Part shown: positions 1 to 64,000 of the stretch, piece by piece | Layout of the letters: each line of letters begins with the position of its first letter | How positions within the stretch are numbered: position 1 is the stretch's first letter | NCBI GenBank assembly: GCA_028707495.1 | Contig: JAQWAS010000003.1 | Location: 47,711 to 111,710, forward strand | Direction of reading: 5' to 3' | DNA: 64,000 nt | From: Patescibacteria group bacterium | Lineage (GTDB): Bacteria > Patescibacteriota > Patescibacteriia > UBA2591 > JAQWAS01 | The notes under the pieces: generated by a model | Databases searched by the model: none | What the model saw: only the letters and a program-made list of their open reading frames with translations | Told to the model about the DNA's origin: nothing | Program-made: the position numbers and the translations under genes

Positions 1-1138
1 ACCAAATTAAACTAACAATAAAAATTAAAGCTAAACCTAGGGTAATATATAAACTAATTTTGCTAGTTTGAGGCGAAGTTTTAAGTTTTAATTTTTTATT
101 TTGAAGTTGGTGAATTATTTTTTTAGGTTGAAAAATTAAAGTTAAATATGACCAAGAGAATTTATGCTGGAAAAAATTATTAGTTTTGATTTTATCTAAC
201 CAAGCTATTCTTTTAAATTTTTTTAAACATTTTGGATAGGAGATTTTCTGGATTAAATTTTTAATTTGCGAGTAAAAATTTTTAATCACTTGAGATTGAG
301 CAAATTGATTTAAAAATTTATATATTTTAGGTTTAACAAAATTATTTATAAAGCCCGGGTGTAAAATATCACTGGTTTTTTGTTGTTTATGAATTAGTTT
401 TTTCATCGAAGCGGTCTGAGGGTTTTCATTTTTATCAAAAATTTCTTCAGTCTGAGGTAGCGGCTGATGTTTAATAACCAAGGCAGCGAAAGAAATTTGC
501 TTGTTAATTTCAATTAAACTTTTTTTAATTAATTCTAGGGCTTGATTGGCAGTATACTGATTGATGAATTTTTTTATTTTTTCTTGAGATAAATAATCAA
601 ATAAATTTTGAGTGCAGAATAATAAGCTGTCATCAAGCTTCAAATCACCAGAAATTAAATGTGACATGGTTTGATTCGTTCGTTCATTATTATCATTATC
701 GCCTAAAGAGGAAACAATATCCATAAACATACCGCGTCGTAATAAATAAGCTTGAATATCACCCTTTTGGCTAAAGTGAACCATATTGCCCTTAACAACG
801 CCAATAATAAAATTACCTTGATTTAACCAAGTTAAATTGTGTTGGTGAATGAGTTGACTCAAGCGTTGATTAAAATTATGTAAAGCCTTTTCAAAGGTTT
901 TTTCTAAATCAGAAAAGGTTGAGGCGTAATAGTCGTCTTTAAATTGTTCAATAATTTCATTTAAAATTTCCACGTCTTTTTCTTTATCTAGCAATAAATT
1001 TGCAACAACAAAAACACGTCCCCATTTTGACTGGCTTGAGCTGGGCGGTAAAAAAATATTAGCCTGCGCCAAAGCCTTGCTTTCTTTTTTGTGATAAATA
1101 ACTAATTTACCGAAATCATTTAAAAATTGATTAGACAT
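1..1138 (-). CDS. Hypothetical protein, 3'-truncated by the window edge. Weak resemblance to the PP2C/SpoIIE phosphatase core (GDxxAYLLRRG), with a hydrophobic C-terminal segment.
   Basis: I translated the minus strand from the ATG at 1138-1136 and found more than 370 codons with no stop. This ORF is missing from the track because it runs off the window. The PP2C-like motif is a weak match. Confidence 0.4.
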   Translation of the reverse strand, partial: MSNQFLNDFGKLVIYHKKESKALAQANIFLPPSSSQSKWGRVFVVANLLLDKEKDVEILNEIIEQFKDDYYASTFSDLEKTFEKALHNFNQRLSQLIHQHNLTWLNQGNFIIGVVKGNMVHFSQKGDIQAYLLRRGMFMDIVSSLGDNDNNERTNQTMSHLISGDLKLDDSLLFCTQNLFDYLSQEKIKKFINQYTANQALELIKKSLIEINKQISFAALVIKHQPLPQTEEIFDKNENPQTASMKKLIHKQQKTSDILHPGFINNFVKPKIYKFLNQFAQSQVIKNFYSQIKNLIQKISYPKCLKKFKRIAWLDKIKTNNFFQHKFSWSYLTLIFQPKKIIHQLQNKKLKLKTSPQTSKISLYITLGLALIFIVSLIW

Positions 1139-1195
1139 GTCTTTACATATTTATATTCTAATATTATAATATATTTAAAATAATAATTCAAATTT

Positions 1196-1774
1196 ATGCT
1201 TGAACAACTTTTTGGTTCAAAGGCGCGCTTAGAGATTTTAAAGCTATTCATTGATGAAGAGGGCCCTTTTTATGTTAGAGAGATCGGTAAAAAAACACAT
1301 TTGCACATTAATTCGGTTAGGCGGGAATTAGATAATTTAGAAAAGTTGGGTTTATTAAAAAGTTTAAGTCAATTACGGGGAGAACACGATAAAAAATATT
1401 ATCAGCTTGATAGAGACTTTGTTTTATATCCGGAAATTAAGGCTTTAATAAAAAAAGCACATTTAATCTTACAAGAACCTTTAATCAATGATTTAAATAA
1501 AATCGGTCAAACTAATCTTTTAGTTTTAAGCGGTTTTTTTGTTAATTCCAGTGATAGTCCAACTGACGTTTTAATTGTGGGTAAATTTAACAAAAATAAA
1601 TTAAATTTTTTAATGAAAAAGTTTCAAAAAGACGTGGGTCAAGAAATTCGTTATACTATTTTATCGCCAAATGAATTTAAATATCGACGCGATTTAACTG
1701 ATAAATTTTTATTCAATATTTTAGAACAACGCAAGATAATTTTGATTGACAAATATAAGTTAAATGGCAAATAA
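1196..1774 (+). CDS. Winged-helix (ArsR/MarR-like) regulator fused to a nucleotidyltransferase-like C-terminal domain
   Basis: The N-terminus LEILKLF...VREIGKKTHLHINSVRRELDNLEKLGLL is a wHTH. It overlaps tsaB by 11 nt. Confidence 0.45.
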   Translation: MLEQLFGSKARLEILKLFIDEEGPFYVREIGKKTHLHINSVRRELDNLEKLGLLKSLSQLRGEHDKKYYQLDRDFVLYPEIKALIKKAHLILQEPLINDLNKIGQTNLLVLSGFFVNSSDSPTDVLIVGKFNKNKLNFLMKKFQKDVGQEIRYTILSPNEFKYRRDLTDKFLFNILEQRKIILIDKYKLNGK

Positions 1775-2174
1775 AATGTATTTATTTATTGATACTAGTC
1801 AGCGAGAATATTTAATTTTAGCTTTATTAGACGAACAGCGCATAGTCAGTCGGGTTAAAATTTTATCTCAAGGTAAACAGTCAGACAAAATTTTATTTTA
1901 CTTAGATAAATCATTGAATCAACAAAAAATTAAATTACAAAATTTAACGGGTGTTATTGTTGTGCAGGGACCAGGTTCGTTTGTCGGTTTACGTGTCGGC
2001 ATAAGTTTGGCCAACGCTTTGGGTTATAGTTTAAAAATTCCAGTCGTTGGTACCCTGGAAAAAGATTTATCAAAGATAGTTAATAATATTAAAAAATTAT
2101 TTAAAAAAAAGTCGTCTATAATCGTTTTGGCTAAATATGGCCAAGATTTAAAAATTAAAAAAACTAAACACTAA
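1764..2174 (+). CDS. tsaB: tRNA threonylcarbamoyladenosine biosynthesis protein TsaB (YeaZ-like, inactive Kae1 paralog)
   Basis: The GPGSFVGLRVGISLANALGY motif is typical of TsaB/YeaZ. Confidence 0.75.
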   Translation: MANKMYLFIDTSQREYLILALLDEQRIVSRVKILSQGKQSDKILFYLDKSLNQQKIKLQNLTGVIVVQGPGSFVGLRVGISLANALGYSLKIPVVGTLEKDLSKIVNNIKKLFKKKSSIIVLAKYGQDLKIKKTKH

Positions 2175-2185
2175 TTTAAAATTTT

Positions 2186-3481
2186 ATGGAATACATATTA
2201 CTCAAAGATGTAGAACAATATTTAAATCAGGAGGTGACTCTCAAAGGTTGGATTTTTAATTACCGTTCATCCGGTGGAATTTATTTTTTACAGTTCAGAG
2301 ATGGTACTGGTTTGGTGCAGGGTGTCGTAGTTAAAAATAGCGTTTCACCTAAAGTTTGGGAGGATTGTCAAAAAATTACCCTAGAAACCAGTTTAACTCT
2401 GACTGGCAAAATTAAATCAGAAAAACGGTCGCCTTATGGTTATGAAATAGAAATTAAGGATTTAAAATTAATCCAAATTGCCGAAGAGTATCCGATTGGT
2501 AAAAAAGAACATGGTCCAGAATTTTTAATGGATCAACGGCATTTATGGCTGAGATCATCTAAACAATGGGCTATTCAAAAAGTTCGTAACACAATTATCA
2601 ACGCGACATATGAATATTTTAATCAACAAGGTTTTACTAAAATTGATGCACCTATTTTAACTCCTACGGCTTGCGAGGGGACGACAACTTTATTTGAGGT
2701 AGATTATTTTGGCAAGGAAAAGGCCTATTTATCACAAAGTGGTCAATTGTATATTGAAGCAGCTATTTTTAGTCATAATCGAGTTTTTGACTTTGGACCA
2801 ACTTTTAGAGCTGAAAAAAGTAAAACGCGACGGCATTTAACAGAGTTTTGGATGATGGACGCCGAAATGGCATTTGCGGAACATGAAGAAAACATGAAAG
2901 TCCAAGAAGACTTAATTTATCATATCTTACAACGAGTTTTAGAAAAAAACATAGAAGATTTGCAGATTTTAGAAAGAGACATTAGCTTTTTAGAAAAAAT
3001 TGATAAACCGTTTAACCGTTTAACCTATAAAGAAGCGATTAAAAAATTAGGGGAGTTGGGTTCAAAAATTAAATTAGGAGAGGACTTAGGTGCGGCTGAC
3101 GAAACATTATTAACCAAACAATATGATCGGCCTATTTTTGTTGAAAAATACCCAGCCCAAATGAAAGCTTTCTATATGAAACATGATCCAGAAGATCAAG
3201 ATTTAGCATTGTGTGATGATTTATTAGCTCCTGAGGGTTATGGTGAAATTATTGGTGGTTCGCAAAGGGAAGATGACTATGAAATTTTATTAAAGCGCAT
3301 GCAAGATCATAAATTACCAATGAAAGATTTCGGTTGGTATCTAGATTTAAGAAAGTATGGTTCAGTGCCACACTCGGGTTTTGGTTATGGCTTAGAAAGA
3401 ATTGTAGCTTGGACGTGTGGGTTAAAACATGTCAGAGAAACAATTCCATTCCCTAGGATGTTGACAAGATTGCGACCGTAA
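2186..3481 (+). CDS. asnS: Asparaginyl-tRNA synthetase (class IIb)
   Basis: An OB-fold N-terminus and class II motifs: FRAEKSKTRRHLTEFWMMDAEMAF, GGSQRE and GFGYGLERIV. It is 431 aa. Confidence 0.8.
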   Translation: MEYILLKDVEQYLNQEVTLKGWIFNYRSSGGIYFLQFRDGTGLVQGVVVKNSVSPKVWEDCQKITLETSLTLTGKIKSEKRSPYGYEIEIKDLKLIQIAEEYPIGKKEHGPEFLMDQRHLWLRSSKQWAIQKVRNTIINATYEYFNQQGFTKIDAPILTPTACEGTTTLFEVDYFGKEKAYLSQSGQLYIEAAIFSHNRVFDFGPTFRAEKSKTRRHLTEFWMMDAEMAFAEHEENMKVQEDLIYHILQRVLEKNIEDLQILERDISFLEKIDKPFNRLTYKEAIKKLGELGSKIKLGEDLGAADETLLTKQYDRPIFVEKYPAQMKAFYMKHDPEDQDLALCDDLLAPEGYGEIIGGSQREDDYEILLKRMQDHKLPMKDFGWYLDLRKYGSVPHSGFGYGLERIVAWTCGLKHVRETIPFPRMLTRLRP

Positions 3482-3491
3482 ATATATATAA

Positions 3492-3530
3492 AAAAAGACT
3501 CCTTAATTTAAGAGGAGTCTTTTTAAATTT
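3492..3530 (+). terminator. Rho-independent terminator after asnS (AAAAAGACTCCTtaatttaAGAGGAGTCTTTTT)
   Basis: A perfect 9-bp stem followed by a T-run. Confidence 0.7.
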
Positions 3531-3649
3531 AAATAATATTAATTTTTCAAATATTTTTTTCTTAATTCATAAGCTGTAATAGTCGGGATATAAAAGACGA
3601 AATCAGCCACATATTTACCCGCAATTATACCTAAACTATAATTATTAAT

Positions 3650-3937
3650 TCACAATGGAAAAAAATACATACACGCTGGCCTAATTAACAAACTATCTAT
3701 AATTTCAGCCGGTCCAAATTCGATAACTATGTTTCTAATGTTTTTTATAAAACTTTTTAGATTATACTGACAATTCTGTTTTTGAGGTTTTCTGGATTGT
3801 ATAATATCTCGAACAAAAATAAAACCATAATAACCAAGATTATCTCCGATAGTTCCCATGTAAGCGGCTAATATTTTATTCTTTGTAATTAAATAAATCA
3901 AAGAGGCTCCTAAAGTTGTGCAGATGGTTGCGGACAA
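3650..3937 (-). CDS. Small hydrophobic hypothetical protein. The same frame continues about 36 codons past the TGA stop, so it may be a gene remnant.
   Basis: Taken from the ORF track only. It lies downstream of and co-oriented with the FemAB-like and ATP-grasp genes. Confidence 0.25.
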   Translation of the reverse strand: MSATICTTLGASLIYLITKNKILAAYMGTIGDNLGYYGFIFVRDIIQSRKPQKQNCQYNLKSFIKNIRNIVIEFGPAEIIDSLLIRPACMYFFPL

Positions 3938-3988
3938 ATTAGCGGGTAGATAACGCCAAAGCCATTCTTTAATTTTTTTTATGCATTT

Positions 3989-4882
3989 TTAATCTTTATA
4001 AAATTTATATTGTGATATTTTGTCTAGATGCCATTTTTCTTTCCAGCCTAAATCTTCAACTCCGGCGTCAAACGTTTTGCAACCCAAATTAATAGCCAGT
4101 TCAATATTTTTTAAATTTATATATGACCCTAAATTCGGATGGTCTTTTTTATTAGTGCCAGCGTTCATATAGGTATAAGTATCTTTATATTTAACTGCTA
4201 AAGAAACAGACTCTTTAATATTATTAATCACAATAGTAATTAAATGAAAATTCAAATTAATCGACATTAAATAGTCAAAGACTTTAGTAAAGAGTGGATC
4301 GCTGAAACTTGATTCTTCGCCAAAATTTTTACGATTGAGTTCCATTAATCTTGATAAATCCTCTTTTTGATCGTAAAAAATTTGGGGTTGTTTATTTTCG
4401 ACTATTTCAATAATTTTTAATAAATTTTTGCGACGTTTGTTGCGAAAATATTTTTTTAAATAATCATCTAAATTTTTAACATCAGACAAGTCAGCTACAT
4501 ACTTATATTCTAACAATTCTAAAGATTGAGTGAAGCTGTCACGACCGATAATATCTTCTAATTGAGTCTGTTGATTGATGAGTTGATAAAATTCAGGAAT
4601 ATATTTTTCATATTCGGGTTTAATAAAAACTTGATTATCTTCCATATAAGCACTACCAAAAAATTCTAGACAATGACGGCGAGTATTAAATTGTAAAGGC
4701 AATAAGCCAATATTTTTACCGTCAATTTGGCCAACGTAAAAATATAAATCAAATTGATTATCTTGATAAAAACAATAGCGAAAATCCCAATTATCATAAA
4801 TAATTTTATCTGGACTGAATTCTAGCCAGAGTTGTTTGGCTGTTGGCAAGTCGTGAATACATTCAAAATTAATTTTAGACAT
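3989..4882 (-). CDS. FemAB / BioF2-like GNAT-fold acyltransferase (Acetyltransf_6-like)
   Basis: The 297-aa size and the C-terminal pattern ...NAGTNKKDHPNLGSYINL...DAGVEDLGWKEKW match the FemX/CelD-like family. The call is from memory, not from a search. The stop is 1 nt from the ATP-grasp gene. Confidence 0.45.
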   Translation of the reverse strand: MSKINFECIHDLPTAKQLWLEFSPDKIIYDNWDFRYCFYQDNQFDLYFYVGQIDGKNIGLLPLQFNTRRHCLEFFGSAYMEDNQVFIKPEYEKYIPEFYQLINQQTQLEDIIGRDSFTQSLELLEYKYVADLSDVKNLDDYLKKYFRNKRRKNLLKIIEIVENKQPQIFYDQKEDLSRLMELNRKNFGEESSFSDPLFTKVFDYLMSINLNFHLITIVINNIKESVSLAVKYKDTYTYMNAGTNKKDHPNLGSYINLKNIELAINLGCKTFDAGVEDLGWKEKWHLDKISQYKFYKD

Positions 4883-4883
4883 T

Positions 4884-7313
4884 TTAAATAATATTAGGTT
4901 GGAGATGATAATAGGGTGGACGTTCTTTGTAGCGTTTGATAGCTAGACGGATAATCTCTTCCAAAAAGTCGCCGTAATCCATGCCAACTAATTCAGCTGA
5001 AGCGGGTACGCAGTCTCCAAAATTAATTGATGGATTGGGATTTAATTCTAAGACGTAAGGATTGTTATTTTTATCAACTCGAATTTCAACTCGGCCATAA
5101 TCATGACAGTCTAAAATATTATAAGTATCTAAAGCAATTTCACCCAAGAGATCGGCCAATTTATGACTAATGTTTTGTGGTGGTCGTTGGCGAATGATAG
5201 TGTTATAAGCTTGGTCTTCATTCCATTTAGCTTCAAAGGGGTAGATATGCCAATAACCCTGAGGCATATTATCAAAAATTGAACGTGAAAGTGGTAAAAT
5301 TCTAAGATCATCTTCTTCGCTCCCTAAAATTGAAACATCATATTCATCGCCCTCAATATATTCTTCAATTAAAGCTGGTCGGCCAATATCGATCAAAATT
5401 TTACGTAATTGTTTTTGTAATTCTTGAGGATTGGTTACGACCGAATTATTAGTAATACCAATAGAGTTATCGGTGTTAGCTGGTTTAACAATTAATGGAT
5501 ATTTAAAGTCATCACGAATTTCATCTTCTAAATCATACACATAATCCCATTTAGGCGTGGGAATATTGTGATAGGTTAATAATTTTTTTACTCGAATTTT
5601 ATCAATACACAAAGATAGGGTAAAGGGATTGGATCCGGTGTAGGGGATTTGCAGAGAATCTAAGATAGCGGCGGCGTGAGGCTCTAATAAACTGGAATTA
5701 TTAATGCGTTCACAAACATTAAAAACCAAATCAATTTCGCTATTTTTTAAATCATTAACCACTTGACCCACATTATTAAAATCAAAAAAACTAATTTGAT
5801 AACCACGCTCTAATAAAGTTTTTTCAATATTTTTTCCAACTGAAGTTAAATCTTTTTCAACTTCACTAGTGTTATCATCAAACAGATTACAAGCAATGCC
5901 AATTTTTAAATTGCGTTGGTTTTGAATACTCATGCGCCGAATTTTTTCGATTTTACTATGACCAATAATAATATCTTTATTTAAAGCAGAAAATGAAAAT
6001 CTACTTTTACGCGATGTTTTACCAATTGATGAAGCTGGGTCAAACTTGGCGATTTCATAATGAACCATTTTAATAGCTTCGTTTAGATTATCTTGAGCAT
6101 CTAATAAATTTTCTCCGGTGACAGAGATCCATCCCAAATTTTCATAACCTTCTGGTGGAGCTAAAATTGGATCACCAATTTGTTTAAAAAAGTTAATTTC
6201 TTTTAAATATTTTTTTTGTTTTAACTCTGGATCAATATTAATTTGAACTAAAGCACCAGAATAATCTGCCAGAAAATCTTGTTCGCATAAATAAGTATAG
6301 GGATCTTCGGGTTTATAAATTTTAGGCAAATAAATTCCCAAAGCTATCTTAACGGCATTTTCAATTAAATCTACATGCCAGGCTTCTTTAATAAAAGAAT
6401 AAATTTCATCGCCACCCATACGCAAGTTAACTTCCAGGGGAACCGGACCATTGTGGGTTGACTTAGCTTCAAAGTGAATACAACCGTTTTGCACGCCTAA
6501 TTTTTCTAGAGTTTCATCCGCTAATTGAATTAAGGCTAATTGATCATTTTCGGGCAGGCTTGATGGGATGGTATGTTTAGTTTCAATAAAAAATGGTTCG
6601 TTAGTTTTATAATTATCTGAGATAGAATAAAATTTTATTTTGCCATTTTGTAATAAAATATCAATATCAACTTCATCACCCTCGATATATTCTTCAATCA
6701 AAATATCTAAGCCATTATTTAAAGCTGATTCGACGGAAGTTGAAATATTTTTTTTGACAAATTTATAAATATTTTTTAATTCATCAACATTTTCAATTTT
6801 AATTACTAAGGCACTACTTGATCCATAGGTTGGTTTTATGACCAATGGCATATTAAAATTTTGAGCTACATATTCAAGATCTTCTTTTGAATGAATTAAT
6901 TTATGTTTAGGAGAGGGAATATTATTTTCTAAACATAATTCTCGAAATAAATATTTATTTCTAAATTTTTTAGCGATATTATGAGGAATGCCAATAAACT
7001 GAAATTTATCAGATAATTTAGATGTCAATAGAACATCATCTTCCCAAAAAGTAATCACGCCATTGATTTTAATATCAGGATTTTCTTTGATAAACTTATC
7101 AACCTCCTGAATGGATTCAGTGTGATTATTGGTGTCGGCCAAAATCCAATGGTCAGCATATTGGCTCGCCCAATTTTTTTCTTTATTTAAAATTACCAGT
7201 TTGAGACCGAGTTTTTTTAATTTTTGGACAATAAATCTTTTTCTAAAATAACCAGTATTAACTAATAATAAAGTTTGATCGGCATAAGATGTTGGATTGA
7301 AATGATTGTTCAT
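4884..7313 (-). CDS. Tandem ATP-grasp ligase: an N-terminal L-amino-acid-ligase/carnosine-synthase-like domain plus a C-terminal D-Ala-D-Ala-ligase-like domain
   Basis: There are two separate ATP-grasp cores: PLVIKPTYGSSSALVIKIEN...EEYIEGDEVDIDIL and YPLIVKPANTDNSIGIT...EEYIEGDEYDVSIL...RVEIRVD...LELNPNPS. It is 809 aa. Confidence 0.65.
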   Translation of the reverse strand: MNNHFNPTSYADQTLLLVNTGYFRKRFIVQKLKKLGLKLVILNKEKNWASQYADHWILADTNNHTESIQEVDKFIKENPDIKINGVITFWEDDVLLTSKLSDKFQFIGIPHNIAKKFRNKYLFRELCLENNIPSPKHKLIHSKEDLEYVAQNFNMPLVIKPTYGSSSALVIKIENVDELKNIYKFVKKNISTSVESALNNGLDILIEEYIEGDEVDIDILLQNGKIKFYSISDNYKTNEPFFIETKHTIPSSLPENDQLALIQLADETLEKLGVQNGCIHFEAKSTHNGPVPLEVNLRMGGDEIYSFIKEAWHVDLIENAVKIALGIYLPKIYKPEDPYTYLCEQDFLADYSGALVQINIDPELKQKKYLKEINFFKQIGDPILAPPEGYENLGWISVTGENLLDAQDNLNEAIKMVHYEIAKFDPASSIGKTSRKSRFSFSALNKDIIIGHSKIEKIRRMSIQNQRNLKIGIACNLFDDNTSEVEKDLTSVGKNIEKTLLERGYQISFFDFNNVGQVVNDLKNSEIDLVFNVCERINNSSLLEPHAAAILDSLQIPYTGSNPFTLSLCIDKIRVKKLLTYHNIPTPKWDYVYDLEDEIRDDFKYPLIVKPANTDNSIGITNNSVVTNPQELQKQLRKILIDIGRPALIEEYIEGDEYDVSILGSEEDDLRILPLSRSIFDNMPQGYWHIYPFEAKWNEDQAYNTIIRQRPPQNISHKLADLLGEIALDTYNILDCHDYGRVEIRVDKNNNPYVLELNPNPSINFGDCVPASAELVGMDYGDFLEEIIRLAIKRYKERPPYYHLQPNII

Positions 7314-7325
7314 TTTAAAAAATTA

Positions 7326-7362
7326 AAATTAAAAAAGAACCTAGACCATAAAAATTTAGGTT
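7326..7362 (-). terminator. Hairpin plus T-run reading on the minus strand (AAGAACCTAaatttttatggTCTAGGTTCTTTTTT), immediately upstream of the ATP-grasp start codon
   Basis: Inverted repeat GAACCTAG/CTAGGTTC followed by T-rich sequence on the minus strand. It implies a minus-strand transcript ending here. Confidence 0.4.
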
Positions 7363-7659
7363 CTTGAAATTTGATTATCCCCGGGGTCGTCTGAATCCGC
7401 CTCGGTTAATGAGTTAGTGCTGGGATGACCAACACAAGATTGATTATTCATTAATAAAATTAAAACTTAACATAATTATAAACGTACTCAGATAAATAGT
7501 CAATTGTTAATAACATCTAAACATATAAACATATAAACAAAATAACAAGAGAATGCAAAGATGTTTATTCACTTGAAATTTTTTATATTTTTGATATGAT
7601 AAAATTAATAGCGTTAATTTATTCTTTAATTTTTGAGAAAGGAAAATTATGAGAAAAGA

Positions 7660-7990
7660 ATGGATTAGTATTGGGTGACACTAGGTGTCAAAGTATAGTT
7701 CTTTAATTTGAACAAGGAGGTTCGTATGAAAAAGGTTCTATTTGTCTCAGACGGTCTTAGCATCGGATAGTATCCTGCGATTAGGAGAACCCCAAAGATG
7801 CAACATTGTAAATAGCAATTGCTTTAAAAGCGATGGCTATCGTTAACCGTTCATTTTAACCCAGGAGGTCTTTATGAGAAGATCACCGCCCATTCTAATT
7901 ATGGGCATCGAGGTTATCTCCGCCTAGGCACTTGAGTGCTGACAAGGCTAATAGGGGCGCACAGGTTGCGCCCTTTTTTATTTTTAAAGA
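7660..7990 (+). ncRNA. GC-enriched ORF-free region with stem-loops and two strong-RBS mini-ORFs (13 and 17 codons). It ends in a terminator at about 7957-7987. It is a candidate structured RNA or leader region; I could not assign a family.
   Basis: No ORF of 60 aa or more lies in 7314-8025. GC is locally higher than the flanks. Hairpins include ggtgacactaggtgtca. GGGCGCACAGGTTGCGCCC plus TTTTTT closes the region. Confidence 0.3.
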
Positions 7991-8025
7991 GTTTGATATA
8001 ATGAAAGTGTTATTATTAAAAAAAT

Positions 8026-8460
8026 ATGACTGAATTTAAACATTTAAAAATTTTTAATCTTCAAGGCGAAGAGGAATTAATTACGATTGCTTCGGGGCCA
8101 GTTATTATTCAAGATAATAAAGTTTTATTAGATAAACACGATGATGATTTTTGGAAATTTCCCGGTGGTAAGGTTTTATCTAATGAAAGTTTTGAACAAA
8201 CAGCCATTCGAGAAGTTAAAGAAGAATTAAATGTTGATGTAGAATTAAAAAGTGAGCCGTATATAATTATTTTAAATAGGGAAGTGGGGGATAAAAAAGA
8301 AACTTTAATTTTAATTCACTATTTAGCTGAGATTATAAATGGTGAGCCACAAGCAGGACGAGATATTACAGAATTTGAATGGCATGATATTGATAATTTA
8401 CCGTCAAATTGCGCGGAGAATATTAAGCCAGTGGTGGATTTTTTTAGAAATAAAATTTAA
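8026..8460 (+). CDS. NUDIX hydrolase
   Basis: Nudix box GGKVLSNESFEQTAIREVKEELNV. Confidence 0.8.
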   Translation: MTEFKHLKIFNLQGEEELITIASGPVIIQDNKVLLDKHDDDFWKFPGGKVLSNESFEQTAIREVKEELNVDVELKSEPYIIILNREVGDKKETLILIHYLAEIINGEPQAGRDITEFEWHDIDNLPSNCAENIKPVVDFFRNKI

Positions 8461-8470
8461 ATTTAACAAT

Positions 8471-16989: not shown

Positions 16990-18001
16990 ATATGATAATA
17001 TGATAAAAAGAATAAAGCATATGTCTCAAAAAAAACAAAAAATTGATTTATTAACTATTGGCGGTGGGGCATTAGACATCACTTTTTATTCTAATGAGGG
17101 GAAAGTTATTAAAACTTCGCAAGATTTAACTCGTCAACAATGGTTGGGTTTTGAATATGGCGCTAAGATTAGTATTAAAGATAGTTGTTTTACTTTTGGT
17201 GGCGGGGCAACTAACGTAGCTGTTGGTATTCAAAAATTAGGCTTAAAAACGGCTTGTTTGGTTAGAGTTGGCGACGATGGTTATGGTCAGCAAATTATTC
17301 AAAATTTAAAAAAACAGGGGGTGAAAATAGATTGGATTCAAAAAGATAATAAATATGGTAGTGGTTTTTCTTTTATTGTAGCTTTAAAGCAAACTGGAGA
17401 GCATGTGGCTTTTCTATATCGCGGAGCAAATAATTATTTACAAGTCACACCAAATGTTTTTAAAAAAATAAGTCCCAGTTGGGTTTTTGTTTCATCATTG
17501 AGCGGTGATAATTGGCAAGATATTTTAAAAATAATTTTTAACCCCAAAGAAACATATCAAATAGCTTGGAATCCTGGTAGTCGACAAATTTCTGCTGGTT
17601 ATAAAAAAATAAAGAAGTATTTAGAAAAAACCTCAGTTTTATTTTTAAATAAAGATGAAGCCATAGAATTGGTTTTATCTCTGGGAGTAAAAACACGAGA
17701 GATTGAAAAATTATTTAAAGAATTGTATATTCATGGCTCAAAAATTGTTGTTATTACTGATGGAGAAAATGGCGCTTATGCCTTTGATGGTCGTGAAATT
17801 TATTTTCAATCAGTTGCTAAAATTAAAGCTAAAGACACGACTGGTGCTGGAGATGCCTTGGCCTCGGGTTTTTTGAGTCAGTATATTCAGGGTGTAAATT
17901 TTAAAAAATCTTTGCAAGCCGGTACGAAAAATAGTTTTTCAGTTTTAAAACAAGTGGGAGCTCAAAACGGATTATTAACTAAAGCAGAATTAAAAATATG
18001 A
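16973..18001 (+). CDS. PfkB-family carbohydrate/nucleoside kinase (ribokinase-like). The start is ambiguous: 16973, 17000 or 17021.
   Basis: GGGATNVAVG...DTTGAGDALASGF. Confidence 0.7.
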   Translation: MCVGFKYDNMIKRIKHMSQKKQKIDLLTIGGGALDITFYSNEGKVIKTSQDLTRQQWLGFEYGAKISIKDSCFTFGGGATNVAVGIQKLGLKTACLVRVGDDGYGQQIIQNLKKQGVKIDWIQKDNKYGSGFSFIVALKQTGEHVAFLYRGANNYLQVTPNVFKKISPSWVFVSSLSGDNWQDILKIIFNPKETYQIAWNPGSRQISAGYKKIKKYLEKTSVLFLNKDEAIELVLSLGVKTREIEKLFKELYIHGSKIVVITDGENGAYAFDGREIYFQSVAKIKAKDTTGAGDALASGFLSQYIQGVNFKKSLQAGTKNSFSVLKQVGAQNGLLTKAELKI

Positions 18002-18567
18002 AAATAATTATTGAAGTTTCAGCTCGGCACGCTCATTTATGTCAAAAAGATTTAAACAAGCTTTTTGGCGATGGTTATAAATTGCACAAATTAAAACAAT
18101 TATCTCAAAAAACAGATTTTACTTGCAAAGAAACAGTCATAATTAAAACGAATCAAAGTGAATTTAAAAACGTCAGAATTATTGGGCCATTACGTGATCA
18201 AACGCAGGTTGAAGTTTCGCGAACAGATTCAATTAAACTAGGATTAAATCCGCCATTACGCTTGTCGGGCTATTTAGTGCGCACGCCTGGCGTCACTATA
18301 ATTGGACCAAAGGGAAGTGTTAAATTAAAGGAGGGAGTAATTATAGCTCAAAGACATATTCATACTGATGTTGAAAATGCTGAAAATTATAATTTAAAAA
18401 ATGGTCAAGAAGTTTCAGTGATGGTTAATTATAATAATCGTGGTTTAACTTTTCATCATGTTAAAATTAGAGTAGGCTTGGGTTATGTTTTGCGAATGCA
18501 TATTGACACTGATGAGGGCAATGCAGCTGGGATTGATAAAATCGGAGAGGGAATTATTGTTGAATAA
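17998..18567 (+). CDS. PduL/EutD-type phosphate acyltransferase (phosphotransacetylase-like)
   Basis: Two PduL repeats with ARHAH and AQRHIH motifs. Confidence 0.75.
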   Translation: MKIIIEVSARHAHLCQKDLNKLFGDGYKLHKLKQLSQKTDFTCKETVIIKTNQSEFKNVRIIGPLRDQTQVEVSRTDSIKLGLNPPLRLSGYLVRTPGVTIIGPKGSVKLKEGVIIAQRHIHTDVENAENYNLKNGQEVSVMVNYNNRGLTFHHVKIRVGLGYVLRMHIDTDEGNAAGIDKIGEGIIVE

Positions 18568-18611
18568 GTTAATTTAATTTTTTAATATTAGTATTTAGGA
18601 TTTATAAATTT

Positions 18612-19652
18612 ATGGATATATTTTCAATTATTATTATTTTAATTTTAATCGCTGGTTTTACAGCGCTTTTTTGGCAATTTAAAAAAAATCAACAACCAGA
18701 GGAAAAACCAGAATCAATGTTATTATTACAAAATCAACTAAGTGAGATGCGCAAAGAAGTTGATGGTAAATTAAGTGAATCAAGTCGTCAAATGCAGAAT
18801 CAGTTTACCCAAAGTTTAAATGTAATTAAAGGTGTAACTGAAAAGGTGGTTGAGTTGCAGGAAACAAATAAACAAGTTGTGGGTTTCACTGAACAATTAA
18901 AAAATTTAGAAAAGGTTTTAACCAATTCAAAGAATCGTGGTTCTTTGGGAGAAGCTGGATTAGAAATGATTTTAAATAATATTTTACCACCCCAAGCTTT
19001 TGAAATGCAGTATCACTTTAAAAACGGTGAAGCAGTCGATGCGGTTGTTAAAATTAAAGATAATTTATTGCCAGTTGATGCTAAATTTTCTTTAGAAAAT
19101 TATCGGCGCATTATTGATGAGACAGATCCGGAAAAGAAAAGTTTATTAGAAAAATCTTTTAAAGATGATTTAAAAAAACGCATTGATGAAACTGCTAAAT
19201 ATATTCGTCCACAAGAGGGGACACTTGATTTTGCTTTTATGTATATTCCAGCTGAAGGAATTTATTATGATTTATTAGTTAATGAGGTAGGTTCAATTAA
19301 AGCCAATACGCGTAGTTTAATTGATTATGCGTTTAATGAAAGAAAGGTTGTTATTGTTTCGCCAACGACCTTTGCTGCTTATTTACAAACTGTACTTCAG
19401 GGTTTGCGGGCTTTAAAAATAGAAAAAGATGCTAAAGAAATTCAAAAAAATGTTGAAAAATTACAAAAACATCTTTTAGCTTATGATGAGTATTTTAAAA
19501 AAGTTGGCAATAATTTAGCGACAACCGTCAATGCTTATAATTCAGCTGACAAGGAATTACAAAAGATTGATAAAGATGTGGTTAAAATCACGGGAGGAGA
19601 AAGTCAAGCTGAAATTTTACAACTTGATAAACCTAAATTAAAAGAGGAATAA
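18612..19652 (+). CDS. rmuC: DNA recombination protein RmuC
   Basis: N-terminal TM helix, coiled coil, RmuC core SLGEAGLEMILNNILP. Confidence 0.75.
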   Translation: MDIFSIIIILILIAGFTALFWQFKKNQQPEEKPESMLLLQNQLSEMRKEVDGKLSESSRQMQNQFTQSLNVIKGVTEKVVELQETNKQVVGFTEQLKNLEKVLTNSKNRGSLGEAGLEMILNNILPPQAFEMQYHFKNGEAVDAVVKIKDNLLPVDAKFSLENYRRIIDETDPEKKSLLEKSFKDDLKKRIDETAKYIRPQEGTLDFAFMYIPAEGIYYDLLVNEVGSIKANTRSLIDYAFNERKVVIVSPTTFAAYLQTVLQGLRALKIEKDAKEIQKNVEKLQKHLLAYDEYFKKVGNNLATTVNAYNSADKELQKIDKDVVKITGGESQAEILQLDKPKLKEE

Positions 19653-19680
19653 AAAATAGTTTTAAAACAATAAAAATAAA

Positions 19681-19710
19681 AAAGGACTCCACCTGGAGTC
19701 ACTTTTTTCG
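19681..19710. terminator. Bidirectional terminator between rmuC and the SBBP gene (AAAAAGGACTCCAcctGGAGTCACTTTTTT)
   Basis: A hairpin with A/T runs on both sides. Confidence 0.7.
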
Positions 19711-19714
19711 ATTT

Positions 19715-21316
19715 TTATTTAATGAGCACTAATTTACGACTGGTTGTTGTATTGCCAGTTTGGATTTCGGCATAATATATACCAGAAGGAACTAATTGAC
19801 CGTTTTGATCGGTCGCATTCCAGACAATTTGTCCTTGTTGATTTGCGTTTTTGAAGGCTTTGATCTTTCGACCACTAACATTGTATATGTCGATAGATAT
19901 TCCTTGATTGGTTGGAATGGAGTAGGAGATGTAGATTGATGAGTTAAATGGGTTGGGACAGGTATTGACTGAAAATTTTTGTGGTTTAATATTTTGGATT
20001 ATTCCCGTTTCTGAAGAGAGTTTAACTATCCAACAATCACTATTGCCATGGTTTCCGCTTACATCGCCATTAACGGATCCAGAATAGCCCGTTATAATAT
20101 AGTTATTATCAGCTACTTGTTGGACAGAATATGCAAAGTCCTCTCCATATCCGCCCAAACAACGTTGCCATTCGATCGAACCTGATGAGTTAAGTTTAAG
20201 TAACCAATAATCACTATGACCGTGGTTTCCGCTCACGTCGCCATCGTTGGATCCGGTATAACCTATCACAATATATCCATTATCAGTTGTCTGCCGGATA
20301 GATTGCATAAATTCACTATGGCTTCCGCCATAACAACGCTGCCATTCGATCGAACCTGATGAGTTAAGTTTAAGTAACCAATAATCAGTATAACCATGGT
20401 TTCCGTTCACGTCGCCATCATTAGAAAAAGTATAACCCGCCACGATGTAGCCCTTGTCATATGTTTGTTGAACAGAGGAGGCTTTATCAATATCACTTCC
20501 ACCATAACAACGCTGCCATTCGATTAAGCCCAATGAATCGATTTTGACTATCCAACAATCAGTATAACCATGGTTTCCACTCACGTCACCATCATTGGAA
20601 TTGGAGCTTCCTGATATGATATATCCACCATCACGTGTTTGCTGGATAGAAGATCCATAATCGTGATTACTTCCGCCCAAACAACGTTGCCATTCGATTG
20701 AGCCCAATGAATCGATTTTGACCATCCATAAATCATAGGCTCCATGATTACCACTCACGTCACCATCATTAGAAAAAGTATGACCTGCCACGATGTAGCC
20801 CTTGTCATGTGTTTGTTGAACAGAGAAGGCTTCATCAATATTACTTCCGCCCAAACAACGCTGCCATTCGATTGAGCCCAATGAATCGATTTTGACTATC
20901 CAACAATCAGTATAACCATGGTTTCCACTCACGTCACCATCATTGGAATTGGAGTTTCCTGATATGATATATCCACCATCACATGTTTGTTGGATAGAAG
21001 ATCCATAATCGCGGTTACTTCCTCCATAACAACGCTGCCATTCGATTGAGCCCAATGAATCGATTTTGACTATCCAACAATCAGTAATGCCGTGATGTCC
21101 GCTCACGTCACCATCATTGGAATTGGAGTTTCCTGATATGATATATCCACCATCACATGTTTGTTGGATAGAGGATCCGTTGTCACTATTACTTCCTCCA
21201 TAACAACGTTGCCATTCGATTGTTGTCTGGGCAAAACACAAGCCCACAAAGGTGAGTAAAAAACTCACCAAGATCAACATCTTTTTCATTTTTCCTCCCA
21301 AATTTTTAAGTTGCAA
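19715..21316 (-). CDS. Secreted SBBP-type beta-propeller repeat protein with a T9SS-type C-terminal sorting domain (Por_Secre_tail-like)
   Basis: Signal peptide. Seven or more roughly 50-aa repeats, IEWQRCYGGSN.D.GSSIQQT.DGGYIISG.SNSNDGDVSGNHG.TDCWIVKIDSLGS, with near-identical DNA copies. The C-terminus ...SGIYYAEIQTGNTTTSRKLVLIK fits the T9SS CTD. Confidence 0.7.
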   Translation of the reverse strand: MQLKNLGGKMKKMLILVSFLLTFVGLCFAQTTIEWQRCYGGSNSDNGSSIQQTCDGGYIISGNSNSNDGDVSGHHGITDCWIVKIDSLGSIEWQRCYGGSNRDYGSSIQQTCDGGYIISGNSNSNDGDVSGNHGYTDCWIVKIDSLGSIEWQRCLGGSNIDEAFSVQQTHDKGYIVAGHTFSNDGDVSGNHGAYDLWMVKIDSLGSIEWQRCLGGSNHDYGSSIQQTRDGGYIISGSSNSNDGDVSGNHGYTDCWIVKIDSLGLIEWQRCYGGSDIDKASSVQQTYDKGYIVAGYTFSNDGDVNGNHGYTDYWLLKLNSSGSIEWQRCYGGSHSEFMQSIRQTTDNGYIVIGYTGSNDGDVSGNHGHSDYWLLKLNSSGSIEWQRCLGGYGEDFAYSVQQVADNNYIITGYSGSVNGDVSGNHGNSDCWIVKLSSETGIIQNIKPQKFSVNTCPNPFNSSIYISYSIPTNQGISIDIYNVSGRKIKAFKNANQQGQIVWNATDQNGQLVPSGIYYAEIQTGNTTTSRKLVLIK

Positions 21317-21465
21317 TTGACTTTTTGTTTGTGTTATTATCTTAGTACATGTTTATGAACTTGTCAAGGGTAGAGGTGTTATTGCGATGACCCCGCCTCT
21401 TGCGAGAGGCGGAGGATGCGGCAATCCCGTTGTTAAATTGTTATTCTGGCAGGTCGCACCTGCCA

Positions 21466-21560
21466 GCTGGCAATTGATAAAGACGTGATTAAAATAACAG
21501 ACGGCGAAGGTAATTTTGAAACTTTACAATTAGATAAACCTAAAATAAAAGAAGAGTAAT
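21466..21560 (+). pseudogene. Diverged duplicate of the rmuC 3' end (encoding ...DVIKITDGEGNFETLQLDKPKIKEE*). A copy of the rmuC terminator follows at about 21587-21615.
   Basis: About 75-80% nucleotide identity to 19569-19652. The terminator stem GGGGCTCCAcaaGGAGTCCC parallels the one at 19681. Confidence 0.6.
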
Positions 21561-21626
21561 CTAAAAAACAAAATAGAAAATAAAAAAAGGGGCTCCACAA
21601 GGAGTCCCTTTCTGGTTGAGGACGAT

Positions 21627-22037
21627 TTATTCGTCCGAAGCTTCAGCATCTTCAAATTCGCCGAGTTTCTGAAGAGTCGTTGTCATAAACTTAGTCTTTG
21701 GCGTAGCTAATTCGTAAAGTATAGCCCATTCTTCAAGAGAGGATGCCCTTTCGGCCATTTCTTCTAAAGCTCTTTTTTGGAACCTTGAGCCTTTATTAGA
21801 ATGTTTGTGTATAAGATGCCATTGTTTAAAGGTTTCCGCTTTCTCGGTCATTCTTCGAAGAGCTAGAGCTATGAGGTCGGCTGCAAGTTGTGAAGATGGA
21901 TAAATTTTTTCACAAATTATTAACCAATCGTCGAAAGATTTTAGTTTTTTTCTTATTTCATCTTCTGTAATTTTATTAGCTAAATAACGAGCAATTAAAG
22001 CTGGAATTTTGCCAATCAATTTTTCCAGAGCTAACAC
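21627..22037 (-). CDS. Hypothetical alpha-helical protein. GC is higher than in its neighbours.
   Basis: Track ORF. Its promoter and 5'UTR are about 75% identical to those of the SBBP gene. Confidence 0.45.
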   Translation of the reverse strand: MLALEKLIGKIPALIARYLANKITEDEIRKKLKSFDDWLIICEKIYPSSQLAADLIALALRRMTEKAETFKQWHLIHKHSNKGSRFQKRALEEMAERASSLEEWAILYELATPKTKFMTTTLQKLGEFEDAEASDE

Positions 22038-22430
22038 AATATCTCCTTTTTTAAGTTGCGATTGTTTTTTGTTTGTATTGTCATCTTAGCGTTTTGTTGT
22101 AAACATGTCAAGAGTTGGGTGAATAGTTTGATCATCCCTTCTGACCGCCGAATCGTTTGCCAGCTGACCCGTCAGTAGACAGGATTCAGCGTTAAACGTT
22201 TCTCTCGCCGTCATTCCTGGCTCCCGCCCGCTGGCGGGCAGGTGACCGGGAATCCAGGGTAAAAAATAAGTATTTTATTTTAGAATAAGTATTGTTAAAT
22301 CTAAAAAGTATTTTTTAAAGCAAAATATCTATTAGCTAACCTTGGATCCCCACTTTCGTGAGGATGACGGAAAGAGAAGTGGGATGACTTTCCTACTCTT
22401 GACCTATTTTGAAGCTATGCTATAATATAA

Positions 22431-22457
22431 TTAGCACTCTAAGTAAGAGAGTGCTAA
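22431..22457 (+). promoter_or_regulatory. CIRCE operator (TTAGCACTC-N9-GAGTGCTAA), overlapping a sigma-A promoter (TTGACC 22399-22404, TATAAT 22421-22426)
   Basis: A perfect match to the CIRCE consensus directly upstream of hrcA. Confidence 0.9.
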
Positions 22458-22473
22458 AAGGAAATATAAAATT

Positions 22474-23163
22474 ATGGATCAAGAAAAAATGGCTTTATTG
22501 AGCCAAATAATTGCAGAACATATTCACAGCGCCAAACCAGTAGCGTCGCAGTTGATTGTGGATAAGTATGGTTTAAAAATGAGTTCAGCCACAATTCGCA
22601 ACCGAATGGCTGAATTAGAAGAGGAAGGTTATCTAACTCATCCATATACTTCAGGCGGAAGAATCCCGACCATCAAGGGTTATGATTTTTATATTAAAAA
22701 TTTGTTAGAAATTAAAAAAATTTCCAGTAAAGAAAAACAAGTTTTGGAAAAAATTAAAACAGATTTTCAAGATCAACGGGAAATTTTAAAAAATTTAGCT
22801 AAGGGTTTGGCAGAATTTTCACAGGGTTTAGTCTTTATTGCTTTTAAACCCTTAGATTTTTATTATACTGGTGTCGCTAATTTATTTAGCCAAGTCGAAT
22901 TTAGAGAATATAATTTAGTTTGTAATTTATCAGAAGTTATTGATCACTTTGATGAAGTTTTAGAAAATATTTTTGATCAGGTCACTGAACAGCCACAAAT
23001 TTTAATTGGTAATCAAAATCCCTTCGGTGAGGCTTGCGGTACGATTATTACAAAATATAATTTTAATTGCAACGATAGTTTGTTGGGAATTTTAGGGCCG
23101 ATGCGAATGGATTATGGTAAAAATTTAGGTTTAATTAAATATATCCAAGAGTTAATTAAATAA
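22474..23163 (+). CDS. hrcA: Heat-inducible transcription repressor HrcA, short at 229 aa
   Basis: N-terminal wHTH: QLIVDKYGLKMSSATIRNRMAELEEEGYLTHPYTSGGRIPT. Confidence 0.75.
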   Translation: MDQEKMALLSQIIAEHIHSAKPVASQLIVDKYGLKMSSATIRNRMAELEEEGYLTHPYTSGGRIPTIKGYDFYIKNLLEIKKISSKEKQVLEKIKTDFQDQREILKNLAKGLAEFSQGLVFIAFKPLDFYYTGVANLFSQVEFREYNLVCNLSEVIDHFDEVLENIFDQVTEQPQILIGNQNPFGEACGTIITKYNFNCNDSLLGILGPMRMDYGKNLGLIKYIQELIK

Positions 23164-23167
23164 TCTT

Positions 23168-23668
23168 ATGTCAAAAAAAGATAAATTATCAGTAGGGGTA
23201 GTGGATAAAGAATTACAACAGCAGATTAATGAATTAAAACAACAAGTCGAAGAAAATTTAAACGGCTGGAAAAGAGCTCAGGCAGATTATCAAAATTTAC
23301 AAAATGATTTTAATAAACAAAAATCGAGTTTAATCGAATTTGCCAATTTGGGTTTGATTATGGATTTATTGCCAATTTATGATAATTTTTTGAAAGCCAT
23401 GGAACATCTTCCGGTAGAGCAACAAGCGAGTGATTGGGTGATTGGTATTACCCATATTAAAAATCAATTACAAAATTTATTAAAAGAAAAACAAGTTGAA
23501 CCGATTCAATCGGTGGGAGAAAAATTTAATCCGGAATTGCACGAAGCGATTGGTCAAGAAGAACACGTGGATTTAGAAGATGAAATTATTGTTAAAGAGA
23601 TTCAAGCTGGTTATACTTTAAAAAATAAAGTTATTCGTCCAGCTAAGGTGATTGTTAATCAAAAATAA
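23168..23668 (+). CDS. grpE: Nucleotide exchange factor GrpE
   Basis: WKRAQADYQNLQND...coiled coil...four-helix bundle core. Confidence 0.85.
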   Translation: MSKKDKLSVGVVDKELQQQINELKQQVEENLNGWKRAQADYQNLQNDFNKQKSSLIEFANLGLIMDLLPIYDNFLKAMEHLPVEQQASDWVIGITHIKNQLQNLLKEKQVEPIQSVGEKFNPELHEAIGQEEHVDLEDEIIVKEIQAGYTLKNKVIRPAKVIVNQK

Positions 23669-23673
23669 ATCGC

Positions 23674-23797
23674 TGTCATTCTAAAGTGGATCCGCCAGCT
23701 GGCGGACGATTCGGCAGGCGGAACGATAGAATCCTGAGGGCAGATCTCTAAAACAATGGGATTCTATCGCTCCATTTCATTCCGCTCCAGAATGACC
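23674..23797. mobile_element. MITE-like element, variant A: termini TGTCATTCT...AGAATGAC, with internal palindromes
   Basis: Internal palindromes are CCGCCAGCTGGCGG and GATAGAATCC...GGATTCTATC. Confidence 0.5.
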
Positions 23798-23808
23798 GGT
23801 TTAAAAAG

Positions 23809-23930
23809 TGTCATCCTGAATTTATTTCAGGATCTGAAATCAGAATAAACGTTTCTTTAAAAAAGACACTCTAAGTGCCAACAGATTCTGAAACATCCTC
23901 CGATTTGGCGGACTAGAGTTCAGAATGACA
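23809..23930. mobile_element. MITE-like element, family B, about 122 bp: TGTCATCCTGAATTTATTTCAGGATC ... AGATTCTGAAACATCCTCCGATTTGGCGGACTAGAGTTCAGAATGACA
   Basis: A near-identical copy lies at 47443-47564 and a more diverged one at 34573-34674. Three tandem TTCAGRATGRCA motifs follow at 23920-23990. Confidence 0.65.
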
Positions 23931-24086
23931 GTTGTTTGTTCAGAATGGCAGTTGTCGGTTCAGGATGACAAGGAGTTATTTTAGGACGACAAAGGGTGGA
24001 TTTTTAATAATATTTTAATAAATAAAAAAATTAATTTTATTCGAACTAGCTCAAAGACATTTAAAGTCGGAGACTAGCGTCGAATC

Positions 24087-24527
24087 ATGATATCTATGTC
24101 AATAATCAAATGGAGGCCCATGTTCCCATTTTGGGATGAGGAAGACAAGCTTTTTGAAGACTTAACTCCAAGTCTTTATTCAAATGCTCAAAATTTTGTG
24201 CCAGCCATAGACGTTTATCAGACCAAAGACGATGTCGTGGTTGAAACTGCTTTGAGTGGAGTTAAGCCCGAGGATGTAGAAATTTCAATTGAAAATGATG
24301 TTTTAACTATCAAGGGTCAAGCAAAAAAAGAAACTGAAATTGATGAAAAAAATTATTACCGAAAAGAAATGCGCACTGGTAGTTTTCATCGTTCGGTAGT
24401 TTTACCAACACATGTTATTTCAGATAAGGCCGAGGCTACGTCCAAAGATGGCGTTTTAAAAATCGCTATTCCTAAAGCGCCTGAAAGCAAAATCAAAACT
24501 ATCAAAGTTAAAGTAGAAAAAAAATAA
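24087..24527 (+). CDS. Hsp20/alpha-crystallin small heat-shock protein. The start may be the internal ATG near 24120.
   Basis: VPAIDVYQTKDDVVVETALSGVKPEDVEISIENDVLTIKGQ. Confidence 0.8.
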   Translation: MISMSIIKWRPMFPFWDEEDKLFEDLTPSLYSNAQNFVPAIDVYQTKDDVVVETALSGVKPEDVEISIENDVLTIKGQAKKETEIDEKNYYRKEMRTGSFHRSVVLPTHVISDKAEATSKDGVLKIAIPKAPESKIKTIKVKVEKK

Positions 24528-24625
24528 ATTGTCATTATCCAAGTAATCTCATTTGATGGGATTACTTTGGGCTAGTAAATTAAAATTTAATTTACTAACC
24601 CGAAGTAAAATTAACTAATTATTAA

Positions 24626-26563
<1,938 letters not shown>

Positions 26564-26590
26564 AAGAGATAAAATAATTAAATTTACCAT

Positions 26591-26887
26591 ATGCAAAATC
26601 AACAACCACAACCGAATAAACAAATTAAACTAGCCGACAATATTCCGGGTGCGGAATATGCCAACATTATGCAAGTTTCGCACACCAAAGAAGAGTTTAT
26701 GCTGATGTTTGCCAATATCGCTGGACCATCTGGCAGAGTTGTAAGTAAAGTCATTACTTCGCCTGGCCACATGAAACGTATTGTAGCGGCTTTGCAAGAA
26801 AATTTGAAAAAATATGAAGACAGCTTTGGTCAGATAGAAAAAGCTGATTCGCCCAACACTGAAATGGGCTTTGGCGCTCGCGATTAA
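26591..26887 (+). CDS. Conserved small protein of unknown function, possibly DUF3467-like
   Basis: Q-rich N-terminus, ...PGAEYANIMQVSHTKEEFMLMF.... The family assignment is from memory only. Confidence 0.4.
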   Translation: MQNQQPQPNKQIKLADNIPGAEYANIMQVSHTKEEFMLMFANIAGPSGRVVSKVITSPGHMKRIVAALQENLKKYEDSFGQIEKADSPNTEMGFGARD

Positions 26888-26907
26888 AATTATAAAAAAT
26901 AAAAAAT

Positions 26908-28044
26908 ATGGAAAACAACCATGAAAAATCTTTTTTAGTTTATCAACCTGAAAATAAAGATTTATCACCAGAAAAAGTGCAATTAGAAATTGAGTCTTTA
27001 GGTTTAAATATTCAAGAAATTTTAGAATTAAAAGCACAAACTTTGGAAAACATACAACAAGACACTCAATCTCAAGATTCAATGAACGTTAAAGATCGTA
27101 GAGCCAAGCAAGGTGAAAGATTTGTTGATTTTAAAGAAAAAGAAAATATCAGACAAGTAGATTTGGTTGAAACTAAAAAAGGTTTTTATTTTGAATATCG
27201 TAATTCAAAGGGCGAAAAACAAGTTGTTTCTGAATCGGAAATGATTACAGATATGGAGTGGGGAGTTTATTATGATTTAAATCATCAAATTGTTTCAAAA
27301 GAAATTTATCAAAAATATAATACTTGGCGTGAAAAATATACTCAAGCTTATTTTGATAAATTAGTTCGTGATAAAAAAGATAGACAACTTATTTTACAAA
27401 GATTGTTTGTTGACAATGTTGGTCAGCAAGATTTATATTTAGCCCAAGCTTATGAATCATTATTAGAAGGCAAAGATGAACGCAAGGCTGGTTTTGTTTT
27501 TGAAAAAATGATTCAATCAACTTTGAAAAAAATTAGCTTAGATCTGGGAGAAGAATGGGGATTAGAATATATTGAAGCTGACGTAGTTGATGATGTAGAA
27601 TTTAAAACTGACTGTATTTTAAAAATTGAAGATAAGCATCATCGTGCAACTGGGGTTGAAGAGATAAGTTCAGATACAAAACGCAAAGGTATTCAATTAA
27701 CTCTTAAAAAATCTGGGCAAAAAGAATTTGATGATAAAAAGAGACAAGTCGAAAGCGTTAAAAAGAAATTACATCAGCATGGATTAAGCCAAGAAATGTT
27801 GCCGATTGATGATTTAGTTTTATTATCGGTTGATGTAGACAATCCTGAAATTATGGATAAATATAATCAGTGGCAAAAGGATCACCAAAAATCCGGTGGT
27901 CCAGAAAAAATATTTAAGCCACAGCGGTTGATGGAAATTTTGTCAGGTATTTTTCAGGATTCGGCCTTGGATTTTAATCAGAACGATGAATTTAAAAAAG
28001 TTTTATTAGATTATTTTGATAAACAAGGTTACGGTAAAAATTAA
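26908..28044 (+). CDS. Hypothetical acidic protein lying between dnaK and dnaJ
   Basis: Track ORF of 378 aa. No motif recognised. Confidence 0.4.
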   Translation: MENNHEKSFLVYQPENKDLSPEKVQLEIESLGLNIQEILELKAQTLENIQQDTQSQDSMNVKDRRAKQGERFVDFKEKENIRQVDLVETKKGFYFEYRNSKGEKQVVSESEMITDMEWGVYYDLNHQIVSKEIYQKYNTWREKYTQAYFDKLVRDKKDRQLILQRLFVDNVGQQDLYLAQAYESLLEGKDERKAGFVFEKMIQSTLKKISLDLGEEWGLEYIEADVVDDVEFKTDCILKIEDKHHRATGVEEISSDTKRKGIQLTLKKSGQKEFDDKKRQVESVKKKLHQHGLSQEMLPIDDLVLLSVDVDNPEIMDKYNQWQKDHQKSGGPEKIFKPQRLMEILSGIFQDSALDFNQNDEFKKVLLDYFDKQGYGKN

Positions 28045-28062
28045 AAATTATTTAAAATAAAA

Positions 28063-29187
28063 ATGGGTAAAGATTATTACAAAATTTTAGGAGTGAATAA
28101 AAACGCTTCGCCGGAAGAAATTAAAAAAGCTTTTCGTAAATTAGCGCACGAGTGTCATCCTGATAAACCGGGTGGCGATGAAAAGAGGTTTAAAGAATTA
28201 AACGAGGCTTATCAGGTTTTAGGTAATCCGCACAAGCGTCAGCAATATGATCAATTTGGTTCAGCTTTTGAACAAGCTCAATCACATGGCGGGACACACG
28301 GTTTTAGGGATTTTCGTGATTTCAGCGCCTATACTGATGCTTTTGGCCAAAATGGCGCTAATTTTAATTTTAACGACATGGAATTTGATTTGGGCGATAT
28401 TTTATCGTCAGCTTTTGGTTTTTCTGGGTTTGATGGTCAGCGGTCAAGTAATCGGTCTCGTCGAGGCCAAGACATTAAAATAGATTTAACTTTAAATTTC
28501 GAAGAAGCAGTTTTTGGAGTAGAAAAGAAAATAAAAATTACTAAAAATATAATTTGTCAGCACTGCCAAGGCAAAGGAGTCGAACCTGGCAGTCAGATGA
28601 AAAAATGTTCTCAATGTGGTGGGAGAGGCCAGGTGCGCGTAGCACGTCAAACAATGTTTGGTACTTTTCAAAGCGTGAGCGTTTGTCCAGATTGTCAGGG
28701 TAAAGGCGAAGTACCGGAAAAGAAATGTTCAAAGTGTAATGGTTTGGGAATCGTTAAAGACGAATCAGAAATTGAAGTTAAAGTCCCGGCTGGCATTCAT
28801 CATGGTGAAATTTTAAAATTATCAGGTCAAGGTCAGGCCGGACAACAAAGGGCATCGGCCGGCGATTTATATATTCATATAGCAGTTAAACCTCATACCG
28901 ATTTTAATCGTCAAGGCGATGATATTCTATCTGAACGAAAAATTAATTTTTCACAAGCAGCTTTGGGTGATAAAATTAAAATTCAAACTTTACATGGAGA
29001 TGTGATGTTAAAAATTCCGGCTGGCACGCAGAGTGGTAAAATTTTTAAATTAAAAAATAAGGGTGTACCCAAATTGCGTGGTTATGGTAAGGGTGACCAT
29101 TTGGTTAAAATTATAGTTAAAACTCCAGAAAGTTTAACCAGAGAACAAAAGAAAATTTTTGAAGAATTGCAAAAAATAGAAGAATAG
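28063..29187 (+). CDS. dnaJ: Molecular chaperone DnaJ
   Basis: J-domain DYYKILGV...HPDK. Four CxxCxGxG zinc-finger repeats. Confidence 0.95.
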   Translation: MGKDYYKILGVNKNASPEEIKKAFRKLAHECHPDKPGGDEKRFKELNEAYQVLGNPHKRQQYDQFGSAFEQAQSHGGTHGFRDFRDFSAYTDAFGQNGANFNFNDMEFDLGDILSSAFGFSGFDGQRSSNRSRRGQDIKIDLTLNFEEAVFGVEKKIKITKNIICQHCQGKGVEPGSQMKKCSQCGGRGQVRVARQTMFGTFQSVSVCPDCQGKGEVPEKKCSKCNGLGIVKDESEIEVKVPAGIHHGEILKLSGQGQAGQQRASAGDLYIHIAVKPHTDFNRQGDDILSERKINFSQAALGDKIKIQTLHGDVMLKIPAGTQSGKIFKLKNKGVPKLRGYGKGDHLVKIIVKTPESLTREQKKIFEELQKIEE

Positions 29188-29214
29188 TTTTAATTTATAA
29201 AATAAAACTATTTT

Positions 29215-30312
29215 ATGAATAATCAGTCTGACTATCAAATTTATTCCAATTCGCAAGAGGCCTGGCAAGCAATGTATCAGGCTATTTTAAATTCTCAAAA
29301 ATCAATCTATTGGGAATTATATATTTTTGTTGATGATGAGGCTGGTCAGCCTTTTTTTGATATTTTAGAGCAAAAAGCTCGTCAAGGTTTAGATGTTAAA
29401 TTAATAGTCGATTCAGCTGGGAGTTTTTGGTTGTCACGCAAAAGAATTCAAAGTTTGAAAAAATCAGGCGTGGATATTCGATTTTTTTATGAAAGTAAAA
29501 AATCTTTTTTAAAATTTTGGCGAAGAATAACCAACAGGGATCATCGTAAAATTTTAATTATTGACGAAGAGGTTGGTTTTATCGGCGGAGTTAATATTCA
29601 AAAACACATGCGAGAATGGCTGGATATCCAAATTAAAATTGAAGGTAAGGTGGTGCGATCTTTGTTAAGATCTTTTGCTAAATTTTACATTCTATGTGGT
29701 GGAGATAAAAAAAATGTTCATCATTTATTAAAGTATAAATTTAGAACTAAAAATAATAAATTTAATTTTGTTTTTGACGATGCCGATTATAAGAAATCTT
29801 TTGCTAGAAAAAAATACACTCAAGCCTTATTCAAGGCTCGTAAAAGAGTTATTCTTTTTTCACCTTATTATTTTCCAGATAAAAAATTTTTATATGCGCT
29901 TTGGAAAGCGCGTCAGCGAGGAATCAAAATTGATTTATTAATTCCCTTCAGAACTGATGTTAGAATTATTCAATATGCAGCTTATGCCAAGTTTGCTTTT
30001 TTAAAAAAAATTGGTGTGAATGTTCATTTAGTTGAAAAAATGATGCATGGTAAAGGCGTAATTAAAGATAATGATTGGGCCATGGTTGGAAGTAGCAATT
30101 TAGATCAATCGAGTTTTTATGATAATTATGAAGCTAATCTGGAAATAAAAAATAAGAAAAATATTCAACAACTTAAAAAAACAATTTTAGCTTGGATAAG
30201 TTCGGCTAAAAAGCTGGAAGATTTTAATTGGAAAAGAAGGGGAAACTGGCAACGTTTAAAGGAAAAAATCGCTTTTAAACTGTGTCAACTATGGCATATT
30301 AAAAAGGGTTAA
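29215..30312 (+). CDS. Phospholipase D / cardiolipin synthase family protein with two HKD motifs
   Basis: HRKILIIDEEVGFIGGVN and HGKGVIKDNDWAMVGSSNLD. Confidence 0.75.
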   Translation: MNNQSDYQIYSNSQEAWQAMYQAILNSQKSIYWELYIFVDDEAGQPFFDILEQKARQGLDVKLIVDSAGSFWLSRKRIQSLKKSGVDIRFFYESKKSFLKFWRRITNRDHRKILIIDEEVGFIGGVNIQKHMREWLDIQIKIEGKVVRSLLRSFAKFYILCGGDKKNVHHLLKYKFRTKNNKFNFVFDDADYKKSFARKKYTQALFKARKRVILFSPYYFPDKKFLYALWKARQRGIKIDLLIPFRTDVRIIQYAAYAKFAFLKKIGVNVHLVEKMMHGKGVIKDNDWAMVGSSNLDQSSFYDNYEANLEIKNKKNIQQLKKTILAWISSAKKLEDFNWKRRGNWQRLKEKIAFKLCQLWHIKKG

Positions 30313-30425
30313 GGTTGTTGTCTTGGTTTTTTAAAAATAAAAAACAAATTATCTACTTTATCCACTTTTCTATTTTTTTAAAAATGTAGTATAATATATT
30401 ATTATCAAAACAAAAATATTTTTAT

Positions 30426-31028
30426 ATGTTTTTAACACCTATCCTGGCGCAGGCCAATTCAGAAGAATTAGCTGGTTTAGTTGATAAAGTTAATTTAAGC
30501 AATCCAAGTTGGGATTTGTTTATTATTTTACTTTTTGTAATTGTGGCTTTTTTCTATGGTATTTCTTTGGGACGTGATCGCGTTCTGGTAATTTTAGTGA
30601 GTATTTATATGGCCACGGCGGTCGCTAAATTTATTCCTAATGTTGGGAATATTTCGGCGATGGTAGGAGCTGGCGATCAACAGTTTGTTTTTCAAGTAAC
30701 CTTTTTTCTAGTCTTGTTTATTATAATGTTTATTTTTTTGTCGCGGTCGGCTTTGTTAAAAACTATTGCTTCATCAGAAAGCCAAACGAATTGGTTTCAG
30801 TCAGTAGTTTTTAGTTTTTTACATATCGGATTATTAATTAGTATTACTTTGTCTTTTTTACCAGAGGAGAGTTTAAGTTCTTTATCATATTTAACTAAAA
30901 ATATTTTTACTAACGAATGGGCGCGTTTGGCTTGGTTGTGTGTGCCAGTTTTATTAATGGCAATCGTTGGCGGCAAAAAGAAAAAACACTCTAAAAAGCG
31001 TGATTATGATGATGATGAAAATTATTAA
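30426..31028 (+). CDS. Integral membrane protein, possibly CvpA-like
   Basis: Four to five predicted TM helices. Low specificity. Confidence 0.35.
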   Translation: MFLTPILAQANSEELAGLVDKVNLSNPSWDLFIILLFVIVAFFYGISLGRDRVLVILVSIYMATAVAKFIPNVGNISAMVGAGDQQFVFQVTFFLVLFIIMFIFLSRSALLKTIASSESQTNWFQSVVFSFLHIGLLISITLSFLPEESLSSLSYLTKNIFTNEWARLAWLCVPVLLMAIVGGKKKKHSKKRDYDDDENY

Positions 31029-31162
31029 ATTATATATTTAAATAAATTTATTTTTTAAATAAAATTTTTTTAAGAGAGGTCTGTAATTGGGATCTTCTTT
31101 TTTTTATTGACCTAGATTTTAATTTATGATAGTATGATTAAATATTATTTATATTTATCCAC

Positions 31163-33196
31163 ATGTCACAACGTAAAAAAATTTGGTTAAGCTTTGCAGC
31201 TATTTTAATTATAGCCCTTTTTTGCGGTGCTGTTGATTATCCCAAATTACCTTGGGATAATAAAGTAGCTAATTGGTTTACCAATCAAAAAGTTCATCTA
31301 GGTTTAGACCTGCAAGGCGGAACGCATTTAGTTTATCAAGCTGATGTCAGCAATATCGAATCAGAAGAAAAGGGTTCAGCTGTTGAAGGTGTCAGAGATG
31401 TGATTGAACGTCGGGTTAACACTTTTGGCGTTTCTGAGCCAGTCGTTCAAACTAATAAAGTTAAAAATACTTGGCGAATTATTGTAGAATTACCAGGCGT
31501 TAAAGACGTTAAACAGGCGATTCAAATGATTGGAGAAACGCCTTTATTAGAATTTAAAGAACAAAAAGACGCACCCGAGGCTGAGGAAAAATTAAAAATT
31601 GAGAGTCAAGCACAAGAGATTTTAACTGAAGTCAAAAATAATCCAGCGCAGTTTAATGAAATTGCTCAACGAGTCGCAGATGAAAATTCTGGTATAGAAT
31701 TTAATGCCGATCAAATAAAATTTAAAGATGAAATAGATGCTTCAATTCGTGATCAGGTTTGGAATATGTATCAAGGACAGATTTCAAAGGTGATTGAGGG
31801 TAATTTAGGCTATATGGTTTTAGATCAGAATGTGGTGCCACGCGCGGGTTATTACATTATAAAAATAGACGATAAAAAATATAACATAGAAAGAATTGAA
31901 GAAAATCAAGACCAAGAGGTAAAAGCTTCACATATTTTAATTGCCTATCAAGGAGCTGAACGAGCGACAACCGATAGAAGTCAAGAAGAAGCTAAAACTT
32001 TAGCTGAGGAATTGTTAGATCGTATAAAAAATAATGGCGAGAATTTAGCTGATTTAGCTAAAGAATATTCAGATTGTAGTAGTGCTGAAATGGGTGGCGA
32101 CTTGGGATTCTTTGGTAAAGGAACTATGGCGCCGGAATTTGAAGAGGCGGCCTTTAATTTAGAAAAAGATCAAATTTCAGATATAGTTGAAACTAATTTT
32201 GGCTATCATATTATTCAAGTGACTGACATTAAAGGCGAGACTGAAACTAAAACTTATGAAGATCAAATCGTTTACAGTTCACTTTTCTTTGGTATTACTT
32301 ATGATCCTTGGCAAAACACTGGTTTAAGTGGTCAACAATTACAAATCGCACGAGTTGAGTTTGATCCCAATACTGGCGCACCAGAAATAGCTTTAGAATT
32401 TAATCAAGAGGGAGCAGATTTATTTGCGGCCATTACCGAACGCAACGTCGGTCAGCCGGTAGCGATTTTCTTAGATGGTCAGGCAATTAGCATTCCAACA
32501 GTTAATGAAAAAATTCCTGACGGTAAAGCGGTCATTAGTGGTAAATTTAACATCACTGAAGCTAAATTATTAGCTCAACGTTTAAGTGCTGGTGCTTTGC
32601 CAGTACCAATTGAATTAATTTCACAACAAACAGTTGGTGCTTCTTTGGGCCAAGATTCTGTGGCTAAAAGTTTAAAAGCTGGATTGATCGGTTTAATTCT
32701 AATTGCTTTGTTTATGATAATTTTATATCGTTGGCCAGGTGTCTTAGCTGTTTTGGCTTTAATTTTATACAGCGTTATAACTTTAGCTGTTTTTGAATTA
32801 ATTCCCATCACTCTAACCTTAGCTGGAATTGCTGGGTTTATTTTATCTATTGGTATGGCAGTTGATGCTAATGTTTTAATTTTTGAAAGATTAAAAGAAG
32901 AGCTTAAAGATGGTAAGCCTTTAGACTTAGCCGTTAAGGATGGTTTTGATCGAGCCTGGACTTCAATTCGTGATGGTAATTTATCAACCTTAATTACTTG
33001 TGTAATTTTATATTGGTTTGGTACGAGCATGATTAAGGGCTTTGGTTTAACTTTAGGTCTTGGTGTTGTTTTGAGTATGTTTTCAGCCATTGTCATTACA
33101 AAAACATTTTTAAGATTATTTGGTGGTAGGGGTAAAAGATTGTGGTTGTATGGAGTTAAAAATAAACAACAAGATAAAGATTTAGAAATTAATTAA
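31163..33196 (+). CDS. secD: Protein translocase subunit SecD with a parvulin-type PPIase (PrsA/SurA-like rotamase) domain inserted in the periplasmic P1 region
   Basis: The N-terminal SecD signature is LGLDLQGGTHLVYQAD. The inserted domain is HILIAYQGAERATTD...MGGDLGFFGKGTMAPEFEEAAFNLEKDQISDIVETNFGYHIIQV. The SecD P1 head resumes after the insert (NVGQPVAIFLDGQAISIPTV), followed by the TM bundle. Confidence 0.75.
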   Translation: MSQRKKIWLSFAAILIIALFCGAVDYPKLPWDNKVANWFTNQKVHLGLDLQGGTHLVYQADVSNIESEEKGSAVEGVRDVIERRVNTFGVSEPVVQTNKVKNTWRIIVELPGVKDVKQAIQMIGETPLLEFKEQKDAPEAEEKLKIESQAQEILTEVKNNPAQFNEIAQRVADENSGIEFNADQIKFKDEIDASIRDQVWNMYQGQISKVIEGNLGYMVLDQNVVPRAGYYIIKIDDKKYNIERIEENQDQEVKASHILIAYQGAERATTDRSQEEAKTLAEELLDRIKNNGENLADLAKEYSDCSSAEMGGDLGFFGKGTMAPEFEEAAFNLEKDQISDIVETNFGYHIIQVTDIKGETETKTYEDQIVYSSLFFGITYDPWQNTGLSGQQLQIARVEFDPNTGAPEIALEFNQEGADLFAAITERNVGQPVAIFLDGQAISIPTVNEKIPDGKAVISGKFNITEAKLLAQRLSAGALPVPIELISQQTVGASLGQDSVAKSLKAGLIGLILIALFMIILYRWPGVLAVLALILYSVITLAVFELIPITLTLAGIAGFILSIGMAVDANVLIFERLKEELKDGKPLDLAVKDGFDRAWTSIRDGNLSTLITCVILYWFGTSMIKGFGLTLGLGVVLSMFSAIVITKTFLRLFGGRGKRLWLYGVKNKQQDKDLEIN

Positions 33197-33201
33197 TTCC
33201 T

Positions 33202-34101
33202 ATGATAAAAATAATTCAAAAAAGAAAAATTTGGTTCAGCCTGTCAATTGTTTTAATAATTTTGAGTATTTTAAGTTTAATTTTTTGGGGTTTGCCATTA
33301 TCAATCGATTTTAAAGGCGGAAGCTTATTGGAAATTGGCTTCGAAGACGAGCGACCGAGTACCGGTGAAATTAAACAAACCTTAAATGATTTAGGTTTGG
33401 GCGAAATTCAGGTTCAACCAACAGGAGAGCAGGATATGATTTTAAGAATGTCAATTGCAACCGAAGATGATCATCAAAGGGTAATTGAGAAAATAAATCA
33501 AACCTATCAAGGAGTTGAAGAAAAACGTTTCGAATCAGTTGGTCCAATTATCGGTTCCGAATTAAAACAAAAAGCTATTTATGCTTTAATTGTCGCTGCG
33601 ATTTGTATTATTTTATATATTGCTTGGGCATTCAGACGCGTGTCTAAACCGGTGGCTTCATGGAAGTTTGGTATAGTTGCTATCATAGCTTTAGCGCATG
33701 ATATTTTAATTACTTTGGGCGTAATTTCCATTATTGCCCATTTTTCAACTGGCATAGAGATTGGCGTGGCTTTTATTGCGGCTTTATTAACTATTTTAGG
33801 TTATTCGGTTAATGACACGATCGTAGTTTTTGATCGTACGCGTGAGAATTTATTAAAACACTATGGTGAAGATTTTGAAGAAACAGTCAATATGAGTGTT
33901 AACCAGACCATTACACGTTCGGTCAATACTTCAATTACAACTTTATTGGCTTTATTAGCAATTTATATTTTTGGTGGAGAGTCAATTAAATATTTTGCTT
34001 TAACTTTGATTGTTGGTATTATTTCAGGTACTTATTCTTCAATTTTCTTAGCTAGTCCGTTGGTTGTGGTTTGGGAGAAGATGAGAAATAGAGGCATTTA
34101 A
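33202..34101 (+). CDS. secF: Protein translocase subunit SecF
   Basis: IDFKGGSLLEIGFE..., and TM bundle. Confidence 0.85.
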   Translation: MIKIIQKRKIWFSLSIVLIILSILSLIFWGLPLSIDFKGGSLLEIGFEDERPSTGEIKQTLNDLGLGEIQVQPTGEQDMILRMSIATEDDHQRVIEKINQTYQGVEEKRFESVGPIIGSELKQKAIYALIVAAICIILYIAWAFRRVSKPVASWKFGIVAIIALAHDILITLGVISIIAHFSTGIEIGVAFIAALLTILGYSVNDTIVVFDRTRENLLKHYGEDFEETVNMSVNQTITRSVNTSITTLLALLAIYIFGGESIKYFALTLIVGIISGTYSSIFLASPLVVVWEKMRNRGI

Positions 34102-34249
34102 ACATACAAAAATTTAAACATATAGAAGGCGACATTCTGGAATGTCGCCTTTATTAATATTATTTTCATATTGACAAGATTTTTATATATGTTACTATAA
34201 AGATAATGATTTTATTCATTGAAAAAACAAATTTTCTAAAGGAGGAAAA

Positions 34250-34471
34250 ATGGACGCTGAAGAAGCATTGAAAACAATTGACGCTTGGTGGGAATTTGGC
34301 GCTGACCGCCCCCCAGAAGAAATTACGCTAGAGGCCTGTAAAGTAATAATGACAACCTTTTCAGAGCGAAGTCCTGAATATGAAAGAGCAAAAAAAACAG
34401 CGTGTAAAATTCGAACTCATCCAAGTAAAATGTTAACCAGGGCAACTTTTGGAAAGGTTCGCTGTCCTTAA
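34250..34471 (+). CDS. Small hypothetical protein of 73 aa with a strong RBS (AGGAGGAAAAATGG). A terminator lies at 34493-34527.
   Basis: Track ORF. GC is higher than in the flanks. A hairpin CCTTGTtgtACAAGG plus T-run follows it. Confidence 0.4.
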   Translation: MDAEEALKTIDAWWEFGADRPPEEITLEACKVIMTTFSERSPEYERAKKTACKIRTHPSKMLTRATFGKVRCP

Positions 34472-34572
34472 GTGTTAAAATTTCAAAACACGAATAAGCT
34501 CCTTGTTGTACAAGGGGCTTTTTTATTTTTAGAAGGCCACACCGTTTTTACAATGTAATTCTGAGTTGTAGC

Positions 34573-34674
34573 TATCATCCCGAATTTATTTCAGGATCTT
34601 TAATTAAGCTAAACGTTTCTTGCTAGGACAAAGTACAAAGTATCAATAGATTCTGAAACAAATTCAGAATGACA
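34573..34674. mobile_element. MITE-like element, family B, diverged copy (TATCATCCCGAATTTATTTCAGGATC ... AGATTCTGAAACAAATTCAGAATGACA)
   Basis: It shares both termini and the internal hairpin with the copies at 23809 and 47443. Confidence 0.55.
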
Positions 34675-34736
34675 CAGATAGGCGTATATTTTTTAAAATA
34701 AAAAAAGACTTTTCCATAGAAAAGTTAGTAGCAGTT

Positions 34737-34769
34737 AACACTGGATTCCCGCCTATGCGGGAATGACAG
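34737..34769. repeat. Palindromic unit AACACTGGATTCCCGCCTATGCGGGAATGACAG, 3' of cysS (third copy of the GIY-YIG-flanking palindrome)
   Basis: It differs from 15758-15787 at a single position within the shared 30-bp core. Confidence 0.7.
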
Positions 34770-34774
34770 TCTTA

Positions 34775-36208
34775 TCATTTTCTCGTCACATCACTGCCAT
34801 CGGGCGTATCTTTAACCTGCCAGCCGAGTTGGTCAAGTTTATCACGCAATTCATCAGCTTGGTCCCAGTTTTTATTTTTGCGAGCTTCTTGGCGTTCCTT
34901 AACTAAATCTAAAATTTCTCTAGGAATATCAATGTCGGTTTGGAGATTTTTAGCAATTTCTAAACCCAAAACATGATCTAGATTAAAAATAAATTCTTCA
35001 ATTAATTTTGCAGCTTTATGATTTAAATCTAATTTATTAATTTGATTAATAAAATTAAAAACAACCGCCAAACCTTCAGACATATTTAAATCATCATCCA
35101 GCGCTGAAATAAATTTTCGATTGGTTTGGCTGATGATTTTTTTAATTTCTTGAATATTCGACTTATTTTGATTAGCATTATTTTTAATTTGGCAAATTTG
35201 ATTAGTAAAATTATCAATTTTATCAATGGCTTTTTGACTAGCTTCTAGGGCTTGAAAAGTAAAATTTAATTGTTGGCGATAGTGAGTTGAAATTAATAAA
35301 TAACGAATTGCTCGGCTAGTATAATTTTTATTTAATAAATCTTTCAAGGTATAAAAATTACCTAAAGATTTAGACATTTTTTCACCCTCAACAATTAAAT
35401 GTTTGACGTGTAGCCAATATTTAACCCATTTTTTACCAGTTGAAGCTTCGGATTGGGCGATTTCACATTCATGATGAGGAAATTTATTATCTTCGCCACC
35501 AGTATGAATATCAAATTGTTCGCCTAAATACTTAATTGACATGGCTGAGCATTCTAAATGCCAACCCGGATAACCATGGTCATTCCAGGGGCTTTTCCAA
35601 AACATAATATGTTTAGGATCATAAATCCACAAAGCAAAATCCCAAGGATTTTTTTTATCAGGATTAACTTCAATTCTTTTACCAGCTTGGAGTTGTTTTA
35701 AAGTATTGCCAGAGAGTTTGCCGTATTTTTTAAATTTAGTTACATCAAAATAAACAGATTGGTTTGATTCATAAGCATAACCTTTGTCAACTAGAGTTTC
35801 AACCAATTTAATCATTTCCGGAATGTGTTGTGAGGCGCGGGGATATTCAGTCGCTGGTTGAATATTTAATTTTTCAATATCATCGAAAAAAGCTTTTTCG
35901 TAAAAAGTCGCAATCTCTTGGGGTGTCTTTTTTTCTTTTTGGGCACTAGTTTCTAATTTATCATCACCGGTTTCAGCATCAGCTACCATATGACCCACGT
36001 CGGTAATATTCATTACTTGTTGGACTTGATAGCCTTTAAATTCTAAATAACGTTTTAAGACATCAGCAAACAAAAAAGATCTCAGATTGCCGAGATGAAT
36101 ATAATTATAAACCGTCGGTCCGCAATTGTACATGCGAACGTGTTTTGATTCTAGAGATTTAAAAACCTCTTTTTTGTTGGTTAAACTATTAAATAATTTT
36201 AAAGCCAT
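34775..36208 (-). CDS. cysS: Cysteinyl-tRNA synthetase
   Basis: MYNCGPTVYNYIHLGN (HIGH-like), KMSKSLGN. Confidence 0.9.
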   Translation of the reverse strand: MALKLFNSLTNKKEVFKSLESKHVRMYNCGPTVYNYIHLGNLRSFLFADVLKRYLEFKGYQVQQVMNITDVGHMVADAETGDDKLETSAQKEKKTPQEIATFYEKAFFDDIEKLNIQPATEYPRASQHIPEMIKLVETLVDKGYAYESNQSVYFDVTKFKKYGKLSGNTLKQLQAGKRIEVNPDKKNPWDFALWIYDPKHIMFWKSPWNDHGYPGWHLECSAMSIKYLGEQFDIHTGGEDNKFPHHECEIAQSEASTGKKWVKYWLHVKHLIVEGEKMSKSLGNFYTLKDLLNKNYTSRAIRYLLISTHYRQQLNFTFQALEASQKAIDKIDNFTNQICQIKNNANQNKSNIQEIKKIISQTNRKFISALDDDLNMSEGLAVVFNFINQINKLDLNHKAAKLIEEFIFNLDHVLGLEIAKNLQTDIDIPREILDLVKERQEARKNKNWDQADELRDKLDQLGWQVKDTPDGSDVTRK

Positions 36209-37140
36209 TTTTTGTGTTTAAAAACAGAAAACATAATTAAGGTGCCCAGAATCATAATACTTACGACAGCCCAAAAACCGAAAGGTGAATCAACAAAGGG
36301 CATACCACCCAAGGTATTCATACCAAAAATGGCAGCCAATAAAGTTAAAGGAAAAACAATAACTGAAAAGATAGTCAAAGTCTTCATGATAGTGTTGAGA
36401 CGATTAGACAACATGGATTCGTTAGTTGAATAGAGCGCTTCAATGGTTTCTTTGTAGTTTTCTAAATATTCCCAAATTTCTTTGGTGTGTTCGATTAAGT
36501 TTTTGAAATAGATATCAATTTTTTGGTCGATAATGAAAATGTTGGTTGAACGGTCGATTAATTTTTTAATTACAGTTTTGTGTGATTGCATGGTTTTACG
36601 AAAATTAATCGTATTGCGTCGGACATTAAAAATATTATTTAAAATAGTTTTTTGTTGACCGGAAAAGATGTTTTTCTCAATTTCATCCAAATCTAAATTA
36701 ATATGATTTAAAATTGGATAACAATAGACGATTAAATTATGTAAAATTTCATAGAGTAGGGTAGCGGGGTTGGTGGATAATAAATTATTTTTTAATTCAG
36801 TATTTTTTTGACAATTATTAAATAATTCTATAACTGGTGTTAAATCGTTATTATGCACAGTCACAATAAAATTTTTACCGATAAAAAAGTCAATTTCCGC
36901 TGCACGGAGGGCCTGCTCTTGGCGATTGTAAACTGGAAATTGTAGAATCATAAATAAGTAGTCAGGACGTTCTAAAAGTTTAGGGCGTTGAAGTGGAGGT
37001 AAACAATCTTTTAAATCTAATGGATGAAAATTAAATTCTTTTTTTAGAAATTCCATTTGGGGTTTGCCACAAAAATTAATATCAACCCAGGTAAAATTTT
37101 GGTTAGTCAATTGTTTGACCTTTTTAGGTAAAATAGACAT
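36199..37140 (-). CDS. corA: CorA-family Mg2+/Co2+ transporter
   Basis: C-terminal TM pair with FGMNTLGGMPF (GMN motif). Confidence 0.8.
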   Translation of the reverse strand: MSILPKKVKQLTNQNFTWVDINFCGKPQMEFLKKEFNFHPLDLKDCLPPLQRPKLLERPDYLFMILQFPVYNRQEQALRAAEIDFFIGKNFIVTVHNNDLTPVIELFNNCQKNTELKNNLLSTNPATLLYEILHNLIVYCYPILNHINLDLDEIEKNIFSGQQKTILNNIFNVRRNTINFRKTMQSHKTVIKKLIDRSTNIFIIDQKIDIYFKNLIEHTKEIWEYLENYKETIEALYSTNESMLSNRLNTIMKTLTIFSVIVFPLTLLAAIFGMNTLGGMPFVDSPFGFWAVVSIMILGTLIMFSVFKHKKWL

Positions 37141-37169
37141 ATTTTTATTTTATTGATAATAATTTATTA

Positions 37170-37245
37170 TAACATAAAAACATTTAAATATACAAACATT
37201 TAAACATTTAAACATTTAAACATAAAGACATTTAAATATAATATT
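37170..37245. repeat. Simple tandem repeat (CATTTAAA)n upstream of corA
   Basis: acatttaaacatttaaacatttaaacataaagacatttaaat. Confidence 0.7.
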
Positions 37246-37452
37246 AATACACTAATTAATGCCAATAATGCAAATGATTCATATTAGTATCGTTGTGGGT
37301 TAGTCGGTAGACTGATGAAGTAATTTTATAAAATAGTATTTGGCCACCAATTTACTGAATTGCTTCGCTACGTTTGCAATAACACTGTAAAATGTTTGTC
37401 TATACACATTAAATATAGTATAATATAGACATATCAATTTAAACTTAAAAAT

Positions 37453-37980
37453 ATGCTAGAAGCTAGTTTAAAGAATAAAAAAGAATCACCCGAAGAAGAG
37501 GTTATTTTAGATTTACAAGAAGAAAAAAATAAAACACCTGAAATTCCTAAAGACAAAGAAAGCCGGGAAGAAGTTGAAATTCCGAAAGAAACACCACAAC
37601 TCGAAAAAGAGATTATTGGTCAAGAACAGGATTTGCCAGGCTATAGCGCGCCTCAAATTCAGACTCCAAAGGTTTCGGATTTACCACCCAAAAGTGAGAC
37701 TTTAATCAAAATAGAAAAGATTTTATCCGAAGATTTAGAGGATATTTATGCGTCATTAGATAAGCCCACTCAAGAAAAATTTAAACAGGCTGGAGAAGAA
37801 ACTGCTTATAAAATTGAAAAAATCTTAGGTTCAGTTAAAATTAAAATCAAAGAAATTATCAAATTAATTTTAGAGTGGCTCAAAATTTTGCCTGGGGTTA
37901 ACAAATTTTTTATTAAAAAACAGGCCAAGATTAAAACAGAAAAAATATTAAATTTAGCATCCAAAGACAAGCAAAAATAA
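37453..37980 (+). CDS. Hypothetical protein with an acidic, low-complexity N-terminus
   Basis: Track ORF. A sigma-70-like promoter with TAGTATAAT lies upstream near 37400-37440. Confidence 0.4.
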   Translation: MLEASLKNKKESPEEEVILDLQEEKNKTPEIPKDKESREEVEIPKETPQLEKEIIGQEQDLPGYSAPQIQTPKVSDLPPKSETLIKIEKILSEDLEDIYASLDKPTQEKFKQAGEETAYKIEKILGSVKIKIKEIIKLILEWLKILPGVNKFFIKKQAKIKTEKILNLASKDKQK

Positions 37981-37984
37981 AAAT

Positions 37985-40552
37985 ATGTGGTTATTACAAA
38001 CATCTGTACAAATTGATTTAACGCAAGTGCCTAGTGTAGGCCAAGATGTCTCATCGTCCTTGGTGATGTTTATTTTTTTAATAATTTTTGGAATTTTTGT
38101 TTTGTTTATAGCATGGTTAATTTTAAAAAAGATTTTAACGCGAATGTATGGCTGGTCGGCAATATTTAAAAGGGTTTATCTATTAGTAACTGTACCAAAA
38201 GATAAAGATAATAAAGAAGAGGGGCAAAAAGAAATGCAAGATATTTTAGCGGTGGCGGAGGCTTTGTATTCAACTCTGGGCGGTTTGGCGCCAGCAGTTA
38301 ATTTCCAAAGTAGAATTTTAGGACGGCAAGATCATTTTAGTTTTGAAATTGTAGCTGATCGCGAAGGTTTGATTTCATTCTATGTGGTTGTGCCAAAGTA
38401 TTTACAACAATTTTTTGAACAACAAATTCACGCTCAATATCACAATGCTCAAATTGAAGAAGTTGATGACTATAATATTTTTCATGAAAAAGGTCAGGTG
38501 GCTGGGGCTTATTTAAAATTAACCAAAAATTCTATTTTTCCTCTAAAAACTTATACTCAAACCGGAGCAGATCCCTTAAATGCTTTAACAAATGTGATGA
38601 GTAAATTTGACCCGTCAGATGGCGCAGTTATTCAAATTGTGGCTCGTTCAGCTCATAAATCCTGGCATCAATTGGGTGCTAAATTAGCTTCCAAAATTCA
38701 ACAAGGCAAAAGTTTAAAACAAGCCAAAAAAGAGGTTATGGGGAATCCAATTCTAAGAACAGTTGGTGATTTGAGTGATTATTTATGGCCACAGAAAAAA
38801 GAGGATAAAATGCAAGATCCTAAAAAAGAATATCGTTTGTCGCCCATGGAAGAAGAAACAGTTAAAGCTTTAGAAAATAAAACTAGCAAAGCCGGTTTTG
38901 ACGTGAATATTCGAGTGATTGTTTCATCTAGTACTTTAGAAAAAGCTAAGGCTGATTTGCATAATATTTTAGACTCTTTTTCTCAATATACGGGTTATGA
39001 ATATGGTAATGGTTTTAAGGCCATCAACGTTTCTGGTAAAAACCTAGATCAAATAGTGGAAGATTATATTTATCGAAATTTCAATGAAAAAAATAAAATG
39101 ATTTTAAACACCGAAGAGATGACCAGTTTATATCATTTTCCTTTGCCGACCACCGAAACACCAAACATTCGTTGGCTATTAGCTACAAAATGTCCACCAC
39201 CAGCCAATTTACCTAATGAAGGTTTGATTTTAGGTGAGAGTGTCTATCGAGGTCAAAAAAAATTAATTAAACTACAAGAAGCCGATCGGCGTCGACATTT
39301 ATACATTATCGGTATGACGGGTGTTGGTAAATCTGTTTTTATCTCTAATTTAGCTATTCAAGATATTCAAAATGGTAAAGGTGTCTGTGTGATTGATCCA
39401 CATGGTGACTTAATTGAAGATATTTTACCGCACATACCCAAAGAACGGATTGAAGATGTGATTGTTTTTAATCCATCAGATATTGAACGGCCAATAGGTT
39501 TAAATATGCTAGAGGGTAAAACTGAAGAAGAGCGTGATTTTGCTACTCAAGAAATGATAGCTATTTTTTATAAATTATTCCCGCCAGAAATGATTGGGCC
39601 AATGTTTGAACATAATATGCGCAACGTCATGTTGACTTTAATGTCAGACGAACAACAGCCTGGTACAATTGCTGAAATTCCACGCATGTTTTCGGATAAT
39701 GATTTTCAAAAACAATGGGTAGCTAAAGTTAAAGATCCAGTCGTGCGATCTTTTTGGGAAAAAGAAATGGCTAAAACCTCAGATTTTCATAAATCAGAAA
39801 TGTTGGGCTATTTAATTTCTAAAGTTGGACGGTTTGTAGAAAACGCGATGATACGAAATATTATTGGTCAAAGTCACTCAGGTTTTAATTTAAAAGATGT
39901 TATGGATCAGCAAAAGATTTTGTTGGTTAATTTATCTAAAGGTACAACCGGCGAAGTTAATAGTAATTTGTTGGGTTTAATTATTGTATCAAAATTACAA
40001 ATGGCGGCTTTGGCACGAGCTAATATATCAGAGAGTGAAAGAAAAGATTTTTATTTATATATTGATGAGTTCCAAAATTTTATTACCGATTCAATTGCCA
40101 CTATTTTAGCTGAAGCGCGTAAATACCGTTTAAATTTAACCATTGCGCATCAGTATATTGGTCAATTAGTTCAAAATCAGGACGCAAAAATTCGTGACGC
40201 TGTTTTTGGTAATGTTGGTACAATCGTCAATTTTAGAATTGGTGTTGATGATGCTGAAACTATGGCTAAGCAATTAGCGCCAGTGTGTTCAGAAAATGAT
40301 GTAATAAATTTAGAAAGATATAATGCTTACGTACGTTTATTAATTGATAATCAAGCTTCGCGAGCTTTCAATATGCATTGTTTTCCACCACCCAGTGATG
40401 GTAATGTTAAAATAGCTCAGGCGATTAAAGATTTATCACGCTTGAAATATGGTCGTGATCGCCAAACTGTTGAAAGAGAAATTTTAGAGCGTTCGCAATT
40501 GGGTGGTAGTAGCGCACAACAGGGACCGCTGGTTGCTGAGCGCACTCTGTAA
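37985..40552 (+). CDS. Type IV secretion/conjugation coupling-protein-like ATPase (VirD4/TraG/TraD family) with an N-terminal TM anchor
   Basis: Two N-terminal TM helices. Walker A HLYIIGMTGVGKSV followed by GKGVCVIDPHGDL (compare TraD ...VIVDPNGD). Walker B YLYIDEFQNF. 855 aa. Confidence 0.6.
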   Translation: MWLLQTSVQIDLTQVPSVGQDVSSSLVMFIFLIIFGIFVLFIAWLILKKILTRMYGWSAIFKRVYLLVTVPKDKDNKEEGQKEMQDILAVAEALYSTLGGLAPAVNFQSRILGRQDHFSFEIVADREGLISFYVVVPKYLQQFFEQQIHAQYHNAQIEEVDDYNIFHEKGQVAGAYLKLTKNSIFPLKTYTQTGADPLNALTNVMSKFDPSDGAVIQIVARSAHKSWHQLGAKLASKIQQGKSLKQAKKEVMGNPILRTVGDLSDYLWPQKKEDKMQDPKKEYRLSPMEEETVKALENKTSKAGFDVNIRVIVSSSTLEKAKADLHNILDSFSQYTGYEYGNGFKAINVSGKNLDQIVEDYIYRNFNEKNKMILNTEEMTSLYHFPLPTTETPNIRWLLATKCPPPANLPNEGLILGESVYRGQKKLIKLQEADRRRHLYIIGMTGVGKSVFISNLAIQDIQNGKGVCVIDPHGDLIEDILPHIPKERIEDVIVFNPSDIERPIGLNMLEGKTEEERDFATQEMIAIFYKLFPPEMIGPMFEHNMRNVMLTLMSDEQQPGTIAEIPRMFSDNDFQKQWVAKVKDPVVRSFWEKEMAKTSDFHKSEMLGYLISKVGRFVENAMIRNIIGQSHSGFNLKDVMDQQKILLVNLSKGTTGEVNSNLLGLIIVSKLQMAALARANISESERKDFYLYIDEFQNFITDSIATILAEARKYRLNLTIAHQYIGQLVQNQDAKIRDAVFGNVGTIVNFRIGVDDAETMAKQLAPVCSENDVINLERYNAYVRLLIDNQASRAFNMHCFPPPSDGNVKIAQAIKDLSRLKYGRDRQTVEREILERSQLGGSSAQQGPLVAERTL

Positions 40553-40565
40553 TTTTTAAAATAAT

Positions 40566-41489
40566 ATGTTGGTCAATTTTTTACTAACAGCTATTTTACT
40601 GTTTCAAATTTATTCGCCGACAATTTCAGTCGACAAATTAAATACCACCCTTGAGAGTGGTCATTTTTCTATTAACCAAAAAGATGTAATTTTTCCCCGC
40701 CAAAAACTAGCTAGCCAAAGCTTGGGCTTAAAATTAAACGCTTGGTCGGCTATTGTTGTCGATCAAACTACGGGTAAAATTTTATTTGAAAAAAATAGTC
40801 AAGAAAAACATTCTTTAGCTAGTATTACTAAATTGATGGCCATGGTTGTTTTTTTAGAAACTCAGCCTGATTGGTCGCAGGTTATTACTATGCAAGCCCA
40901 AGATCAGGCTGAGGGTGCGGCCGTTTTTGTAAATAATGGCGAAGAGTTGAAAGTAGAAGATTTGTTTTATAGTGCCTTAGTGGGGTCAGCCAATAATGCG
41001 GTAAAAGCTTTGGTTAGGTCAACCGGTTTAAGCTCAGATGAATTTGTTAATCGGATGAATATCAAAGCTAAACAATTAGGTTTAAATCAAACTCATTTTA
41101 GTGATCCAACTGGTTTAAATCCATCTAACCAATCTACAGCTTATGATATCGCAGTTTTAACGCGTTATGCCTTTCAACAACCCAAAATTCTCCAAGCAGT
41201 ATTGCTAGATAAATATTCTTTCAGGACAGTCGATCAAAATGTTTTACATACAATTAAAAATACCGATGAACTGATTGATAGTTTTTTAAATGATGGTCAA
41301 AATTTTAAATTAATTGGTGGCAAAACTGGTTTTTTAAATGAAGCTGGTTATTGTTTAACGACTCAAGTCCAAGACCACAGCGGACACGATTTAATAATTG
41401 TTTTGTTGGGAAATCGGTCGAGCGCAGAACGTTTTCGTGAAATGAAGGGGCTAGCTTGGTGGACCTTTGAAAATTTTGAGTGGGAATAA
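40566..41489 (+). CDS. D-alanyl-D-alanine carboxypeptidase (PBP5/6-type serine peptidase S11)
   Basis: SITK (SxxK), SANN (SxN), KTG-like GGKTG. A terminator lies at 41493-41520. Confidence 0.8.
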   Translation: MLVNFLLTAILLFQIYSPTISVDKLNTTLESGHFSINQKDVIFPRQKLASQSLGLKLNAWSAIVVDQTTGKILFEKNSQEKHSLASITKLMAMVVFLETQPDWSQVITMQAQDQAEGAAVFVNNGEELKVEDLFYSALVGSANNAVKALVRSTGLSSDEFVNRMNIKAKQLGLNQTHFSDPTGLNPSNQSTAYDIAVLTRYAFQQPKILQAVLLDKYSFRTVDQNVLHTIKNTDELIDSFLNDGQNFKLIGGKTGFLNEAGYCLTTQVQDHSGHDLIIVLLGNRSSAERFREMKGLAWWTFENFEWE

Positions 41490-41526
41490 AAAAAGACCGT
41501 ATATTTCAACGGTCTTTCGGTTGAAG

Positions 41527-41769
41527 TTATTCGTAGGGCATGATCGAACCTTTTTCTACGTACCTTTTTGTTTTTTGATAGAAAATCGTTATGACGAGAA
41601 TGGGGACACCAAGCTTACTAGTGCCCACACTTTGTAATACAGAAATGATTTTAATTATAGTATTTTCATTTTTACCCTCCTCTTCAATCCATAAGTTTAT
41701 TTTTTCTTCGACCTCTTCGGCAATAGTACCTATTGCTCCAGTTCCTGTAAATATTTTTAACATTTTCAC
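41527..41769 (-). CDS. Small hypothetical protein of 80 aa
   Basis: Track ORF. No confident family. Confidence 0.3.
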   Translation of the reverse strand: MKMLKIFTGTGAIGTIAEEVEEKINLWIEEEGKNENTIIKIISVLQSVGTSKLGVPILVITIFYQKTKRYVEKGSIMPYE

Positions 41770-41930
41770 CTCCTTTCTCGCCTCATTTCTTTTTTGTTAT
41801 TAAGTTACTACTTACATTTTAATATAAATTTTATTTCTTGTCAAGAGCTAGTGGTTCATATTATAAAATAAATACTAGTTTTAAAAATTAATTTTTTGAC
41901 TTTTGGACCTTAAATTTATATAATGTATCT

Positions 41931-42404
41931 ATGTCAGAATTAATTAAAGTTTTATTAACTGCCATGGCGCCAATTAGCGAATTGCGAGGAGCAATTCCTT
42001 TGGCGGTCGGAGCCTATCACTGGCCGATCTGGCAGTCTTATTTTGTAGCAGTTATTGGTAATATTATACCCGTTATTTTTATTTTATGGTTATTGGAGCC
42101 AGTTTCAAAATTTTTGTGTCAACACTCTAAACTGATGGCACGTTTCTTTAAGTGGTTATTTGAAAGAACTCGTTTAAAACATACTCAGAAATTTGAACGC
42201 TGGGGAGCTGTGGCTTTAATTAGTTTTGTCGCCATTCCTTTGCCAATTACTGGAGCTTGGACAGGTTCGGTCGCGGCTTTTGTTTTCGGTATTCCGTACA
42301 AAAAAAGTTTAGTTTTAATTACTAGTGGCGTTTTAATCGCTGGAATTATAGTTAGTTTGATTACTACTGGCACAATTTCATTTTTAAATTTTTTAATTAA
42401 ATAA
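41931..42404 (+). CDS. Small membrane protein, COG2426 / small multidrug export protein family-like
   Basis: ISELRGAIPLAVG motif near the N-terminus and 4 TM helices. A strong promoter TTGACT-N17-TATAAT lies at about 41896-41925. Confidence 0.45.
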   Translation: MSELIKVLLTAMAPISELRGAIPLAVGAYHWPIWQSYFVAVIGNIIPVIFILWLLEPVSKFLCQHSKLMARFFKWLFERTRLKHTQKFERWGAVALISFVAIPLPITGAWTGSVAAFVFGIPYKKSLVLITSGVLIAGIIVSLITTGTISFLNFLIK

Positions 42405-42415
42405 AGACTAAAATT

Positions 42416-43192
42416 ATGCAAGAAAAATTTTTAATTGGTAACTGGAAAACCAAACTTAATCTAAAAGAAAGCTTAGATTTTACTAAAAAAATCAGTAAAG
42501 AATTAAAACATTTTAAAAACAATCAAGCAGAATTAATCATTTGCCCACCATTTGTGGTTTTGGATGAAATTAAAGAAATAATTCACAAAACACCCATGAA
42601 GTTAGGCGCACAAAATGTTTTTTGGGCTAACAAGGGTAGCTACACCGGAGAAATCACTCCAGAAATGTTAGAAGAAACCGGTTGCGAATATGTAATAATT
42701 GGTCATTCTGAAAGACGAGCAAATGTTTTAGAAAGCAACGAAATGGTTAATTCCAAAGTTAAAATTGCTTGTCAGATGGAAAATTTAACTCCGATCATTT
42801 GCATTGGTGAAACTTTTGAAGAAAGACGCGAAGGTCGTAAAGATTTAGTGATTATTGAACAACTAGAAAAAGCCATTAAAGATGTTTCAGTTATTAGTAA
42901 TCAAAATATTATCATTGGTTATGAACCGATTTGGGTAATTGGTTCTGGCCAAACAGTTGACCCAGAAGAGGCTGAATATACGCATAAAGTTATTCGACAA
43001 AAATTAATAGATACTTATCCAATGGAAATTGTAGAAAATAATTTTAGAATAATTTATGGCGGGAGTATTGATAGTAGTACAATTAAAGCCTTTATTGATC
43101 AACCAACGATTGATGGTGTTTTGGTTGGGGGAGCGAGCGTCAAAGAAGATGAATGGTTAAAAATGGTTAAAATTATTTGTCAAAATAAATAA
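42416..43192 (+). CDS. tpiA: Triosephosphate isomerase
   Basis: LIGNWK, IIGHSERR, YEPIWVIGSG, GGS. Confidence 0.9.
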   Translation: MQEKFLIGNWKTKLNLKESLDFTKKISKELKHFKNNQAELIICPPFVVLDEIKEIIHKTPMKLGAQNVFWANKGSYTGEITPEMLEETGCEYVIIGHSERRANVLESNEMVNSKVKIACQMENLTPIICIGETFEERREGRKDLVIIEQLEKAIKDVSVISNQNIIIGYEPIWVIGSGQTVDPEEAEYTHKVIRQKLIDTYPMEIVENNFRIIYGGSIDSSTIKAFIDQPTIDGVLVGGASVKEDEWLKMVKIICQNK

Positions 43193-43201
43193 AAATATAT
43201 T

Positions 43202-44053
43202 ATGTTAACTCACATTAAAAACATTGTTTCGGTTAAAAATAAATATGCTATTGGAGCTTTTAATACTTATAATTTAGAATTTACTAAAGCTATTGTGACG
43301 GCAGCAGTTAAAGAAAATTTTTCTTTAATTATTCAGACTTCAGAAAATGTTTTGCGTTATACTGGTGTGCCAGAATTAACTAATTTAATTCAGACAGTTG
43401 TTCAATCTAATAGTCAAAAAGTGCCCATAGCTTTTCATTTAGATCATGGTAAGGATATAAACTTAATTAAACAAGCTATTCAAGCGGGTTTTACTTCGGT
43501 GATGTTTGACGGTTCTTTATTGTCTTATAATGAAAATGTTAAGAAAACCAAACGATTGGTTCAATTTGCTCATGCGCGTGGGGTCTGGGTACAAGGTGAA
43601 TTGGGCGAAGTGATTGTTGGGCGTTTAGGTATAGTTAGCCAAGAAAAAAGATATCAAGGTATGACTGATCCCGATCAAGCACAAGATTTTGTTGAACAAA
43701 CTGGCGTAGATACTTTAGCCGTGGCTATTGGTAATGTGCACGGAACTTACAAACTTTATCACAAAGTTCCTAAGTTGGATATCCAGCGTTTAAAAGAAAT
43801 TAAAAATAAAATTAAAATCCCATTAGTTTTACATGGTGGTTCTGGTATTAGCAACAAAGATATCAAAGCTGCTATTCAAAACGGTATCCGCATCATTAAT
43901 ATTAATTCAGAATTAAAAATAGCATTTACCAATGGCTTGCGTCGGGCTTTGCGTAGTAACTTAAAAGAAACTGATCCGCGTAAATATTTTATTTTAAGCG
44001 CCAAAGAGGTTGAGCGAGTAGTTAGTAAAAAAATTCAATTATTTAAAAAATAA
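43202..44053 (+). CDS. fba: Class II fructose-bisphosphate aldolase
   Basis: AIGAFN, HLDHG, EGELG, HGGSG. Confidence 0.85.
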   Translation: MLTHIKNIVSVKNKYAIGAFNTYNLEFTKAIVTAAVKENFSLIIQTSENVLRYTGVPELTNLIQTVVQSNSQKVPIAFHLDHGKDINLIKQAIQAGFTSVMFDGSLLSYNENVKKTKRLVQFAHARGVWVQGELGEVIVGRLGIVSQEKRYQGMTDPDQAQDFVEQTGVDTLAVAIGNVHGTYKLYHKVPKLDIQRLKEIKNKIKIPLVLHGGSGISNKDIKAAIQNGIRIININSELKIAFTNGLRRALRSNLKETDPRKYFILSAKEVERVVSKKIQLFKK

Positions 44054-44058
44054 AAGTT

Positions 44059-44907
44059 ATGATTTACGATGTTTTGCCGATAGCTGTTATAGTTTTCTGT
44101 CTCATAATTATTTTTTTTATTTGTTTTAAGAAATTTTCACGTTTAGCTAATGTGAATTTAGATAAAATTCCGACGGAAAAATATCAACGTGTTAAGCAAG
44201 AAATTTTACAGAAAAAACTTAAACGTTCTTTGGAAGAATGGGGGATTAAAGTTAAAGATAATTTAAAGATAAATAATTCTTTTTTGAATCAAAAAATGGG
44301 CTTATTGAATGAAAAAATAACTAATTTAGAAAAAAAATATCGTCATAGTCAGAAGAATTTTTTAAAAAAGAGTCCAAAATTACTTAAATATAAAGTTGAT
44401 AAATTAATTTTAGCTGGTAAAAAATTAATTGAGCAAGAAAAATTAAATGAAGCTGAAAAGTGTTTTATTGAAATTATTTCTTTAGACAATAACAATTTAA
44501 ATGCTTATCGTTATCTAGGTGAAATTTATTTAAAGCAAAAAGATTTGTCGCACGCCAAGCAGACATTTGATTATATTTTAGATTTGAACTTGAAAGAGTT
44601 TAAAAAAGCATTAAATGATAAAAAAGATGACACAATTAGTGCAATTAAAAATGAATTAGCTAAAATTTATTTTGACTTGGGCGAAATGTATAATTTAAAA
44701 GAAAAATTCGATTTGGCTAGAAAAAACTTGGAAAAATCTTTAGAGTTTTCTCCCAAAAACCCAAAATACCTTGACTTTTTATGTAATTTGTATATAATTT
44801 TAAAAGATAAAGAACAGGCACAAAAAATATTAGCTCGCTTAAAAGATGTCAATCCCGATAATCAAAAAATAGTGGATTTACAAGATCAAGTTAATAAATT
44901 AAAATAA
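44059..44907 (+). CDS. TPR-repeat protein with an N-terminal TM helix
   Basis: Repeated A..YLGEIY..L.A...F motifs. Confidence 0.6.
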   Translation: MIYDVLPIAVIVFCLIIIFFICFKKFSRLANVNLDKIPTEKYQRVKQEILQKKLKRSLEEWGIKVKDNLKINNSFLNQKMGLLNEKITNLEKKYRHSQKNFLKKSPKLLKYKVDKLILAGKKLIEQEKLNEAEKCFIEIISLDNNNLNAYRYLGEIYLKQKDLSHAKQTFDYILDLNLKEFKKALNDKKDDTISAIKNELAKIYFDLGEMYNLKEKFDLARKNLEKSLEFSPKNPKYLDFLCNLYIILKDKEQAQKILARLKDVNPDNQKIVDLQDQVNKLK

Positions 44908-44913
44908 AATTAT

Positions 44914-44989
44914 GCCCACTTAGCTCAGCTGGTAGAGCAACTCCATGGTAAGGAGTAGGTCCGCGGTTCAAGTCCGCGAGTGGGCTCCA
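44914..44989 (+). tRNA. tRNA-Thr (GGU)
   Basis: Hand-folded cloverleaf. Anticodon loop ATGGTAA. CCA encoded. Confidence 0.85.
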
Positions 44990-45022
44990 TATTTTTTTGT
45001 TAATTAATAATTATTTTAATTG

Positions 45023-45108
45023 GGGCAGGTACCAAAGCGGTCAACTGGGTCAGACTGTAAATCTGATGGCTTTCGCCTTCGTAGGTCCGAATCCTACCCT
45101 GCCCACCA
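45023..45108 (+). tRNA. tRNA-Tyr (GUA), class II with a long variable arm
   Basis: Anticodon loop CTGTAAA. A long variable arm. CCA encoded. Confidence 0.85.
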
Positions 45109-45194
45109 AATTAACCGATAATTAACAACTGACAACTCATAATTCAAGTTTAAAACAAGTTGTAAGTTAATAGTTATAGGTTATAAGTTATTGT

Positions 45195-45271
45195 GGGCCC
45201 ATAGCTCAGTTGGCTAGAGCACTTGCATGGCATGCAAGGGGTCGGGAGTTCGAGTCTCCCTGGGTCCACCA
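45195..45271 (+). tRNA. tRNA-Ala (GGC) with a G3:U70 pair
   Basis: Acceptor GGGCCCA/TGGGTCC. Anticodon loop ATGGCAT. Confidence 0.85.
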
Positions 45272-45318
45272 AGATAACTAACGATTTACAACTTAAGCTG
45301 TGGGTTAAAAGTTCTTTG

Positions 45319-45395
45319 GGGCATATAGCTCAGTTGGTTAGAGCGTCACGTTGACATCGTGAAGGTCCGTGGTTCGAGTCCACGTATGCCCACCA
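45319..45395 (+). tRNA. tRNA-Val (GAC)
   Basis: Anticodon loop TTGACAT. Confidence 0.85.
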
Positions 45396-45396
45396 T

Positions 45397-45472
45397 GCCA
45401 CCCTAGCTCAGCTGGTAGAGCAACTGTTTTGTAAACAGTAGGTCGTCGGTTCGAGTCCGACGGGTGGCTCCA
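45397..45472 (+). tRNA. tRNA-Thr (UGU)
   Basis: Anticodon loop TTTGTAA. It lies 1 nt after tRNA-Val. Confidence 0.85.
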
Positions 45473-45476
45473 AGAA

Positions 45477-45517
45477 AACAGTAGGTCGCCCGCCAAATCG
45501 GCGGACGGGTGGCCCCA
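45477..45517 (+). pseudogene. Degenerate duplicate of the 3' half of tRNA-Thr(UGU) (AACAGTAGGTCG...GACGGGTGGCCCCA)
   Basis: It aligns to positions 38-76 of the adjacent tRNA but has a disrupted T-arm. Confidence 0.5.
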
Positions 45518-45605
45518 GAATAACTAATAACTAACAACTAATAATTAATAATCAATATTTAATATTTAATATTTAATATTTAACATTTAACATTTAATAA
45601 AACAT

Positions 45606-45761
45606 ATGTCACAAGAAAGTTTGATAAAATTGGAGTGTACTGAATGTCATCGAATTAATTATTTTTCTCATAAAAATAAGAAAAAAATTAAAGATCGTTT
45701 GGAACTAAATAAATTTTGTACGCATTGTAAAAAACATACTCTACACAAAGAAACTAAGTAG
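45606..45761 (+). CDS. rpmG: 50S ribosomal protein L33
   Basis: [51 protein letters not shown], with the classic C4 zinc ribbon. It is not in the ORF track. Confidence 0.85.
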
Positions 45762-45781
45762 TACGCTTAGTTTCTTTTTGT

Positions 45782-45817
45782 GCGGGTGTCGTATAGTGGT
45801 AGTACAGGGGTCTCCAA
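45782..45817 (+). pseudogene. Displaced 5' half of tRNA-Trp (positions 1-36, ending in the anticodon loop). The palindrome CCCGCCTTTCGCGAAAGGCGGG at 45819-45840 follows it.
   Basis: Identical to the first 36 nt of the intact tRNA-Trp at 46140. Confidence 0.7.
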
Positions 45818-45877
45818 TCCCGCCTTTCGCGAAAGGCGGGACGATTCTCAGCTTAATATTTTAAACAAAATGTTTAT

Positions 45878-46126
45878 ATGTATTCTGTTTATTTATTAAG
45901 AAGTTTAAAAGATAAAAATTTGTATATAGGTTCTACTTTTGATTTAAAATCTAGATATACTCAACATTTAGAAGGTAAGGTGATATCAACCAAAAATAGA
46001 AGACCATTAGAATTAATTTATTATGAAGCTTATAATGATAAATTATTAGCACAAGAAAGAGAACGAAAATTAAAACAATTTGGCTCATCTTATCGGGGAT
46101 TAATTAAAAGATTAAATATAAAATAA
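45878..46126 (+). CDS. Small GIY-YIG nuclease family protein (YhbQ/UPF0213-like)
   Basis: YSVYLLRSLKDKNLYIGSTFDLKSRYTQHLEGK...ELIYYEAYNDKLLAQERERKLK. Confidence 0.8.
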   Translation: MYSVYLLRSLKDKNLYIGSTFDLKSRYTQHLEGKVISTKNRRPLELIYYEAYNDKLLAQERERKLKQFGSSYRGLIKRLNIK

Positions 46127-46139
46127 TTAGTTAATATTT

Positions 46140-46213
46140 GCGGGTGTCGTATAGTGGTAGTACAGGGGTCTCCAAAACCTCTAGCGGGGGTTCGATTCCC
46201 TCCACCCGTGCCA
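46140..46213 (+). tRNA. tRNA-Trp (CCA)
   Basis: Acceptor GCGGGTG/CACCCGT. Anticodon loop CTCCAAA. T-loop TTCGATT. CCA encoded. Confidence 0.85.
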
Positions 46214-46237
46214 TAATTATTTAAGGGTTCTCACTCA

Positions 46238-46280
46238 GCGGGTGACCAGCCTCTAGCTGGGATTCCCTCCACCCGTGCCA
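46238..46280 (+). pseudogene. Degenerate, internally deleted tRNA-Trp copy (GCGGGTGAC..CCTCTAGCTGGGATTCCCTCCACCCGTGCCA)
   Basis: It matches the 3' part of tRNA-Trp but has a damaged T-arm. Confidence 0.5.
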
Positions 46281-46309
46281 TTGTGTAATGAGAATAAATT
46301 TTAAATTTT

Positions 46310-47332
46310 ATGTTGAACTTAGACAATAAAAATAAAAAATTAATTTGGATTATTTTAGCGGTGGCGTTTTTGCCGATGTTTTTACAAAATAAATTTTTGC
46401 TTGGGCTGTTAATTGCTATTATAATTATTTATTTAATATTTAAAAAATTAAAAAACAAATCTATGGATAATCAACCCATTAATATAAGCAATTTTAAGGG
46501 TTTTAAAAATGCTAAGAAAATTTTATGGATAACCGTGCTGGTTGTTTTTGTTTTATGGTTGTTTTTGGCTTCAATTCAAATTGTCGATGCGGGCGAGACG
46601 GGAGTTTATTCTTTGTTTGGCAAGGTCAGCGACAATGAAAGATCATCAGGTTTCCATTTAATTATCCCCTTGGCTAAATTAACAAAAATGGGTATTCGGA
46701 CGGAAGAATATACGATGAGTATTATAAGTAACGAAGGTAAAAAAACTGGGGCAGACGCCATTACGGCTTTAACCAAAGAGGGTTTAAGCGTTGATTTAGA
46801 TATTACAGTTTTGTATCGTCTTAATGAAAATCAAGCTTCAGATGTTTATAAAAACGTAGGTTTAAATTACGAGGAAAAAATTATTCGACCAGCTATTCGC
46901 AGCACCATTCGTGAAGTTATAGCACAATACGAAGCTAAAGATATTTATTCAGAAAAAAGAGCTGAGGCAACGCAAGGCATTAAAATTAGTTTAGAGACTC
47001 AAATTAATCCATGTGGGATTATTATCGAAGAGGTCTTATTAAGAAATGTGGTTTTGCCAGCTAATTTAGCCAATTCAATTCAGGAAAAGCTTCAAGCAGA
47101 GCAGGAAGCTCAAAAATACGATTTCTTATTGCAAACAGAGAAAAAGGAAAAAGAACGTAAGATTATTGAAGCTGAAGGGCAGAGAGACTCTCAGGCAATT
47201 ATTAATCAAAGTTTAACCACTAATTATTTATATTATCAATATATTAAAGAGCTAGAAAATCGCGAAGGTACAATTTATGTGCCAACTAATCCAAGCACGG
47301 GCATGCCAATGTTTAGGGATGTTGGATACTAA
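46310..47332 (+). CDS. SPFH/Band-7 (prohibitin/HflK-like) membrane protein. The start is uncertain.
   Basis: Two N-terminal TM helices, then an SPFH core (VDAGETGVYSLFGKV...) and a coiled-coil tail. Confidence 0.7.
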   Translation: MLNLDNKNKKLIWIILAVAFLPMFLQNKFLLGLLIAIIIIYLIFKKLKNKSMDNQPINISNFKGFKNAKKILWITVLVVFVLWLFLASIQIVDAGETGVYSLFGKVSDNERSSGFHLIIPLAKLTKMGIRTEEYTMSIISNEGKKTGADAITALTKEGLSVDLDITVLYRLNENQASDVYKNVGLNYEEKIIRPAIRSTIREVIAQYEAKDIYSEKRAEATQGIKISLETQINPCGIIIEEVLLRNVVLPANLANSIQEKLQAEQEAQKYDFLLQTEKKEKERKIIEAEGQRDSQAIINQSLTTNYLYYQYIKELENREGTIYVPTNPSTGMPMFRDVGY

Positions 47333-47442
47333 AAAAAATTAAAATTTTAAATATCAAAAACTCCTCGTGTTGTGCGGGGAGTTTTTTGTAAAGGTGTCAT
47401 TGCGACTAGCCGATTTAGTAAGGAAGCAATTCTGTAAATTTG

Positions 47443-47564
47443 TGTCATCCTGAATTTATTTCAGGATCTATATTTAGAATAAACATTTTATTAAATAAAC
47501 GTTACAAGTATTATTAGATTCTGAAACATCCTCCGATTTGGCGGACTAGAGTTCAGAATGATAC
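47443..47564. mobile_element. MITE-like element, family B, nearly identical to 23809-23930
   Basis: Shared segments are TGTCATCCTGAATTTATTTCAGGATCT ... AGATTCTGAAACATCCTCCGATTTGGCGGACTAGAGTTCAGAATGA. Confidence 0.65.
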
Positions 47565-47615
47565 TTATTTAAGTCATATTTTTAAAATATTAAATCTATG
47601 CTAAAATAAAAGAAT

Positions 47616-48863
47616 ATGGCTCAAAAAATCAATTCGCAACAACCTTTAGCTGATCGCATGCGTCCACAATCTTTGGACGAGTTTTTAGGTCAAAACGAAA
47701 TAGTAGGTGATAATCGTTTACTGCGTCAAGCAATTGAAAATGATAAATTATTTTCAATGATTTTTTGGGGACCGCCAGGCTGTGGTAAAACAACTTTAGC
47801 GCGCTTGATTGCTAAATTAACCAAATCTGATTTTATTGAATTTTCAGCTGTTAGTTCAAATAAAGCTGATATTAAAAAAGTTATTCAACAGGCACAGATA
47901 AAATTTAAAGCCTATCAGCAATGTACGATTCTATTTATTGATGAGTTGCATCGATTTAATAAAGCTCAGCAAGATTTTTTTCTACCGTATGTTGAAGACG
48001 GTACAATTATTTTAATTGGTGCTACAACTGAAAATCCATCTTTTGAGGTTATTAGTCCTTTATTGTCTCGAATGAAAGTTTTTGTTTTTAAACCTTTATT
48101 AGATCAAGATATTATAAAAATTTTACAACAAGCTTTAAAAAATAAAGAGCGGGGCTTGGGGAAAAACAAAATTAAAATAGATAAAAAGACTTTAGAATTT
48201 TTAGCCCAGATGAGTGGGGGAGATGCTCGGACAGCTTTGAACGCTTTAGATTTAGCAGTGAGTTTAGCTCAGAAAAACTCTCAAGGTGAAGTTGGAATTA
48301 CTTTAGAAAATATTAAAGAAGCCTTACAGGATAAAGCTTTAATATATGACAAAAAAGGCGAACAGCATTATAATATAATTTCAGCTTTTATAAAATCATT
48401 GCGTGGCTCTGATCCTGATGCAGCTTTATATTGGCTAGCCAGAATGTTAGAAGCTGGTGAAGATGCGCGTTTCATCGCCCGCCGAATGGTAATTTTAGCT
48501 TCGGAAGATATTGGAAATGCCTGTCCGACAGCTTTGGTTGTTGCTACGGCTACAGCTCAGGCGGTGGAATATGTAGGTTTACCAGAAGCACAATTGAACT
48601 TAGCTCAGGCTGCAACATATTTAGCTAGCGCACCTAAGTCAAATTCTTCATATTTGGGCTTATTAGCTGCCAAAGAAGATGTTAAAAATGAGGGAGATTT
48701 ACCCGTGCCATTGCACTTACGTAATGCCTCAACAGATTTATTAAAAAAATTAAACTACGGTAAGGACTATAAATATCCGCACAACTTTGAAAATTCTCAA
48801 GTTGATCAACAGTATTTGCCTGATAAATTAAAAAATAAAAAATATTATAAATTTAAAAAATAA
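47616..48863 (+). CDS. rarA: Replication-associated recombination protein A (AAA+ ATPase, MgsA/WRNIP1 family)
   Basis: LADRMRPQSLDEFLGQ, GPPGCGKTTLA, IDELHRFNK. Confidence 0.9.
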   Translation: MAQKINSQQPLADRMRPQSLDEFLGQNEIVGDNRLLRQAIENDKLFSMIFWGPPGCGKTTLARLIAKLTKSDFIEFSAVSSNKADIKKVIQQAQIKFKAYQQCTILFIDELHRFNKAQQDFFLPYVEDGTIILIGATTENPSFEVISPLLSRMKVFVFKPLLDQDIIKILQQALKNKERGLGKNKIKIDKKTLEFLAQMSGGDARTALNALDLAVSLAQKNSQGEVGITLENIKEALQDKALIYDKKGEQHYNIISAFIKSLRGSDPDAALYWLARMLEAGEDARFIARRMVILASEDIGNACPTALVVATATAQAVEYVGLPEAQLNLAQAATYLASAPKSNSSYLGLLAAKEDVKNEGDLPVPLHLRNASTDLLKKLNYGKDYKYPHNFENSQVDQQYLPDKLKNKKYYKFKK

Positions 48864-48872
48864 AATGGCCCA

Positions 48873-49346
48873 TCACGAGGACGGGCCGAATTTTCTGTAT
48901 TTTATTCGATAATAAATATACGAAGTTATGACAGACAGAAAGGTAGAGGTTGTTAAAGCAGCTAGGATATTTATAATAATCATTTTGGGCATGTTACCTA
49001 TGGCAATCCAAATGATTACGAAAGAAATTAAGCTACCTGCGCCAATAATATACAGATTGAGGAGATAGTGATCTTTAAATCTTTTGATGGGGATATAGGG
49101 TGTATTATTATAAAATCCCCAATGAAACATGGGACACATAAAGAGGGCATTTAATACGCCCAAAGTGAAACCAAAGGCTAAATGAACCCTTTTAAGTAGA
49201 TTCATGCCTATTACATGATTAGGCCAGAGGTGATAACATATAGCTAAAAGAATAGCTATTCCAGTGGAAACTAACAGAAACCTTTTCCCCCAACGATTCA
49301 TTTCTTCCATGTTTTCTCCTTTTGTATGTTTTTTTGTAATGAGCAT
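48873..49346 (-). CDS. Hypothetical integral membrane protein
   Basis: Track ORF. Four TM helices predicted by eye. Confidence 0.4.
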   Translation of the reverse strand: MLITKKHTKGENMEEMNRWGKRFLLVSTGIAILLAICYHLWPNHVIGMNLLKRVHLAFGFTLGVLNALFMCPMFHWGFYNNTPYIPIKRFKDHYLLNLYIIGAGSLISFVIIWIAIGNMPKMIIINILAALTTSTFLSVITSYIYYRIKYRKFGPSS

Positions 49347-49382
49347 AGTAATTCATTTTTAGTTTAGCGTAATTTTTTAAAT

Positions 49383-50234
49383 ATGTCAAGAGCGAGTTCA
49401 AAAATTAGATTATTTTTAATTAGTGTAATTTCTTTTTTATTGATTCAAGTTTTAGCTTTATTTTCTGGCCAAACGATTTTAGAAAAAGTTACTACTCGAA
49501 ACAATCAAGCGATGACTTTACCTTGGTATACTTTTATAATTTATTTTGCGATTGGCACTCTTTTAATTATTGTTTTTATTAAATTTTTTAAGCGCGGACA
49601 TTTTTTTAAATTTCTTTTCGGCTTTATGCTGTGGTGGGGAACAATGAAATTTACGGGGTTATTTTTATCGTGGGAAGTCAGCATTGCTTTATCGGTGGCC
49701 GGAGTTTATTTATATTTTAAATATCAAAAAATTTGGTTACATAATATTTTATTAGTTATGCCAATTATTATGGCCGGATGTATCTTGGGTTTCAATTTTC
49801 AGCCAAGAGATTTAATGATTGCTTTATTAATTTTAGCTATTTATGATTATATTGCGGTAATTAAAATTAAATCAATGATTAAAATGTTTACCAGCTTGGC
49901 GGAGAAAAAAACTATTATGGCTTTAATTATAACGGATAGCTGGCAAAATTTAAATTATCGATTAAAAGATTTAAAGATTTATTTAGTTAATCCAGATCGA
50001 CGTTATTCTTTTCTAGGGACTGGTGACTTGGCAATACCAATTATTTTTAGCATTTCAGTTTTAACACGTTATGGTTTGTGGGGTGGCTATTATGTGGCGT
50101 TAGGTGCTACGGCTGGTTTAGCTTTATGCAATTATGTTTTGCTAAAATATAATCGTCCCTTGCCGGGTTTACCATTTATTGGTTTGGGCTGTGTACTGGG
50201 TTATTTGGTTTATAATTTAAGTATATTATTTTAA
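49383..50234 (+). CDS. Polytopic membrane protein with presenilin/signal-peptide-peptidase-like motifs (putative GxGD intramembrane aspartyl protease)
   Basis: Motif order LAIYDYIAV (YD), FLGTGDLAIP (GxGD), RPLPGLPF (PAL-like), spaced as in A22-family proteases. Confidence 0.45.
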   Translation: MSRASSKIRLFLISVISFLLIQVLALFSGQTILEKVTTRNNQAMTLPWYTFIIYFAIGTLLIIVFIKFFKRGHFFKFLFGFMLWWGTMKFTGLFLSWEVSIALSVAGVYLYFKYQKIWLHNILLVMPIIMAGCILGFNFQPRDLMIALLILAIYDYIAVIKIKSMIKMFTSLAEKKTIMALIITDSWQNLNYRLKDLKIYLVNPDRRYSFLGTGDLAIPIIFSISVLTRYGLWGGYYVALGATAGLALCNYVLLKYNRPLPGLPFIGLGCVLGYLVYNLSILF

Positions 50235-50782
50235 TGTTTAAAAAAAACAAGCCTACAATTTTATTACATGCTTGTTGTGCTGGTTGTGCTAGTCAGGTGA
50301 TTGAATTTTTAAAACCAGATTTTGACATTACGGTTTATTTTTACAATCCCAATATTCAACCCAAAGAAGAATATAATAAACGTTTGCAAGATATACGTAA
50401 AATTTGTTTGATTTACAATATTAAATTAATTGAAGGCGAATATGAGATTGAAAAATGGCTAGGTTTTATCAATGGTCATGAGCTAGATGTTGAGGGTGGA
50501 GAACGTTGTAATTTATGTTTTAAATTTAGATTAGAAAAAACAGTTCAGCAAGCCAAGAAATTGGGATTTAAAAATTTTACCACCACTTTGAGTATCAGCC
50601 CCCATAAAAATTTTTCCAAAATTAAAGAAATTGGCTTGGATTTAGAATCTAAATATGATATTATATTTTATAGTGCTGACTTTAAAAAACAAGATGGTTT
50701 TAAAAAAAGTCTTGAATTAAGTCAAAAATATAATTTATATCGTCAAAATTATTGTGGTTGTGTGTTTAGTTTAAATAAATAA
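50234..50782 (+). CDS. queH: Epoxyqueuosine reductase QueH (DUF208)
   Basis: LLHACCAGCAS...YFYNPNIQPKEEY...CNLCF...CGC. Confidence 0.75.
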   Translation: MFKKNKPTILLHACCAGCASQVIEFLKPDFDITVYFYNPNIQPKEEYNKRLQDIRKICLIYNIKLIEGEYEIEKWLGFINGHELDVEGGERCNLCFKFRLEKTVQQAKKLGFKNFTTTLSISPHKNFSKIKEIGLDLESKYDIIFYSADFKKQDGFKKSLELSQKYNLYRQNYCGCVFSLNK

Positions 50783-50786
50783 AATT

Positions 50787-51722
50787 ATGCCTAAGTTTAA
50801 AAAAATATTAGTTACTGGCGGAGCGGGTTTTATTGGGAGTCATGTTGTTAATGATTTAATTCACGCTCAATATAAAGTCGTGGTTTTAGATAATTTAAGC
50901 ACTGGCTATAAAAAATTAATTTCACCTCGGGCCGAGTTTATTAAAGGTGATTTACGCCAAATTAAATTTATAAAAAAAGCCTTAGAAGGATGTGAAGCGG
51001 TTATTCATTTGGCCGCTCATAGTGTTGTGCCGTATTCGGTTAAGCGACCTAGATTTACTATTGAACAGAATTTAGCCGGAGGGGCAAATTTATTAGAAGC
51101 GTGCCGTAAACAAAAAATTAAAAAATTAATTTTTTCTTCCACAGCTTCTATTTATGGTGAACCAGATAATGTTCCCATTAAAGAAGATGATGCCAAATAT
51201 CCCAATCACGCCTATGGTGCATCTAAATTAGCTTTTGAAAAATTATTGAGCGCTTACTATCAAAGTTATAATTTAAATAGCATTGCCTTGCGTTATTTTA
51301 ATGCTTATGGCCCCAACGAGATGCATTGTCCAGAAACTCATGCAATCCCGTTATTTATCCAAGCAATTTTGAAACAAGAACCAATTCAAATTTATGGTGA
51401 TGGTTTACAAATTAGAGATTATGTCTATGTGAAAGACATTAGCAAGGCACATGTTTTAGTTTTGGAATCAGATATTAAATTTGATTATTTTAATATTGGT
51501 TCGCAAAAGGGCACATCAGTTTTGAATTTAGTAAAAACTATTTTTAAGGTTATGGGCGTTGAAACTAAAATTAAATATTTACCTCATCGCGATGGCGATG
51601 TTCAGCAACTTATTGCCGATACGCATAAAATCAAAAAAGTTTTAGGTTGGCAGCCAGATTATACTTTGGAAGCGGGCCTGAACGAAACGGCTGATTGGTT
51701 TAGTCAAAAATTAAAAATTTAA
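50787..51722 (+). CDS. NAD-dependent sugar epimerase/dehydratase (GalE/UDP-sugar epimerase-like SDR)
   Basis: VTGGAGFIGSHV, YGASK. Confidence 0.8.
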   Translation: MPKFKKILVTGGAGFIGSHVVNDLIHAQYKVVVLDNLSTGYKKLISPRAEFIKGDLRQIKFIKKALEGCEAVIHLAAHSVVPYSVKRPRFTIEQNLAGGANLLEACRKQKIKKLIFSSTASIYGEPDNVPIKEDDAKYPNHAYGASKLAFEKLLSAYYQSYNLNSIALRYFNAYGPNEMHCPETHAIPLFIQAILKQEPIQIYGDGLQIRDYVYVKDISKAHVLVLESDIKFDYFNIGSQKGTSVLNLVKTIFKVMGVETKIKYLPHRDGDVQQLIADTHKIKKVLGWQPDYTLEAGLNETADWFSQKLKI

Positions 51723-51734
51723 TTAATATATTTT

Positions 51735-52094
51735 ATGAATATAGAAAAATGGATTGACATTAAGGGACGGATTAAAGAGAAATTTGAAATTTTAGATGAG
51801 CAAGAAGTAGAAGAAGAAATTGGCCAAGATCAACATAATCAAATCGTTAAAGCTAAAAAAGAAATTATAGAATTTCAAGGGCCTTTGGGAAAAATTAAAT
51901 TAGTTTTTAGCCAACATCCACCTTTGCTAGAAAAAAAAGCTGACTACTCGCGACGGATTGGCGGACAAATTGATGTTAAATATATTTATGATATTCAGCA
52001 ACCTCATGTCGCGTCTTTTAGTGTTTATCAATGGGATGAAGGTCAACAAGACTGGCAGGAACTTAAGATTCAAGAAGAGATGTTTGTTTTTTAA
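51735..52094 (+). CDS. Hypothetical protein
   Basis: Track ORF of 119 aa. Confidence 0.35.
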   Translation: MNIEKWIDIKGRIKEKFEILDEQEVEEEIGQDQHNQIVKAKKEIIEFQGPLGKIKLVFSQHPPLLEKKADYSRRIGGQIDVKYIYDIQQPHVASFSVYQWDEGQQDWQELKIQEEMFVF

Positions 52095-52105
52095 TTTTTA
52101 AGCTA

Positions 52106-52873
52106 ATGAAATTTTTTAAAAAATATTTAGGCTTATTTTTAGGATTAATTATTTTTGTTAGTTTAGAGTTGTTATTTAAAAAACAATTTTTAGTCTGGTG
52201 GATTTTATGTTTAAATGTATTTGCGGTAGTAATTATTTATCAGCAATTAATTAAAACACTTGAATTTAAAAAAAAGATTATTCTAATTTTAAGTCCGGTT
52301 ATTTTTTATGTGAGTTCTTTTTTATTTTTAATTTTAATTGTGCCCCAGGCGGCTACAATTTATAAACATACTTTGGTGGTTTTAATTAGTATAATTTTAG
52401 GTATGAATTGTAGCATTTGGCAACGTTGGTTTTTGTGGTCCAGAATTAATCAATCTTATTTGCAAGGCAATTTTCAATTTTTAAATTTAGTTAGCGTTTT
52501 TTTAAGCACCGCTGTGTTCTTAAATATAACCTTTTTATTACAAGTTCCATTTTGGTTTAACCAGTTTTTATTAGCTTTTATAATTATTATTTTAACTTAT
52601 CAATTATTAATTATTCAGTGTGATTTTTCGGTTAAAGCTTATTTATTTTTGCCGATTTTGGGTTTAATTTTTATAGAACTTTTTTGGATAGTCAGTTTAT
52701 TGCCAATTAATTTTTATTCTGGTGCCATGTTGATGGCTTTGTTTTTTTATTTATTTTCAGGTTTAAGTCTAGACTTTTTGAGTGATCAACTTAAAAAAAA
52801 TAATTTTAAAAAATATATTATAATTAGTTTAGTAATTTTAATTTTAGTATTAACTAGCGCTAAATGGTTTTAA
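52106..52873 (+). CDS. Hypothetical polytopic membrane protein
   Basis: Track ORF. Highly hydrophobic. Confidence 0.4.
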   Translation: MKFFKKYLGLFLGLIIFVSLELLFKKQFLVWWILCLNVFAVVIIYQQLIKTLEFKKKIILILSPVIFYVSSFLFLILIVPQAATIYKHTLVVLISIILGMNCSIWQRWFLWSRINQSYLQGNFQFLNLVSVFLSTAVFLNITFLLQVPFWFNQFLLAFIIIILTYQLLIIQCDFSVKAYLFLPILGLIFIELFWIVSLLPINFYSGAMLMALFFYLFSGLSLDFLSDQLKKNNFKKYIIISLVILILVLTSAKWF

Positions 52874-52891
52874 AAATTAAAAAATAAAAAT

Positions 52892-54127
52892 ATGAAAAAT
52901 AAAAAAGAAAAAGGACAACATAAATTAAAAGACTTTTTTTTATCACATACTACCACCAAAATTGAACAGCCAATCAAGGTTAGATGGGGTTGGTTAGTGT
53001 TATTAGCTATAATTTTAGGTTTAGCTGGTGGTTTTGTCGGTACTTTTGTTTTTCTGTCGTCTAAAAATATTACCATCCCACTTCTAGGCGAATATGATAT
53101 TGAGGAGCACTTGCCTAAACGTGAAATTACAATTCAAACTCACGAAAAAGTCACCGTAACCGAGGATATTAGAATTCAAGACTTGGCTGATCGTCTAATT
53201 AAACAACAGGTTGAAATTTATTTAGAAAAAGCATCTAGTCAAAATTTATTAGATAATTTTTATTTACCAATTGAAAGTTTGGGTCGAGCTTTTATTTTGT
53301 CTAGTGATGGTTGGTTGGTGAGTCATAAGAATATTTTTCCAAAATTAGAAAAACAGTATAATTTAGAAAATTTAGATTTAGTGGCGGTAACTACGGAAAA
53401 ATATATTTACCATGTGAATAAAATTTTGATTGATCCGTTAACGGAAATAGTTTTTATGAAAATTCAGGCGGAGAATTTACCAGTTACTATGTTAATTAAT
53501 GGTGAAGATTTAAATCCGGGTGAAGCTATTTTAAGTTTTAGCCAACAGGGCTTTTTGGAAACCGGTCGTTTACAACAATTAAATTATCAAGAGTTAAAAG
53601 AAACTGAATCTTTAGTTAAAAATTTAAAAGATTTTTCAGAGTATTTGTTGGTGGGTGATAAATTTAATCAAGAATTTGTTGGTTCGGCCATTTTTAATTT
53701 AGATAGTAAAATTCTGGGTATTATTGATCAGGCTGGTCGAGCTGTGCCGGTAAGTTATTTAAAAAATATTCTTGGCCAGGTTTTAGAGTCGGGTCAAAAT
53801 TTAGATTCAGGAGACGAATTAATTCGACCATGGATAGCAATTGATTATTTGGAATTTTCACAGTTGGCTGGTTTACAAAACACGGATTATGTTGAATATC
53901 GTGATGGTGTTTTAATTTATGGTGATCCGGACAAGACAACATTGGCTTATACGTTAGGTTTAAGAAATAAAGACATTATTCTAAAGATTAATAATGACAC
54001 AATCAACAATGAACACACTTTTCTAAAATTAATTAATGAATATAATTCTAACTCTGAAGTTGAATTAACTGTCGTTAATCAAGAGCAAGAACGCAAAGTT
54101 AAAATCAAACTCGGCGCGGTTGAATAA
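52892..54127 (+). CDS. HtrA/DegP-like trypsin-fold peptidase with a C-terminal PDZ domain. The active-site motif is divergent (GSAIF in place of GDSGGP).
   Basis: N-terminal TM helix. Protease-like core. A PDZ-like C-terminal domain (ELIRPWIAIDYLEFSQLAGLQN...). A terminator lies at 54140-54168. Confidence 0.55.
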   Translation: MKNKKEKGQHKLKDFFLSHTTTKIEQPIKVRWGWLVLLAIILGLAGGFVGTFVFLSSKNITIPLLGEYDIEEHLPKREITIQTHEKVTVTEDIRIQDLADRLIKQQVEIYLEKASSQNLLDNFYLPIESLGRAFILSSDGWLVSHKNIFPKLEKQYNLENLDLVAVTTEKYIYHVNKILIDPLTEIVFMKIQAENLPVTMLINGEDLNPGEAILSFSQQGFLETGRLQQLNYQELKETESLVKNLKDFSEYLLVGDKFNQEFVGSAIFNLDSKILGIIDQAGRAVPVSYLKNILGQVLESGQNLDSGDELIRPWIAIDYLEFSQLAGLQNTDYVEYRDGVLIYGDPDKTTLAYTLGLRNKDIILKINNDTINNEHTFLKLINEYNSNSEVELTVVNQEQERKVKIKLGAVE

Positions 54128-54190
54128 AATTAGATTATTTAAATTTTAAAAAGCCGGGGGTTTCTCCGGCTTTTTGATTTGAGTTGTTAT

Positions 54191-54880
54191 TTATCGACCG
54201 ATAGCCTCTCCAAGAAGTGAGACATCCCCATCGTTAGAGATTTCGTATGATATGAGAGTCTCGGTTGCCACGTATCTATCGCCGGGTGAATCAATAATAC
54301 GAGTTATGTGGACTATTCTATCTTTTGGTATACTCCAGCTTTCAATCTGAACACGTTCGTCAGTTTGGGGTTCAATAAAATACCAAGAAGAAAAATGCGT
54401 ATAGTCCTCCCCGATCAAGACCGCGTTTATGCCATGATTTTCATGCGAATTGTTGTCTTTTGTCATTACTTTCACAAAACAAACAGGAATATCATGGTCA
54501 TAGCCAGCTTTATATAATTCAGCTGAAAAACATCCACACGACCGTCTTTGACCAGAGGAAGTATAACGATGTTCATCTGTTTTGTCTGTTGCGAGAAAGG
54601 TTTCTATCCTTTTTATGCGTTCTTCTTCTCCTAATTCTCGCCAATAATCAGGCATGATGTGCGATTTGTTTTCAGCGACTTTGTATGATTCCCATTCCTG
54701 ATATTCAGCCTCGCTCATAGCCACCCCATCCACAAGGTATGGTTTTCTATTAGCTTTATATTTCTGATATTCCTCTTCGTTCATGGTTACTCCATTCACG
54801 AGATAGTAGTGGGTTGCCATCAGACTACCAATCAGAAGCCCGAGCAGAAGAATAACTACAACTACATTTGTCTTTCTCAT
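54191..54880 (-). CDS. Secreted protein with a possible transglutaminase-like cysteine peptidase core. GC is higher than in the flanks.
   Basis: Signal peptide. Two roughly 25-aa repeats (YLV.GV.M.E.EYQ.). C...H...D arrangement: CGCFSAELYKAGYDHDIPV ... HFSSWYFIEPQTD. Confidence 0.35.
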   Translation of the reverse strand: MRKTNVVVVILLLGLLIGSLMATHYYLVNGVTMNEEEYQKYKANRKPYLVDGVAMSEAEYQEWESYKVAENKSHIMPDYWRELGEEERIKRIETFLATDKTDEHRYTSSGQRRSCGCFSAELYKAGYDHDIPVCFVKVMTKDNNSHENHGINAVLIGEDYTHFSSWYFIEPQTDERVQIESWSIPKDRIVHITRIIDSPGDRYVATETLISYEISNDGDVSLLGEAIGR

Positions 54881-55185
54881 TTTTTCTCCTTTGAATATTT
54901 TTTTTGTCGATAATTAATATCAATGTACAATGTTTATTTATATATTTATCTTAGCATAGATTTTAATTCTTGTCAAGCTTTGTATTGTGGATAATTTATA
55001 ATATAGTTATAGTTTGATTCAAGAATTAAAAAATTTTAGATTTTTTATTTAAATTTTAAATTTTTGATTTTTATATTTTCTTTTATTCTGCTATACTAAG
55101 AGTATAGGATTATTAAATTTAAATAAAACAAGAGCGTAAAATAAAAATAAAATTAAGTGAAAATTTAAATCAAAATTAATTAAAT

Positions 55186-57873
55186 ATGATTTCTTTTTTA
55201 AACAACACACAGCGTAATTTATGGCATAGTTTAGACATTGATCAGGCTTTTAAAATTTTAGAAACCTCTGAACGTGGCCTTAAATCAAATCAAGCTGAGG
55301 AAAAAATAAAAAAACATGGTTTAAATACATTGCCAGAAGAAAAACCCTCTGGTAGTTTTAAAATTTTACTTAATCAGCTTAAAAGTCCCTTGGTTTATAT
55401 TTTATTAATTGCCGCAATAGTCTCTTTGGTTTTGGGAGAATATATTGATATGGGGGTTATTTTATTGGCAGTCATTATTAATACAGTAGTGGGTTTTGCA
55501 CAAGAGAATAAAGCTGAAAGAGCGGTTTATCTATTGCGTAAAATGGTTCATCACACCGCTAGAGTAATGCGCGATGGTCGAGAGATTGAAATTAATAGTC
55601 AAGAAGTGGTGCCTGGTGATATTATTTTTTTAGAGGCTGGTGACAAAATACCAGCTGATGCGCGTTTAATTCAGGAAAATGATTTTCAAGTTAATGAGGC
55701 GGCTTTAACTGGCGAATCGGTCCCTTCTAGTAAAAAAATTGAAATTTTAGCCAAGGGGACATCGTTAGCTGATAGAGAAAATATGGTTTACATGGGAACA
55801 GTCGTAACTCGAGGTCGAGCTCAAGCGGTTGTTTGTCAAACCGGCTTAGAAAGCGAGCTAGGAAAAATAACTTTAATGATTAAGGAAACTAAAGAAGAGC
55901 AAACGCCCTTGCAAGTTAAATTAACCAAGTTTAGTCGTTTTTTAAGTGTGAGCGTATCGGCTATTTGTGTTTTAATTTTAATTATCGGAATTTTAGAAGG
56001 TGAAAACTTTTTTGAAATGTTTATGGTGAGTATTGCTGTGGCGGTTTCGGCAATTCCAGAGGGTTTATTGGTAGCTATTACAGCGGTATTAGCCATTGGT
56101 ATGCAAAAGATTTTAAAACATAAAGCTTTGGTTAAAAAGCTGGTTGCTGCTGAAACTTTAGGTAGCACCACAGTTATTTGTTCAGATAAAACGGGCACAT
56201 TGACGGAGGGTAAAATGGTAGTAGCTGAAATTTTAACTGCTAGTTCTAAAACTAAAAATTTTTCAGCGATTACTAAAGAAAAAGATTTAATTTTTCAAAC
56301 AGCCGTTTTGTGTAACGATGCGGTTATCGAAAATCCACAAGATGATTTAAAAAAATGGCGGGTAATTGGTAGTCCAACCGAGACAGCTTTAATTTTAGGT
56401 GCCACACAAATGGGCTTAAATCGATCAGAATTAAATCAACAGCAACCAAGACTCAAAGAAGCTCCTTTTTCTTCGGAGACTAAAATTATGGCGACTTTAA
56501 ATCAAATAGATCAAAATAATTTTAAAATCTACGTTAAGGGTGCATCAGAGAAAATTTTTGATATGGTTAGTTACGTTTATGTTAATAATAAAAAAATTAA
56601 ATTAACTAGTGTGCGTTTAAAAAGTTTAAAAAAAGAATATGAAAAATTAACTCAGAAGGGTTTGCGAGTTTTAGGCTTAGCCTATCAAGAAAGTAAAAAA
56701 AATGTTTTAAATTTAGACAAAATTAAAAAAGAACAAAGTTTAGTTTTTGTTGGATTTATTGCTTTAAAAGATCCTTTACGACCAGAAATTAAAGAAACTA
56801 TTAATTTATGTCAGCAAGCTGGAATTAAAATTGTGATTGTGACTGGTGATCATAAATTAACTACCTTAGCGATTGCTAAAGAAATTGGACTTAAGGTTAA
56901 AAAAGAAAACGTTTTAGAGGGGGCTGACTTAGATAATTTAACAGATCAAGAATTTAAGAAAAAAGTTAATAAGATTATAATTTATAGTCGAGTTGAACCA
57001 CGACATAAATTAAGAATTGTTGATGCCTGGCAGGCTCAAGGTGATGTTGTAGCGATGACTGGAGATGGGGTTAATGATGCGCCAGCTTTGAAATCAGCTG
57101 ATATTGGTATCAGCCTTGGTTCGGGAACCGAAGTAACCAAAGAAACGGCAGACATAATTTTACTTGACGATAATTTTAAAACAATTGTGGCAGCCATCAA
57201 ACAGGGTCGCGTAATTTTTGATAATATCAAAAAAGTTATTTTATATTTAATTTCTGATGGCAGTTCGGAGGTTGTTTTGGTGATTGGATCTTTGTTATTA
57301 AAATTACCCTTGCCGATTTTAGCTGTGCAAATTTTATGGATTAATTTAGTTGCTGACGGCTTGCCGAGTATTGCCATGACCTTTGAGCCAGCTGAAAAAG
57401 ACGTAATGCAAATTAAACCTCAGGAACACAGTAAAACTATTTTAGATCGAGATATGAAAATTTTAATTTCAATTATTGCTACGATAACAAATGTTATTTT
57501 ATTTGTTTTATTCTATGTTTTATTTAAGCAAGGATTGGATATTCAATATGTCCGCACAATGATTTTTGCTACCTTGGGTTTGGATTCTTTATTTTATGTT
57601 TTTTCTTGCAAGAGTCTGCGTTATTCGATTTTTCAAACCAATATTTTTTCTAATTGGTATTTAATCGGTGGCATTGGAATTGGATTGGTAATGCTATTGT
57701 TAGCTATTTATGCACCATTTTTTCAAATGATTTTACGAACAGTTGTTCTAGATTTCAAAGATTGGTTAGTTATTCTAGGGTTGGGTGTATTTGAAATTAT
57801 CTTAATTGAGATTGGTAAGTATATTTTTATTTTAAAAAAATATAAAAAACAGCACCACCAAATCGAATGTTAA
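55186..57873 (+). CDS. Cation-transporting P-type ATPase (type IIA/IIB, Ca2+-ATPase-like)
   Basis: CSDKTGTLT, MTGDGVNDAPAL, TGD, 10 TM helices. Confidence 0.85.
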   Translation: MISFLNNTQRNLWHSLDIDQAFKILETSERGLKSNQAEEKIKKHGLNTLPEEKPSGSFKILLNQLKSPLVYILLIAAIVSLVLGEYIDMGVILLAVIINTVVGFAQENKAERAVYLLRKMVHHTARVMRDGREIEINSQEVVPGDIIFLEAGDKIPADARLIQENDFQVNEAALTGESVPSSKKIEILAKGTSLADRENMVYMGTVVTRGRAQAVVCQTGLESELGKITLMIKETKEEQTPLQVKLTKFSRFLSVSVSAICVLILIIGILEGENFFEMFMVSIAVAVSAIPEGLLVAITAVLAIGMQKILKHKALVKKLVAAETLGSTTVICSDKTGTLTEGKMVVAEILTASSKTKNFSAITKEKDLIFQTAVLCNDAVIENPQDDLKKWRVIGSPTETALILGATQMGLNRSELNQQQPRLKEAPFSSETKIMATLNQIDQNNFKIYVKGASEKIFDMVSYVYVNNKKIKLTSVRLKSLKKEYEKLTQKGLRVLGLAYQESKKNVLNLDKIKKEQSLVFVGFIALKDPLRPEIKETINLCQQAGIKIVIVTGDHKLTTLAIAKEIGLKVKKENVLEGADLDNLTDQEFKKKVNKIIIYSRVEPRHKLRIVDAWQAQGDVVAMTGDGVNDAPALKSADIGISLGSGTEVTKETADIILLDDNFKTIVAAIKQGRVIFDNIKKVILYLISDGSSEVVLVIGSLLLKLPLPILAVQILWINLVADGLPSIAMTFEPAEKDVMQIKPQEHSKTILDRDMKILISIIATITNVILFVLFYVLFKQGLDIQYVRTMIFATLGLDSLFYVFSCKSLRYSIFQTNIFSNWYLIGGIGIGLVMLLLAIYAPFFQMILRTVVLDFKDWLVILGLGVFEIILIEIGKYIFILKKYKKQHHQIEC

Positions 57874-58814
57874 TTTTCAATATTTTAATTTTTATTTTAA
57901 GTTGTTTAGTACTAGTCAAAAGTGCTAATTTTTTAATTAAAGCTATAACTAAAATTTCAGCTGCTTTTCAAATTAATGAATTTACCCTCGCCTTTATTGT
58001 CGTTACTCTAGCTACTTCTATCCCAGAATTATTTATTGGTGTTTTTTCGGCTTTAGATAAAATTCCAACTCTATCTTTGGGTAATGTGATTGGTTCAAAT
58101 ATTGTGGCTTTAAGTTTAATTATTGGTTTAAGTGCGGTTCTGGCGCGTGGCATTAAAACAGAAAGTCGTATTATTAAAGACAATACTTTATATTTAGTGT
58201 TGATTAGTTTTTTACCATTAATATTAAGTTTAGATCGTAATTTATCACGACTTGATGGGGTGACTTTAATTATTTTCTTTTTAATTTATTTGTTTAAATT
58301 ATATCGTGAGCGGCGTGCCTTTCATAAAGTTGTTTCTAGTGTTACTAAAAAAACAGTCAATAAGCAAATTTTAATTTTAATGATCAGTTTGGTTTGTCTA
58401 TTAATAAGTTCTAATTTTTTAGTTAAATCGGGTTTAAATATAACAGCAATAGTGGGCTTCAAACCAATTTGGTTTGGAATTCTAATTATAGCTATTGGGA
58501 CTTCTTTACCAGAATTAATTTTTCAGACCAAAGCGGCTTTAAGGGATCATGGCGATATGGCCCTAGGTAATATGATGGGTAGTGTGGTAGCGAATATAAC
58601 TTTAATTTTAGGAATAACAGTTTTAATCCAACCAATTTATTTTGAAAATTTTTATAGTTATATTCTGAGTCTAAGTTTTATGATTTTAGTTGTGGTTATT
58701 TTTGATATTTTAATGCAAACCAAAAATAAGCTTTCTTGGAAAGAGGGGATAGTCTTGATTTTTATTTATATAATTTTTGTTATTTTTCAATTATTTTTTA
58801 ATGTAACAATTTAA
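57867..58814 (+). CDS. CaCA-family cation/Ca2+ antiporter (YrbG-like Na+/Ca2+ exchanger)
   Basis: Two alpha-repeats with GNVIGSNI / GNMMGSVVANI. It overlaps the ATPase stop. Confidence 0.75.
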   Translation: MLIFNILIFILSCLVLVKSANFLIKAITKISAAFQINEFTLAFIVVTLATSIPELFIGVFSALDKIPTLSLGNVIGSNIVALSLIIGLSAVLARGIKTESRIIKDNTLYLVLISFLPLILSLDRNLSRLDGVTLIIFFLIYLFKLYRERRAFHKVVSSVTKKTVNKQILILMISLVCLLISSNFLVKSGLNITAIVGFKPIWFGILIIAIGTSLPELIFQTKAALRDHGDMALGNMMGSVVANITLILGITVLIQPIYFENFYSYILSLSFMILVVVIFDILMQTKNKLSWKEGIVLIFIYIIFVIFQLFFNVTI

Positions 58815-58829
58815 AAATTTAAATAAAAG

Positions 58830-58975
58830 TTATCCACAATCAGCCGTTAATTAGTCGGCTGGTTTTTTTATTTTTGGCTTAAATAAAGGTTTTTAGTGTG
58901 TGGGGATATGGGTTTGACTGGTGGAAAAAAATGGATTATAATATATTTATAGTGGATTGATGTGGATAATTGTGG
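58830..58975. promoter_or_regulatory. DnaA-box cluster upstream of mraZ: TTATCCACA at 58830-58838, TGTGGATAA at 58951-58959, and the variants TGTGGGGATA (58899-58908 and 58961-58970)
   Basis: Two perfect 9-mers plus 2-3 one-mismatch boxes lie within about 150 bp. Confidence 0.5.
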
Positions 58976-59019
58976 GGATAAGTTATCTAAAGTGTGCATA
59001 AGTCAATTTAATTAAAATT

Positions 59020-59451
59020 ATGTTTATTGGTGAATATCATCACAATCTAGATCAAAAGGGGAGACTGGCAATTCCGGTCAAGTTTAGAAATGAATTATCT
59101 AAAGGAGCGGTTGTGACTCGTGGCTTAGATAATTGTTTGTTTTTATATTCACAAAACGAATGGGAAAAATTAGCTACTCAATTAGCAAATTTACCAATTA
59201 GCCAGGCGAATACCCGGGCTTTTAGTCGTTTAATGTTAGCTGGAGCCATGGACGTTCAAATGGATAAATTGGGGAGAGTTATTTTGCCAGAATATTTAAG
59301 GAAATATGCTCAAGTTAAAAAGAAGATTGTTGTTGCTGGTTTATATAATCGTTTAGAAATTTGGGATGAAACAGTTTGGGAAAAATATAAACAAGGCACC
59401 GAAAAAAACAGTGGTGATATTGCCGAAGCTTTGGGTGAGTTAGGAGTTTAA
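59020..59451 (+). CDS. mraZ: Division/cell wall cluster transcriptional regulator MraZ
   Basis: MFIGEYHHNLDQKGRLAIPVKFR and a second SpoVT/AbrB repeat. Confidence 0.9.
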   Translation: MFIGEYHHNLDQKGRLAIPVKFRNELSKGAVVTRGLDNCLFLYSQNEWEKLATQLANLPISQANTRAFSRLMLAGAMDVQMDKLGRVILPEYLRKYAQVKKKIVVAGLYNRLEIWDETVWEKYKQGTEKNSGDIAEALGELGV

Positions 59452-59455
59452 AAAT

Positions 59456-60343
59456 ATGGAGTTTCTGCACCAACCAGTTCTTTTAAATCAAGTCATTGAA
59501 TATTTGAATCCACAATTAGGACAAAATTTTATCGATGTGACTATCGGTAATGGGGGACACAGTTTAGAAATCTTAAAAAAGATTGGTCCAAGTGGAAAAT
59601 TATTGGCCATTGATAATGATCCACAAGCCATTCAACGCAGTCAGCAAAATTTAGCTGAATTTAAAAATCAAATCGTGTGGGTCAATGATAATTTCAGTAA
59701 TTTAGAAAAAATAGTGGCAGACAAGTTTAAAAATATTTCGATTCATGGAATTTTAGTTGACCTAGGATTTTGTCTAGATCAAATTAAAACTTCTGGCCGA
59801 GGATTTTCTTTTCAACAAGATGAACCATTAGATATGCGTTTTAACCCCGAACAACAAGAATTAACTGCTCAAGAAATTATTAATCGTTTTTCAGATCAGA
59901 AATTAATCGAAATTTTTAAAGATTATGGTGAGGAAAGGTTTAGCCGTCGCATTGCTGAACAAATAGTTGAAAATAGAAAAGAAAAAGAAATTAAAACCAG
60001 TCAGGAGTTAGCTGATTTGATTTGGCAAGTTTATCCAGCCAAATTTAGACGTCGAATTCATCCAGCGACTAAAGTTTTTCAAGCTTTAAGAATTCAAGTC
60101 AATGACGAGATTAACAAATTAATTCAGTTTTTACCGCAGGCGGTTGAAATTTTACAACCCCAGGGACGTTTGGCAATTATTTCCTTTCATTCGCTGGAAG
60201 ATCGTCAAGTCAAACATTTTTTTAAAAATCATTCAGATTTACAAATTTTAACTAAAAAACCAATTCAGGCGACAGAAGAAGAATTAAAAAATAATCCAGC
60301 CAGTCGCAGTGCGAAATTAAGAGTCGCTCAAAAACAAAAATAA
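59456..60343 (+). CDS. rsmH: 16S rRNA (cytosine1402-N4)-methyltransferase
   Basis: HQPVLLNQV...DVTIGNGGHS. Confidence 0.9.
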   Translation: MEFLHQPVLLNQVIEYLNPQLGQNFIDVTIGNGGHSLEILKKIGPSGKLLAIDNDPQAIQRSQQNLAEFKNQIVWVNDNFSNLEKIVADKFKNISIHGILVDLGFCLDQIKTSGRGFSFQQDEPLDMRFNPEQQELTAQEIINRFSDQKLIEIFKDYGEERFSRRIAEQIVENRKEKEIKTSQELADLIWQVYPAKFRRRIHPATKVFQALRIQVNDEINKLIQFLPQAVEILQPQGRLAIISFHSLEDRQVKHFFKNHSDLQILTKKPIQATEEELKNNPASRSAKLRVAQKQK

Positions 60344-60366
60344 AAACATAAATATAAAATAAACAT

Positions 60367-60759
60367 ATGTACCAAACTTACGCCTCAAAATTCAATCAAT
60401 TTCAAACCAACTTAGAGTGTCAAAGTTTTTCTAAAAAATTAATTCAAGCAATTAAAAGTTGGTCCATTTTTAAAATTAATTTGCACAAATTTAAAATTAT
60501 AATTGGTATGGCAAGTTTAATTTTATTTGTAGTCTATTTAATGCAAGTTAATTTTTTAGCTACAGCCGGTTTTAAAATTCAAGAATTAAAACAAGATATT
60601 CAAAAATTAGAAACAAATAATCAACAGCTAGAATTACAAGCGATGAATTTACAATCAATTAGTCGAGTAAAGACTATTAGTCAAGAATTAAAAATGGTTT
60701 CTTTGGAAAACGTTGATTATTTAACACCAATCTCTGGCTCAATGATGGCAGCTAAATAA
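60367..60759 (+). CDS. ftsL: FtsL-like cell division protein (single TM plus coiled coil)
   Basis: Its position between rsmH and ftsI, and its topology. Confidence 0.55.
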   Translation: MYQTYASKFNQFQTNLECQSFSKKLIQAIKSWSIFKINLHKFKIIIGMASLILFVVYLMQVNFLATAGFKIQELKQDIQKLETNNQQLELQAMNLQSISRVKTISQELKMVSLENVDYLTPISGSMMAAK

Positions 60760-60768
60760 TTTTAAATT

Positions 60769-62529
60769 ATGTTAAATCAAAGGAGTTATAGCAAGAAAAA
60801 ACATTATTCTTGTAGTCGGATAACTTTTGTTAAAATAGTTATCTTTTTTTGTTTAACTTTAATTATTGTCCGTTTATTTTCACTTCAAGTTGTTAATAGT
60901 GGTTTTTATAAAACCATGGCTTCAGGTTTGCATGAATTTTATCAAGACGTTTCACCACGTCGAGGCGAGATTTATATTCATAATCATGATTTAAATTTAG
61001 GTCAGCAGAAAAAGGATTATCCAATTGCTACCAATGTCGAATTAAATTTATTGTATGCTGTACCGAATACAATTATTGATCCAGCGGCGACATTGGAAAA
61101 ATTAAACACAGTTTTAAATTTAACTCCGGAAGATCAAGAAATTATTTTACAGCGACTTAAAAAGGAAGATGATATTTATGAACCGATTCAACATTATTTA
61201 AACAATCAGCAAAAGGATGATATTCAGGCCTTGAATCTAGAAGGTTTGCATTTTATATCAGAAACTAAGCGTTATTATCCAGAAAATGATTTGTTTAGCC
61301 AGGTGGTGGGTTTTGTGGGTCATGACGATGATAAAATTTTGGGACGTTATGGTTTAGAAGAAAAATTTGAGAAAGAATTGGCTGGTCAACAGGGCACAAT
61401 TGAAGCTGAAAAAGATGCTTTGGGGCAAATGATAGCCCTAGGTTCTCAATCGATTCAACAGGTTAAAAATGGAATGAGTTTAGTTTTAACCTTAGATTAT
61501 CCAATTCAACATTTTGTTTGCAATCAACTTAAGGAGGCAGTTGAACATTACGGAGCTAAAAGCGGTTCAATTATTATCATGCAACCCCAAACTGGTAAAA
61601 TTTTAGCTATGTGTAATGAGCCAAGTTTTAATCCCAATGAATATAATCAAGTCGATGATATTAATGTGTATATTAATTCAGCTGTGTCAAAAATTTTTGA
61701 ACCAGGTTCAGTTTTTAAGGCAATCACCATGGCAATTGGATTGGAAACTCAAAAAATTACACCCGACGATACTTATCAGGACACTGGTGAGGTTAAAATA
61801 GCCGGCTACACAATTAAAAATTCTGACTTAAAAGCGCATGGTCAGAAAACCATGACCGAGGTACTAGAAGAGTCTTTAAATACGGGTTCGGTACATGTAG
61901 CTTTAAAAGTTGGACCACACTCAATGCGTCAATATATTCAAGATTTTGGTTTTGGAGAATCAACTGGGATTGAATTGCCGAGTGAGGGAATGGGGAATAC
62001 TTCGCGTTTAGACGAAGAAAAAGACATTTATACAGCAACAATTTCTTTTGGCCAAGGAATTTCTGTTACACCAATCCAAATGTTAAATTCTTTTAGTACA
62101 ATTGCTAATGGTGGGAAAATGATGCAACCTTATTTAGTCGAAAAAATAATTAATCCCGATCAAACCGAGATAATTAATGAACCTAAGTTTGTCCGTCAGG
62201 TTATTTCACCAGCGACCGCCAATACGCTAAAGGGTATGTTAGTCTCGGTGATTGAAAATGGTCATGCAGAAAAAGCTGGAGTGGAAGGTTATTATTTAGC
62301 CGGGAAAACAGGCACAGCCCAGGTTCCTGATCCTAATCGTGGCGGTTATTCAAATAAAACTATTCATACTTTTGTGGGATTTGGTCCAGCTGACGATCCA
62401 CAATTTGCCGTGTTGATAAAATTAGACGAGCCAACCAATGTTAAATATGCAGCTTCGTCAACTGCGCCGGTTTTTGGACAAATCGCTAAATTTTTGTTAA
62501 ACTATTTACAGATACCTATAAACAAATAA
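60769..62529 (+). CDS. ftsI: Peptidoglycan D,D-transpeptidase (class B PBP, FtsI-like)
   Basis: SVFK (SxxK), SLNTGS (SxN), KTGTA. Confidence 0.85.
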   Translation: MLNQRSYSKKKHYSCSRITFVKIVIFFCLTLIIVRLFSLQVVNSGFYKTMASGLHEFYQDVSPRRGEIYIHNHDLNLGQQKKDYPIATNVELNLLYAVPNTIIDPAATLEKLNTVLNLTPEDQEIILQRLKKEDDIYEPIQHYLNNQQKDDIQALNLEGLHFISETKRYYPENDLFSQVVGFVGHDDDKILGRYGLEEKFEKELAGQQGTIEAEKDALGQMIALGSQSIQQVKNGMSLVLTLDYPIQHFVCNQLKEAVEHYGAKSGSIIIMQPQTGKILAMCNEPSFNPNEYNQVDDINVYINSAVSKIFEPGSVFKAITMAIGLETQKITPDDTYQDTGEVKIAGYTIKNSDLKAHGQKTMTEVLEESLNTGSVHVALKVGPHSMRQYIQDFGFGESTGIELPSEGMGNTSRLDEEKDIYTATISFGQGISVTPIQMLNSFSTIANGGKMMQPYLVEKIINPDQTEIINEPKFVRQVISPATANTLKGMLVSVIENGHAEKAGVEGYYLAGKTGTAQVPDPNRGGYSNKTIHTFVGFGPADDPQFAVLIKLDEPTNVKYAASSTAPVFGQIAKFLLNYLQIPINK

Positions 62530-62533
62530 ACAC

Positions 62534-63862
62534 ATGAATAAATTAGTTAAATACATTTTAAAAATTTTAACCAGGGGCGTGGTGAAAAAACATCATCCTT
62601 TGGTGATTGGCATTACTGGAAGCGTAGGTAAAACTTCGACCAAGGAGGCGGTTTTCACTGTTTTAAATTCCAAGTTTAACGTACGCAAGAGCGAAAAAAA
62701 TTATAACAATGAGTTCGGTTTGCCTTTTACGATTTTAGGGACAGACGCGCCCGGTAAATCAATTTTGGCTTGGTTAAAAATTTTATTTAAAGCTATCAGT
62801 TTAAATTTAATAAAATGTTCTACTTTTCCAGAAATTTTGGTTTTAGAAATGGCAGCCGATCATCCCGGTGATATTGCTTATTTATTGTCAATTTGTAAGC
62901 CCCAAATTAGCATTGTGACAACGGTCGCGCCAGTCCATTTGGAATATTTTAAAACTATTGAAAAAGTAGCTCGTGAAAAAAGAAGAATTATTGAAATTTT
63001 AGATAAAAAGGGTTTAGCGATTTTAAACGCCGATGACGAGCATGTTTTTTCGTTTAGGGAAAAAACACAGGCACAGATTTTAACTTATGGTTTTTCAGAT
63101 ATTAGTGATATTAAGGCGGAAGAAATTACTATTCGTCAGGAGTTAGATCATGGCAGTCAAGAGCTAGAAAATGTCGTCGGTGGTATTAGTTTTAAATTAA
63201 CTTATCGTGGTTCGGTCGTGCCGGTTTTTCTACCTGGAGTTTTAGGTCGTCACCAAATTTATTCTATATTAGCGGCCGCGGCCGTGGGGATTTATCGCGA
63301 TATGAATTTAGTTGAAATTTCTGAGGCTTTACGCAATTATCAGTCGCCACCCGGCAGAATGAAGTTAATTGAAGGGATTAAACATACTTACATCATTGAT
63401 GATACCTATAATTCATCACCACGTTCAGTCAAGGCAGGTTTAGAAACCTTAAGCGAATTAACCGTTCAAGCTCGTAAAATAGCTGTCTTGGGTGATATGT
63501 TGGAATTGGGGTCTTTCACTGAAGAAGGTCATCGCGACGTTGGTCGGGTAGTAGCTATTTCGCATGTTGATATTTTAGTTACTGTTGGTGAAAAATCCAA
63601 TGATACAATTTTAGGAGCTAAAAAAGCTGGTATGGCTGAAGAAAATTTATTTCATTTTGATAAAACCGAAGAGGCTGGGCGATTTCTACAAGATAAAATA
63701 AAAGAAGGTGATTTGATTTTAATTAAAGGTTCACAAGGTATGCGAATGGAAAAAATTGTTAAAGAATTAATGGCTGAGCCCTTACGAGCTGAAGAGCTTT
63801 TAGTGAGACAAGGAGAGAAGTGGTTAAAAAAACAAAAAACCTTTTCGGGTTTTTTGTTATAA
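62534..63862 (+). CDS. murF: UDP-MurNAc-tripeptide--D-Ala-D-Ala ligase
   Basis: GITGSVGKTSTKE, NNEFGLP. It directly follows ftsI with no murE between them. Confidence 0.8.
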   Translation: MNKLVKYILKILTRGVVKKHHPLVIGITGSVGKTSTKEAVFTVLNSKFNVRKSEKNYNNEFGLPFTILGTDAPGKSILAWLKILFKAISLNLIKCSTFPEILVLEMAADHPGDIAYLLSICKPQISIVTTVAPVHLEYFKTIEKVAREKRRIIEILDKKGLAILNADDEHVFSFREKTQAQILTYGFSDISDIKAEEITIRQELDHGSQELENVVGGISFKLTYRGSVVPVFLPGVLGRHQIYSILAAAAVGIYRDMNLVEISEALRNYQSPPGRMKLIEGIKHTYIIDDTYNSSPRSVKAGLETLSELTVQARKIAVLGDMLELGSFTEEGHRDVGRVVAISHVDILVTVGEKSNDTILGAKKAGMAEENLFHFDKTEEAGRFLQDKIKEGDLILIKGSQGMRMEKIVKELMAEPLRAEELLVRQGEKWLKKQKTFSGFLL

Positions 63863-63873
63863 ATTTTTTTAAA

Positions 63874-63945
63874 TAGCCCCGACGGGAGTCGAACCCGTGT
63901 GTCATGGTTGAGAACCATGTATCCTAACCATTAGATGACGGGGCC
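63874..63945 (-). tRNA. tRNA-Glu (CUC), no encoded CCA
   Basis: The reverse complement folds as acceptor GGCCCCG/CGGGGCT, anticodon loop TTCTCAA, T-loop TTCGACT. Confidence 0.8.
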
Positions 63946-64000
63946 TTGATTTTATTAGTTTATCATAATTTAAAAGCAAAAACAAGATTTAAATCACTGA

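Follow-up and report, generated by a model that had tools for sequence, protein, structure and literature searches.

The L-amino-acid ligases (BL00235 of Bacillus licheniformis, BacD/YwfE and RizA) and the D-Ala-D-Ala ligases (Ddl) are the closest described relatives of the two catalytic modules considered here, while the bifunctional glutathione synthetase GshF/GshAB offers a functional analogy for their combination, being a single polypeptide in which two ligase modules, the second a Ddl-like ATP-grasp, form successive amide bonds. AblA/AblB, a lysine-2,3-aminomutase and a beta-lysine acetyltransferase, produce N-epsilon-acetyl-beta-lysine, and the butirosin BtrJ/BtrK and rhizoferrin FslC-type modules combine an ATP-grasp or ligase with a PLP decarboxylase of fold III whose substrate is a conjugated amino acid. 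Tandem-GNAT transferases are represented by FemX of Weissella viridescens and, in natural-product pathways, by the FemX-like Sba18/Sbb17/Orf11, PacB, DhpH-C and VlmA; in FemX (Phe304-Lys305) and DhpH-C (Phe328-Lys329) an aromatic-Lys pair is catalytic (PMC12945691). In the cell-wall cross-bridge, residues can be added either by ATP-grasp ligases or by tRNA-dependent Fem ligases (PMC2922099).

Here, we describe a minus-strand locus within a 64-kb stretch of DNA from an ultra-small CPR (Patescibacteria) bacterium (hereafter the window), in which a fused double ATP-grasp ligase lies beside a FemX-fold transferase of the tandem-GNAT type (hereafter the GNAT). Our preferred reading, with a probability of roughly 0.5, is that the two genes form one operon making a short peptide-like small molecule without the ribosome.

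Layout of the locus

The features of the locus, in coordinate order, are as follows.

3489..3524, no strand: hairpin AGACTCCT-(9 nt)-AGGAGTCT with A and T runs on either side, read directly from the sequence
3650..3937, minus strand: small ORF 3' of the GNAT gene, 95 aa from TTG (ORF list)
3989..4882, minus strand: tandem-GNAT (FemX-fold) transferase gene, 297 aa, ATG start, stop included (ORF list, AlphaFold, Foldseek)
4037..4375, minus strand: Acetyltransf_6 match, GNAT residues 170-282, C-terminal GNAT lobe (Pfam)
4040..4045, minus strand: W280-K281 codons, motif DLGWKExW (alignments A1 and A2)
4883..4883, minus strand: 1-nt spacer, with the ligase TAA at 4884-4886 and the GNAT ATG at 4880-4882, read from the sequence
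4884..7313, minus strand: fused double ATP-grasp ligase gene, 809 aa, ATG start, stop included (ORF list, Pfam, NCBIfam, AlphaFold, Foldseek)
4887..5957, minus strand: ligase C-half, residues 453-809, Ddl-fold ATP-grasp with a non-Ddl substrate pocket (Pfam, NCBIfam, Foldseek, residue mapping)
5958..6038, minus strand: linker between the modules, residues 426-452, motif PASSIGKTxRK (pLDDT, alignment A3)
6039..7313, minus strand: ligase N-half, residues 1-425, L-amino-acid-ligase-like ATP-grasp, ATP-grasp_4 + LAL_C2 (Pfam, PDB, Foldseek, residue census)
7475..7503, minus strand: promoter-like site TTGACT, 17 nt, TATAAT, with 11/12 consensus matches, ~160 nt before the ligase ATG

The junction of the two genes reads ATT ATT TAA A ATG TCT, in agreement with the 1-nt gap given in the original prediction, and the gap at the same junction measures 1-45 nt in 28 related loci. 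Among promoter-like sequences preceding the ligase gene, the one at 7475..7503 is the best; it is a consensus match only, and shuffled sequence would be expected to yield at least as many such sites as the region contains. At the other end, the hairpin, which the automated scan passed over because of its 9-nt loop, is by its sequence a likely bidirectional terminator that would end transcription of the operon on the minus strand and of the AsnRS gene converging on it. The small ORF between hairpin and GNAT starts at ATG 3859 in the gene call of another assembly, giving 69 aa; it has no Pfam or NCBIfam match and no homologue in 98 related loci, and its membership in the system is doubtful.

In CPR bacteria, the ligase family numbers over 820 clusters. 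Together with an identical copy of the 809-aa protein in NCBI (P0037) and the independent assembly of the locus in Logan run SRR22315502, where the gene calls agree, this places the locus far beyond chance. The genes on its flanks are genuine tRNA synthetase genes by their NCBIfam scores (AsnRS, 2186-3481, 559 bits, cut-off 414; AspRS, ending at 9859, 683 bits, cut-off 443). The original prediction had wondered whether these flanks carried meaning; the arrangement is not conserved, an AsnRS orthologue occurring near the ligase in only one of the 72 unique loci, ~6 kb off, and a link to the synthetases lacks support.

Two ATP-grasp modules and a FemX-fold partner

That the 809-aa protein fuses two complete ATP-grasp ligases, as originally proposed, is borne out by Pfam, PDB matches, AlphaFold (whole-protein pLDDT 83.8) and Foldseek alike. 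In the N-half, ATP-grasp_4 covers residues 154-302 (114.6 bits, cut-off 27, E 4.5e-33) and LAL_C2 residues 348-421 (34.1 bits, cut-off 29.4). A PDB sequence search aligns residues 50-390 to BL00235, BacD and RizA, with 3vot (BL00235) on top (E 6e-25), and Foldseek ranks the same structures first, 3vot matching over the whole length (TM 0.84 on target), followed by BacD and RizA, with values of 0.78 for 4wd3 and 0.74 for 3vmm. Taken together, whole-length matches to L-amino-acid ligases reach TM 0.71-0.84 at 17-22% identity. These two domains and the predicted whole-chain fold would place the N-half in the L-amino-acid ligase family, although it differs from the described members in being fused to a second ligase and scores only 61.6 bits against 850 for the BacD equivalog model. 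Across 78 unique homologues, no substitution is seen at K160, E207, E282, E294 or R298; E208 is conserved in 77 and N296 in 75, the three DPANN proteins having Ala at the last position. The N-half thus retains the Lys, the Glu residues, the metal ligands for Mg and the Arg of the L-amino-acid ligases. The linker that follows is predicted to be disordered (pLDDT <50), yet its motif is conserved, with S428, G431, T433 and R435 invariant.

The C-half carries Dala_Dala_lig_C on residues 594-788 (124.8 bits, cut-off 24, E 4.4e-36), aligns to Ddl over residues 474-799 in the PDB sequence search, and adopts the full three-domain Ddl fold in its model (TM 0.86; 0.83-0.88 against 3r5x, 4zqi, 2dln and 8evy) at 24-26% identity. 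It also has a weak sequence match to 3ln6, a GshF structure (E 2e-4); the first module of GshF is, however, a gamma-glutamylcysteine ligase and no ATP-grasp, and the analogy implies no thiol product here. K610, E650, E651, K696, R741, E743, E756 and N758 are invariant in the 78 homologues. Both halves look catalytically intact, retaining the Lys that binds the nucleotide, the paired Glu residues, the Mg-coordinating positions and the Arg, and the Pfam scores together with these conserved nucleotide and Mg residues assign each of them to the ATP-grasp superfamily.

The substrate pocket of the C-half is another matter. We mapped the Ddl residues by alignment to Yersinia pestis Ddl and by a census of the 78 homologues, taking the D-Ala-binding residues of E. 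coli DdlB to be Glu15, Ser150, Tyr216, Ser281 and Leu282. At the Glu15 position A, S, V, L and T all occur, Asn stands in place of Ser150 in 78/78, Tyr216 corresponds to W (43 homologues), Y (26) or F (9), Ser281 to D in 49 and G in 21, and Leu282 mostly to Cys; beyond these, Gly276 has become Ser in 76/78 and Asp257 Glu, while the equivalents of Ddl K144, K215, R255, E270 and N272 are invariant. The C-half stays under the cut-offs of the NCBIfam Ddl models PRK01372 (208.1 bits against 243) and TIGR01205 (159.4 against 245.65), and every equivalog model scores far under its own. We therefore reject a canonical Ddl, its D-Ala-binding residues being replaced and the Ddl cut-offs not reached. Outside the family, the sequences nearest to the C-half, at 33-38% identity, carry a fused lysine-2,3-aminomutase (LAM) or GNAT, and the LAM-Ddl-like and Ddl-like-GNAT proteins form an AblA/AblB-like pair in one operon; the same two enzyme types make up AblA/AblB, whereas the window encodes no aminomutase.

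Two other enzymes that the original prediction had named as possible sources of the 809-aa protein can be set aside. TIGR02068 for cyanophycin synthetase reaches 63.4 bits against 850, on residues 119-215 only, and Pfam finds no Mur ligase domain; TIGR01369 for the large subunit of carbamoyl-phosphate synthetase reaches 64.9 bits against 1027, and the tandem layout of that enzyme superposes poorly (Foldseek rmsd ~27 A, TM 0.28-0.36).

The 297-aa partner is predicted with confidence to adopt a tandem-GNAT fold (pLDDT 95.4, pTM 0.90). Its top Foldseek matches are FemX (1xf8, 1ne9, 4ii9; E 4e-11, TM 0.64-0.66) and Sbb17/Sba18 (TM 0.63-0.68), then FemA and MprF; FemX or Sbb17/Sba18 account for nine of the best ten PDB structural matches, and tandem GNATs that use acetyl-CoA rank lower (TM 0.46-0.55). 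The FemAB-like assignment of the original prediction stands as regards the FemX-type fold and Acetyltransf_6 (PF13480; 26.8 bits, cut-off 22, matched by 35/35 aligned family members), with FemAB_like (PF04339) matched by 4/35; the FemAB model itself (PF02388) is matched neither by the window protein at E<=1 nor by any of the 35 relatives at E<=0.1. Identity to FemX-like transferases is 9-12%, and PDB searches with the single sequence or a profile do not reach FemX. An aromatic-Lys pair, W280-K281, invariant in both alignments, sits at the end of the C-terminal lobe; from its motif it resembles, and may be equivalent to, the catalytic pair of FemX and DhpH-C. FemX has a tRNA-binding helix in the C-terminal lobe, and in the GNAT a Lys/Arg-rich helix (residues 148-162) begins that lobe.

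Genomic context and distribution

The GNAT is the next gene after the ligase on the same strand in 25 of the 72 unique loci, from at least five separate clades, so the neighbourhood comparison suggested by the original prediction favours a real association. Order, strand and tight spacing are constant in these 25 loci although the surrounding genes differ, the pairing is kept in an orthologue of just 41% identity, and the divergence of the GNAT correlates with that of the ligase (r = 0.71). The GNAT is missing from about two thirds of the CPR loci. In a similar share of all loci, about two thirds, no partner can be recognised beside the ligase, which must therefore serve by itself too, with the GNAT step optional.

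In CPR, DPANN and Bdellovibrionales loci, the ligase is instead followed by a third ATP-grasp and a LysA-like decarboxylase of the Orn/DAP/Arg family, a variant that never co-occurs with the GNAT and that the window lacks. Its decarboxylase is similar to DAP decarboxylase and matches N-citrylornithine decarboxylase and BtrK over the full length, again paired with ATP-grasp ligases, while the variant operons differ from the butirosin and rhizoferrin modules in having no carrier protein or citrate ligase. The either/or logic is that of the Gram-positive cross-bridge ligases (D-Asp ligase type or Fem), here with the GNAT and the third ATP-grasp sharing an operon position. Other neighbours of the ligase include an aminotransferase, a CofE-like ligase and an MFS transporter. 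MurL-like genes lie beside it in three loci; the MurL match, at just 28-31 bits, and the Asp at the Ddl Ser281 position in 49/78 are weak cues to a diamino acid.

Outside CPR, the family occurs in DPANN archaea and one Bdellovibrionales MAG; no characterised orthologue was found. Between the window and locus L074, the ligase and AsnRS are each 64.3% identical, and across CPR the ligase diverges about as slowly as AsnRS.

A candidate pathway and its alternatives

In the pathway that we favour, the two independent ATP-grasp sites would each turn a carboxylate into an acyl-phosphate and couple it to an amine: the N-half would form the first amide bond, giving a dipeptide-type product, and the C-half the second, much as in GshF. 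The co-translated FemX-fold protein may then add an aminoacyl group from aminoacyl-tRNA to a free amine of the product or its precursor. In other lineages, a separate third ATP-grasp would carry out the third step, alongside the LysA-like PLP decarboxylase, and the best reading of this exchange is that the third ligation step is swappable between lineages. SET-domain methyltransferases or the MurL-like putative epimerase may tailor the product, and the accessory enzymes hint, loosely, at a diamino acid or amine core of the Lys, Orn or DAP type. The non-ribosomal oligopeptide pathway proposed in general terms by the original prediction fits the conserved gene order.

We infer a small-molecule substrate from the whole-length structural templates of both halves, L-amino-acid ligases and Ddl, whose pockets are closed around small substrates. 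The conserved linkage of ligase and GNAT, the swapping of partners, the small-molecule enzymes nearby and the LAM- or GNAT-fused relatives of the C-half also speak for the pathway as a whole. For the donor, the resemblance of the GNAT model to aminoacyl-tRNA-dependent transferases and the invariant W280-K281 suggest aminoacyl-tRNA; the unmatched PF02388 and the sequence and profile searches that miss FemX leave room for an acyl-CoA donor.

An alternative that we consider unlikely is that ligase and GNAT modify a conserved protein (for example HU, histone, a translation factor or a ribosomal protein) by attaching amino acids after its translation, in the manner of RimK, tubulin ligases, L/F- and R-transferases or EF-P beta-lysylation, with SET enzymes methylating lysines of the same target. 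SET domains are known as protein-lysine methyltransferases; one CPR clade has such genes after the GNAT or the ligase, and the distant Bdellovibrionales operon contains a homologue of them. In 17 loci the SET genes are succeeded by HU, the LAM-Ddl-like/Ddl-like-GNAT pair has an archaeal histone gene 5 nt upstream, an EpmA-like gene overlaps the 3' end of the ligase gene in one clade, and in L002, a locus with GNAT genes and no ligase, three GNAT paralogues stand beside MATCAP and RimB-like peptidases, ATP-grasps and 7TM_transglut. The SET domains, the HU and histone adjacency and the MATCAP/RimB-type context are easier to explain with a protein or peptide as target, the AsnRS-like slow divergence of the ligase would suit a conserved macromolecular partner, and FemX-fold enzymes include protein N-terminal transferases (PMC2922099). 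However, both halves match the small, closed pockets of L-amino-acid ligases and Ddl over their whole length, not RimK or TTL-type ligases, and the neighbouring genes for a PLP decarboxylase, MurL-like proteins and an aminotransferase encode enzymes of small-molecule metabolism. HU genes adjoin the system in a single clade, where synteny is extended, and the 64-kb window contains neither SET nor HU genes; the EpmA-like gene, likewise limited to one clade, is convergent and not co-transcribed.

Less likely still is a wider proposal, that the fused ligase is a housekeeping-grade enzyme in both of the great groups of ultra-small symbionts, CPR bacteria and DPANN archaea, and makes a novel small metabolite common to them or, more radically, that the ligase, the FemX-like protein and SET enzymes aminoacylate and methylate lysines of HU, histone and EF-P-like proteins; if true, the latter would amount to a prokaryotic amino-acid-tagging code for nucleoid or translation proteins.

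A role in peptidoglycan, with the C-half as a D-Ala-D-Ala (or D-Ala-D-X) ligase and the N-half and FemX-like protein building a stem-peptide branch or cross-bridge, is improbable. The Ddl fold, a score near that of one Ddl model (208 bits, cut-off 243) and FemX as the best structural match of the partner speak for it, as do the MurL-like neighbours and a PBP nearby in L001. The window holds no second ddl and encodes a DD-carboxypeptidase (Peptidase_S11, 40566-41489), which implies that the organism makes murein ending in D-Ala-D-Ala. DPANN archaea, however, are not known to have murein, and three DPANN MAGs carry the ligase with a C-half 60-63% identical. The cross-bridge ligases act on murein precursors, whereas the present system also occurs in these archaea. 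Moreover, the Ddl substrate triad (positions 15, 150 and 276) is lost, both Ddl models stay under their cut-offs, the closest C-half relatives lie outside dcw clusters, the family itself was never seen in a dcw context among the loci examined, and no mur/dcw genes are conserved beside the ligase in the 72 unique loci. The cell-wall side-chain pathway of the original prediction is hard to reconcile with the DPANN ligases, the replaced D-Ala residues and the many CPR loci lacking the GNAT.

Finally, that ligase and GNAT merely share a transcript and serve unrelated processes is very hard to credit: most loci do lack the GNAT, and L002 and L003 carry its family without the ligase, but the pair keeps its arrangement through several clades and differing surroundings, down to the 41%-identical orthologue, the two proteins diverge in step, and where the GNAT is absent another amide-bond-forming enzyme fills its position.

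Organization of the ligase–GNAT locus

The 809-aa fused double ATP-grasp protein (the ligase) and the 297-aa tandem-GNAT protein (the GNAT) are encoded one after the other in a window of ~31% G+C, which also codes for DnaK, DnaJ, SecDF, CysRS and a DD-carboxypeptidase. The features of the locus are as follows:

4884..7313, minus strand: ligase ORF, 809 aa (ORF call)
3989..4882, minus strand: GNAT ORF, 297 aa (ORF call)
2186-3481, opposite strand to the pair, flanking: AsnRS (NCBIfam score above cut-off)
end at 9859, opposite strand to the pair, flanking: AspRS (NCBIfam score above cut-off)
7503..7475, minus strand: best promoter-like site, TTGACT-17-TATAAT (consensus match)
3489-3524: hairpin with A and T runs on its flanks (direct reading)
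3650-3937, minus strand: small ORF 3′ of the GNAT gene, 95 aa from TTG or 69 aa from ATG

The sequence of the ligase–GNAT junction reads ...ATT ATT TAA A ATG TCT..., leaving 1 nt between stop and start. The 809-aa protein is identical to an NCBI entry annotated from a Patescibacteria MAG, and the locus was also assembled independently from a second sequencing run. Given the promoter-like site and the hairpin, which looks like a bidirectional terminator, the transcription unit probably extends from ~7.5 kb to ~3.5 kb. No tRNA or Rfam elements were found within or adjoining the operon.

Upstream, 712 nt without genes (7314-8025) separate the ligase start from a NUDIX gene. On the plus strand, positions 7640-7990 fold better than their shuffled counterparts (z = -2.73), and a strong terminator closes the segment (7953-7985); with no Rfam match and nothing similar among the 98 related loci, this region may represent an unrecognised small RNA or leader. 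The small ORF 3′ of the GNAT gene, for which no homologue was found among the same 98 loci, lies in a frame that stays open beyond a TGA for ~40 further codons (3540-3937); its product may be a small hydrophobic protein that has decayed or is recoded.

Predicted active sites of the ligase and fold of its partner

According to Pfam, the N-half of the ligase comprises ATP-grasp_4 (residues 154-302) and LAL_C2 (348-421), and the C-half Dala_Dala_lig_C (594-788); PDB sequence matches connect the former to the L-amino-acid ligases BL00235, BacD and RizA, and the latter to Ddl. The AlphaFold model, built with 38 homologues in the alignment (pLDDT 83.8), has a disordered linker at residues 426-452. 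Foldseek aligned its N-half to BL00235 (TM 0.84) and its C-half to Ddl structures (TM 0.83-0.88), in each case across the whole length of the known structure. Among 78 unique homologues, the nucleotide-binding Lys, Glu-Glu pair, metal ligands and Arg are retained in each half, and both ligase sites therefore look active. The N-half metal ligand Asn296 is Asn in 75/75 bacterial homologues and Ala in the three DPANN proteins (loci L005, L006 and L007); the first ligation step may be different in archaea.

The original prediction would be refuted if the ligase were a known fragment of cyanophycin synthetase or carbamoyl-phosphate synthetase; both identities are rejected by model scores and architecture that are far off. 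The cyanophycin synthetase model scores 63 bits against a cut-off of 850, with the architecture also against it, and the CarB model 65 bits against 1027, with carbamoyl-phosphate synthetase fitting the ligase model at an rmsd of ~27 Å in Foldseek. A canonical Ddl is likewise rejected: the Ddl models stay below their cut-offs (208 bits versus 243; 159 versus 246), the family is found in archaea, and the pocket residues are altered. As judged by alignment to the Yersinia pestis Ddl followed by family-wide counts in the 78 homologues, the position of Glu15 in E. coli DdlB is variable, that of Ser150 is Asn in 78/78, that of Gly276 is Ser in 76/78, that of Tyr216 is Trp, Tyr or Phe, and those of Ser281-Leu282 are mostly Asp/Gly-Cys. 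On this residue pattern, the C-half retains its catalytic machinery and does not retain the D-Ala pocket. The automatic labels 'D-alanine-D-alanine ligase' and 'carnosine synthase' on proteins of this family should be treated with caution.

The proposal of a FemAB-type partner stands as far as the fold is concerned. The GNAT matches Acetyltransf_6 in Pfam (26.8 bits, cut-off 22), as do 35/35 of its aligned relatives, 4/35 of which match FemAB_like; the FemAB family itself (PF02388) is matched by 0/35, and FemX was not reached by PDB sequence search with either a single sequence or a profile. The structural model (pLDDT 95.4, pTM 0.90) adopts a tandem-GNAT fold that is closest in the PDB to FemX of Weissella viridescens, the peptide synthases Sbb17/Sba18, which depend on aminoacyl-tRNA, FemA and MprF, with acetyl-CoA-dependent tandem GNATs ranking lower (TM 0.46-0.55). 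In family alignments, W280-K281 is invariant within the motif DLGWKExW and resembles the Phe-Lys catalytic pair described for FemX and DhpH-C (PMC12945691). From the motif, we infer that the two pairs are equivalent. A Lys/Arg-rich helix (residues 148-162) may correspond to the tRNA-binding site of FemX.

Neighbourhoods, distribution and related architectures

Genes were called and clustered in 88 loci, of which 72 with a visible downstream gene remained after removal of duplicates. These statistics derive from a metagenome scan limited to the best 80 matches to the query, so the fractions apply to close relatives; a single-protein scan of genome contigs yielded 4 loci. Genetic code 11 was used, and genes may be fragmented in UGA-recoding lineages. 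The GNAT is the next downstream gene in 25 of the 72 unique loci, always on the same strand and at gaps of 1-45 nt, and these 25 loci span at least five clades with differing other neighbours. Downstream of a ligase orthologue of 41% identity, the GNAT likewise follows after 1 nt. Five unique loci instead carry a 430-450-aa ATP-grasp protein, usually succeeded by a PLP decarboxylase of the Orn/DAP/Arg family. The nearest matches of this decarboxylase are DAP decarboxylase, N-citrylornithine decarboxylase, D-Orn/D-Lys decarboxylase and BtrK. In 3 loci, a weakly MurL-like protein directly adjoins the ligase; sequence searches found no solved-structure relatives for the MurL-like proteins or for the third ATP-grasp. 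In the other loci, the neighbours of the ligase are unrelated.

The richest version of the system is a six-gene operon in Bdellovibrionales:

L091 1-8531: double ATP-grasp, ATP-grasp_3, PLP decarboxylase, LAL-like ligase, SET (131 aa) and a GNAT–nitrilase (CN_hydrolase) fusion

In one CPR clade, the GNAT is followed by one or two genes for SET-domain proteins, after which comes HU. A CPR version with the order GNAT-SET-SET lies at L084 7986-12091. Of the two CPR SET families, cluster 11 (about 249 aa) shares homology with the SET protein of the Bdellovibrionales operon, and SET is therefore a recurrent component. The AsnRS/AspRS flanks, which the original prediction had considered possibly meaningful, are not conserved among related loci, and a functional link to them was dropped. 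The rubrerythrin and desulfoferrodoxin genes beside the pair in 4-5 loci (directly after it in L001) were judged too weak a cue for a thiol-type product. A graspetide or other RiPP system was also rejected, as the 72 unique loci have no conserved small precursor ORF beside the operon and the small ORF at 3650-3937 has no homologue among the 98 related loci.

The ligase family comprises >820 clusters at 90% identity. Large contigs of CPR genomes with the fusion include Ga0074198_1000003 (976 kb) and FLOH01000015.1 (831 kb). Taking the taxon labels of MAGs from their records, the ligase is 63-74% identical across Peregrinibacteria, Gracilibacteria, Komeilibacteria, Roizmanbacteria, Paceibacteria and others, 46-48% identical in Woesearchaeota, Nanoarchaeota and Micrarchaeota (60-63% in the C-half, about 35% in the N-half), and 29-35% identical in a Bdellovibrionales MAG. 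Comparison of the window with L074, a related locus, gives 64.3% identity for ligase and AsnRS alike, so that divergence of the ligase proceeds at a housekeeping rate. Evolution of the GNAT is much faster (mean identity 43% versus 71% for the ligase), and the two divergences are correlated (r = 0.71). All source-named members among its 77 clusters are CPR or labelled just Patescibacteria group.

A HMMER search through all 1.84 billion representatives, combined with Pfam, recovered stand-alone homologues of each half, N-half-like modules embedded in proteins of 1100-5940 residues, and relatives of the C-half whose fusion partner is a GNAT, a second Ddl-like module or lysine-2,3-aminomutase. Archaeal operons place a lysine-2,3-aminomutase–Ddl-like ligase fusion before a Ddl-like ligase–GNAT fusion, a pair that is AblA/AblB-like with extra ligase modules:

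L097 5553-9524; L098 122-4093; L096 195-3873: archaeal aminomutase/GNAT-fusion operons

Na+/H+ exchanger genes lie close to this operon in L096, and a histone gene 5 nt before it in L097 and L098.

A proposed short peptide-like product and competing explanations

Two intact fused ligase modules, with a FemX-fold protein or a third ATP-grasp downstream, are best interpreted as an assembly line that yields a short peptide-like metabolite, with an interchangeable third ligation, to which we assign a probability of roughly one half. The two modules, both of small-substrate type, would act in assembly of the product, and its third amide bond would be made in the next step by either chemistry, that of a predicted tRNA-dependent FemX-fold transferase or that of a third ATP-grasp ligase. 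The same alternative between ATP-grasp and tRNA-dependent transferase exists in cell-wall cross-bridge synthesis (PMC2922099). As Lys/Orn/DAP-type amino groups are common to the analogies with the decarboxylase, SET, aminomutase and FemX, a diamino acid or amine-containing core is tentatively favoured.

Protein tagging, in which the ligase and the GNAT would add amino acids to a conserved protein, is unlikely, even though SET proteins occur in operon variants, HU and histone genes adjoin related clusters, and in L002 MATCAP and RimB peptidases accompany three paralogues of the GNAT. A peptidoglycan role is more doubtful still, given the presence of the ligase in archaea and the altered D-Ala pocket of its C-half.

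We found no description of this fusion or operon in the literature. Despite their stripped-down metabolism, CPR and DPANN retain a double ligase of 800 residues whose divergence is as slow as that of an aminoacyl-tRNA synthetase, which implies an important product or target. The locus is a concrete, expressible two-gene system with fuller six-gene versions in other lineages, and offers both a route to the product and a test of whether FemX-type use of charged tRNA extends beyond cell-wall and antibiotic pathways.

Several further arrangements were observed. The L002 cluster (7119-17701) holds its tandem GNAT paralogues next to a MATCAP peptidase, two ATP-grasp_4 ligases that are not fused, an ATPgrasp_ST–RimB–MATCAP fusion and a 7TM_transglut protein, and looks like a separate peptide-ligation/trimming system using the same GNAT family. 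L001, the closest large-contig relative, has extra ATP-grasp genes around the pair (1517-3465 and 10989-12116), namely ATPgrasp_ST with 7TM_transglut and a RimK/MptN-like ATPgrasp_YheCD. A 325-aa EpmA/GenX-like gene (L054 10391-11368; also L027 and L036), confined to one CPR clade, converges on the ligase gene and shares ~18 nt with the 3′ end of the latter; its product scores 224 bits against the EF-P lysine aminoacylase model (cut-off 287). In the window itself, AspRS (8471-9859) is short, with 462 aa from an internal start, and aligns to the 590-residue bacterial model as two separate segments, the usual insertion domain being absent. In SecD (31163-33196), residues 242-356 form a PPIC-type (parvulin) rotamase domain inserted between the SecD_1st and P1-head domains, an unusual fusion of a foldase to a translocon accessory subunit.

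Follow-up and report, generated by a model that had tools for sequence, protein, structure and literature searches.

Layout of the rmuC–hrcA interval

Two unrelated genes lie in series on the minus strand between rmuC and hrcA in the metagenome-assembled genome of an ultrasmall member of the Patescibacteria (Table 1). Positions refer to the window, by which we mean the whole 64-kb stretch of DNA that was analysed. Each gene belongs to a unit in which an rmuC tail with a bidirectional terminator is followed by the minus-strand gene, its leader and sigma-70 promoter and, finally, a GC-rich hairpin spacer. The units are arranged head-to-tail with their parts in identical order, and non-homology between them is limited to the ribosome-binding site, the open reading frame (ORF) and approximately 10–20 nt past the ORF. 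The flanks common to both units are ordinary predicted expression signals.

Table 1. Features between rmuC and hrcA, in window coordinates.
Feature	Position	Strand	Description
rmuC	18612–19652	+	Intact, 346 aa; Pfam RmuC, E 1.5e-56; 3' end duplicated
A1	19566–19705	+	Last 28 codons and stop of live rmuC, 3' UTR, bidirectional terminator (hairpin 19685–19700)
Cargo 1	19715–21289	-	Seven-blade beta-propeller repeat protein, secreted, ending in a C-terminal domain of T9SS type; 524 aa, ATG at 21289
Blade repeats in cargo 1	20012–21229	-	Seven in-frame 174-nt (58-aa) units
B1	21303–21371	-	Leader and promoter of cargo 1; -35 at 21362–21367, -10 TAAGAT at 21339–21344
B1 leader motif	21303–21319	-	CAATTGCAACTTAAAAA, within B1
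X1	21372–21472	.	GC-rich spacer, two strong hairpins; fold -40.3 kcal/mol, z -3.9
A2	21473–21611	+	Severed rmuC tail (28 codons and stop), 3' UTR, terminator (hairpin 21589–21608)
Cargo 2	21627–22037	-	136-aa alpha-solenoid protein, three approximately 36-aa helical-hairpin repeats
B2	22048–22115	-	Leader and promoter of cargo 2; -35 at 22106–22111, -10 TAAGAT at 22083–22088, leader motif at 22048–22064
X2	22116–22262	.	GC-rich hairpin block; fold -58.5 kcal/mol, z -3.9
hrcA side	22399–23163	+	Right-hand core boundary: promoter 22399–22426, CIRCE operator 22431–22457, hrcA 22474–23163

Repeated flanks

Over their full extents the A blocks align in 146 columns at 74.7% identity (blastn E 5.6e-20) and the B blocks in 69 columns at 76.8% (E 1.7e-7). 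A sequence-only reading of this DNA had proposed both duplications, with promoter/5' UTR blocks approximately 75% identical; they are found where it placed them and lie far beyond chance. The local-alignment z-score of B1 against B2 is 14.9; the four remaining minus-strand promoters in the window score 0.7–5.7. Both blocks share TTGACA-N17-TAAGAT along with an exact leader motif, CAATYGCAACTTAAAAA, of which the 64 kb hold no further exact copy. The same promoter type also stands in front of other lone minus-strand genes of the genome.

Within the A blocks, the coding parts (19566–19652 and 21473–21559, 87 nt) share 79% identity and the adjoining non-coding part only 68%. The same reading had regarded each A copy as the 3' end of a minus-strand gene. 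Predicted hairpin terminators, each with a U-run in minus-strand orientation, are located 15–20 nt past the two cargo stop codons (folding energies of -15.0 and -16.3 kcal/mol; z -3.9 and -3.2). The predicted terminator in A1 would serve both the propeller gene and the convergent rmuC, while that in A2 would now serve the 136-aa gene only. The spacers X1 and X2 show no significant similarity to one another (P 0.1). X1 ends on its right in an abrupt junction with A2 (21472|21473), and X2 includes one member, GTCATTCC...GGGAATCCAGGG, of an element family dispersed through the intergenic DNA of the window.

The coding part of A2 corresponds to RmuC residues 319–346 (tblastn E 6e-8), with frame and stop codon intact. 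Upstream of it there is neither a start codon nor RmuC-like sequence, the homology beginning abruptly at 21473. Relative to the live tail it carries 18 nucleotide changes but only 7 amino-acid changes, all except one of which are at residues found in 35 RmuC tails of relatives. Over these 28 codons, the full reach of the selection test, pS is 0.47, pN 0.15 and dN/dS 0.23 (Fisher P 0.005). In simulations of neutral decay, 7 or fewer amino-acid changes occurred with a probability of 0.001, and at least 22 of 23 family-compatible positions with a probability of 1e-4. Judged from this pattern of substitutions, A2 appears to differ from the live tail as would an orthologue under purifying selection from a different genome.

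These values bear directly on the possibility that an rmuC tail–gene–promoter unit was duplicated in tandem where it stands, after which the copies diverged for a long time and one of them acquired a different gene in place of the original. Such an event would account for the head-to-tail layout and for the order of parts that the units share, and a single duplication would give the similar divergence of the A and B blocks (75% and 77% identity). A severed tail should, however, decay neutrally, in conflict with the dN/dS and the simulated P of approximately 0.001; the spacers should not lack detectable homology; and a later, ORF-precise replacement is also required. We thus consider duplication in place unlikely. 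As the divergence of A2 arose under protein-level purifying selection, it would have accumulated mostly while the fragment was part of a working rmuC in another lineage. We infer that the two units probably diverged in separate genomes before they were joined, and the orthologue-like divergence makes recombination between homologous versions of the locus the best reading. Sliding-window identity along RmuC gave a weak and uninterpretable hint of mosaicism close to the 3' end.

The two accessory genes

The propeller protein carries a C-terminal sorting domain of T9SS type A cargo at residues 445–521 (Por_Secre_tail, PF18962, E 4.8e-9, 36.8 bits against a cut-off of 27; TIGR04183, 44 bits against a cut-off of 23). 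Patescibacteria are generally regarded as monoderm, and no T9SS components were found in the 64-kb window. Its homologues are at most 62% identical, and those with a source name derive mostly from Bacteroidota-type metagenome-assembled genomes. The near-identical internal repeats expected in this gene were recovered as the seven blade units, with units 4 and 6 sharing 95% identity and an exact run of 80 nt; judging from these in-frame repeats, size or phase variation is possible. Two Logan contigs, L001 and L002, both end inside the gene.

It had further been suggested that both cargo genes are GC-richer than their surroundings. Against window means for GC and GC3 of 0.322 and 0.245 (sd 0.037 and 0.039), this holds for the propeller gene (GC 0.403, GC3 0.350, z +2.7) but, once codon position is taken into account, not for the 136-aa gene, whose GC3 of 0.263 is ordinary for the window. 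From its foreign codon composition one can conclude no more than that the propeller gene came into the clade from elsewhere in the past.

The 136-aa protein is unrelated to the propeller. It repeats the motif TFxxW..VY..S..GS.L...AL.KM.ELA and belongs to a family with 135 representatives at E<1e-3, but has no match in Pfam, NCBIfam or PADLOC. Its AlphaFold2 model is all helical (pLDDT 91.8) and has no significant match in the PDB. The approximately 36-aa repeat family is thus undescribed. The nearest homologue of the gene is located in a different gene context.

Searches for machinery, further copies and relatives

A Pfam scan of 56 ORFs of the 64 kb, comprising all those of at least 120 aa and two smaller ones, revealed no integrase, transposase or resolvase. 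The flanks had been expected to recur elsewhere, but no third copy of A or B was found in the window or in 82 related loci, and neither flank had a match in JGI metagenome contigs or viral contigs. No RmuC closer than 76% identity was present in 5.8 billion proteins or among GTDB representatives. rmuC and hrcA were adjacent in none of 50 relatives; in two of the 50, grpE-hsp20-dnaK lies 5–6 kb downstream of rmuC with core genes between. We accordingly recovered no donor, recipient or single-unit haplotype, and, with the nearest RmuC at 76% and synteny absent, the event has been read from a single sequence. The neighbours of rmuC in relatives fall into 32 families in 44 loci upstream and 26 in 37 loci downstream. 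Being equally unconserved on both sides, they give no sign of a special hotspot.

An immediate concern for a metagenome-assembled genome, particularly at a locus whose repeats break short-read assemblies, is that an assembler may have chained two strain haplotypes of one locus. We regard this as very improbable. The X1|A2 junction offers no shared sequence to mislead an assembler, and it is matched at 100% identity in a separate assembly, the Logan contig L002 from run SRR22315502, which spans grpE, hrcA, the 136-aa gene, A2, X1 and B1 and reaches into the start of the propeller gene.

The failure to find an integrase among the scanned ORFs also weighs on a second alternative, in which 19566–21472 is an integrase-less islet, integrated site-specifically at the rmuC 3' end with ATTGATAAAGA as its core, supplying a surrogate tail and mobilised in trans. 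The similarity of A1 and A2 does open at its left edge with this 11-nt exact match before falling to approximately 79%, which is the classic pattern of a core and surrogate 3' end, and a second locus in the window bears a similar scar (an exact copy of the 5' half of tRNA-Trp, followed by a GIY-YIG gene and then the intact tRNA). At a background of 79% identity, however, an 11-nt match arises by chance with a probability of approximately 0.07 and is not significant. The putative islet contains only the propeller gene and no integrase gene, and the scan of all ORFs from 120 aa upwards across the 64 kb detected none. The homology of the promoter blocks is left unexplained, accretion of two islets would leave a third tail copy, of which there is none, and the A and B blocks are absent from the viral and metagenome contigs searched. 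We therefore find this origin doubtful.

Origin of the tandem arrangement

On balance, we favour reading the interval as a head-to-tail pair, i.e. two versions of one locus joined by recombination. The sequence-only reading had envisaged cassette exchange between homologous flanks. The homology of the flanks and the unrelated cargo stand, and recombination between versions of the locus is the best reading, but we see no support for a cassette mechanism that is dedicated or recurrent. Nor would a double crossover in the flanks suffice as the origin, since it would replace the cargo and could not stack two units; the tandem therefore requires an illegitimate join at 21472|21473. Most likely, one homologous crossover and one such join brought the units together, as in homology-facilitated illegitimate recombination (HFIR), in which one end of the incoming DNA integrates through homology while the other end is joined illegitimately (PMC3240628). 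HFIR has been proposed for T6SS effector-immunity arrays with orphaned 3' regions (PMC5361080) and for rhs arrays with such regions (PMC2935791).

In the proposed sequence of events, DNA would have been taken up from a relative with the same locus but a different gene in the slot. It would then have recombined on one side by homology in a flanking core gene (on the rmuC or the hrcA side) and been joined illegitimately on the other at 21472|21473, directly after a hairpin. One unit would thereby be gained and the other kept, each gene retaining its own promoter and terminator. The homologous promoter blocks need an assumption beyond HFIR, namely that the donor had an orthologous slot with different cargo; in an earlier event, the propeller ORF may have been swapped in between conserved signals. 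Natural competence has been demonstrated in cultivated Saccharibacteria (PMC10633639; PMC10187176).

The cassette idea of the sequence-only reading would, in recurrent form, make the locus a recombinase-free expression slot downstream of rmuC. A fixed promoter/leader and terminator would be maintained there by selection while ORFs are repeatedly exchanged or stacked, from ribosome-binding site to stop codon, through recombination with DNA of co-occurring relatives, much as in the minimal mobile elements of Neisseria. The confinement of non-homology to the ORF and its immediate surroundings fits this, as does the need for the units to derive from lineages with different cargo between the same flanks. 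The leader core, moreover, is identical at 28 of 30 positions, but this conservation, estimated at approximately 0.01 before correction, is not significant after allowing for the choice of the best window. It is a single instance, with flanks absent from the 82 related loci, the JGI metagenomes and the viral contigs, and rmuC shows no mark of a hotspot. We hold such a slot to be improbable, and give as little credence to a fuller form of it, a recombinase-free cassette system of ultrasmall bacteria with GC-rich hairpin elements as preferred points of breakage and joining. Recombination between two versions of the locus would leave it as a tidy, fairly ordinary scar of gene acquisition and not a new cassette system.

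Comparison with known systems

The closest parallels are the displacement arrays of polymorphic-toxin loci, namely C-terminal displacement in rhs (PMC2935791) and the effector-immunity arrays of the Vibrio cholerae T6SS (PMC5361080). In these, a new module likewise adjoins a conserved gene, an orphaned 3' piece of that gene stands ahead of the older, distal module, and a homologous anchor with an illegitimate join is proposed, so that modules stack and are not replaced. In those arrays, however, the conserved gene is a toxin and the modules pair a variable toxin tip with a cognate immunity gene, whereas here the conserved gene is the housekeeping recombination gene rmuC. The cargo here is convergent to the conserved gene, with a separate promoter for each cargo gene; the units number only two, and the promoter-side flank is duplicated as well. 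Searches of Pfam, NCBIfam and PADLOC placed neither cargo gene in a toxin, immunity or defence family; the locus thus works like a displacement array but is not a member of that group. With HFIR in transformable bacteria (PMC3240628, and primary work cited in PMC5361080), it shares an abrupt non-homologous junction beside homology, as well as the gain of foreign DNA with no recombinase gene in the locus. HFIR was defined experimentally, while here it is deduced from a single scar.

Neisseria minimal mobile elements (PMC3082526, PMC1538595) similarly hold different genes between the same conserved flanks, and homologous recombination swaps these genes with no dedicated machinery involved. They are defined by strain comparison, with one cargo per strain, and are flanked by genes; here two cargoes are stacked in one genome, known from one sequence, and the flanks are regulatory blocks. 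Integron cassette arrays resemble the locus in being stacks of single-gene units that all point the same way and are separated by short structured DNA. Integrons have an IntI-type tyrosine recombinase beside the array, whereas none was found among the 56 ORFs scanned. Their cassettes each end in a similar attC site, a conserved imperfect palindrome, and are mostly promoterless, relying on a common promoter. Here X1 and X2 are not significantly similar, the flanks (a gene tail and its terminator on one side, a promoter and its leader on the other) are not palindromes of attC type, and both genes come with a promoter and a terminator of their own. The repeat in the present locus, unlike that of integrons, also takes in part of a neighbouring gene.

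Implications

The practical value of these observations is small. They draw attention to two accessory genes, each equipped with promoter-like and terminator-like signals of its own. One encodes a secreted propeller whose tail is of T9SS type, in a lineage where a T9SS would be unexpected; the product of the other belongs to a helical-repeat family that has yet to be described. The dN/dS of an orphaned gene fragment also offers a simple test to distinguish imported duplicates from those made in place. If our reading is true, the interval would clearly record, at the sequence level, how an uncultivated lineage of Patescibacteria gained a gene: it took up DNA of a diverged relative and recombined with it homologously on one side, no mobile-element machinery being involved. 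Since competence has been demonstrated in only a few cultivated Saccharibacteria, scars of this kind would let one ask how often this route shapes reduced genomes.

Setting and duplicated flanks

The window is AT-rich (32% GC) and comes from a Patescibacteria (CPR) bacterium that has not been cultivated. The proteins it encodes are found in one 117.9-kb contig of an NCBI MAG and in Logan contigs of run SRR22315502. Almost all of its genes lie on the plus strand and have housekeeping roles. Two minus-strand accessory genes, here called cargo, form an insert between rmuC and the heat-shock operon hrcA-grpE-hsp20-dnaK. Elsewhere in the window we noted a SecD fused to a PPIC-type peptidyl-prolyl isomerase, whose rotamase domain (residues 257-355) is flanked by the SecD P1 parts. 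A further protein, of 855 aa and encoded among core genes, carries a type IV coupling-protein domain of the VirD4/TrwB type.

Features of the window discussed in the text, in order of position
Feature	Position	Strand	Remarks
GTCATYC...GRATYC elements	15252, 15361, 15780, 22210, 22362, 22382, 23675-23963, 34667, 34761, 47444		five copies in 23675-23963
rmuC	18612-19652		Pfam E 1.5e-56
A1	19566-19705		live rmuC tail and terminator
Gene 1 (propeller)	19715-21289	minus	signal peptide, seven 58-aa blades, Por_Secre_tail domain
B1	21303-21371		leader/promoter block of gene 1
X1	21372-21472		GC-rich spacer beyond B1
A2	21473-21611		severed rmuC tail copy and terminator
Gene 2 (136 aa)	21627-22037	minus	helical-repeat protein, AlphaFold2 model all-helical
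B2	22048-22115		leader/promoter block of gene 2
X2	22116-22262		GC-rich spacer beyond B2
Sigma-70 promoter and CIRCE operator	22399-22457		of the hrcA-grpE-hsp20-dnaK operon
SecD-PPIC fusion	31163-33196
855-aa coupling-protein gene	37985-40552
Lone genes (three)	41527-41763, 48873-49346, 54191-54880	minus	between plus-strand core genes
Copy of tRNA-Trp 5' half	45781-45816		exact, 36 nt
GIY-YIG nuclease gene	45878-46126		82 aa, Pfam E 1.4e-15
tRNA-Trp(CCA)	46140-46213		within feature 45781-46281
Repeat of tRNA-Trp 3' end	46262-46281

The sequence-only reading held that the rmuC tail and terminator recur as a diverged copy, and this was borne out. The last 87 nt of rmuC have a second copy at 21473-21559 (79% identity), and tail, 3' UTR and terminator together align with the copy over 146 columns (74.7%, blastn E 5.6e-20). 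The promoter/5'UTR blocks, put at roughly 75% identity in the same reading, share a 69-nt stretch (B1 and B2) at 76.8% identity (E 1.7e-7); both carry TTGACA-N17-TAAGAT and the leader motif CAATYGCAACTTAAAAA, of which the window holds no other exact copy. Since promoters resembling TTGACA-N17-TAAGAT also precede the three other lone minus-strand genes, the upstream regions of all five minus-strand genes were compared pairwise. B1 against B2 gave a z of 14.9, as opposed to 0.7-5.7 for every other pair; the two B blocks are truly homologous and do not just share a consensus.

In both A copies a hairpin followed by a U-run (read on the minus strand) is predicted 15-20 nt past the cargo stop codons. 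Flank homology ends a few nt short of each ribosome-binding site and restarts 10-20 nt past each stop codon. Both spacers, X1 and X2, have strong structure (z about -3.9 each); their mutual similarity is not significant (P 0.1), and homology between them was rejected on that ground. No known RNA family was found in 19000-24700. A separate Logan contig, extending from grpE to where the propeller gene begins, matches the junction of X1 and A2 with 100% identity, and both Logan contigs stop within the repeats of that gene. Judging by these comparisons, the two-unit structure is real.

Divergence of the severed rmuC tail

A2 keeps its frame and stop, and is regarded as a severed fragment because it has neither a start codon nor RmuC-like sequence upstream. 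Such a tandem could be an old duplication in place; the divergence of A2, which follows the pattern of a working rmuC end, argues against this. A1 and A2 differ at 18 nucleotides but at only 7 amino acids; A2 retains every invariant position of the family (DKD and P), and at 22 of 23 family-alignable positions its residue occurs among the tails of 35 relatives. Neutral decay, simulated as 18 random substitutions in A1, yielded a mean of 12.4 amino-acid changes, with a probability of 0.001 for seven or fewer and of 1e-4 for at least 22 of the 23 positions remaining family-compatible. By the Nei-Gojobori method, pS was 0.47, pN 0.15 and dN/dS 0.23 (Fisher P 0.005), and the non-coding remainder of the A block has just 68% identity. 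On the strength of the simulation and of dN/dS, the two tails would therefore have diverged as functional rmuC ends in different genomes and have been joined later.

Related loci and integration readings

The nearest RmuC relative found has 76% identity, and rmuC adjoins hrcA in none of 50 relatives; in two loci with grpE-dnaK 5-6 kb downstream, core genes fill the interval. A hotspot downstream of rmuC was rejected, as neighbours are equally unconserved upstream and downstream. Separately, two related MAGs, L039 and L040, share 84-89% DNA identity in this region and are collinear over the rmuC-to-dnaK interval except for a single 256-aa gene inserted between cysS and corA in L039 (15273-16043).

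Integron, transposon and integrase explanations were rejected, no integrase, transposase or resolvase being present among ORFs of at least 120 aa in the 64-kb window; the tandem is not an integron. Serial site-specific integration predicted a third rmuC-tail copy, which is absent from the window. A search for the promoter block at other loci, proposed as a check in the sequence-only reading, returned nothing: the flank blocks do not recur elsewhere in the window, in 82 related loci, or in JGI metagenome or viral contigs, and the promoter-plus-leader pattern had no match in the JGI metagenome and viral contigs. A looser leader pattern matched once, in an AT-rich contig of 1.27 Mb, at a site that has no promoter and appears to be coding; this match was judged to be chance. 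For the 136-aa protein, the best homologue (41% identity, on locus L083) adjoins an unrelated minus-strand ORF, and that locus contains no rmuC, rmuC tail or B block; the locus of the Patescibacteria propeller homologue (L084) has neither rmuC nor flank blocks. That rmuC offers a recurrent, recombinase-free expression slot is improbable, its positive support being limited to a single locus. What stands of the proposed cassette exchange is the homologous flanks and a recombination scar; nothing points to a dedicated mechanism, there being no recombinase among those ORFs and no recurrence.

Cargo genes

The near-identical internal repeats attributed to gene 1 were found as in-frame 174-nt units, of which the fourth and sixth are 95% identical with an exact run of 80 nt; blade number could change by unequal recombination. 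Homologues reach at most 62% identity, and those with a source name come mostly from Bacteroidota-type MAGs, with a few from other phyla, including one from Patescibacteria. Both cargo genes had been described as GC-richer than their surroundings. By codon composition this is true of gene 1 only (GC3 0.350, 2.7 sd over the window mean), because gene 2 is ordinary for the window (GC3 0.263).

Secreted propellers with T9SS-type C-terminal sorting domains were seen in two Patescibacteria MAGs (gene 1, and L084 at 9910-11769). Patescibacteria are generally considered to lack both an outer membrane and a T9SS; the domain would serve some other purpose in them, or else the genes were imported recently.

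Gene 2 appeared orphan-like in a word-indexed search. Full HMMER against 1.8 billion representatives recovered 135 relatives, counted as cluster representatives, many with several matched stretches and some with up to seven, built of helical-hairpin repeats of about 36 aa with the motif TFxxW..VY..S..GS.L...AL.KM.ELA. No match came from Pfam, NCBIfam, PADLOC or PDB sequences, and on these searches the family appears to be undescribed. AlphaFold2 modelled the protein with confidence (pLDDT 91.8); Foldseek against the PDB returned a generic alpha-solenoid resemblance and no structural neighbour of note.

Other features of the window

Upstream of tRNA-Trp lies an exact copy of its 5' half, ending in the anticodon loop and followed by a GC hairpin and a GIY-YIG nuclease gene. 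A second copy of the tRNA's 3' end (GATTCCCTCCACCCGTGCCA) lies downstream. Rfam identified no group I intron at 45781-46281. The feature resembles a tiny insertion that carries a nuclease and duplicated part of its tRNA target, a scar of the same kind as the rmuC tail.

Short GC-rich hairpin elements with termini GTCATYC ... GRATYC(AGGG), such as TGTCATCCCCGCGTAGGCGGGGATCCAGGG, cluster at the insert's right edge (in X2 and shortly before the hrcA promoter), after grpE and around tRNA-Gln. Fifteen of their 20 terminal 7-mers fall in intergenic DNA, which makes up about 17% of the window. They may be REP- or MITE-like, and possible break points.

The three further lone genes have promoters of the form TTGACA-N17-TAAGAT/TAAACT/TAAAAT, and each shares a bidirectional terminator with its convergent core gene. 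GC3 is raised in two of them (0.354 and 0.357). None of the three has a match in Pfam, NCBIfam or PADLOC, and no defence or toxin content was found in any lone minus-strand gene of the window. The three have the same single-gene layout as both units of the insert, without duplicated flanks.

A proposed mechanism

We suggest that the tandem comprises two orthologous versions of the locus, produced by imported DNA through one join within homology and one outside it. The non-homologous join would be the abrupt junction seen at 21472|21473, directly after a hairpin with a 9-bp stem. This geometry appears to be that of homology-facilitated illegitimate recombination, which pairs a homologous with an illegitimate join (PMC3240628). 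Were the homologous join in rmuC, the propeller unit would be the incoming one; were it on the hrcA side, the 136-aa unit would be. By this symmetry either could be incoming, and sliding-window identity along RmuC is noisy and uninterpretable for mosaic structure at such divergence. As the promoter blocks are homologous too, the donor must have carried this slot with another gene in it, which would imply that one ORF had been exchanged for another between conserved signals at least once before. Natural competence is assumed for the host lineage; it is established in cultivated Saccharibacteria (PMC10633639, PMC10187176).

The same join geometry belongs to the displacement model put forward for T6SS effector-immunity arrays (PMC5361080) and rhs arrays (PMC2935791), in which orphaned 3' regions of a conserved gene stand ahead of older modules. 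The rmuC tandem works alike without belonging to those toxin families. The locus is neatly interpretable, from its sequence, as a recombination scar that stacks two accessory genes, each with its own predicted expression signals. It adds one more case of an already known type of event, from a phylum that has received little study.

Follow-up and report, generated by a model that had tools for sequence, protein, structure and literature searches.

The DNA analyzed here (the window) is a 64-kb stretch of a 117,913-bp contig from a Patescibacteria MAG, and the copy counts given for its repeats cover these 64 kb. It contains the hrcA-grpE-hsp20-dnaK operon, in which grpE (23168-23668) and hsp20 (24087-24527) are separated by a spacer of 418 bp. 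Within this spacer and at two other places lie three homologous elements of 105-125 bp, designated copy 1 (c1, 23809-23930), copy 2 (c2, 47443-47564), and copy 3 (c3, 34573-34674). All features that the original prediction had described for the three copies were found at these positions, and in a repeat search of the window the left parts of c1-c3 were grouped as family D7 (75-86% identity) and the right parts as family D13. Each element consists of two arms and a spacer:

23810-23834, plus strand, c1 left arm, GTC + ATCCTGAA-TTTAT-TTCAGGAT + C, CATCC type; ssDNA hairpin of -6.2 kcal/mol, z -3.7
23835-23883, no strand, c1 spacer, AT-rich and RS-like, homologous to the c2 and c3 spacers
23884-23929, minus strand, c1 right arm, CATTC type, with a 26-nt extended loop (23893-23918) that contains a small GC hairpin
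47444-47468, plus strand, c2 left arm, identical to the c1 left arm
47469-47516, no strand, c2 spacer, from the spacer alignment
47517-47562, minus strand, c2 right arm, with the extended loop as in c1 and a degenerate foot (ATC)
34574-34598, plus strand, c3 left arm, with the foot ATC and one stem mismatch (ATCCCGAA / TTCAGGAT)
34599-34648, no strand, c3 spacer, from the spacer alignment
34649-34673, minus strand, c3 right arm, short form, GTCATTCTGAATTTGTTTCAGAATC; -5.4 kcal/mol, z -4.0

Each "terminal inverted repeat" of these elements is a self-contained hairpin built in the order GTC, AT[C/T]C-TGAA, loop, TTCA-G[G/A]AT, C. The arm palindromes of c1-c3 are ATCCTGAA..TTCAGGAT and ATTCTGAA..TTCAGAAT, and in the local hairpin of the c1 arm a stem of 8 bp closes a loop of 5 nt (ATCCTGAA-TTTAT-TTCAGGAT). 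When the c1 left arm is folded as ssDNA, the GTC and the C remain unpaired. The end motif TTCAGRATGRCA, with at most one mismatch, occurs 12 times in the window against 1.05 expected, a count reached by 0/100 shuffles, and the hairpin unit GTCATYCTGAA-N(4-30)-TTCAGRATC occurs four times against 0.00 expected. The arms are 96-100% identical, and the right arms of c1 and c2 are 100% identical over 46 nt, including a loop insert of 21-23 nt that is absent from c3. A C stands directly 3' of the palindrome in all six arms, and the GTC foot is found in four of the six, with ATC in the c3 left and c2 right arms. The spacers are 47-49 nt long (~48 bp) and 63-65% identical (z 3.6-4.6 vs shuffles); this homology suggests that the doublet of two arms and a spacer was copied as a unit.

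The Ssn-related motif (SRM; NTS in Neisseria) was reported by Chenal et al. (2025, Nat Commun 16:2388, PMC11893778) as a hairpin that is bound as ssDNA by small single-domain GIY-YIG nucleases, which cut just 5' of the hairpin. SsnA is a 94-aa single-domain GIY-YIG protein whose substrate is ssDNA only and not dsDNA, RNA, or the reverse strand, and the NTS-ssnA-NTS architecture is widespread (PMC11893778). For the Neisseria enzyme, binding needs a C just 3' of the palindrome, the most critical position, and cleavage depends on the GTC foot; the NTS loop is dispensable and extendable, and altering the palindrome while keeping the hairpin abolishes activity (PMC11893778). With stems of 8 bp and loops of 5 nt or an extended 26 nt, the arms of c1-c3 are hairpin-forming imperfect palindromes of the SRM/NTS kind, for which a length of about 20-50 nt is given. 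A gene for a putative enzyme of this family lies 8 kb from the repeats, between two canonical hairpins, and a third canonical hairpin stands alone:

15360-15387, plus strand, left SRM of the ssn cassette, TGTCATCCCCGCGTAGGCGGGGATCCAG; -9.7 kcal/mol
15440-15736, plus strand, giy1 (MDD4607046.1), 98-aa single-domain GIY-YIG protein, putative Ssn nuclease (PF01541, 8.8e-16)
15760-15787, minus strand, right SRM of the ssn cassette, TGTCATTCCCGCGTAGGCGGGAATCCAG, 7 nt upstream of tRNA-Gln
34741-34768, minus strand, solo canonical SRM, TGTCATTCCCGCATAGGCGGGAATCCAG, matching the published degenerate SRM pattern

In giy1, PF01541 spans residues 6-79, there is no second domain, and the protein is shorter than 150 aa, as the Ssn family (cd10448) requires. 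Its 6909 homologs reach 60-70% identity across several phyla, and one of them (P0122) is 95% identical; the NCBIfam match is sub-threshold, and the PDB relatives are UPF0213 proteins with weak E-values. A second GIY-YIG family, which always adjoins tRNA-Trp, is a fresher and separate observation; 179 homologs are known of its member giy2. SRM hairpins are present on both sides of giy1, so the association of the motif with a putative ssn gene is found in the window itself. The published SRM pattern HGTCWYN(0-2)YYVSBRHN(0-5)WNVSBRGN(0-2)RNCYNB, which is the authors' search expression and no biochemical definition, has three matches in the window against 0.02 expected, namely both giy1 flanks and the solo site. 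Only two positions separate the right flank from the NTS consensus of Neisseria, and its palindrome ATTCCCGCCTACGCGGGAAT (15764-15783) is a literal fit to dRS3, ATTCCC-N8-GGGAAT (PMC1797815); by our own reading, the palindrome of the solo SRM (34745-34764) also fits. The stems of the giy1 flanks are of the CCCGC type, and the GTC foot is present in all canonical units. As ssDNA, the short-loop arms and the giy1 flanks fold at -5.4 to -9.7 kcal/mol (z -3.7 to -4.6) and the extended-loop c1 right arm at -6.6 kcal/mol (z -1.9). The arms of c1-c3 are left unmatched by the published pattern because their stem is too AT-rich, and within the 64 kb CTGAA arms are not found around any GIY-YIG gene.

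The frame GTC-AT[C/T]C-stem-loop-stem-G[G/A]AT-C is common to the c1-c3 arms, the giy1 flanks, and further intergenic hairpins of the window. The original prediction had pointed to a GTCATTC/GAATGAC core common to the repeats and the GIY-YIG flanks, and this core (GTCATYC/GRATGAC) does belong to one frame, that of the published Ssn-related motif; since both share it, a single machinery very probably acts on the two, as had been proposed. Other units of the window, in part degenerate, are as follows:

15252-15297, plus strand, possible degenerate long-loop unit upstream of the giy1 cassette, GTCATTCTGGAGC...AGAATCC, with a 5-bp stem only (read by eye)
22210-22368, no strand, feet-outward doublet upstream of hrcA, with a long-loop left arm (22210-22255, plus strand) and a right arm (22344-22368, minus strand), GTCATCCTCACGAAAGTGGGGATCC
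47396-47432, plus strand, possible degenerate long-loop unit, GTCATTGCGA...GCAATTC, with a 5-bp stem and T, not C, after the palindrome (read by eye)

The doublet upstream of hrcA has different stems in its two arms and an AT-rich spacer between them, and the same structure is found in assembly L001. The unit at 47396-47432 follows a terminator-like hairpin and T run downstream of the SPFH gene.

Between grpE and hsp20, the second variant and the three tandem end motifs (23919, 23939, and 23959, with a 20-nt period) that had been described earlier are present, and they resolve into the following features in addition to c1:

23675-23734, plus strand, left arm of variant doublet v1, SRM-like GTCATTCT...AGAATCC, the GC palindrome TCCGCCAGCTGGCGGA lying in its long loop
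23759-23796, minus strand, right arm of v1, GTCATTCTGGAGCGGAATGAAATGGAGCGATAGAATCC
23939-23950 and 23959-23970, minus strand, two orphan 5' half-sites (foot and left half-stem), 20-nt repeats upstream of the c1 right arm

The pattern GTCATYC..GRATCC, which the v1 right arm fits, has five matches in the window against 0.02 expected. The stack (23674-23970) is a small array that consists of the doublets v1 and c1 plus a pair of orphan half-sites. Distant relatives keep the hrcA-grpE-hsp20-dnaK order with only 67-73 bp between grpE and hsp20, so the pile-up, as had been proposed, is extra DNA. Even the closest of the relatives whose spacer is "empty" have a GrpE of only 52-53% identity, and as the next GrpE beyond the same-species contig is only 53% identical, the empty-site comparison is a deep one. 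The elements are not conserved in position in these distant relatives; a relaxed hairpin search in their loci gave noise only.

Hairpins with the CTGAA stem are found by a pattern scan in at least 120 species-level genomes of many phyla, often as feet-outward pairs. The family is dispersed and REP-like, as the original prediction had it, and its arms are not restricted to the window: at least 120 stretches of DNA carry CTGAA-stem arms. The matches listed contain 184 CTGAA-type units in 866 kb, compared with 0.4 in shuffled sequence. In 166 of these 184 units GTC is preceded by T or C, and C follows the palindrome in all 37 partner units whose stem was free of scan constraint. Neighboring units at most 300 bp apart, among the same listed matches, are convergent in 27 cases, divergent in 4, and tandem in 13; 19 of these 27 convergent pairs combine a CATCC and a CATTC arm, as in the window (binomial p = 0.007), and 10 of the 27 have different stems in their two arms. 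Tandem 5' half-site stutters of 14-25 nt recur in seven unrelated taxa, and GIY-YIG homologs adjoin CTGAA-type units in two of the stretches (L019 and L051). What recurs across many phyla is the 25-nt arm, while the interior is lineage-specific: the full ~120-bp composite was found elsewhere in the same organism only (L001 and L140), together with weak partial relatives (L132 and L169), and the other matches consist of the arm alone. The recovery of the motif TAAACRTTT in L169 is partly circular, since the metagenome search pattern imposed it.

Within the species, strain contig L140 is 99% identical and lacks 41 nt in one arm, which correspond to the loop insert plus one stutter half-site; this sole clean polymorphism is an indel, and not a case of a whole doublet being present in one strain and absent from another. 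Two assemblies, L001 and L205, have their ends within arms. Identity of L203 to the window starts exactly at the left SRM, and L204 shares 432 bp at 100% identity with both flanks different. These two junctions were set aside as evidence of mobility; rearrangement or horizontal gene transfer could have produced them, but so could assembly chimeras, which are possible because L206, which shares its sample with L203, is also broken at a tRNA T-arm that is repeated.

The layout invites several readings. The original prediction had called the family MITE/REP-like. As classical MITEs, the elements would be non-autonomous deletion derivatives of a DDE-type IS that are mobilized in trans by a transposase binding the terminal inverted repeats and that leave target-site duplications. 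The size of ~120 bp, the imperfect terminal inverted repeats of 25-27 bp, the AT-rich interior, the three dispersed intergenic copies, and the folding of the whole element into a long hairpin agree with this and resemble Correia-type MITEs. Unlike the latter, the elements have no target-site duplication and no parent IS in the 64 kb: inspection of the flanking sequence gave no consistent direct repeat at c1-c3, and a Pfam scan of ~60 ORFs across the 64 kb gave no transposase or recombinase domain. The supposed terminal repeats are autonomous, SRM-frame hairpin modules that may differ within a pair, and the different stems in 10 of 27 pairs among the listed matches would not be explained by a TIR-binding transposase; nor does this reading agree with an arm common to many phyla around a lineage-specific interior. 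The MITE assignment is thus very improbable. A closer formal parallel is provided by REP and REPIN sequences, in which case the doublets would be REPIN-like pairs of REP hairpins moved by a RAYT (Y1/HUH, IS200-like) encoded elsewhere in the genome. The REP head is of the GTAG type. The arrangement is exactly that of a REPIN, in which short extragenic hairpins that have a conserved 5' head are paired in inverted orientation around a spacer, and REP/REPIN/BIME and IS200/IS605 further share with the present elements an unpaired head, the inverted doublet as the multiplying unit, an enzyme gene between the same hairpins, and the recognition of hairpins in ssDNA; the Ssn authors themselves draw a parallel to REP, BIME, and IS200/IS605 (PMC11893778). 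The conserved head here, however, is GTC with a 3' C, the hairpin-flanked gene in the window, in L019, and in L051 encodes a GIY-YIG enzyme and not a Y1/HUH transposase, and no Y1_Tnp domain was detected in the ORFs scanned in the window. In IS200/IS605 both ends are read on one strand, whereas the two hairpins here are on opposite strands, and for Ssn transposition is only a proposal. Movement by a RAYT is accordingly given very little weight.

The elements may also be considered at the RNA level, as a terminator, mRNA stabilizer, processing site, or small RNA that, for example, tunes grpE vs hsp20, with the link to a DNA nuclease being incidental. The original prediction had placed each copy just 3' of a gene, and the neighbors are as described: grpE for c1, an SPFH/Band_7 gene (46310-47332) for c2, and a 73-aa ORF (34250-34471) for c3, with one stack inside the hrcA-grpE-hsp20-dnaK operon. 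Read by eye, a terminator-like hairpin and T run precede c2 and c3, so these two are probably not simply 3' UTR. RNA folds of the elements are clearly more stable than those of shuffles (z -2.8 to -6.1), the whole of v1 reaches -53 kcal/mol (z -5.0), and c3 folds better on the minus than on the plus strand (-33.3 vs -20.3 kcal/mol) through G-U pairs, but the strand preference is inconsistent across the copies. Rfam at gathering thresholds returned tRNAs only for the whole window, and at E <= 1 it returned only chance-level snoRNA and miRNA matches for 23600-24100. Terminator prediction for 23100-24700 gave nothing on the plus strand, and the two minus-strand predictions there (1.0 expected) are within chance. 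Arms occur in both orientations, the conserved unpaired GTC and C fit the needs of a DNA enzyme, RNA is not bound by the Neisseria enzyme (PMC11893778), and relatives with the same operon are without the elements. An RNA-level function as the main explanation is therefore unlikely, and a subordinate effect on the RNA would be compatible with the one preferred here. Each doublet could, alternatively, be the remnant of a separate SRM-ssn-SRM cassette that has lost its GIY-YIG gene. The doublets have the layout of the giy1 cassette, with feet outward and one CATCC and one CATTC arm; the leader and trailer of giy1 together (about 55 + 25 nt) come near the spacer length, and an apparent truncated GIY-YIG ORF lies beside a CTGAA unit in L019. 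Against this, the three spacers form one homologous family, show by eye no similarity to the giy1 leader or trailer, and are at 47-49 nt too short for coding remnants, and the identical 46 nt of the c1 and c2 right arms, loop insert included, point to copying or conversion between doublets. An origin as independent relics is decidedly unlikely.

The explanation that we prefer is that the ~120-bp repeats are probably inverted, feet-outward pairs of SRM/NTS-type hairpins around a ~48-bp AT-rich spacer that have multiplied as a unit in this lineage. By analogy, each doublet likely corresponds to one dRS3-RS-dRS3 (NIME) unit of Neisseria, with the layout of the SRM-ssn-SRM cassette at 15360-15787 without the gene. 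The repeats are probably a new instance of the known Ssn/SRM system in a Patescibacteria genome and not a new kind of mobile element. As in that system, the hairpins of c1-c3 and of the giy1 flanks are oriented, with an unpaired 5' GTC, AT..AT at the stem base, and a C directly 3'; a single-domain GIY-YIG gene of ~94-98 aa lies between feet-outward hairpins; the hairpins are intergenic, clustered, variable or extendable in their loops, and spread across phyla; and the giy1 flanks fit the published pattern and nearly fit the Neisseria NTS. Unlike the published SRM, the ~120-bp family has an AT-richer stem (CTGAA/TTCAG), so that the degenerate pattern misses its arms; its two arms and the homologous spacer between them appear to be copied together; and its host is a Patescibacteria MAG, a group absent from the main text of PMC11893778. 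NIMEs, which form dRS3-RS-dRS3 units and arrays, were described in 2007 as restricted to Neisseria (Bentley et al. 2007, PMC1797815). The present elements resemble them in having short hairpin-forming inverted repeats around lower-GC repeat families of ~50-150 bp (here 47-49 nt, three members) and in the stacking of units by genes with strain-variable array length (here the grpE-hsp20 stack and the 41-nt indel of L140). They differ in that the arrays are tiny, with two units, and in that the c1-c3 arms do not fit dRS3, which only the canonical SRMs here do.

The mechanism suggested by these comparisons is as follows. When the DNA becomes single-stranded, in the lagging-strand template, in incoming transforming DNA, or during repair, each arm would fold into its 8-bp hairpin. 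A small GIY-YIG nuclease of the Ssn family may then bind the arm hairpin and cut a few nucleotides 5' of it, as the published enzyme does. As the arms are inverted, each strand would present a single site for cleavage, at one of the element's outer edges. The cognate enzyme of the CTGAA stem may be giy1 or a paralogue elsewhere in the genome; given the palindrome dependence in Neisseria and the CCCGC stems of its own flanks, giy1 may not act on CTGAA arms. The doublet appears to have multiplied whole in this lineage and to have landed in intergenic DNA, with selection or gene conversion presumably keeping the arms near-identical and the spacer drifting, and the loop inserts and 20-nt half-site stutters would originate at the cut/hairpin region. 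The doublets may have multiplied as a side product of nicking by Ssn together with repair or recombination, and not by true transposition. It is possible, although rather doubtful, that SRM doublets are true non-autonomous mobile elements, in which Ssn nicks both outward hairpins on opposite strands, new intergenic sites receive copies of the doublet or of the SRM-gene-SRM cassette, and the half-site stutters are footprints. If this were true, Ssn would be the enzyme of an unrecognized cross-phylum class of ssDNA-hairpin transposons, a RAYT/REPIN parallel on the GIY-YIG fold.

A short CATCC arm and an often loop-extended CATTC arm, feet outward and copied as a unit, together with the half-site stutter, provide signatures for testing the spread of Ssn self-sites. 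The published pattern misses a very common CTGAA stem class, present in at least 120 stretches of DNA from many phyla, and the published SRM counts are therefore probably underestimates. The hairpins are also the reason for many spurious small ORFs and broken contigs in assembled metagenomes. The Ssn/SRM system of 2025 reaches the ultra-small Patescibacteria. A heavy reliance on DNA uptake is assumed for these bacteria, and a nuclease that restricts incoming ssDNA could therefore matter for them.

The dispersed repeat family in this window is real. Three elements of about 120 bp, recovered as repeat families D7 and D13, lie beside grpE, hsp20, the SPFH gene, and a 73-aa ORF, all as originally predicted. 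The predicted tandem end motifs are likewise borne out, with TTCAGRATGRCA copies at 23919, 23939, and 23959. In the window, TTCAGRATGRCA has 12 matches with at most one mismatch (1.05 expected) and the full unit, GTCATYCTGAA-N(4-30)-TTCAGRATC, has four (0 expected); the Patescibacteria source MAG (locus tag PHS07_) has a GC content of ~32%.

Repeat elements and associated genes in the window
15440-15736: giy1, a 98-aa GIY-YIG gene, flanked by frame units with feet outward
22210-22368: doublet of 159 bp, arms with differing stems, shared frame
23168-23668: grpE
23675-23796: v1, variant doublet stacked beside copy 1, shared frame
23809-23930: copy 1
24087-24527: hsp20
34250-34471: 73-aa ORF
34573-34674: copy 3
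34741-34768: solo unit, shared frame
46310-47332: SPFH gene
47443-47564: copy 2

Each "terminal inverted repeat" is a full 25-nt module consisting of GTC (the foot), an 8-bp stem (AT[C/T]CTGAA / TTCAG[G/A]AT), a 5-nt loop, and a final C; two such arms in inverted orientation and their spacer constitute a doublet. The left arm invariably has the CATCC..GGATC form, and the right arm, on its own strand, the CATTC..GAATC form. In copies 1 and 2 a small GC hairpin lengthens the right-arm loop to 26 nt; in copy 3 that loop is short. As single-stranded DNA, the short-loop arms have folding energies of -5.4 to -6.2 kcal/mol (z ~ -4), with both GTC and the final C unpaired; for the right arm of copy 1, with its extended loop, the value is -6.6 kcal/mol (z -1.9). 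One long hairpin can also be formed by the element as a whole. Directly after tRNA-Thr, at 45486-45525, lies GTCGCCCGCCAAATCGGCGGACGGGTGGCCCCAGAATAAC, which has CCGCCAAATCGG in common with the right-arm loop insert of copies 1 and 2 and terminates in CCAGAATAAC, similar to the v1 foot; it may be a further decayed unit.

A GTCATTC/GAATGAC core had been proposed to be shared with palindromes flanking a GIY-YIG gene, and giy1 is indeed bracketed by the frame common to the arms. The stems differ (left GTCATCCCCGCGTAGGCGGGGATCC, right GTCATTCCCGCGTAGGCGGGAATCC, minus-strand reading), and the C/T asymmetry between arms is found here as well. At E <= 1e-5 the gene has 6909 homologs; the top ones, with 60-70% identity, belong to Patescibacteria, Chloroflexota, Planctomycetota, Omnitrophota, and other groups. 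Searching the literature for the literal sequence led to Chenal et al. 2025 (PMC11893778), in which the Neisseria NTS is defined as CGTCATTCCCGCGMAVGCGGGAATCYRG and the general class is termed Ssn-related motifs (SRM). SsnA is a 94-aa single-domain GIY-YIG protein that binds the hairpin as ssDNA only and cuts a few nucleotides upstream; cleavage is governed by the three nucleotides 5' of the palindrome, the most important binding base is the C just 3' of it, and the loop is dispensable and tolerates extension (PMC11893778). SRM flanks are typical of Ssn homologs across bacterial phyla, in the arrangement NTS-ssnA-NTS (PMC11893778). Three window sites match the published degenerate SRM pattern (0.02 expected), namely both flanks of giy1 and the solo unit beginning at 34741; only two positions of the right giy1 flank depart from the Neisseria consensus. 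In the window scan this pattern finds none of the CTGAA-stem arms of the ~120-bp family, which fall outside it because their stem is AT-richer. These arms retain every frame element and are likely SRM-type Ssn sites.

An exact-pattern scan for the CTGAA unit, with one genome per species, found at least 120 loci; the matches listed include members of CPR groups, Bacteroidota, Alpha- and Gammaproteobacteria, Spirochaetota, Elusimicrobiota, Melainabacteria, and Firmicutes. A finder that needs only GTCAT[CT]C and a stem of at least 7 bp detected 184 units in the 866 kb of these listed matches, vs 0.4 in shuffles. Among them, C follows the palindrome in all 37 units whose stem was not imposed by the scan, and the base before GTC is T or C in 166 of 184. 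Neighbouring units within 300 bp are mostly convergent, feet outward (27, vs 4 divergent and 13 tandem). Among these convergent pairs, 19 combine CATCC with CATTC (~12 expected; p = 0.007) and 10 have arms with differing stems. The combination of a short CATCC arm with a loop-extended CATTC arm recurs in unrelated taxa (L007, L010, L015, and L100), and CTGAA-type units adjoin GIY-YIG homologs at two loci (L019, L051). The architecture seen in the window is therefore a general property of the hairpin class. In a Nomurabacteria MAG (L046, 2261-2716), a feet-outward CTGAA-type pair surrounds a 138-aa ORF that seems not to be GIY-YIG-like and by eye resembles nucleoside 2-deoxyribosyltransferase-like proteins; SRM pairs may bracket other cargo genes.

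The composite interior of the elements is lineage-specific; beyond the same organism, the common part is the 25-nt arm only. Since the three window spacers are homologous (63-65% identity, z 3.6-4.6) and the arms near-identical (96-100%), the doublet appears to have been copied as a whole, the arms being apparently conserved or homogenised afterwards. This layout fits the definition of the Neisseria NIME (dRS3-RS-dRS3), a strain-variable array of hairpin, low-GC repeat, and hairpin. Independent decay of several ssn cassettes is an unlikely origin, as relics of that kind would not explain the mutual homology of the spacers or the right arms of copies 1 and 2, identical over 46 nt with the loop insert included.

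Comparison of orthologous intergenic regions, as the original prediction had proposed, points to gain of the elements. The closest available relatives (GrpE 52-53% identical) keep the order hrcA-grpE-hsp20-dnaK, and their grpE-hsp20 spacers are 67-73 bp long, vs 418 bp in the window, and hold no such hairpin. Ongoing change is suggested by a 99%-identical metagenome contig of the same organism (L140), which lacks exactly 41 nt, comprising the loop insert and one 20-nt half-site repeat. In seven unrelated taxa (L031, L042, L063, L089, L102, L107, and the window at 23939-23970), orphan 5' half-sites (GTCATYC plus the left half-stem) precede a full unit by 14-25 nt as tandem copies; a half-site copy lies upstream in 13 units vs downstream in 4. 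A tentative explanation is slippage or repair where the nuclease cuts.

Two short-read assemblies (L001, L205) terminate inside arms, as expected because the repeat is multi-copy. A JGI contig (L203) is 99.8% identical to 15360-16404, starting exactly at the T before GTC of the left giy1 SRM; the 562 nt upstream are unrelated and carry another gene, and the junction may mark either a rearrangement breakpoint at the foot of the hairpin or a chimera. L206, from the same sample, also breaks at a repeated tRNA T-arm. A 715-bp ENA sequence (L204) is 100% identical over 432 bp to 34235-34666, covering the RBS, the 73-aa ORF, a terminator-like hairpin, and most of copy 3. Its flanks differ on both sides, with the right junction inside the right-arm stem and, upstream, the end of a GC-richer ORF, seemingly a ComM/Mg-chelatase-type C-terminus; the sequence represents either a module that was transferred or a chimeric assembly.

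The sequence comparisons themselves show the frame, the hairpins, their pairing geometry, the association with a GIY-YIG gene, the homology of the spacers, the enlarged grpE-hsp20 spacer, and the strain indel. By analogy with the Neisseria enzyme, for which the literature describes binding to ssDNA only, a cut 5' of the hairpin, and what GTC and C contribute, the arms would be substrates of an Ssn of this organism, either giy1, the putative Ssn nuclease, or a further paralogue. The main caveat is that the Neisseria enzyme is specific for stem sequence (PMC11893778). Because the arms are inverted, each strand would carry one cleavable site at an outer edge of the element. Multiplication of doublets would then depend on Ssn activity, and that such activity drives the spread of the arms is a tentative idea, somewhat on the doubtful side.

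A reading as a classical MITE is not supported, given that the three copies show no target-site duplication, no parent IS turned up among the window ORFs scanned, and the arms are modular and able to differ within a pair. Pfam scans of ~60 window ORFs identified housekeeping genes but neither transposases nor recombinases; among these ORFs, the sole mobile-type nucleases are giy1 and giy2. The REP/REPIN-RAYT system is a close functional analogy, a parallel made by the Ssn authors themselves (PMC11893778), but the flanked gene here encodes a GIY-YIG protein and not a Y1 transposase. Within the heat-shock operon the elements may have a secondary effect at the RNA level, but Rfam and terminator scans lend this no support, the folding strand is not consistent, and relatives do without the elements.

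Other features of the window were also recorded. An 87-bp copy (79% identity) of the rmuC 3' end (19566-19652) occurs at 21473-21559. The two copies flank a GC-richer (~40%) 1.8-kb segment with a 533-aa minus-strand ORF containing seven 174-bp tandem repeats and a Por_Secre_tail (T9SS sorting) domain, unusual for a Patescibacteria genome; the segment looks like an insertion at the rmuC end. Upstream of hrcA, at 22427-22453, is a canonical CIRCE-like operator (TTAGCACTC-N9-GAGTGCTAA); hsp20 shows no comparable site upstream, though the 418-bp insertion parts hsp20 from grpE. Runs of 8-nt AT-rich tandem repeats (ACATTTAA / ATATTTAA type, family D4) are intergenic, upstream of genes:

34088-34126: 8-nt AT-rich repeat run
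37174-37244: 8-nt AT-rich repeat run
45540-45600: 8-nt AT-rich repeat run

The second GIY-YIG gene constitutes a separate observation, possibly fresher than the SRM doublets:

45878-46126: giy2, an 82-aa GIY-YIG gene (arrangement spans 45781-46280)

Its neighbours are the intact tRNA-Trp, downstream of which is a decayed tRNA-Trp 3' half, and, on the other side, an exact 37-nt duplicate of the tRNA-Trp 5' half. This duplicate stops immediately past the anticodon loop (...CTCCAA); next come the hairpin TCCCGCCTTTCGCGAAAGGCGGGA and, after it, CGATTC. The loci compared were the window, L206, L207, and L208-L214. The upstream part of the arrangement is present in two other assemblies, L207, which agrees with the window throughout, and L206, a 98% match that departs from the window within the intact tRNA-Trp, in its T-arm. 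Homologs of giy2 directly adjoin tRNA-Trp(CCA) in four of four further independent Patescibacteria loci, with varying protein-gene neighbours. The left boundary (tRNA-Trp 5' half, GC hairpin, and CGATTCC) is also found in L213 and L214; the gene-proximal fragment of L213 is closer to the window tRNA-Trp (33/36) than to the resident one and looks like flanking sequence brought along in transfer. These comparisons suggest a tRNA-Trp-associated free-standing GIY-YIG element, of which no description was found in the literature searched. It may be tRNA-Trp-targeting and homing-like, loosely reminiscent of T4 SegB, located in a phage tRNA cluster.

SRM and Ssn have been known since 2025 and NIME since 2000-2007. 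New here are the instance in Patescibacteria, a very widespread stem class overlooked by the published search pattern, the evidence for the doublet as a copied unit, and the conserved CATCC/CATTC asymmetry together with the half-site stutter.

Follow-up and report, generated by a model that had tools for sequence, protein, structure and literature searches.

Background

Group I introns are carried in the anticodon loops of cyanobacterial tRNA genes, and the Patescibacteria, which have reduced genomes, are known for intron-rich rRNA and tRNA genes. In this phylum, group I introns interrupt tRNA-Asn/Asp at position 35/36, in a description that makes no mention of GIY-YIG, tRNA-Trp or palindromes (PMC13011429). 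A free-standing GIY-YIG gene in the tRNA cluster of phage T4 encodes the site-specific endonuclease SegB, which cuts the allele lacking its gene and, through repair and co-conversion, secures the inheritance of that gene together with neighbouring tRNA sequence (PMC2330249). The prokaryotic 'Slx-1 cluster' consists of a minimal domain without auxiliary domains, occurs in fusions or operons with RNA/tRNA methyltransferase-like genes, and has been assigned neither a function nor mobility (PMC1564403). Other systems share single features with the locus considered here, namely tRNA-targeting integrative elements, GIY-YIG ORF elements of fungal mitochondria and mobile palindromes. The fungal elements (e.g. 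in Allomyces atp6) reportedly supply a substitute for one end of the gene, the former end persisting as a pseudogene. Mobile GC-rich palindromes of AT-rich genomes include the yeast mitochondrial GC clusters, the Rickettsia palindromic elements and the REP/RAYT systems, in which REPs are coupled to RAYTs.

The window, as we call the whole 64-kb stretch of Patescibacteria DNA analysed here, contains inside its tRNA-Trp gene a cassette with a GIY-YIG gene and a palindrome, an arrangement that we did not find described in the open-access literature searched. As with SegB, a lone GIY-YIG gene is found among tRNA genes with no intron; SegB, however, is phage-borne, reportedly larger than 82 aa, and encoded between tRNA genes, whereas the cassette resides in a cellular genome, lies inside a tRNA gene together with a replacement 5′ half, is always accompanied by a palindrome, and encodes only an 82-aa catalytic domain of the Slx1/UPF0213 branch. 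With the anticodon-loop group I introns the cassette shares its target and, in the Patescibacteria cases, its phylum, and in both an essential gene is occupied but not killed; the introns rely on a ribozyme and RNA splicing, whereas the cassette has no ribozyme and a duplicated half restores the gene in DNA. Integrative elements that target tRNA genes likewise carry a tRNA part that reconstitutes the gene, the partial copy forming a direct repeat at the other end, but they extend over kilobases and possess an integrase gene, and it is usually the 3′ part that they duplicate, in contrast to the 358 nt, the lack of a recombinase, the 5′ part and the junction hairpin seen here. In the fungal elements, too, a co-transferred gene segment keeps the host gene intact and a displaced fragment remains, albeit at the 3′ ends of protein-coding genes in organelles, whereas the cassette involves the 5′ half of a tRNA gene in bacteria and an obligatory palindrome. 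Finally, the mobile GC palindromes offer the parallel of a short GC-rich hairpin with reproducible insertion points and, possibly, a dedicated enzyme in an AT-rich genome; unlike them, the palindrome described below is linked to a single nuclease gene and to breakpoints in tRNAs.

Organization of the locus

The rpmG gene for ribosomal protein L33 (45606..45761, + strand; Pfam PF00471, E=5.3e-19) is the conserved neighbour 5′ of tRNA-Trp, and its terminator hairpin (45743-45781, inverted repeat I10) ends where a displaced 5′ half of tRNA-Trp starts (45781..45817, + strand; exact repeat D10, blastn 36/36). This half, copy 1 of a direct repeat, abuts a perfect 24-nt GC-rich palindrome of type 1, TCCCGCCTTTCGCGAAAGGCGGGA (45818..45841, + strand; inverted repeat I24; hereafter HP), which forms the left end of the insert. 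It is followed by CGATTC (45842..45847, + strand), a relic of the tRNA T-loop (canonical positions 56-61) that travels with HP; in type 1 relatives HP precedes CGATTCC and then the 3′ strands of the T-stem and acceptor stem. The GIY-YIG nuclease gene (45878..46126, + strand; 82 aa plus stop; clade A) ends 13 nt before the intact tRNA-Trp(CCA) (46140..46213, + strand; ARAGORN; Rfam, 60.6 bits), beyond which lies an internally deleted tRNA-Trp remnant (46224..46281, + strand; repeats D14 and D19). An earlier note on this DNA had listed the 36-nt half, the palindrome, the 82-aa ORF, the intact tRNA and the remnant, and repeat searches, blastn, Pfam, ARAGORN and Rfam found each of them where it had placed them.

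The two copies of the exact 37-nt direct repeat (45781-45817 and 46139-46175) are 358 nt apart. The repeat comprises linear positions 1-36 of tRNA-Trp and one T upstream; linear position 36 corresponds to canonical A37, the base that directly follows the CCA anticodon. Copy 2 corresponds to nucleotide 46139 and the first 36 nt of the intact gene, and this half was presumably brought by the cassette. The insert of 358 nt is made up of HP with its T-loop relic, the nuclease gene and the copy of tRNA-Trp positions 1-36. No + strand ORF of 40 aa or more other than the nuclease gene lies between the repeats. The cassette is flanked by direct repeats of a tRNA segment, as integrative elements are; an integrase-mediated island was nevertheless rejected, given that the ORF list contains no recombinase in or beside the cassette. 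In the window copy the left end bears the sole palindrome, and there is no short duplication. Because all tRNA-derived copies in the window are identical to one another, only relatives reveal which of them is the resident one.

The same cassette, without visible difference, is present in a near-identical contig from a second sample (L185; 98% over about 1.28 kb), which rules out an assembly accident confined to a single data set. Beyond both ends of the 1.28-kb block the two contigs diverge, through a real rearrangement or an assembly chimera, with breakpoints inside tRNA-Thr(GGT) and inside the tRNA-Trp acceptor arm. The same contig also displays a classical integrative case, the end of an integrase gene beside the 3′ half of tRNA-Thr. 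Exact-protein look-ups of the window's rpmG and SPFH genes returned matches in the same organism only.

ARAGORN and Rfam identify 46140-46213 as the only tRNA-Trp gene of the 64-kb window, in agreement with the earlier note, which had proposed this check. The displaced half and the remnant receive no tRNA score in Rfam even at E<=10, and ARAGORN is also silent on the displaced half. Of the tRNA, the remnant has kept GCGGGTG, the 5′ strand of the acceptor stem (46238-46244), and the 3′-terminal 21 nt, which are identical (46261-46281; D14). Between them lies a short hairpin, CCAGC-CTCTA-GCTGG (46246-46260), and a 16-nt segment of the remnant shares 88% identity with tRNA positions 39-54 (D19). 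A homologous remnant in relative L015 has the acceptor strands of L015's own genome. The remnant is probably the scar of an earlier event, and its reading as an older decayed copy is plausible. As a mini-helix RNA, it would combine the acceptor stem and the hairpin in the predicted fold, which at z=-2.3 is not clearly better than shuffled sequences and is weaker still in the L015 homologue.

The junction between canonical positions 37 and 38 is the classical site of tRNA introns, and group I introns do occur in anticodon loops of Patescibacteria tRNAs (PMC13011429), which together invite the reading that the upstream half is joined to the 3′ half by splicing of group I or archaeal type and that the intron in between contains the nuclease gene. 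This reading is close to refuted, and we give it next to no credence: intron models, those of group I included, give no match at E<=10 across 44800-46500, only ~60 nt of the insert lie outside the ORF and the repeated half, a complete and uninterrupted tRNA-Trp gene follows downstream, and in two relatives (L002, L015) the upstream half has decayed while the intact tRNA persists. For a known structured RNA spanning the 5′ half, Rfam at that threshold offered just one AT-rich match, to SQ1002, whose 30 bits fall far below the gathering score of 128; the 36-nt fragment thus does not appear to belong to a longer structured RNA, the circumstance that the earlier note had named as fatal to its interpretation. 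Inspection by eye found no complementary exon-intron helix at the junction of the kind expected for an archaeal-type split gene or bulge-helix-bulge intron.

The encoded protein

The 82-aa protein matches the GIY-YIG family PF01541 over residues 1-67 (E=1.4e-15, 57.8 bits, cut-off 22.6). Residues Y5, Y16, G18, R26, H30 and E62 are invariant in 31 homologues. We take Y5, Y16, R26, H30 and E62 to be equivalent to I-TevI Y6, Y17, R27, H31 and E75. Members of clade A also share the C-terminal motif KLKQFGSxY.GL.KRL. In profile searches against PDB the UPF0213 proteins BH0048 (E=1.9e-10) and EF2693 (5.5e-8) precede SLX1 (2.7e-3) and UvrC (9.8e-3), and a structure model (pLDDT 94.6) is closest to the UPF0213 and Slx1 folds (TMq 0.58-0.70), with I-TevI at <=0.57. 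As judged from the profiles and the model, the protein is a minimal Slx1/UPF0213-type GIY-YIG domain and not an I-TevI-type homing endonuclease, sharing sequence and fold membership with the stand-alone Slx1-like proteins (UPF0213; PDB 1zg2, 1ywl). The catalytic domain fills the entire protein, without a DNA-binding module or extra domains, whereas I-TevI and the Seg enzymes join it to a C-terminal DNA-binding domain, and the score against the group I intron endonuclease family TIGR01453 is 24 bits, compared with a cut-off of 56. Of the homing-endonuclease-type fold that had been ascribed to the cargo, the GIY-YIG domain stands, but the resemblance to a typical homing endonuclease with its DNA-binding domain does not.

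Invariant catalytic residues and a confident model make the gene look functional. Decayed copies of it occur in other loci (L107), as expected for the cycle of a selfish gene. Two other roles were considered and rejected: a defence system, as PADLOC gave no match for the 82-aa protein, and carriage by phages, as 2.9 million viral contigs contained only 2 weak relatives and the PHROG matches were marginal. The UPF0213/prokaryotic Slx1-like family comprises 3,726 clusters at 50% identity, with thousands of members, and we know of no function assigned to it. The tRNA-linked clades are a subset, and many other clades have no nearby tRNA or palindrome. The window itself contains one more GIY-YIG gene, which adjoins tRNA-Gln. 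Public gene calls often extend such ORFs through the palindrome and the tRNA half.

Occupied and empty loci

Evidence on the history of the insertion comes from 95 metagenome loci that were picked solely by sharing the window's tRNA-Trp core. In 12 of them the gene lies no more than 700 nt away, and the other 83 lack it at that distance, which amounts to a presence/absence polymorphism at one homologous site, as for a free-standing homing gene. In 34 of the 95, rpmG ends at most 120 nt upstream of the tRNA, and cassette-free rpmG-tRNA-Trp is common among relatives. These loci support the earlier note, which had called for a comparison with empty sites, in regarding the insertion downstream of the rpmG-tRNA-Trp synteny as derived. 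The tRNA-Trp genes of two empty loci (L130, L093) differ from that of the window at 2-3/74 bases, all of them in the last four, and rpmG is the immediate upstream neighbour. Some relatives have long gaps (0.9-2.7 kb) between rpmG and tRNA-Trp, which were examined as candidate mobile inserts and rejected; most hold a similar multi-pass membrane protein gene and represent ordinary synteny. These membrane protein genes resemble the AI-2E-family gene upstream of the cassette in one relative (L001).

An all-against-all comparison of flanks yielded no empty/occupied pair of one species; the best pair, L127 (empty) and L133 (occupied), has ~50 nt of flank and the tRNA in common. Their shared 52-nt upstream flank bears a promoter and abuts the intact tRNA in L127 and the displaced half in L133. 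Since this flank adjoins the displaced half in the occupied locus, the upstream half is the resident one. In keeping with this assignment, the displaced half of L133 matches the L127 tRNA at 36/36 positions and the 5′ half of the downstream tRNA of L133 differs at one base. From these alignments, the insert begins after canonical position 37.

In some relatives, tRNA pieces of foreign origin that do not match the local tRNA accompany the cassette. In L023 a 5′ half upstream and a 3′ half far downstream can pair at every position of the acceptor (7/7) and anticodon (5/5) stems; they flank HP, the GIY-YIG gene, another tRNA-Trp and a second HP, such that a whole replacement tRNA splits the resident gene. 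In L011 the inner half matches the window's tRNA at 33/36 positions and its own tRNA at only 26/36, and the same HP, imperfection included, is present in the foreign-derived and in the resident-derived tRNA copies.

These observations bear on the possibility that nothing here is mobile, tRNA-Trp having undergone a tandem duplication on the spot that later decayed around a GIY-YIG gene with a housekeeping, tRNA-linked role, and the palindrome being a transcription or processing signal. Among the tRNA-modification genes, COG4123 is that of the tRNA m6A37 methylase. Prokaryotic Slx1-like genes adjoin or are fused with tRNA-modification genes (PMC1564403), the part order differs among relatives, and the tRNA-derived copies of the window, all identical to the local tRNA, are by themselves compatible with local duplication. 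Such a history is nonetheless very improbable in the face of the presence/absence among genomes whose tRNAs differ at so few bases, the foreign tRNA halves and whole foreign tRNAs within the locus, the nested and decayed copies, and the fact that tRNA-Trp and tRNA-Cys genes from unrelated genomes share one breakpoint and HP. The empty sites, the L127/L133 junction, the recurrence described below and the foreign tRNA pieces support instead the proposal of the earlier note that the anticodon loop received an element equipped with a tRNA 5′ half of its own.

Recurrence of the cassette and its palindrome

The design of tRNA 5′ part, palindrome, GIY-YIG gene and intact tRNA reappears on dozens of contigs from Patescibacteria; most of these cases involve tRNA-Trp, and others the Cys, Met and Thr genes. 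In species-representative genomes, 26 of 83 GIY-YIG relatives have a same-strand tRNA starting <=100 nt from the ORF end (17 Trp, 4 Cys, 2 Met, 2 Pro, 1 Leu), where about 0.2 would be expected by chance assuming ~45 tRNA genes per Mb, our estimate for such genomes. Each genome's cassette carries its own tRNA sequence (36/36 in L001, L014, L029 and L034), partly diverged in others. By these sequence comparisons the cassette family is widespread in Patescibacteria.

HP is a consistent part of the design. In the window (32% GC), shuffling predicts 0.01 occurrences of CCCGCC..GGCGGG, and the one HP of this class is not dispersed. Relatives show the same palindrome element at the same junction, and HP of type 1 occupies the place of tRNA positions 38-55. 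An alignment of 29 distinct HPs has 97.6% of cells paired and compensatory changes in 8/10 pairs. Palindromes centred on TCGCGA are present in 6/12 of the tRNA-Trp loci with the gene and in 2/83 of those without it (Fisher p=2.6e-5). Moreover, each of the protein clades A-D is associated with a particular HP form and a particular breakpoint, the latter falling at anticodon positions 37/38 and 35/36, in the D-loop or at the CCA end. This pattern of covariation indicates that HP is an integral part of the cassette, co-evolving with the nuclease, and not incidental.

One could go further and regard HP as the primary, MITE-like unit and the Slx1-like nuclease as its structure-specific enzyme, with insertion at single-stranded loops of tRNA genes exposed by heavy transcription or replication, the gene and the tRNA duplications being carried along or selected later. 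We consider this rather improbable. Whatever the clade, breakpoints fall in tRNA loops or at the 3′ end; in clade B (L023, L056, L086), where a whole foreign tRNA lies inside the insert, an HP terminates the insert on either side, each accompanied by a copy of TCCA (or CC), resembling a target duplication; and the same imperfect HP marks both kinds of tRNA copy in L011. The hairpin of clade C has a non-palindromic 4-nt loop, which favours a single-strand hairpin over a dimer-binding site, and the fold is nearest to Slx1, a cutter of branched and stem-loop DNA (PMC6902002). Against this view, HP of type 1 replaces 18 nt and is not an insertion with duplication, HP without a nearby nuclease gene is rare (the 2/83 loci above, one of them beside a decayed gene), and the window has a single HP of its class, which argues that HP alone does not proliferate.

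The arrangement of the parts also varies. L029 has a tandem of two units of 5′ half, HP and gene, L011 a nested pair, and L015 and L022 arrays of HP-bearing remnants; complete HP-tRNA units (tRNA 1-37, HP, 56-76) stand separately beside the gene in L008 and L018; the tRNA precedes the gene in L008, L012, L090 and L150; and in L009 HP abuts the tRNA 5′ end. Some of these forms would suit a small circle, carrying the nuclease gene and an HP-tRNA (1-37, HP, 56-66), that integrates by a Campbell-type crossover within the 36-nt homology, possibly helped by nicking of HP by the nuclease, and leaves by recombination of the direct repeats, restoring an empty tRNA. One crossover in the 5′ half would yield exactly the structure of the window, with its repeats of 36-37 nt and sharp HP boundary; the separate HP-tRNA units of L008 and L018 fit this picture, the tandem of L029 resembles two integrations or a dimer, and the element-borne repeat begins 0-4 nt from the tRNA 5′ end in all inspected loci. 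However, the cassette encodes no recombinase, and a homology of 36 nt is short for recombination to be efficient; no free circle junction was observed (and such a junction would be indistinguishable from a tandem array), and the clade B loci need extra steps. A circular intermediate therefore seems to us possible but unlikely.

A probable homing-like selfish cassette

We consider it reasonably probable that the locus harbours a minimal selfish DNA cassette specialised on tRNA genes, which spreads in a homing-like manner without an intron and in which the occupied gene is rescued by duplication and not by splicing. The cassette separates canonical positions 37 and 38 of the resident tRNA-Trp gene, whose 5′ half, displaced upstream, retains its original left flank of rpmG and terminator, while the presumably cassette-borne 5′ half and the resident 3′ half form a complete tRNA-Trp gene at the DNA level. 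The nuclease gene lies directly 3′ of the tRNA-Trp transcription signals and closely precedes the tRNA, so the two are probably co-transcribed; the nuclease gene would then depend on the tRNA's own upstream signals, and the tRNA would be cut from the same transcript. The nuclease, we infer, introduces a break or nick into tRNA-Trp genes that lack the cassette, close to the anticodon stem-loop (GGTCTCCAAAACC), from which the corresponding stem-loop of tRNA-Cys differs by one base. The occupied copy would serve as the template for repair, its left end pairing through the displaced 5′ half and its right end through the 3′ half of the intact tRNA, with the result that HP, the nuclease gene and the 5′ half are copied into the target. 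The rebuilt tRNA would remain a target, and out-of-register repair could give rise to the tandem, nested and truncated copies of relatives; the tandem of L029, the nested pair of L011 and the remnant arrays of L015 and L022 are the by-products that this homing-like model predicts.

Several points weigh against the homing-like model. The protein is only a catalytic domain and its nearest characterised relatives are structure-specific and not site-specific nucleases, so sequence-specific homing is not a given. The rebuilt tRNA keeps the whole putative target, and the few differences from the tRNAs of the empty loci leave it intact; the self-immunity usual in homing elements thus appears to be absent, and protection, if any, would not come from target disruption. 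Simple homing also does not account for the role of HP, and the varied part order in relatives suggests that more than one recombination route may operate. A tentative extension, which we consider unlikely though possible, is that the cassettes are a minimal element class of their own, in which an Slx1-like nuclease and a co-evolving hairpin recognise folded, single-stranded tRNA genes (anticodon loop, D-loop, CCA end) and insert by neither classical homing, nor site-specific recombination, nor known transposition.

Implications

On the homing-like reading, the cassette would represent a third way for a selfish element to persist inside an essential RNA gene, by bringing a spare gene half, beside the splicing of introns and recombinase-driven integration. 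At 358 nt it is about the smallest size possible for an autonomous element. Such cassettes are common in Patescibacteria, and the tRNA fragments near them can mislead tRNA counts in metagenome-assembled genomes. A nuclease directed to the anticodon loop, together with a matching hairpin, might become a tool if its specificity proves programmable. For the prokaryotic Slx1-like/UPF0213 family the locus supplies a concrete hypothesis and, if the proposed relation between hairpin and nuclease is true, it would give the family its first role.

Structure and proposed origin of the tRNA-Trp cassette

The displaced half, a copy of the tRNA-Trp 5' half, begins 20 nt past the end of rpmG and is adjoined by the terminator hairpin of that gene. 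An exact 37-nt direct repeat (D10; 45781-45817 and 46139-46175) covers tRNA-Trp linear positions 1-36 and one upstream base; linear position 36 corresponds to canonical A37, which places the break between 37 and 38 in canonical numbering. Directly 3' of the upstream repeat copy is a perfect 24-nt palindrome, TCCCGCCTTTCGCGAAAGGCGGGA (inverted repeat I24; 45818-45841), of a kind with a chance expectation of 0.01 in the 32% GC window; CGATTC and a short AT-rich spacer separate it from an ORF of 82 amino acids (45878-46126) with a clear GIY-YIG domain match. The intact tRNA-Trp gene starts 13 bases past the stop codon and is the only one recognized by ARAGORN or Rfam within the 64-kb window. The other parts named in the earlier note (36-nt 5' half, palindrome, nuclease gene and remnant) were all found as described; the remnant (46238-46280) comprises the acceptor 5' strand and, after a small hairpin, the final 21 nt of the tRNA (direct repeats D14 and D19). 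Within the window all tRNA-Trp copies are identical, so that only relatives indicate the direction and the age of the event.

A scan of metagenome contigs with a 32-nt core of the intact tRNA-Trp, made without regard to the nuclease gene, yielded 95 loci. The gene is at most 700 nt away in 12 of them and not within that distance in 83, and rpmG ends at most 120 nt from the tRNA in 34; most of the longer rpmG-tRNA gaps contain an ordinary membrane-protein gene. At two loci free of cassette and remnants (L130 and L093), the tRNA-Trp is 2-3 of 74 bases off that of the window. The compared loci include no empty and occupied pair from the same species. An empty locus, L127, and an occupied one, L133, have in common the 52 nt upstream of the tRNA, within which a TTGATT...TATAAT motif was recognized by eye. 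In L133 the shared flank runs directly into the displaced 5' half, a 36/36 match to the L127 tRNA, and the insert then consists, in order, of a palindromic hairpin (HP), a T-loop relic from a different tRNA-Trp type, the ORF, 'cat', and finally a 5' half that differs at one base. The empty rpmG-tRNA-Trp loci and this junction show that the insertion is derived, in agreement with the earlier note, and the junction further indicates that the upstream half is resident and that the cassette gives the working gene its 5' half. Neither a purely local duplication nor an intron is a likely explanation.

We favour intron-less homing, in which the putative nuclease would damage a cassette-free tRNA gene close to the anticodon stem-loop. 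Repair templated by an occupied copy, in which the displaced half would pair with the left end and the 3' half of the intact tRNA with the right end, would copy HP, gene and 5' half into the target and would yield the window structure directly. The rebuilt tRNA would still be a target, which would account for copies at related loci that are tandem (L029), nested (L011) or arrayed (L015, L022); the lack of self-immunity is a weak point of the model.

Recurrence of the design and the palindromes

Several database homologues carry called N-terminal extensions such as VSYSGSTEVSNPAARE, which is the translated tRNA-Trp 5' half and palindrome, and the DNA behind such homologues, once fetched, has the same design. 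At one of these related loci, L001, the tRNA-Trp is a different one, and a 36-nt copy of it is followed by CCCGCCCTTCGCGAAGGGCGGG, CGATTCC, the ORF and the intact tRNA. The 5'-half copy is identical to the locus's own tRNA (36/36) in L014, L029 and L034, as in L001, and partly diverged in others, and it has shrunk to the anticodon loop in L002 and L015. In eight public protein records (P0014, P0020, P0025, P0121, P0122, P0126, P0148, P0155), gene calls run upstream through the palindrome and tRNA half, and the resulting spurious N-termini (for example VSNPA.RE, SPTP.., GLQPR..) represent TCTCCAA plus palindrome in three frames; P0216, P0156 and P0269 begin with translated whole tRNAs. Among 83 relatives in species-representative genomes, a same-strand tRNA starts at most 100 nt from the ORF end in 26 (17 Trp, 4 Cys, 2 Met, 2 Pro, 1 Leu), against a chance expectation of about 0.2 assuming roughly 45 tRNA genes per Mb, and a further four have a tRNA just upstream. 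The same design occurs at tRNA-Met in Omnitrophota, with the break in the D-loop, and at tRNA-Thr(GGT), and fragments of tRNA-Gly and tRNA-Leu adjoin the two genes of L060.

The HP lies exactly at the breakpoint. In the window's clade a 24-nt HP replaces canonical positions 38-55, and full HP-tRNA units (1-37, HP and 56-76) adjoin the gene at tRNA-Trp and tRNA-Cys, whose anticodon stem-loops are one base apart. A circle bearing the gene and such a unit, integrating via the 36-nt homology, would fit much of the data. Protein clustering gave clades each with its own HP and breakpoint: 24 nt and 37/38 in clade A, that of the window; 26 nt in clade B, with the break within the anticodon, TCCA being repeated, or in the D-loop; a 16-nt hairpin in clade C; and, in clade D, an HP joined to the CCA end, the gene lying downstream. 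In many other clades neither a tRNA nor an HP is close by. For intron-less homing, the variable gene order and the unaccounted role of the HP are weak points.

In the unbiased set, TCGCGA-centred palindromes accompany 6 of the 12 loci with the gene versus 2 of the 83 without (p=2.6e-5), and one of these two adjoins a decayed gene. Across 29 distinct HPs, 97.6% of cells are paired, with compensatory changes in 8 of 10 pairs, and the TCGCGA centre is near-invariant, with two single-base exceptions. L107 (about 270-560) and L162 lack an intact nuclease gene and carry a palindrome fused with the 3' end of tRNA-Trp (GCCA-CGTCGCTCGCGAGCG..TGGC). A decayed GIY-YIG frame (..KLVYYEAYIT..) persists in L107, which is what a selfish gene in its degeneration phase would be expected to leave. 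Another GC palindrome, CCTGCCTGCCGGCAGGCAGG, lies in the D-loop of tRNA-like sequence in L109 (1524-1547) and L152 (2001-2024), with more copies of this type elsewhere on both contigs, and these genomes may more generally tend to carry palindromes within sequence derived from tRNAs.

The putative nuclease and its probable movement

A 117.9-kb contig attributed to a 'Patescibacteria group bacterium' encodes an identical protein, and the family numbers 3,726 clusters (50% identity) at E<=1e-3. Residues Y5, Y16, G18, R26, H30 and E62, which make up the GIY-YIG catalytic set, are invariant in an alignment of 31 homologues. Against solved proteins, the alignment profile matched UPF0213 BH0048 (E=1.9e-10) and EF2693, and weakly SLX1 and UvrC. 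The AlphaFold model is confident (pLDDT 94.6), with UPF0213 and the Slx1 nuclease domain as top structural matches (TMq up to 0.70) and the I-TevI catalytic domain ranking behind them. By its profile and model matches the protein is thus a minimal, stand-alone Slx1-like domain, from a group typically without auxiliary domains (Dunin-Horkawicz et al., PMC1564403). The 82-aa protein has no DNA-binding module, a further weak point of the homing model; a structure-specific nuclease inserting at tRNA loops, guided by the hairpin, would likewise fit much of the data.

Two loci bear on movement between lineages. The 5' half lying upstream in L023 pairs perfectly (7/7 and 5/5) with a 3' half located downstream of the intact tRNA, and neither half pairs fully with that intact tRNA in between; HP, the gene, a complete foreign tRNA-Trp and HP again interrupt a resident tRNA-Trp there. 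L011 holds two nested cassettes, the inner 5' half matching the window tRNA at 33 of 36 positions and its own at 26, and the same imperfect HP recurs in a remnant derived from the resident tRNA. The viral contigs searched held only two weak relatives.

Contig L185 (JGI 3300035208), from another sample, bears the same cassette, unchanged to our reading. It represents a 98%-identical strain that diverges from the window past both ends of a 1.28-kb block (L185 regions 1-400 and 1655-1761). On the upstream side, identity begins within the tRNA-Thr(GGT) anticodon loop, and before this point lies the C-terminal end of a tyrosine-integrase-like ORF (..LLGHSNIKMTEKYL..), an arrangement that resembles a classical integrase island in that tRNA. 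On the downstream side, both the tRNA-Trp acceptor 3' strand and the flank belong to another tRNA-Trp type (..CCCTCCGCGCCTGC). Either L185 is a genuine recombinant or its assembly is chimeric.

Other tRNA-linked remnants

The remnant, taken as 46224-46281, has a homologue in L015; GGTTCTC..GACCAGCCTCTRGCTGG-GATTCC is common to both, and each has the acceptor strands of its own tRNA. It may be an old scar whose resemblance to the neighbouring tRNA is maintained by gene conversion, and the fold predicted for it is not convincing. Directly past the intact tRNA-Thr(TGT), a tRNA-Thr 3'-half copy (direct repeat D16; 45476-45518) has its T-arm replaced by a GC hairpin, CCCGCCAAATCGGCGG. It may be the scar of an element like that of L128, where a GIY-YIG cassette in tRNA-Thr(GGT) has the order 5' part, hairpin, gene and intact tRNA.

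A second GIY-YIG ORF (15440-15736; 98 aa, 47% identical over residues 2-68), in region 15362-15867, lies 58 nt upstream of tRNA-Gln (15794-15867) between inverted GC hairpins GTCATCCCCGCGTAGGCGGGGATCCAGG (15362-15389) and CTGGATTCCCGCCTACGCGGGAATGAC (15761-15787). No duplicated tRNA-Gln fragment was found near it, and it appears to represent a distinct member of this tRNA-linked theme, one flanked by TIRs. An intergenic GC-rich repeat family, GTCATTC..hairpin..GAATCC and its complement, is present in the otherwise AT-rich genome (15251-15305, 22209-22257, 22343-22390, 23675-23745, 23757-23800, 23810-23990); in the copy at 23691-23706 (TCCGCCAGCTGGCGGA), CGATTC comes next, as after the tRNA-Trp palindrome. 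An AT-rich tandem repeat of 14-nt period (TTAATATTTAATAT..; 45538-45596) lies between the tRNA cluster and rpmG.

Relation to known systems

Mitochondrial GIY-YIG ORFs, which bring a replacement gene end, are a close precedent for the cassette. The closest also include T4 SegB, a free-standing GIY-YIG gene within a tRNA cluster (PMC2330249), and the group I introns of Patescibacteria tRNA anticodon loops (PMC13011429), with integrase-borne tRNA-targeting islands as a further precedent. No description of the arrangement was found in the open-access library searched. None of these precedents brings together an Slx1-like nuclease that is limited to its catalytic domain, a co-evolving palindrome that is obligatory, and a duplicated 5' half that rescues the gene at the DNA level.
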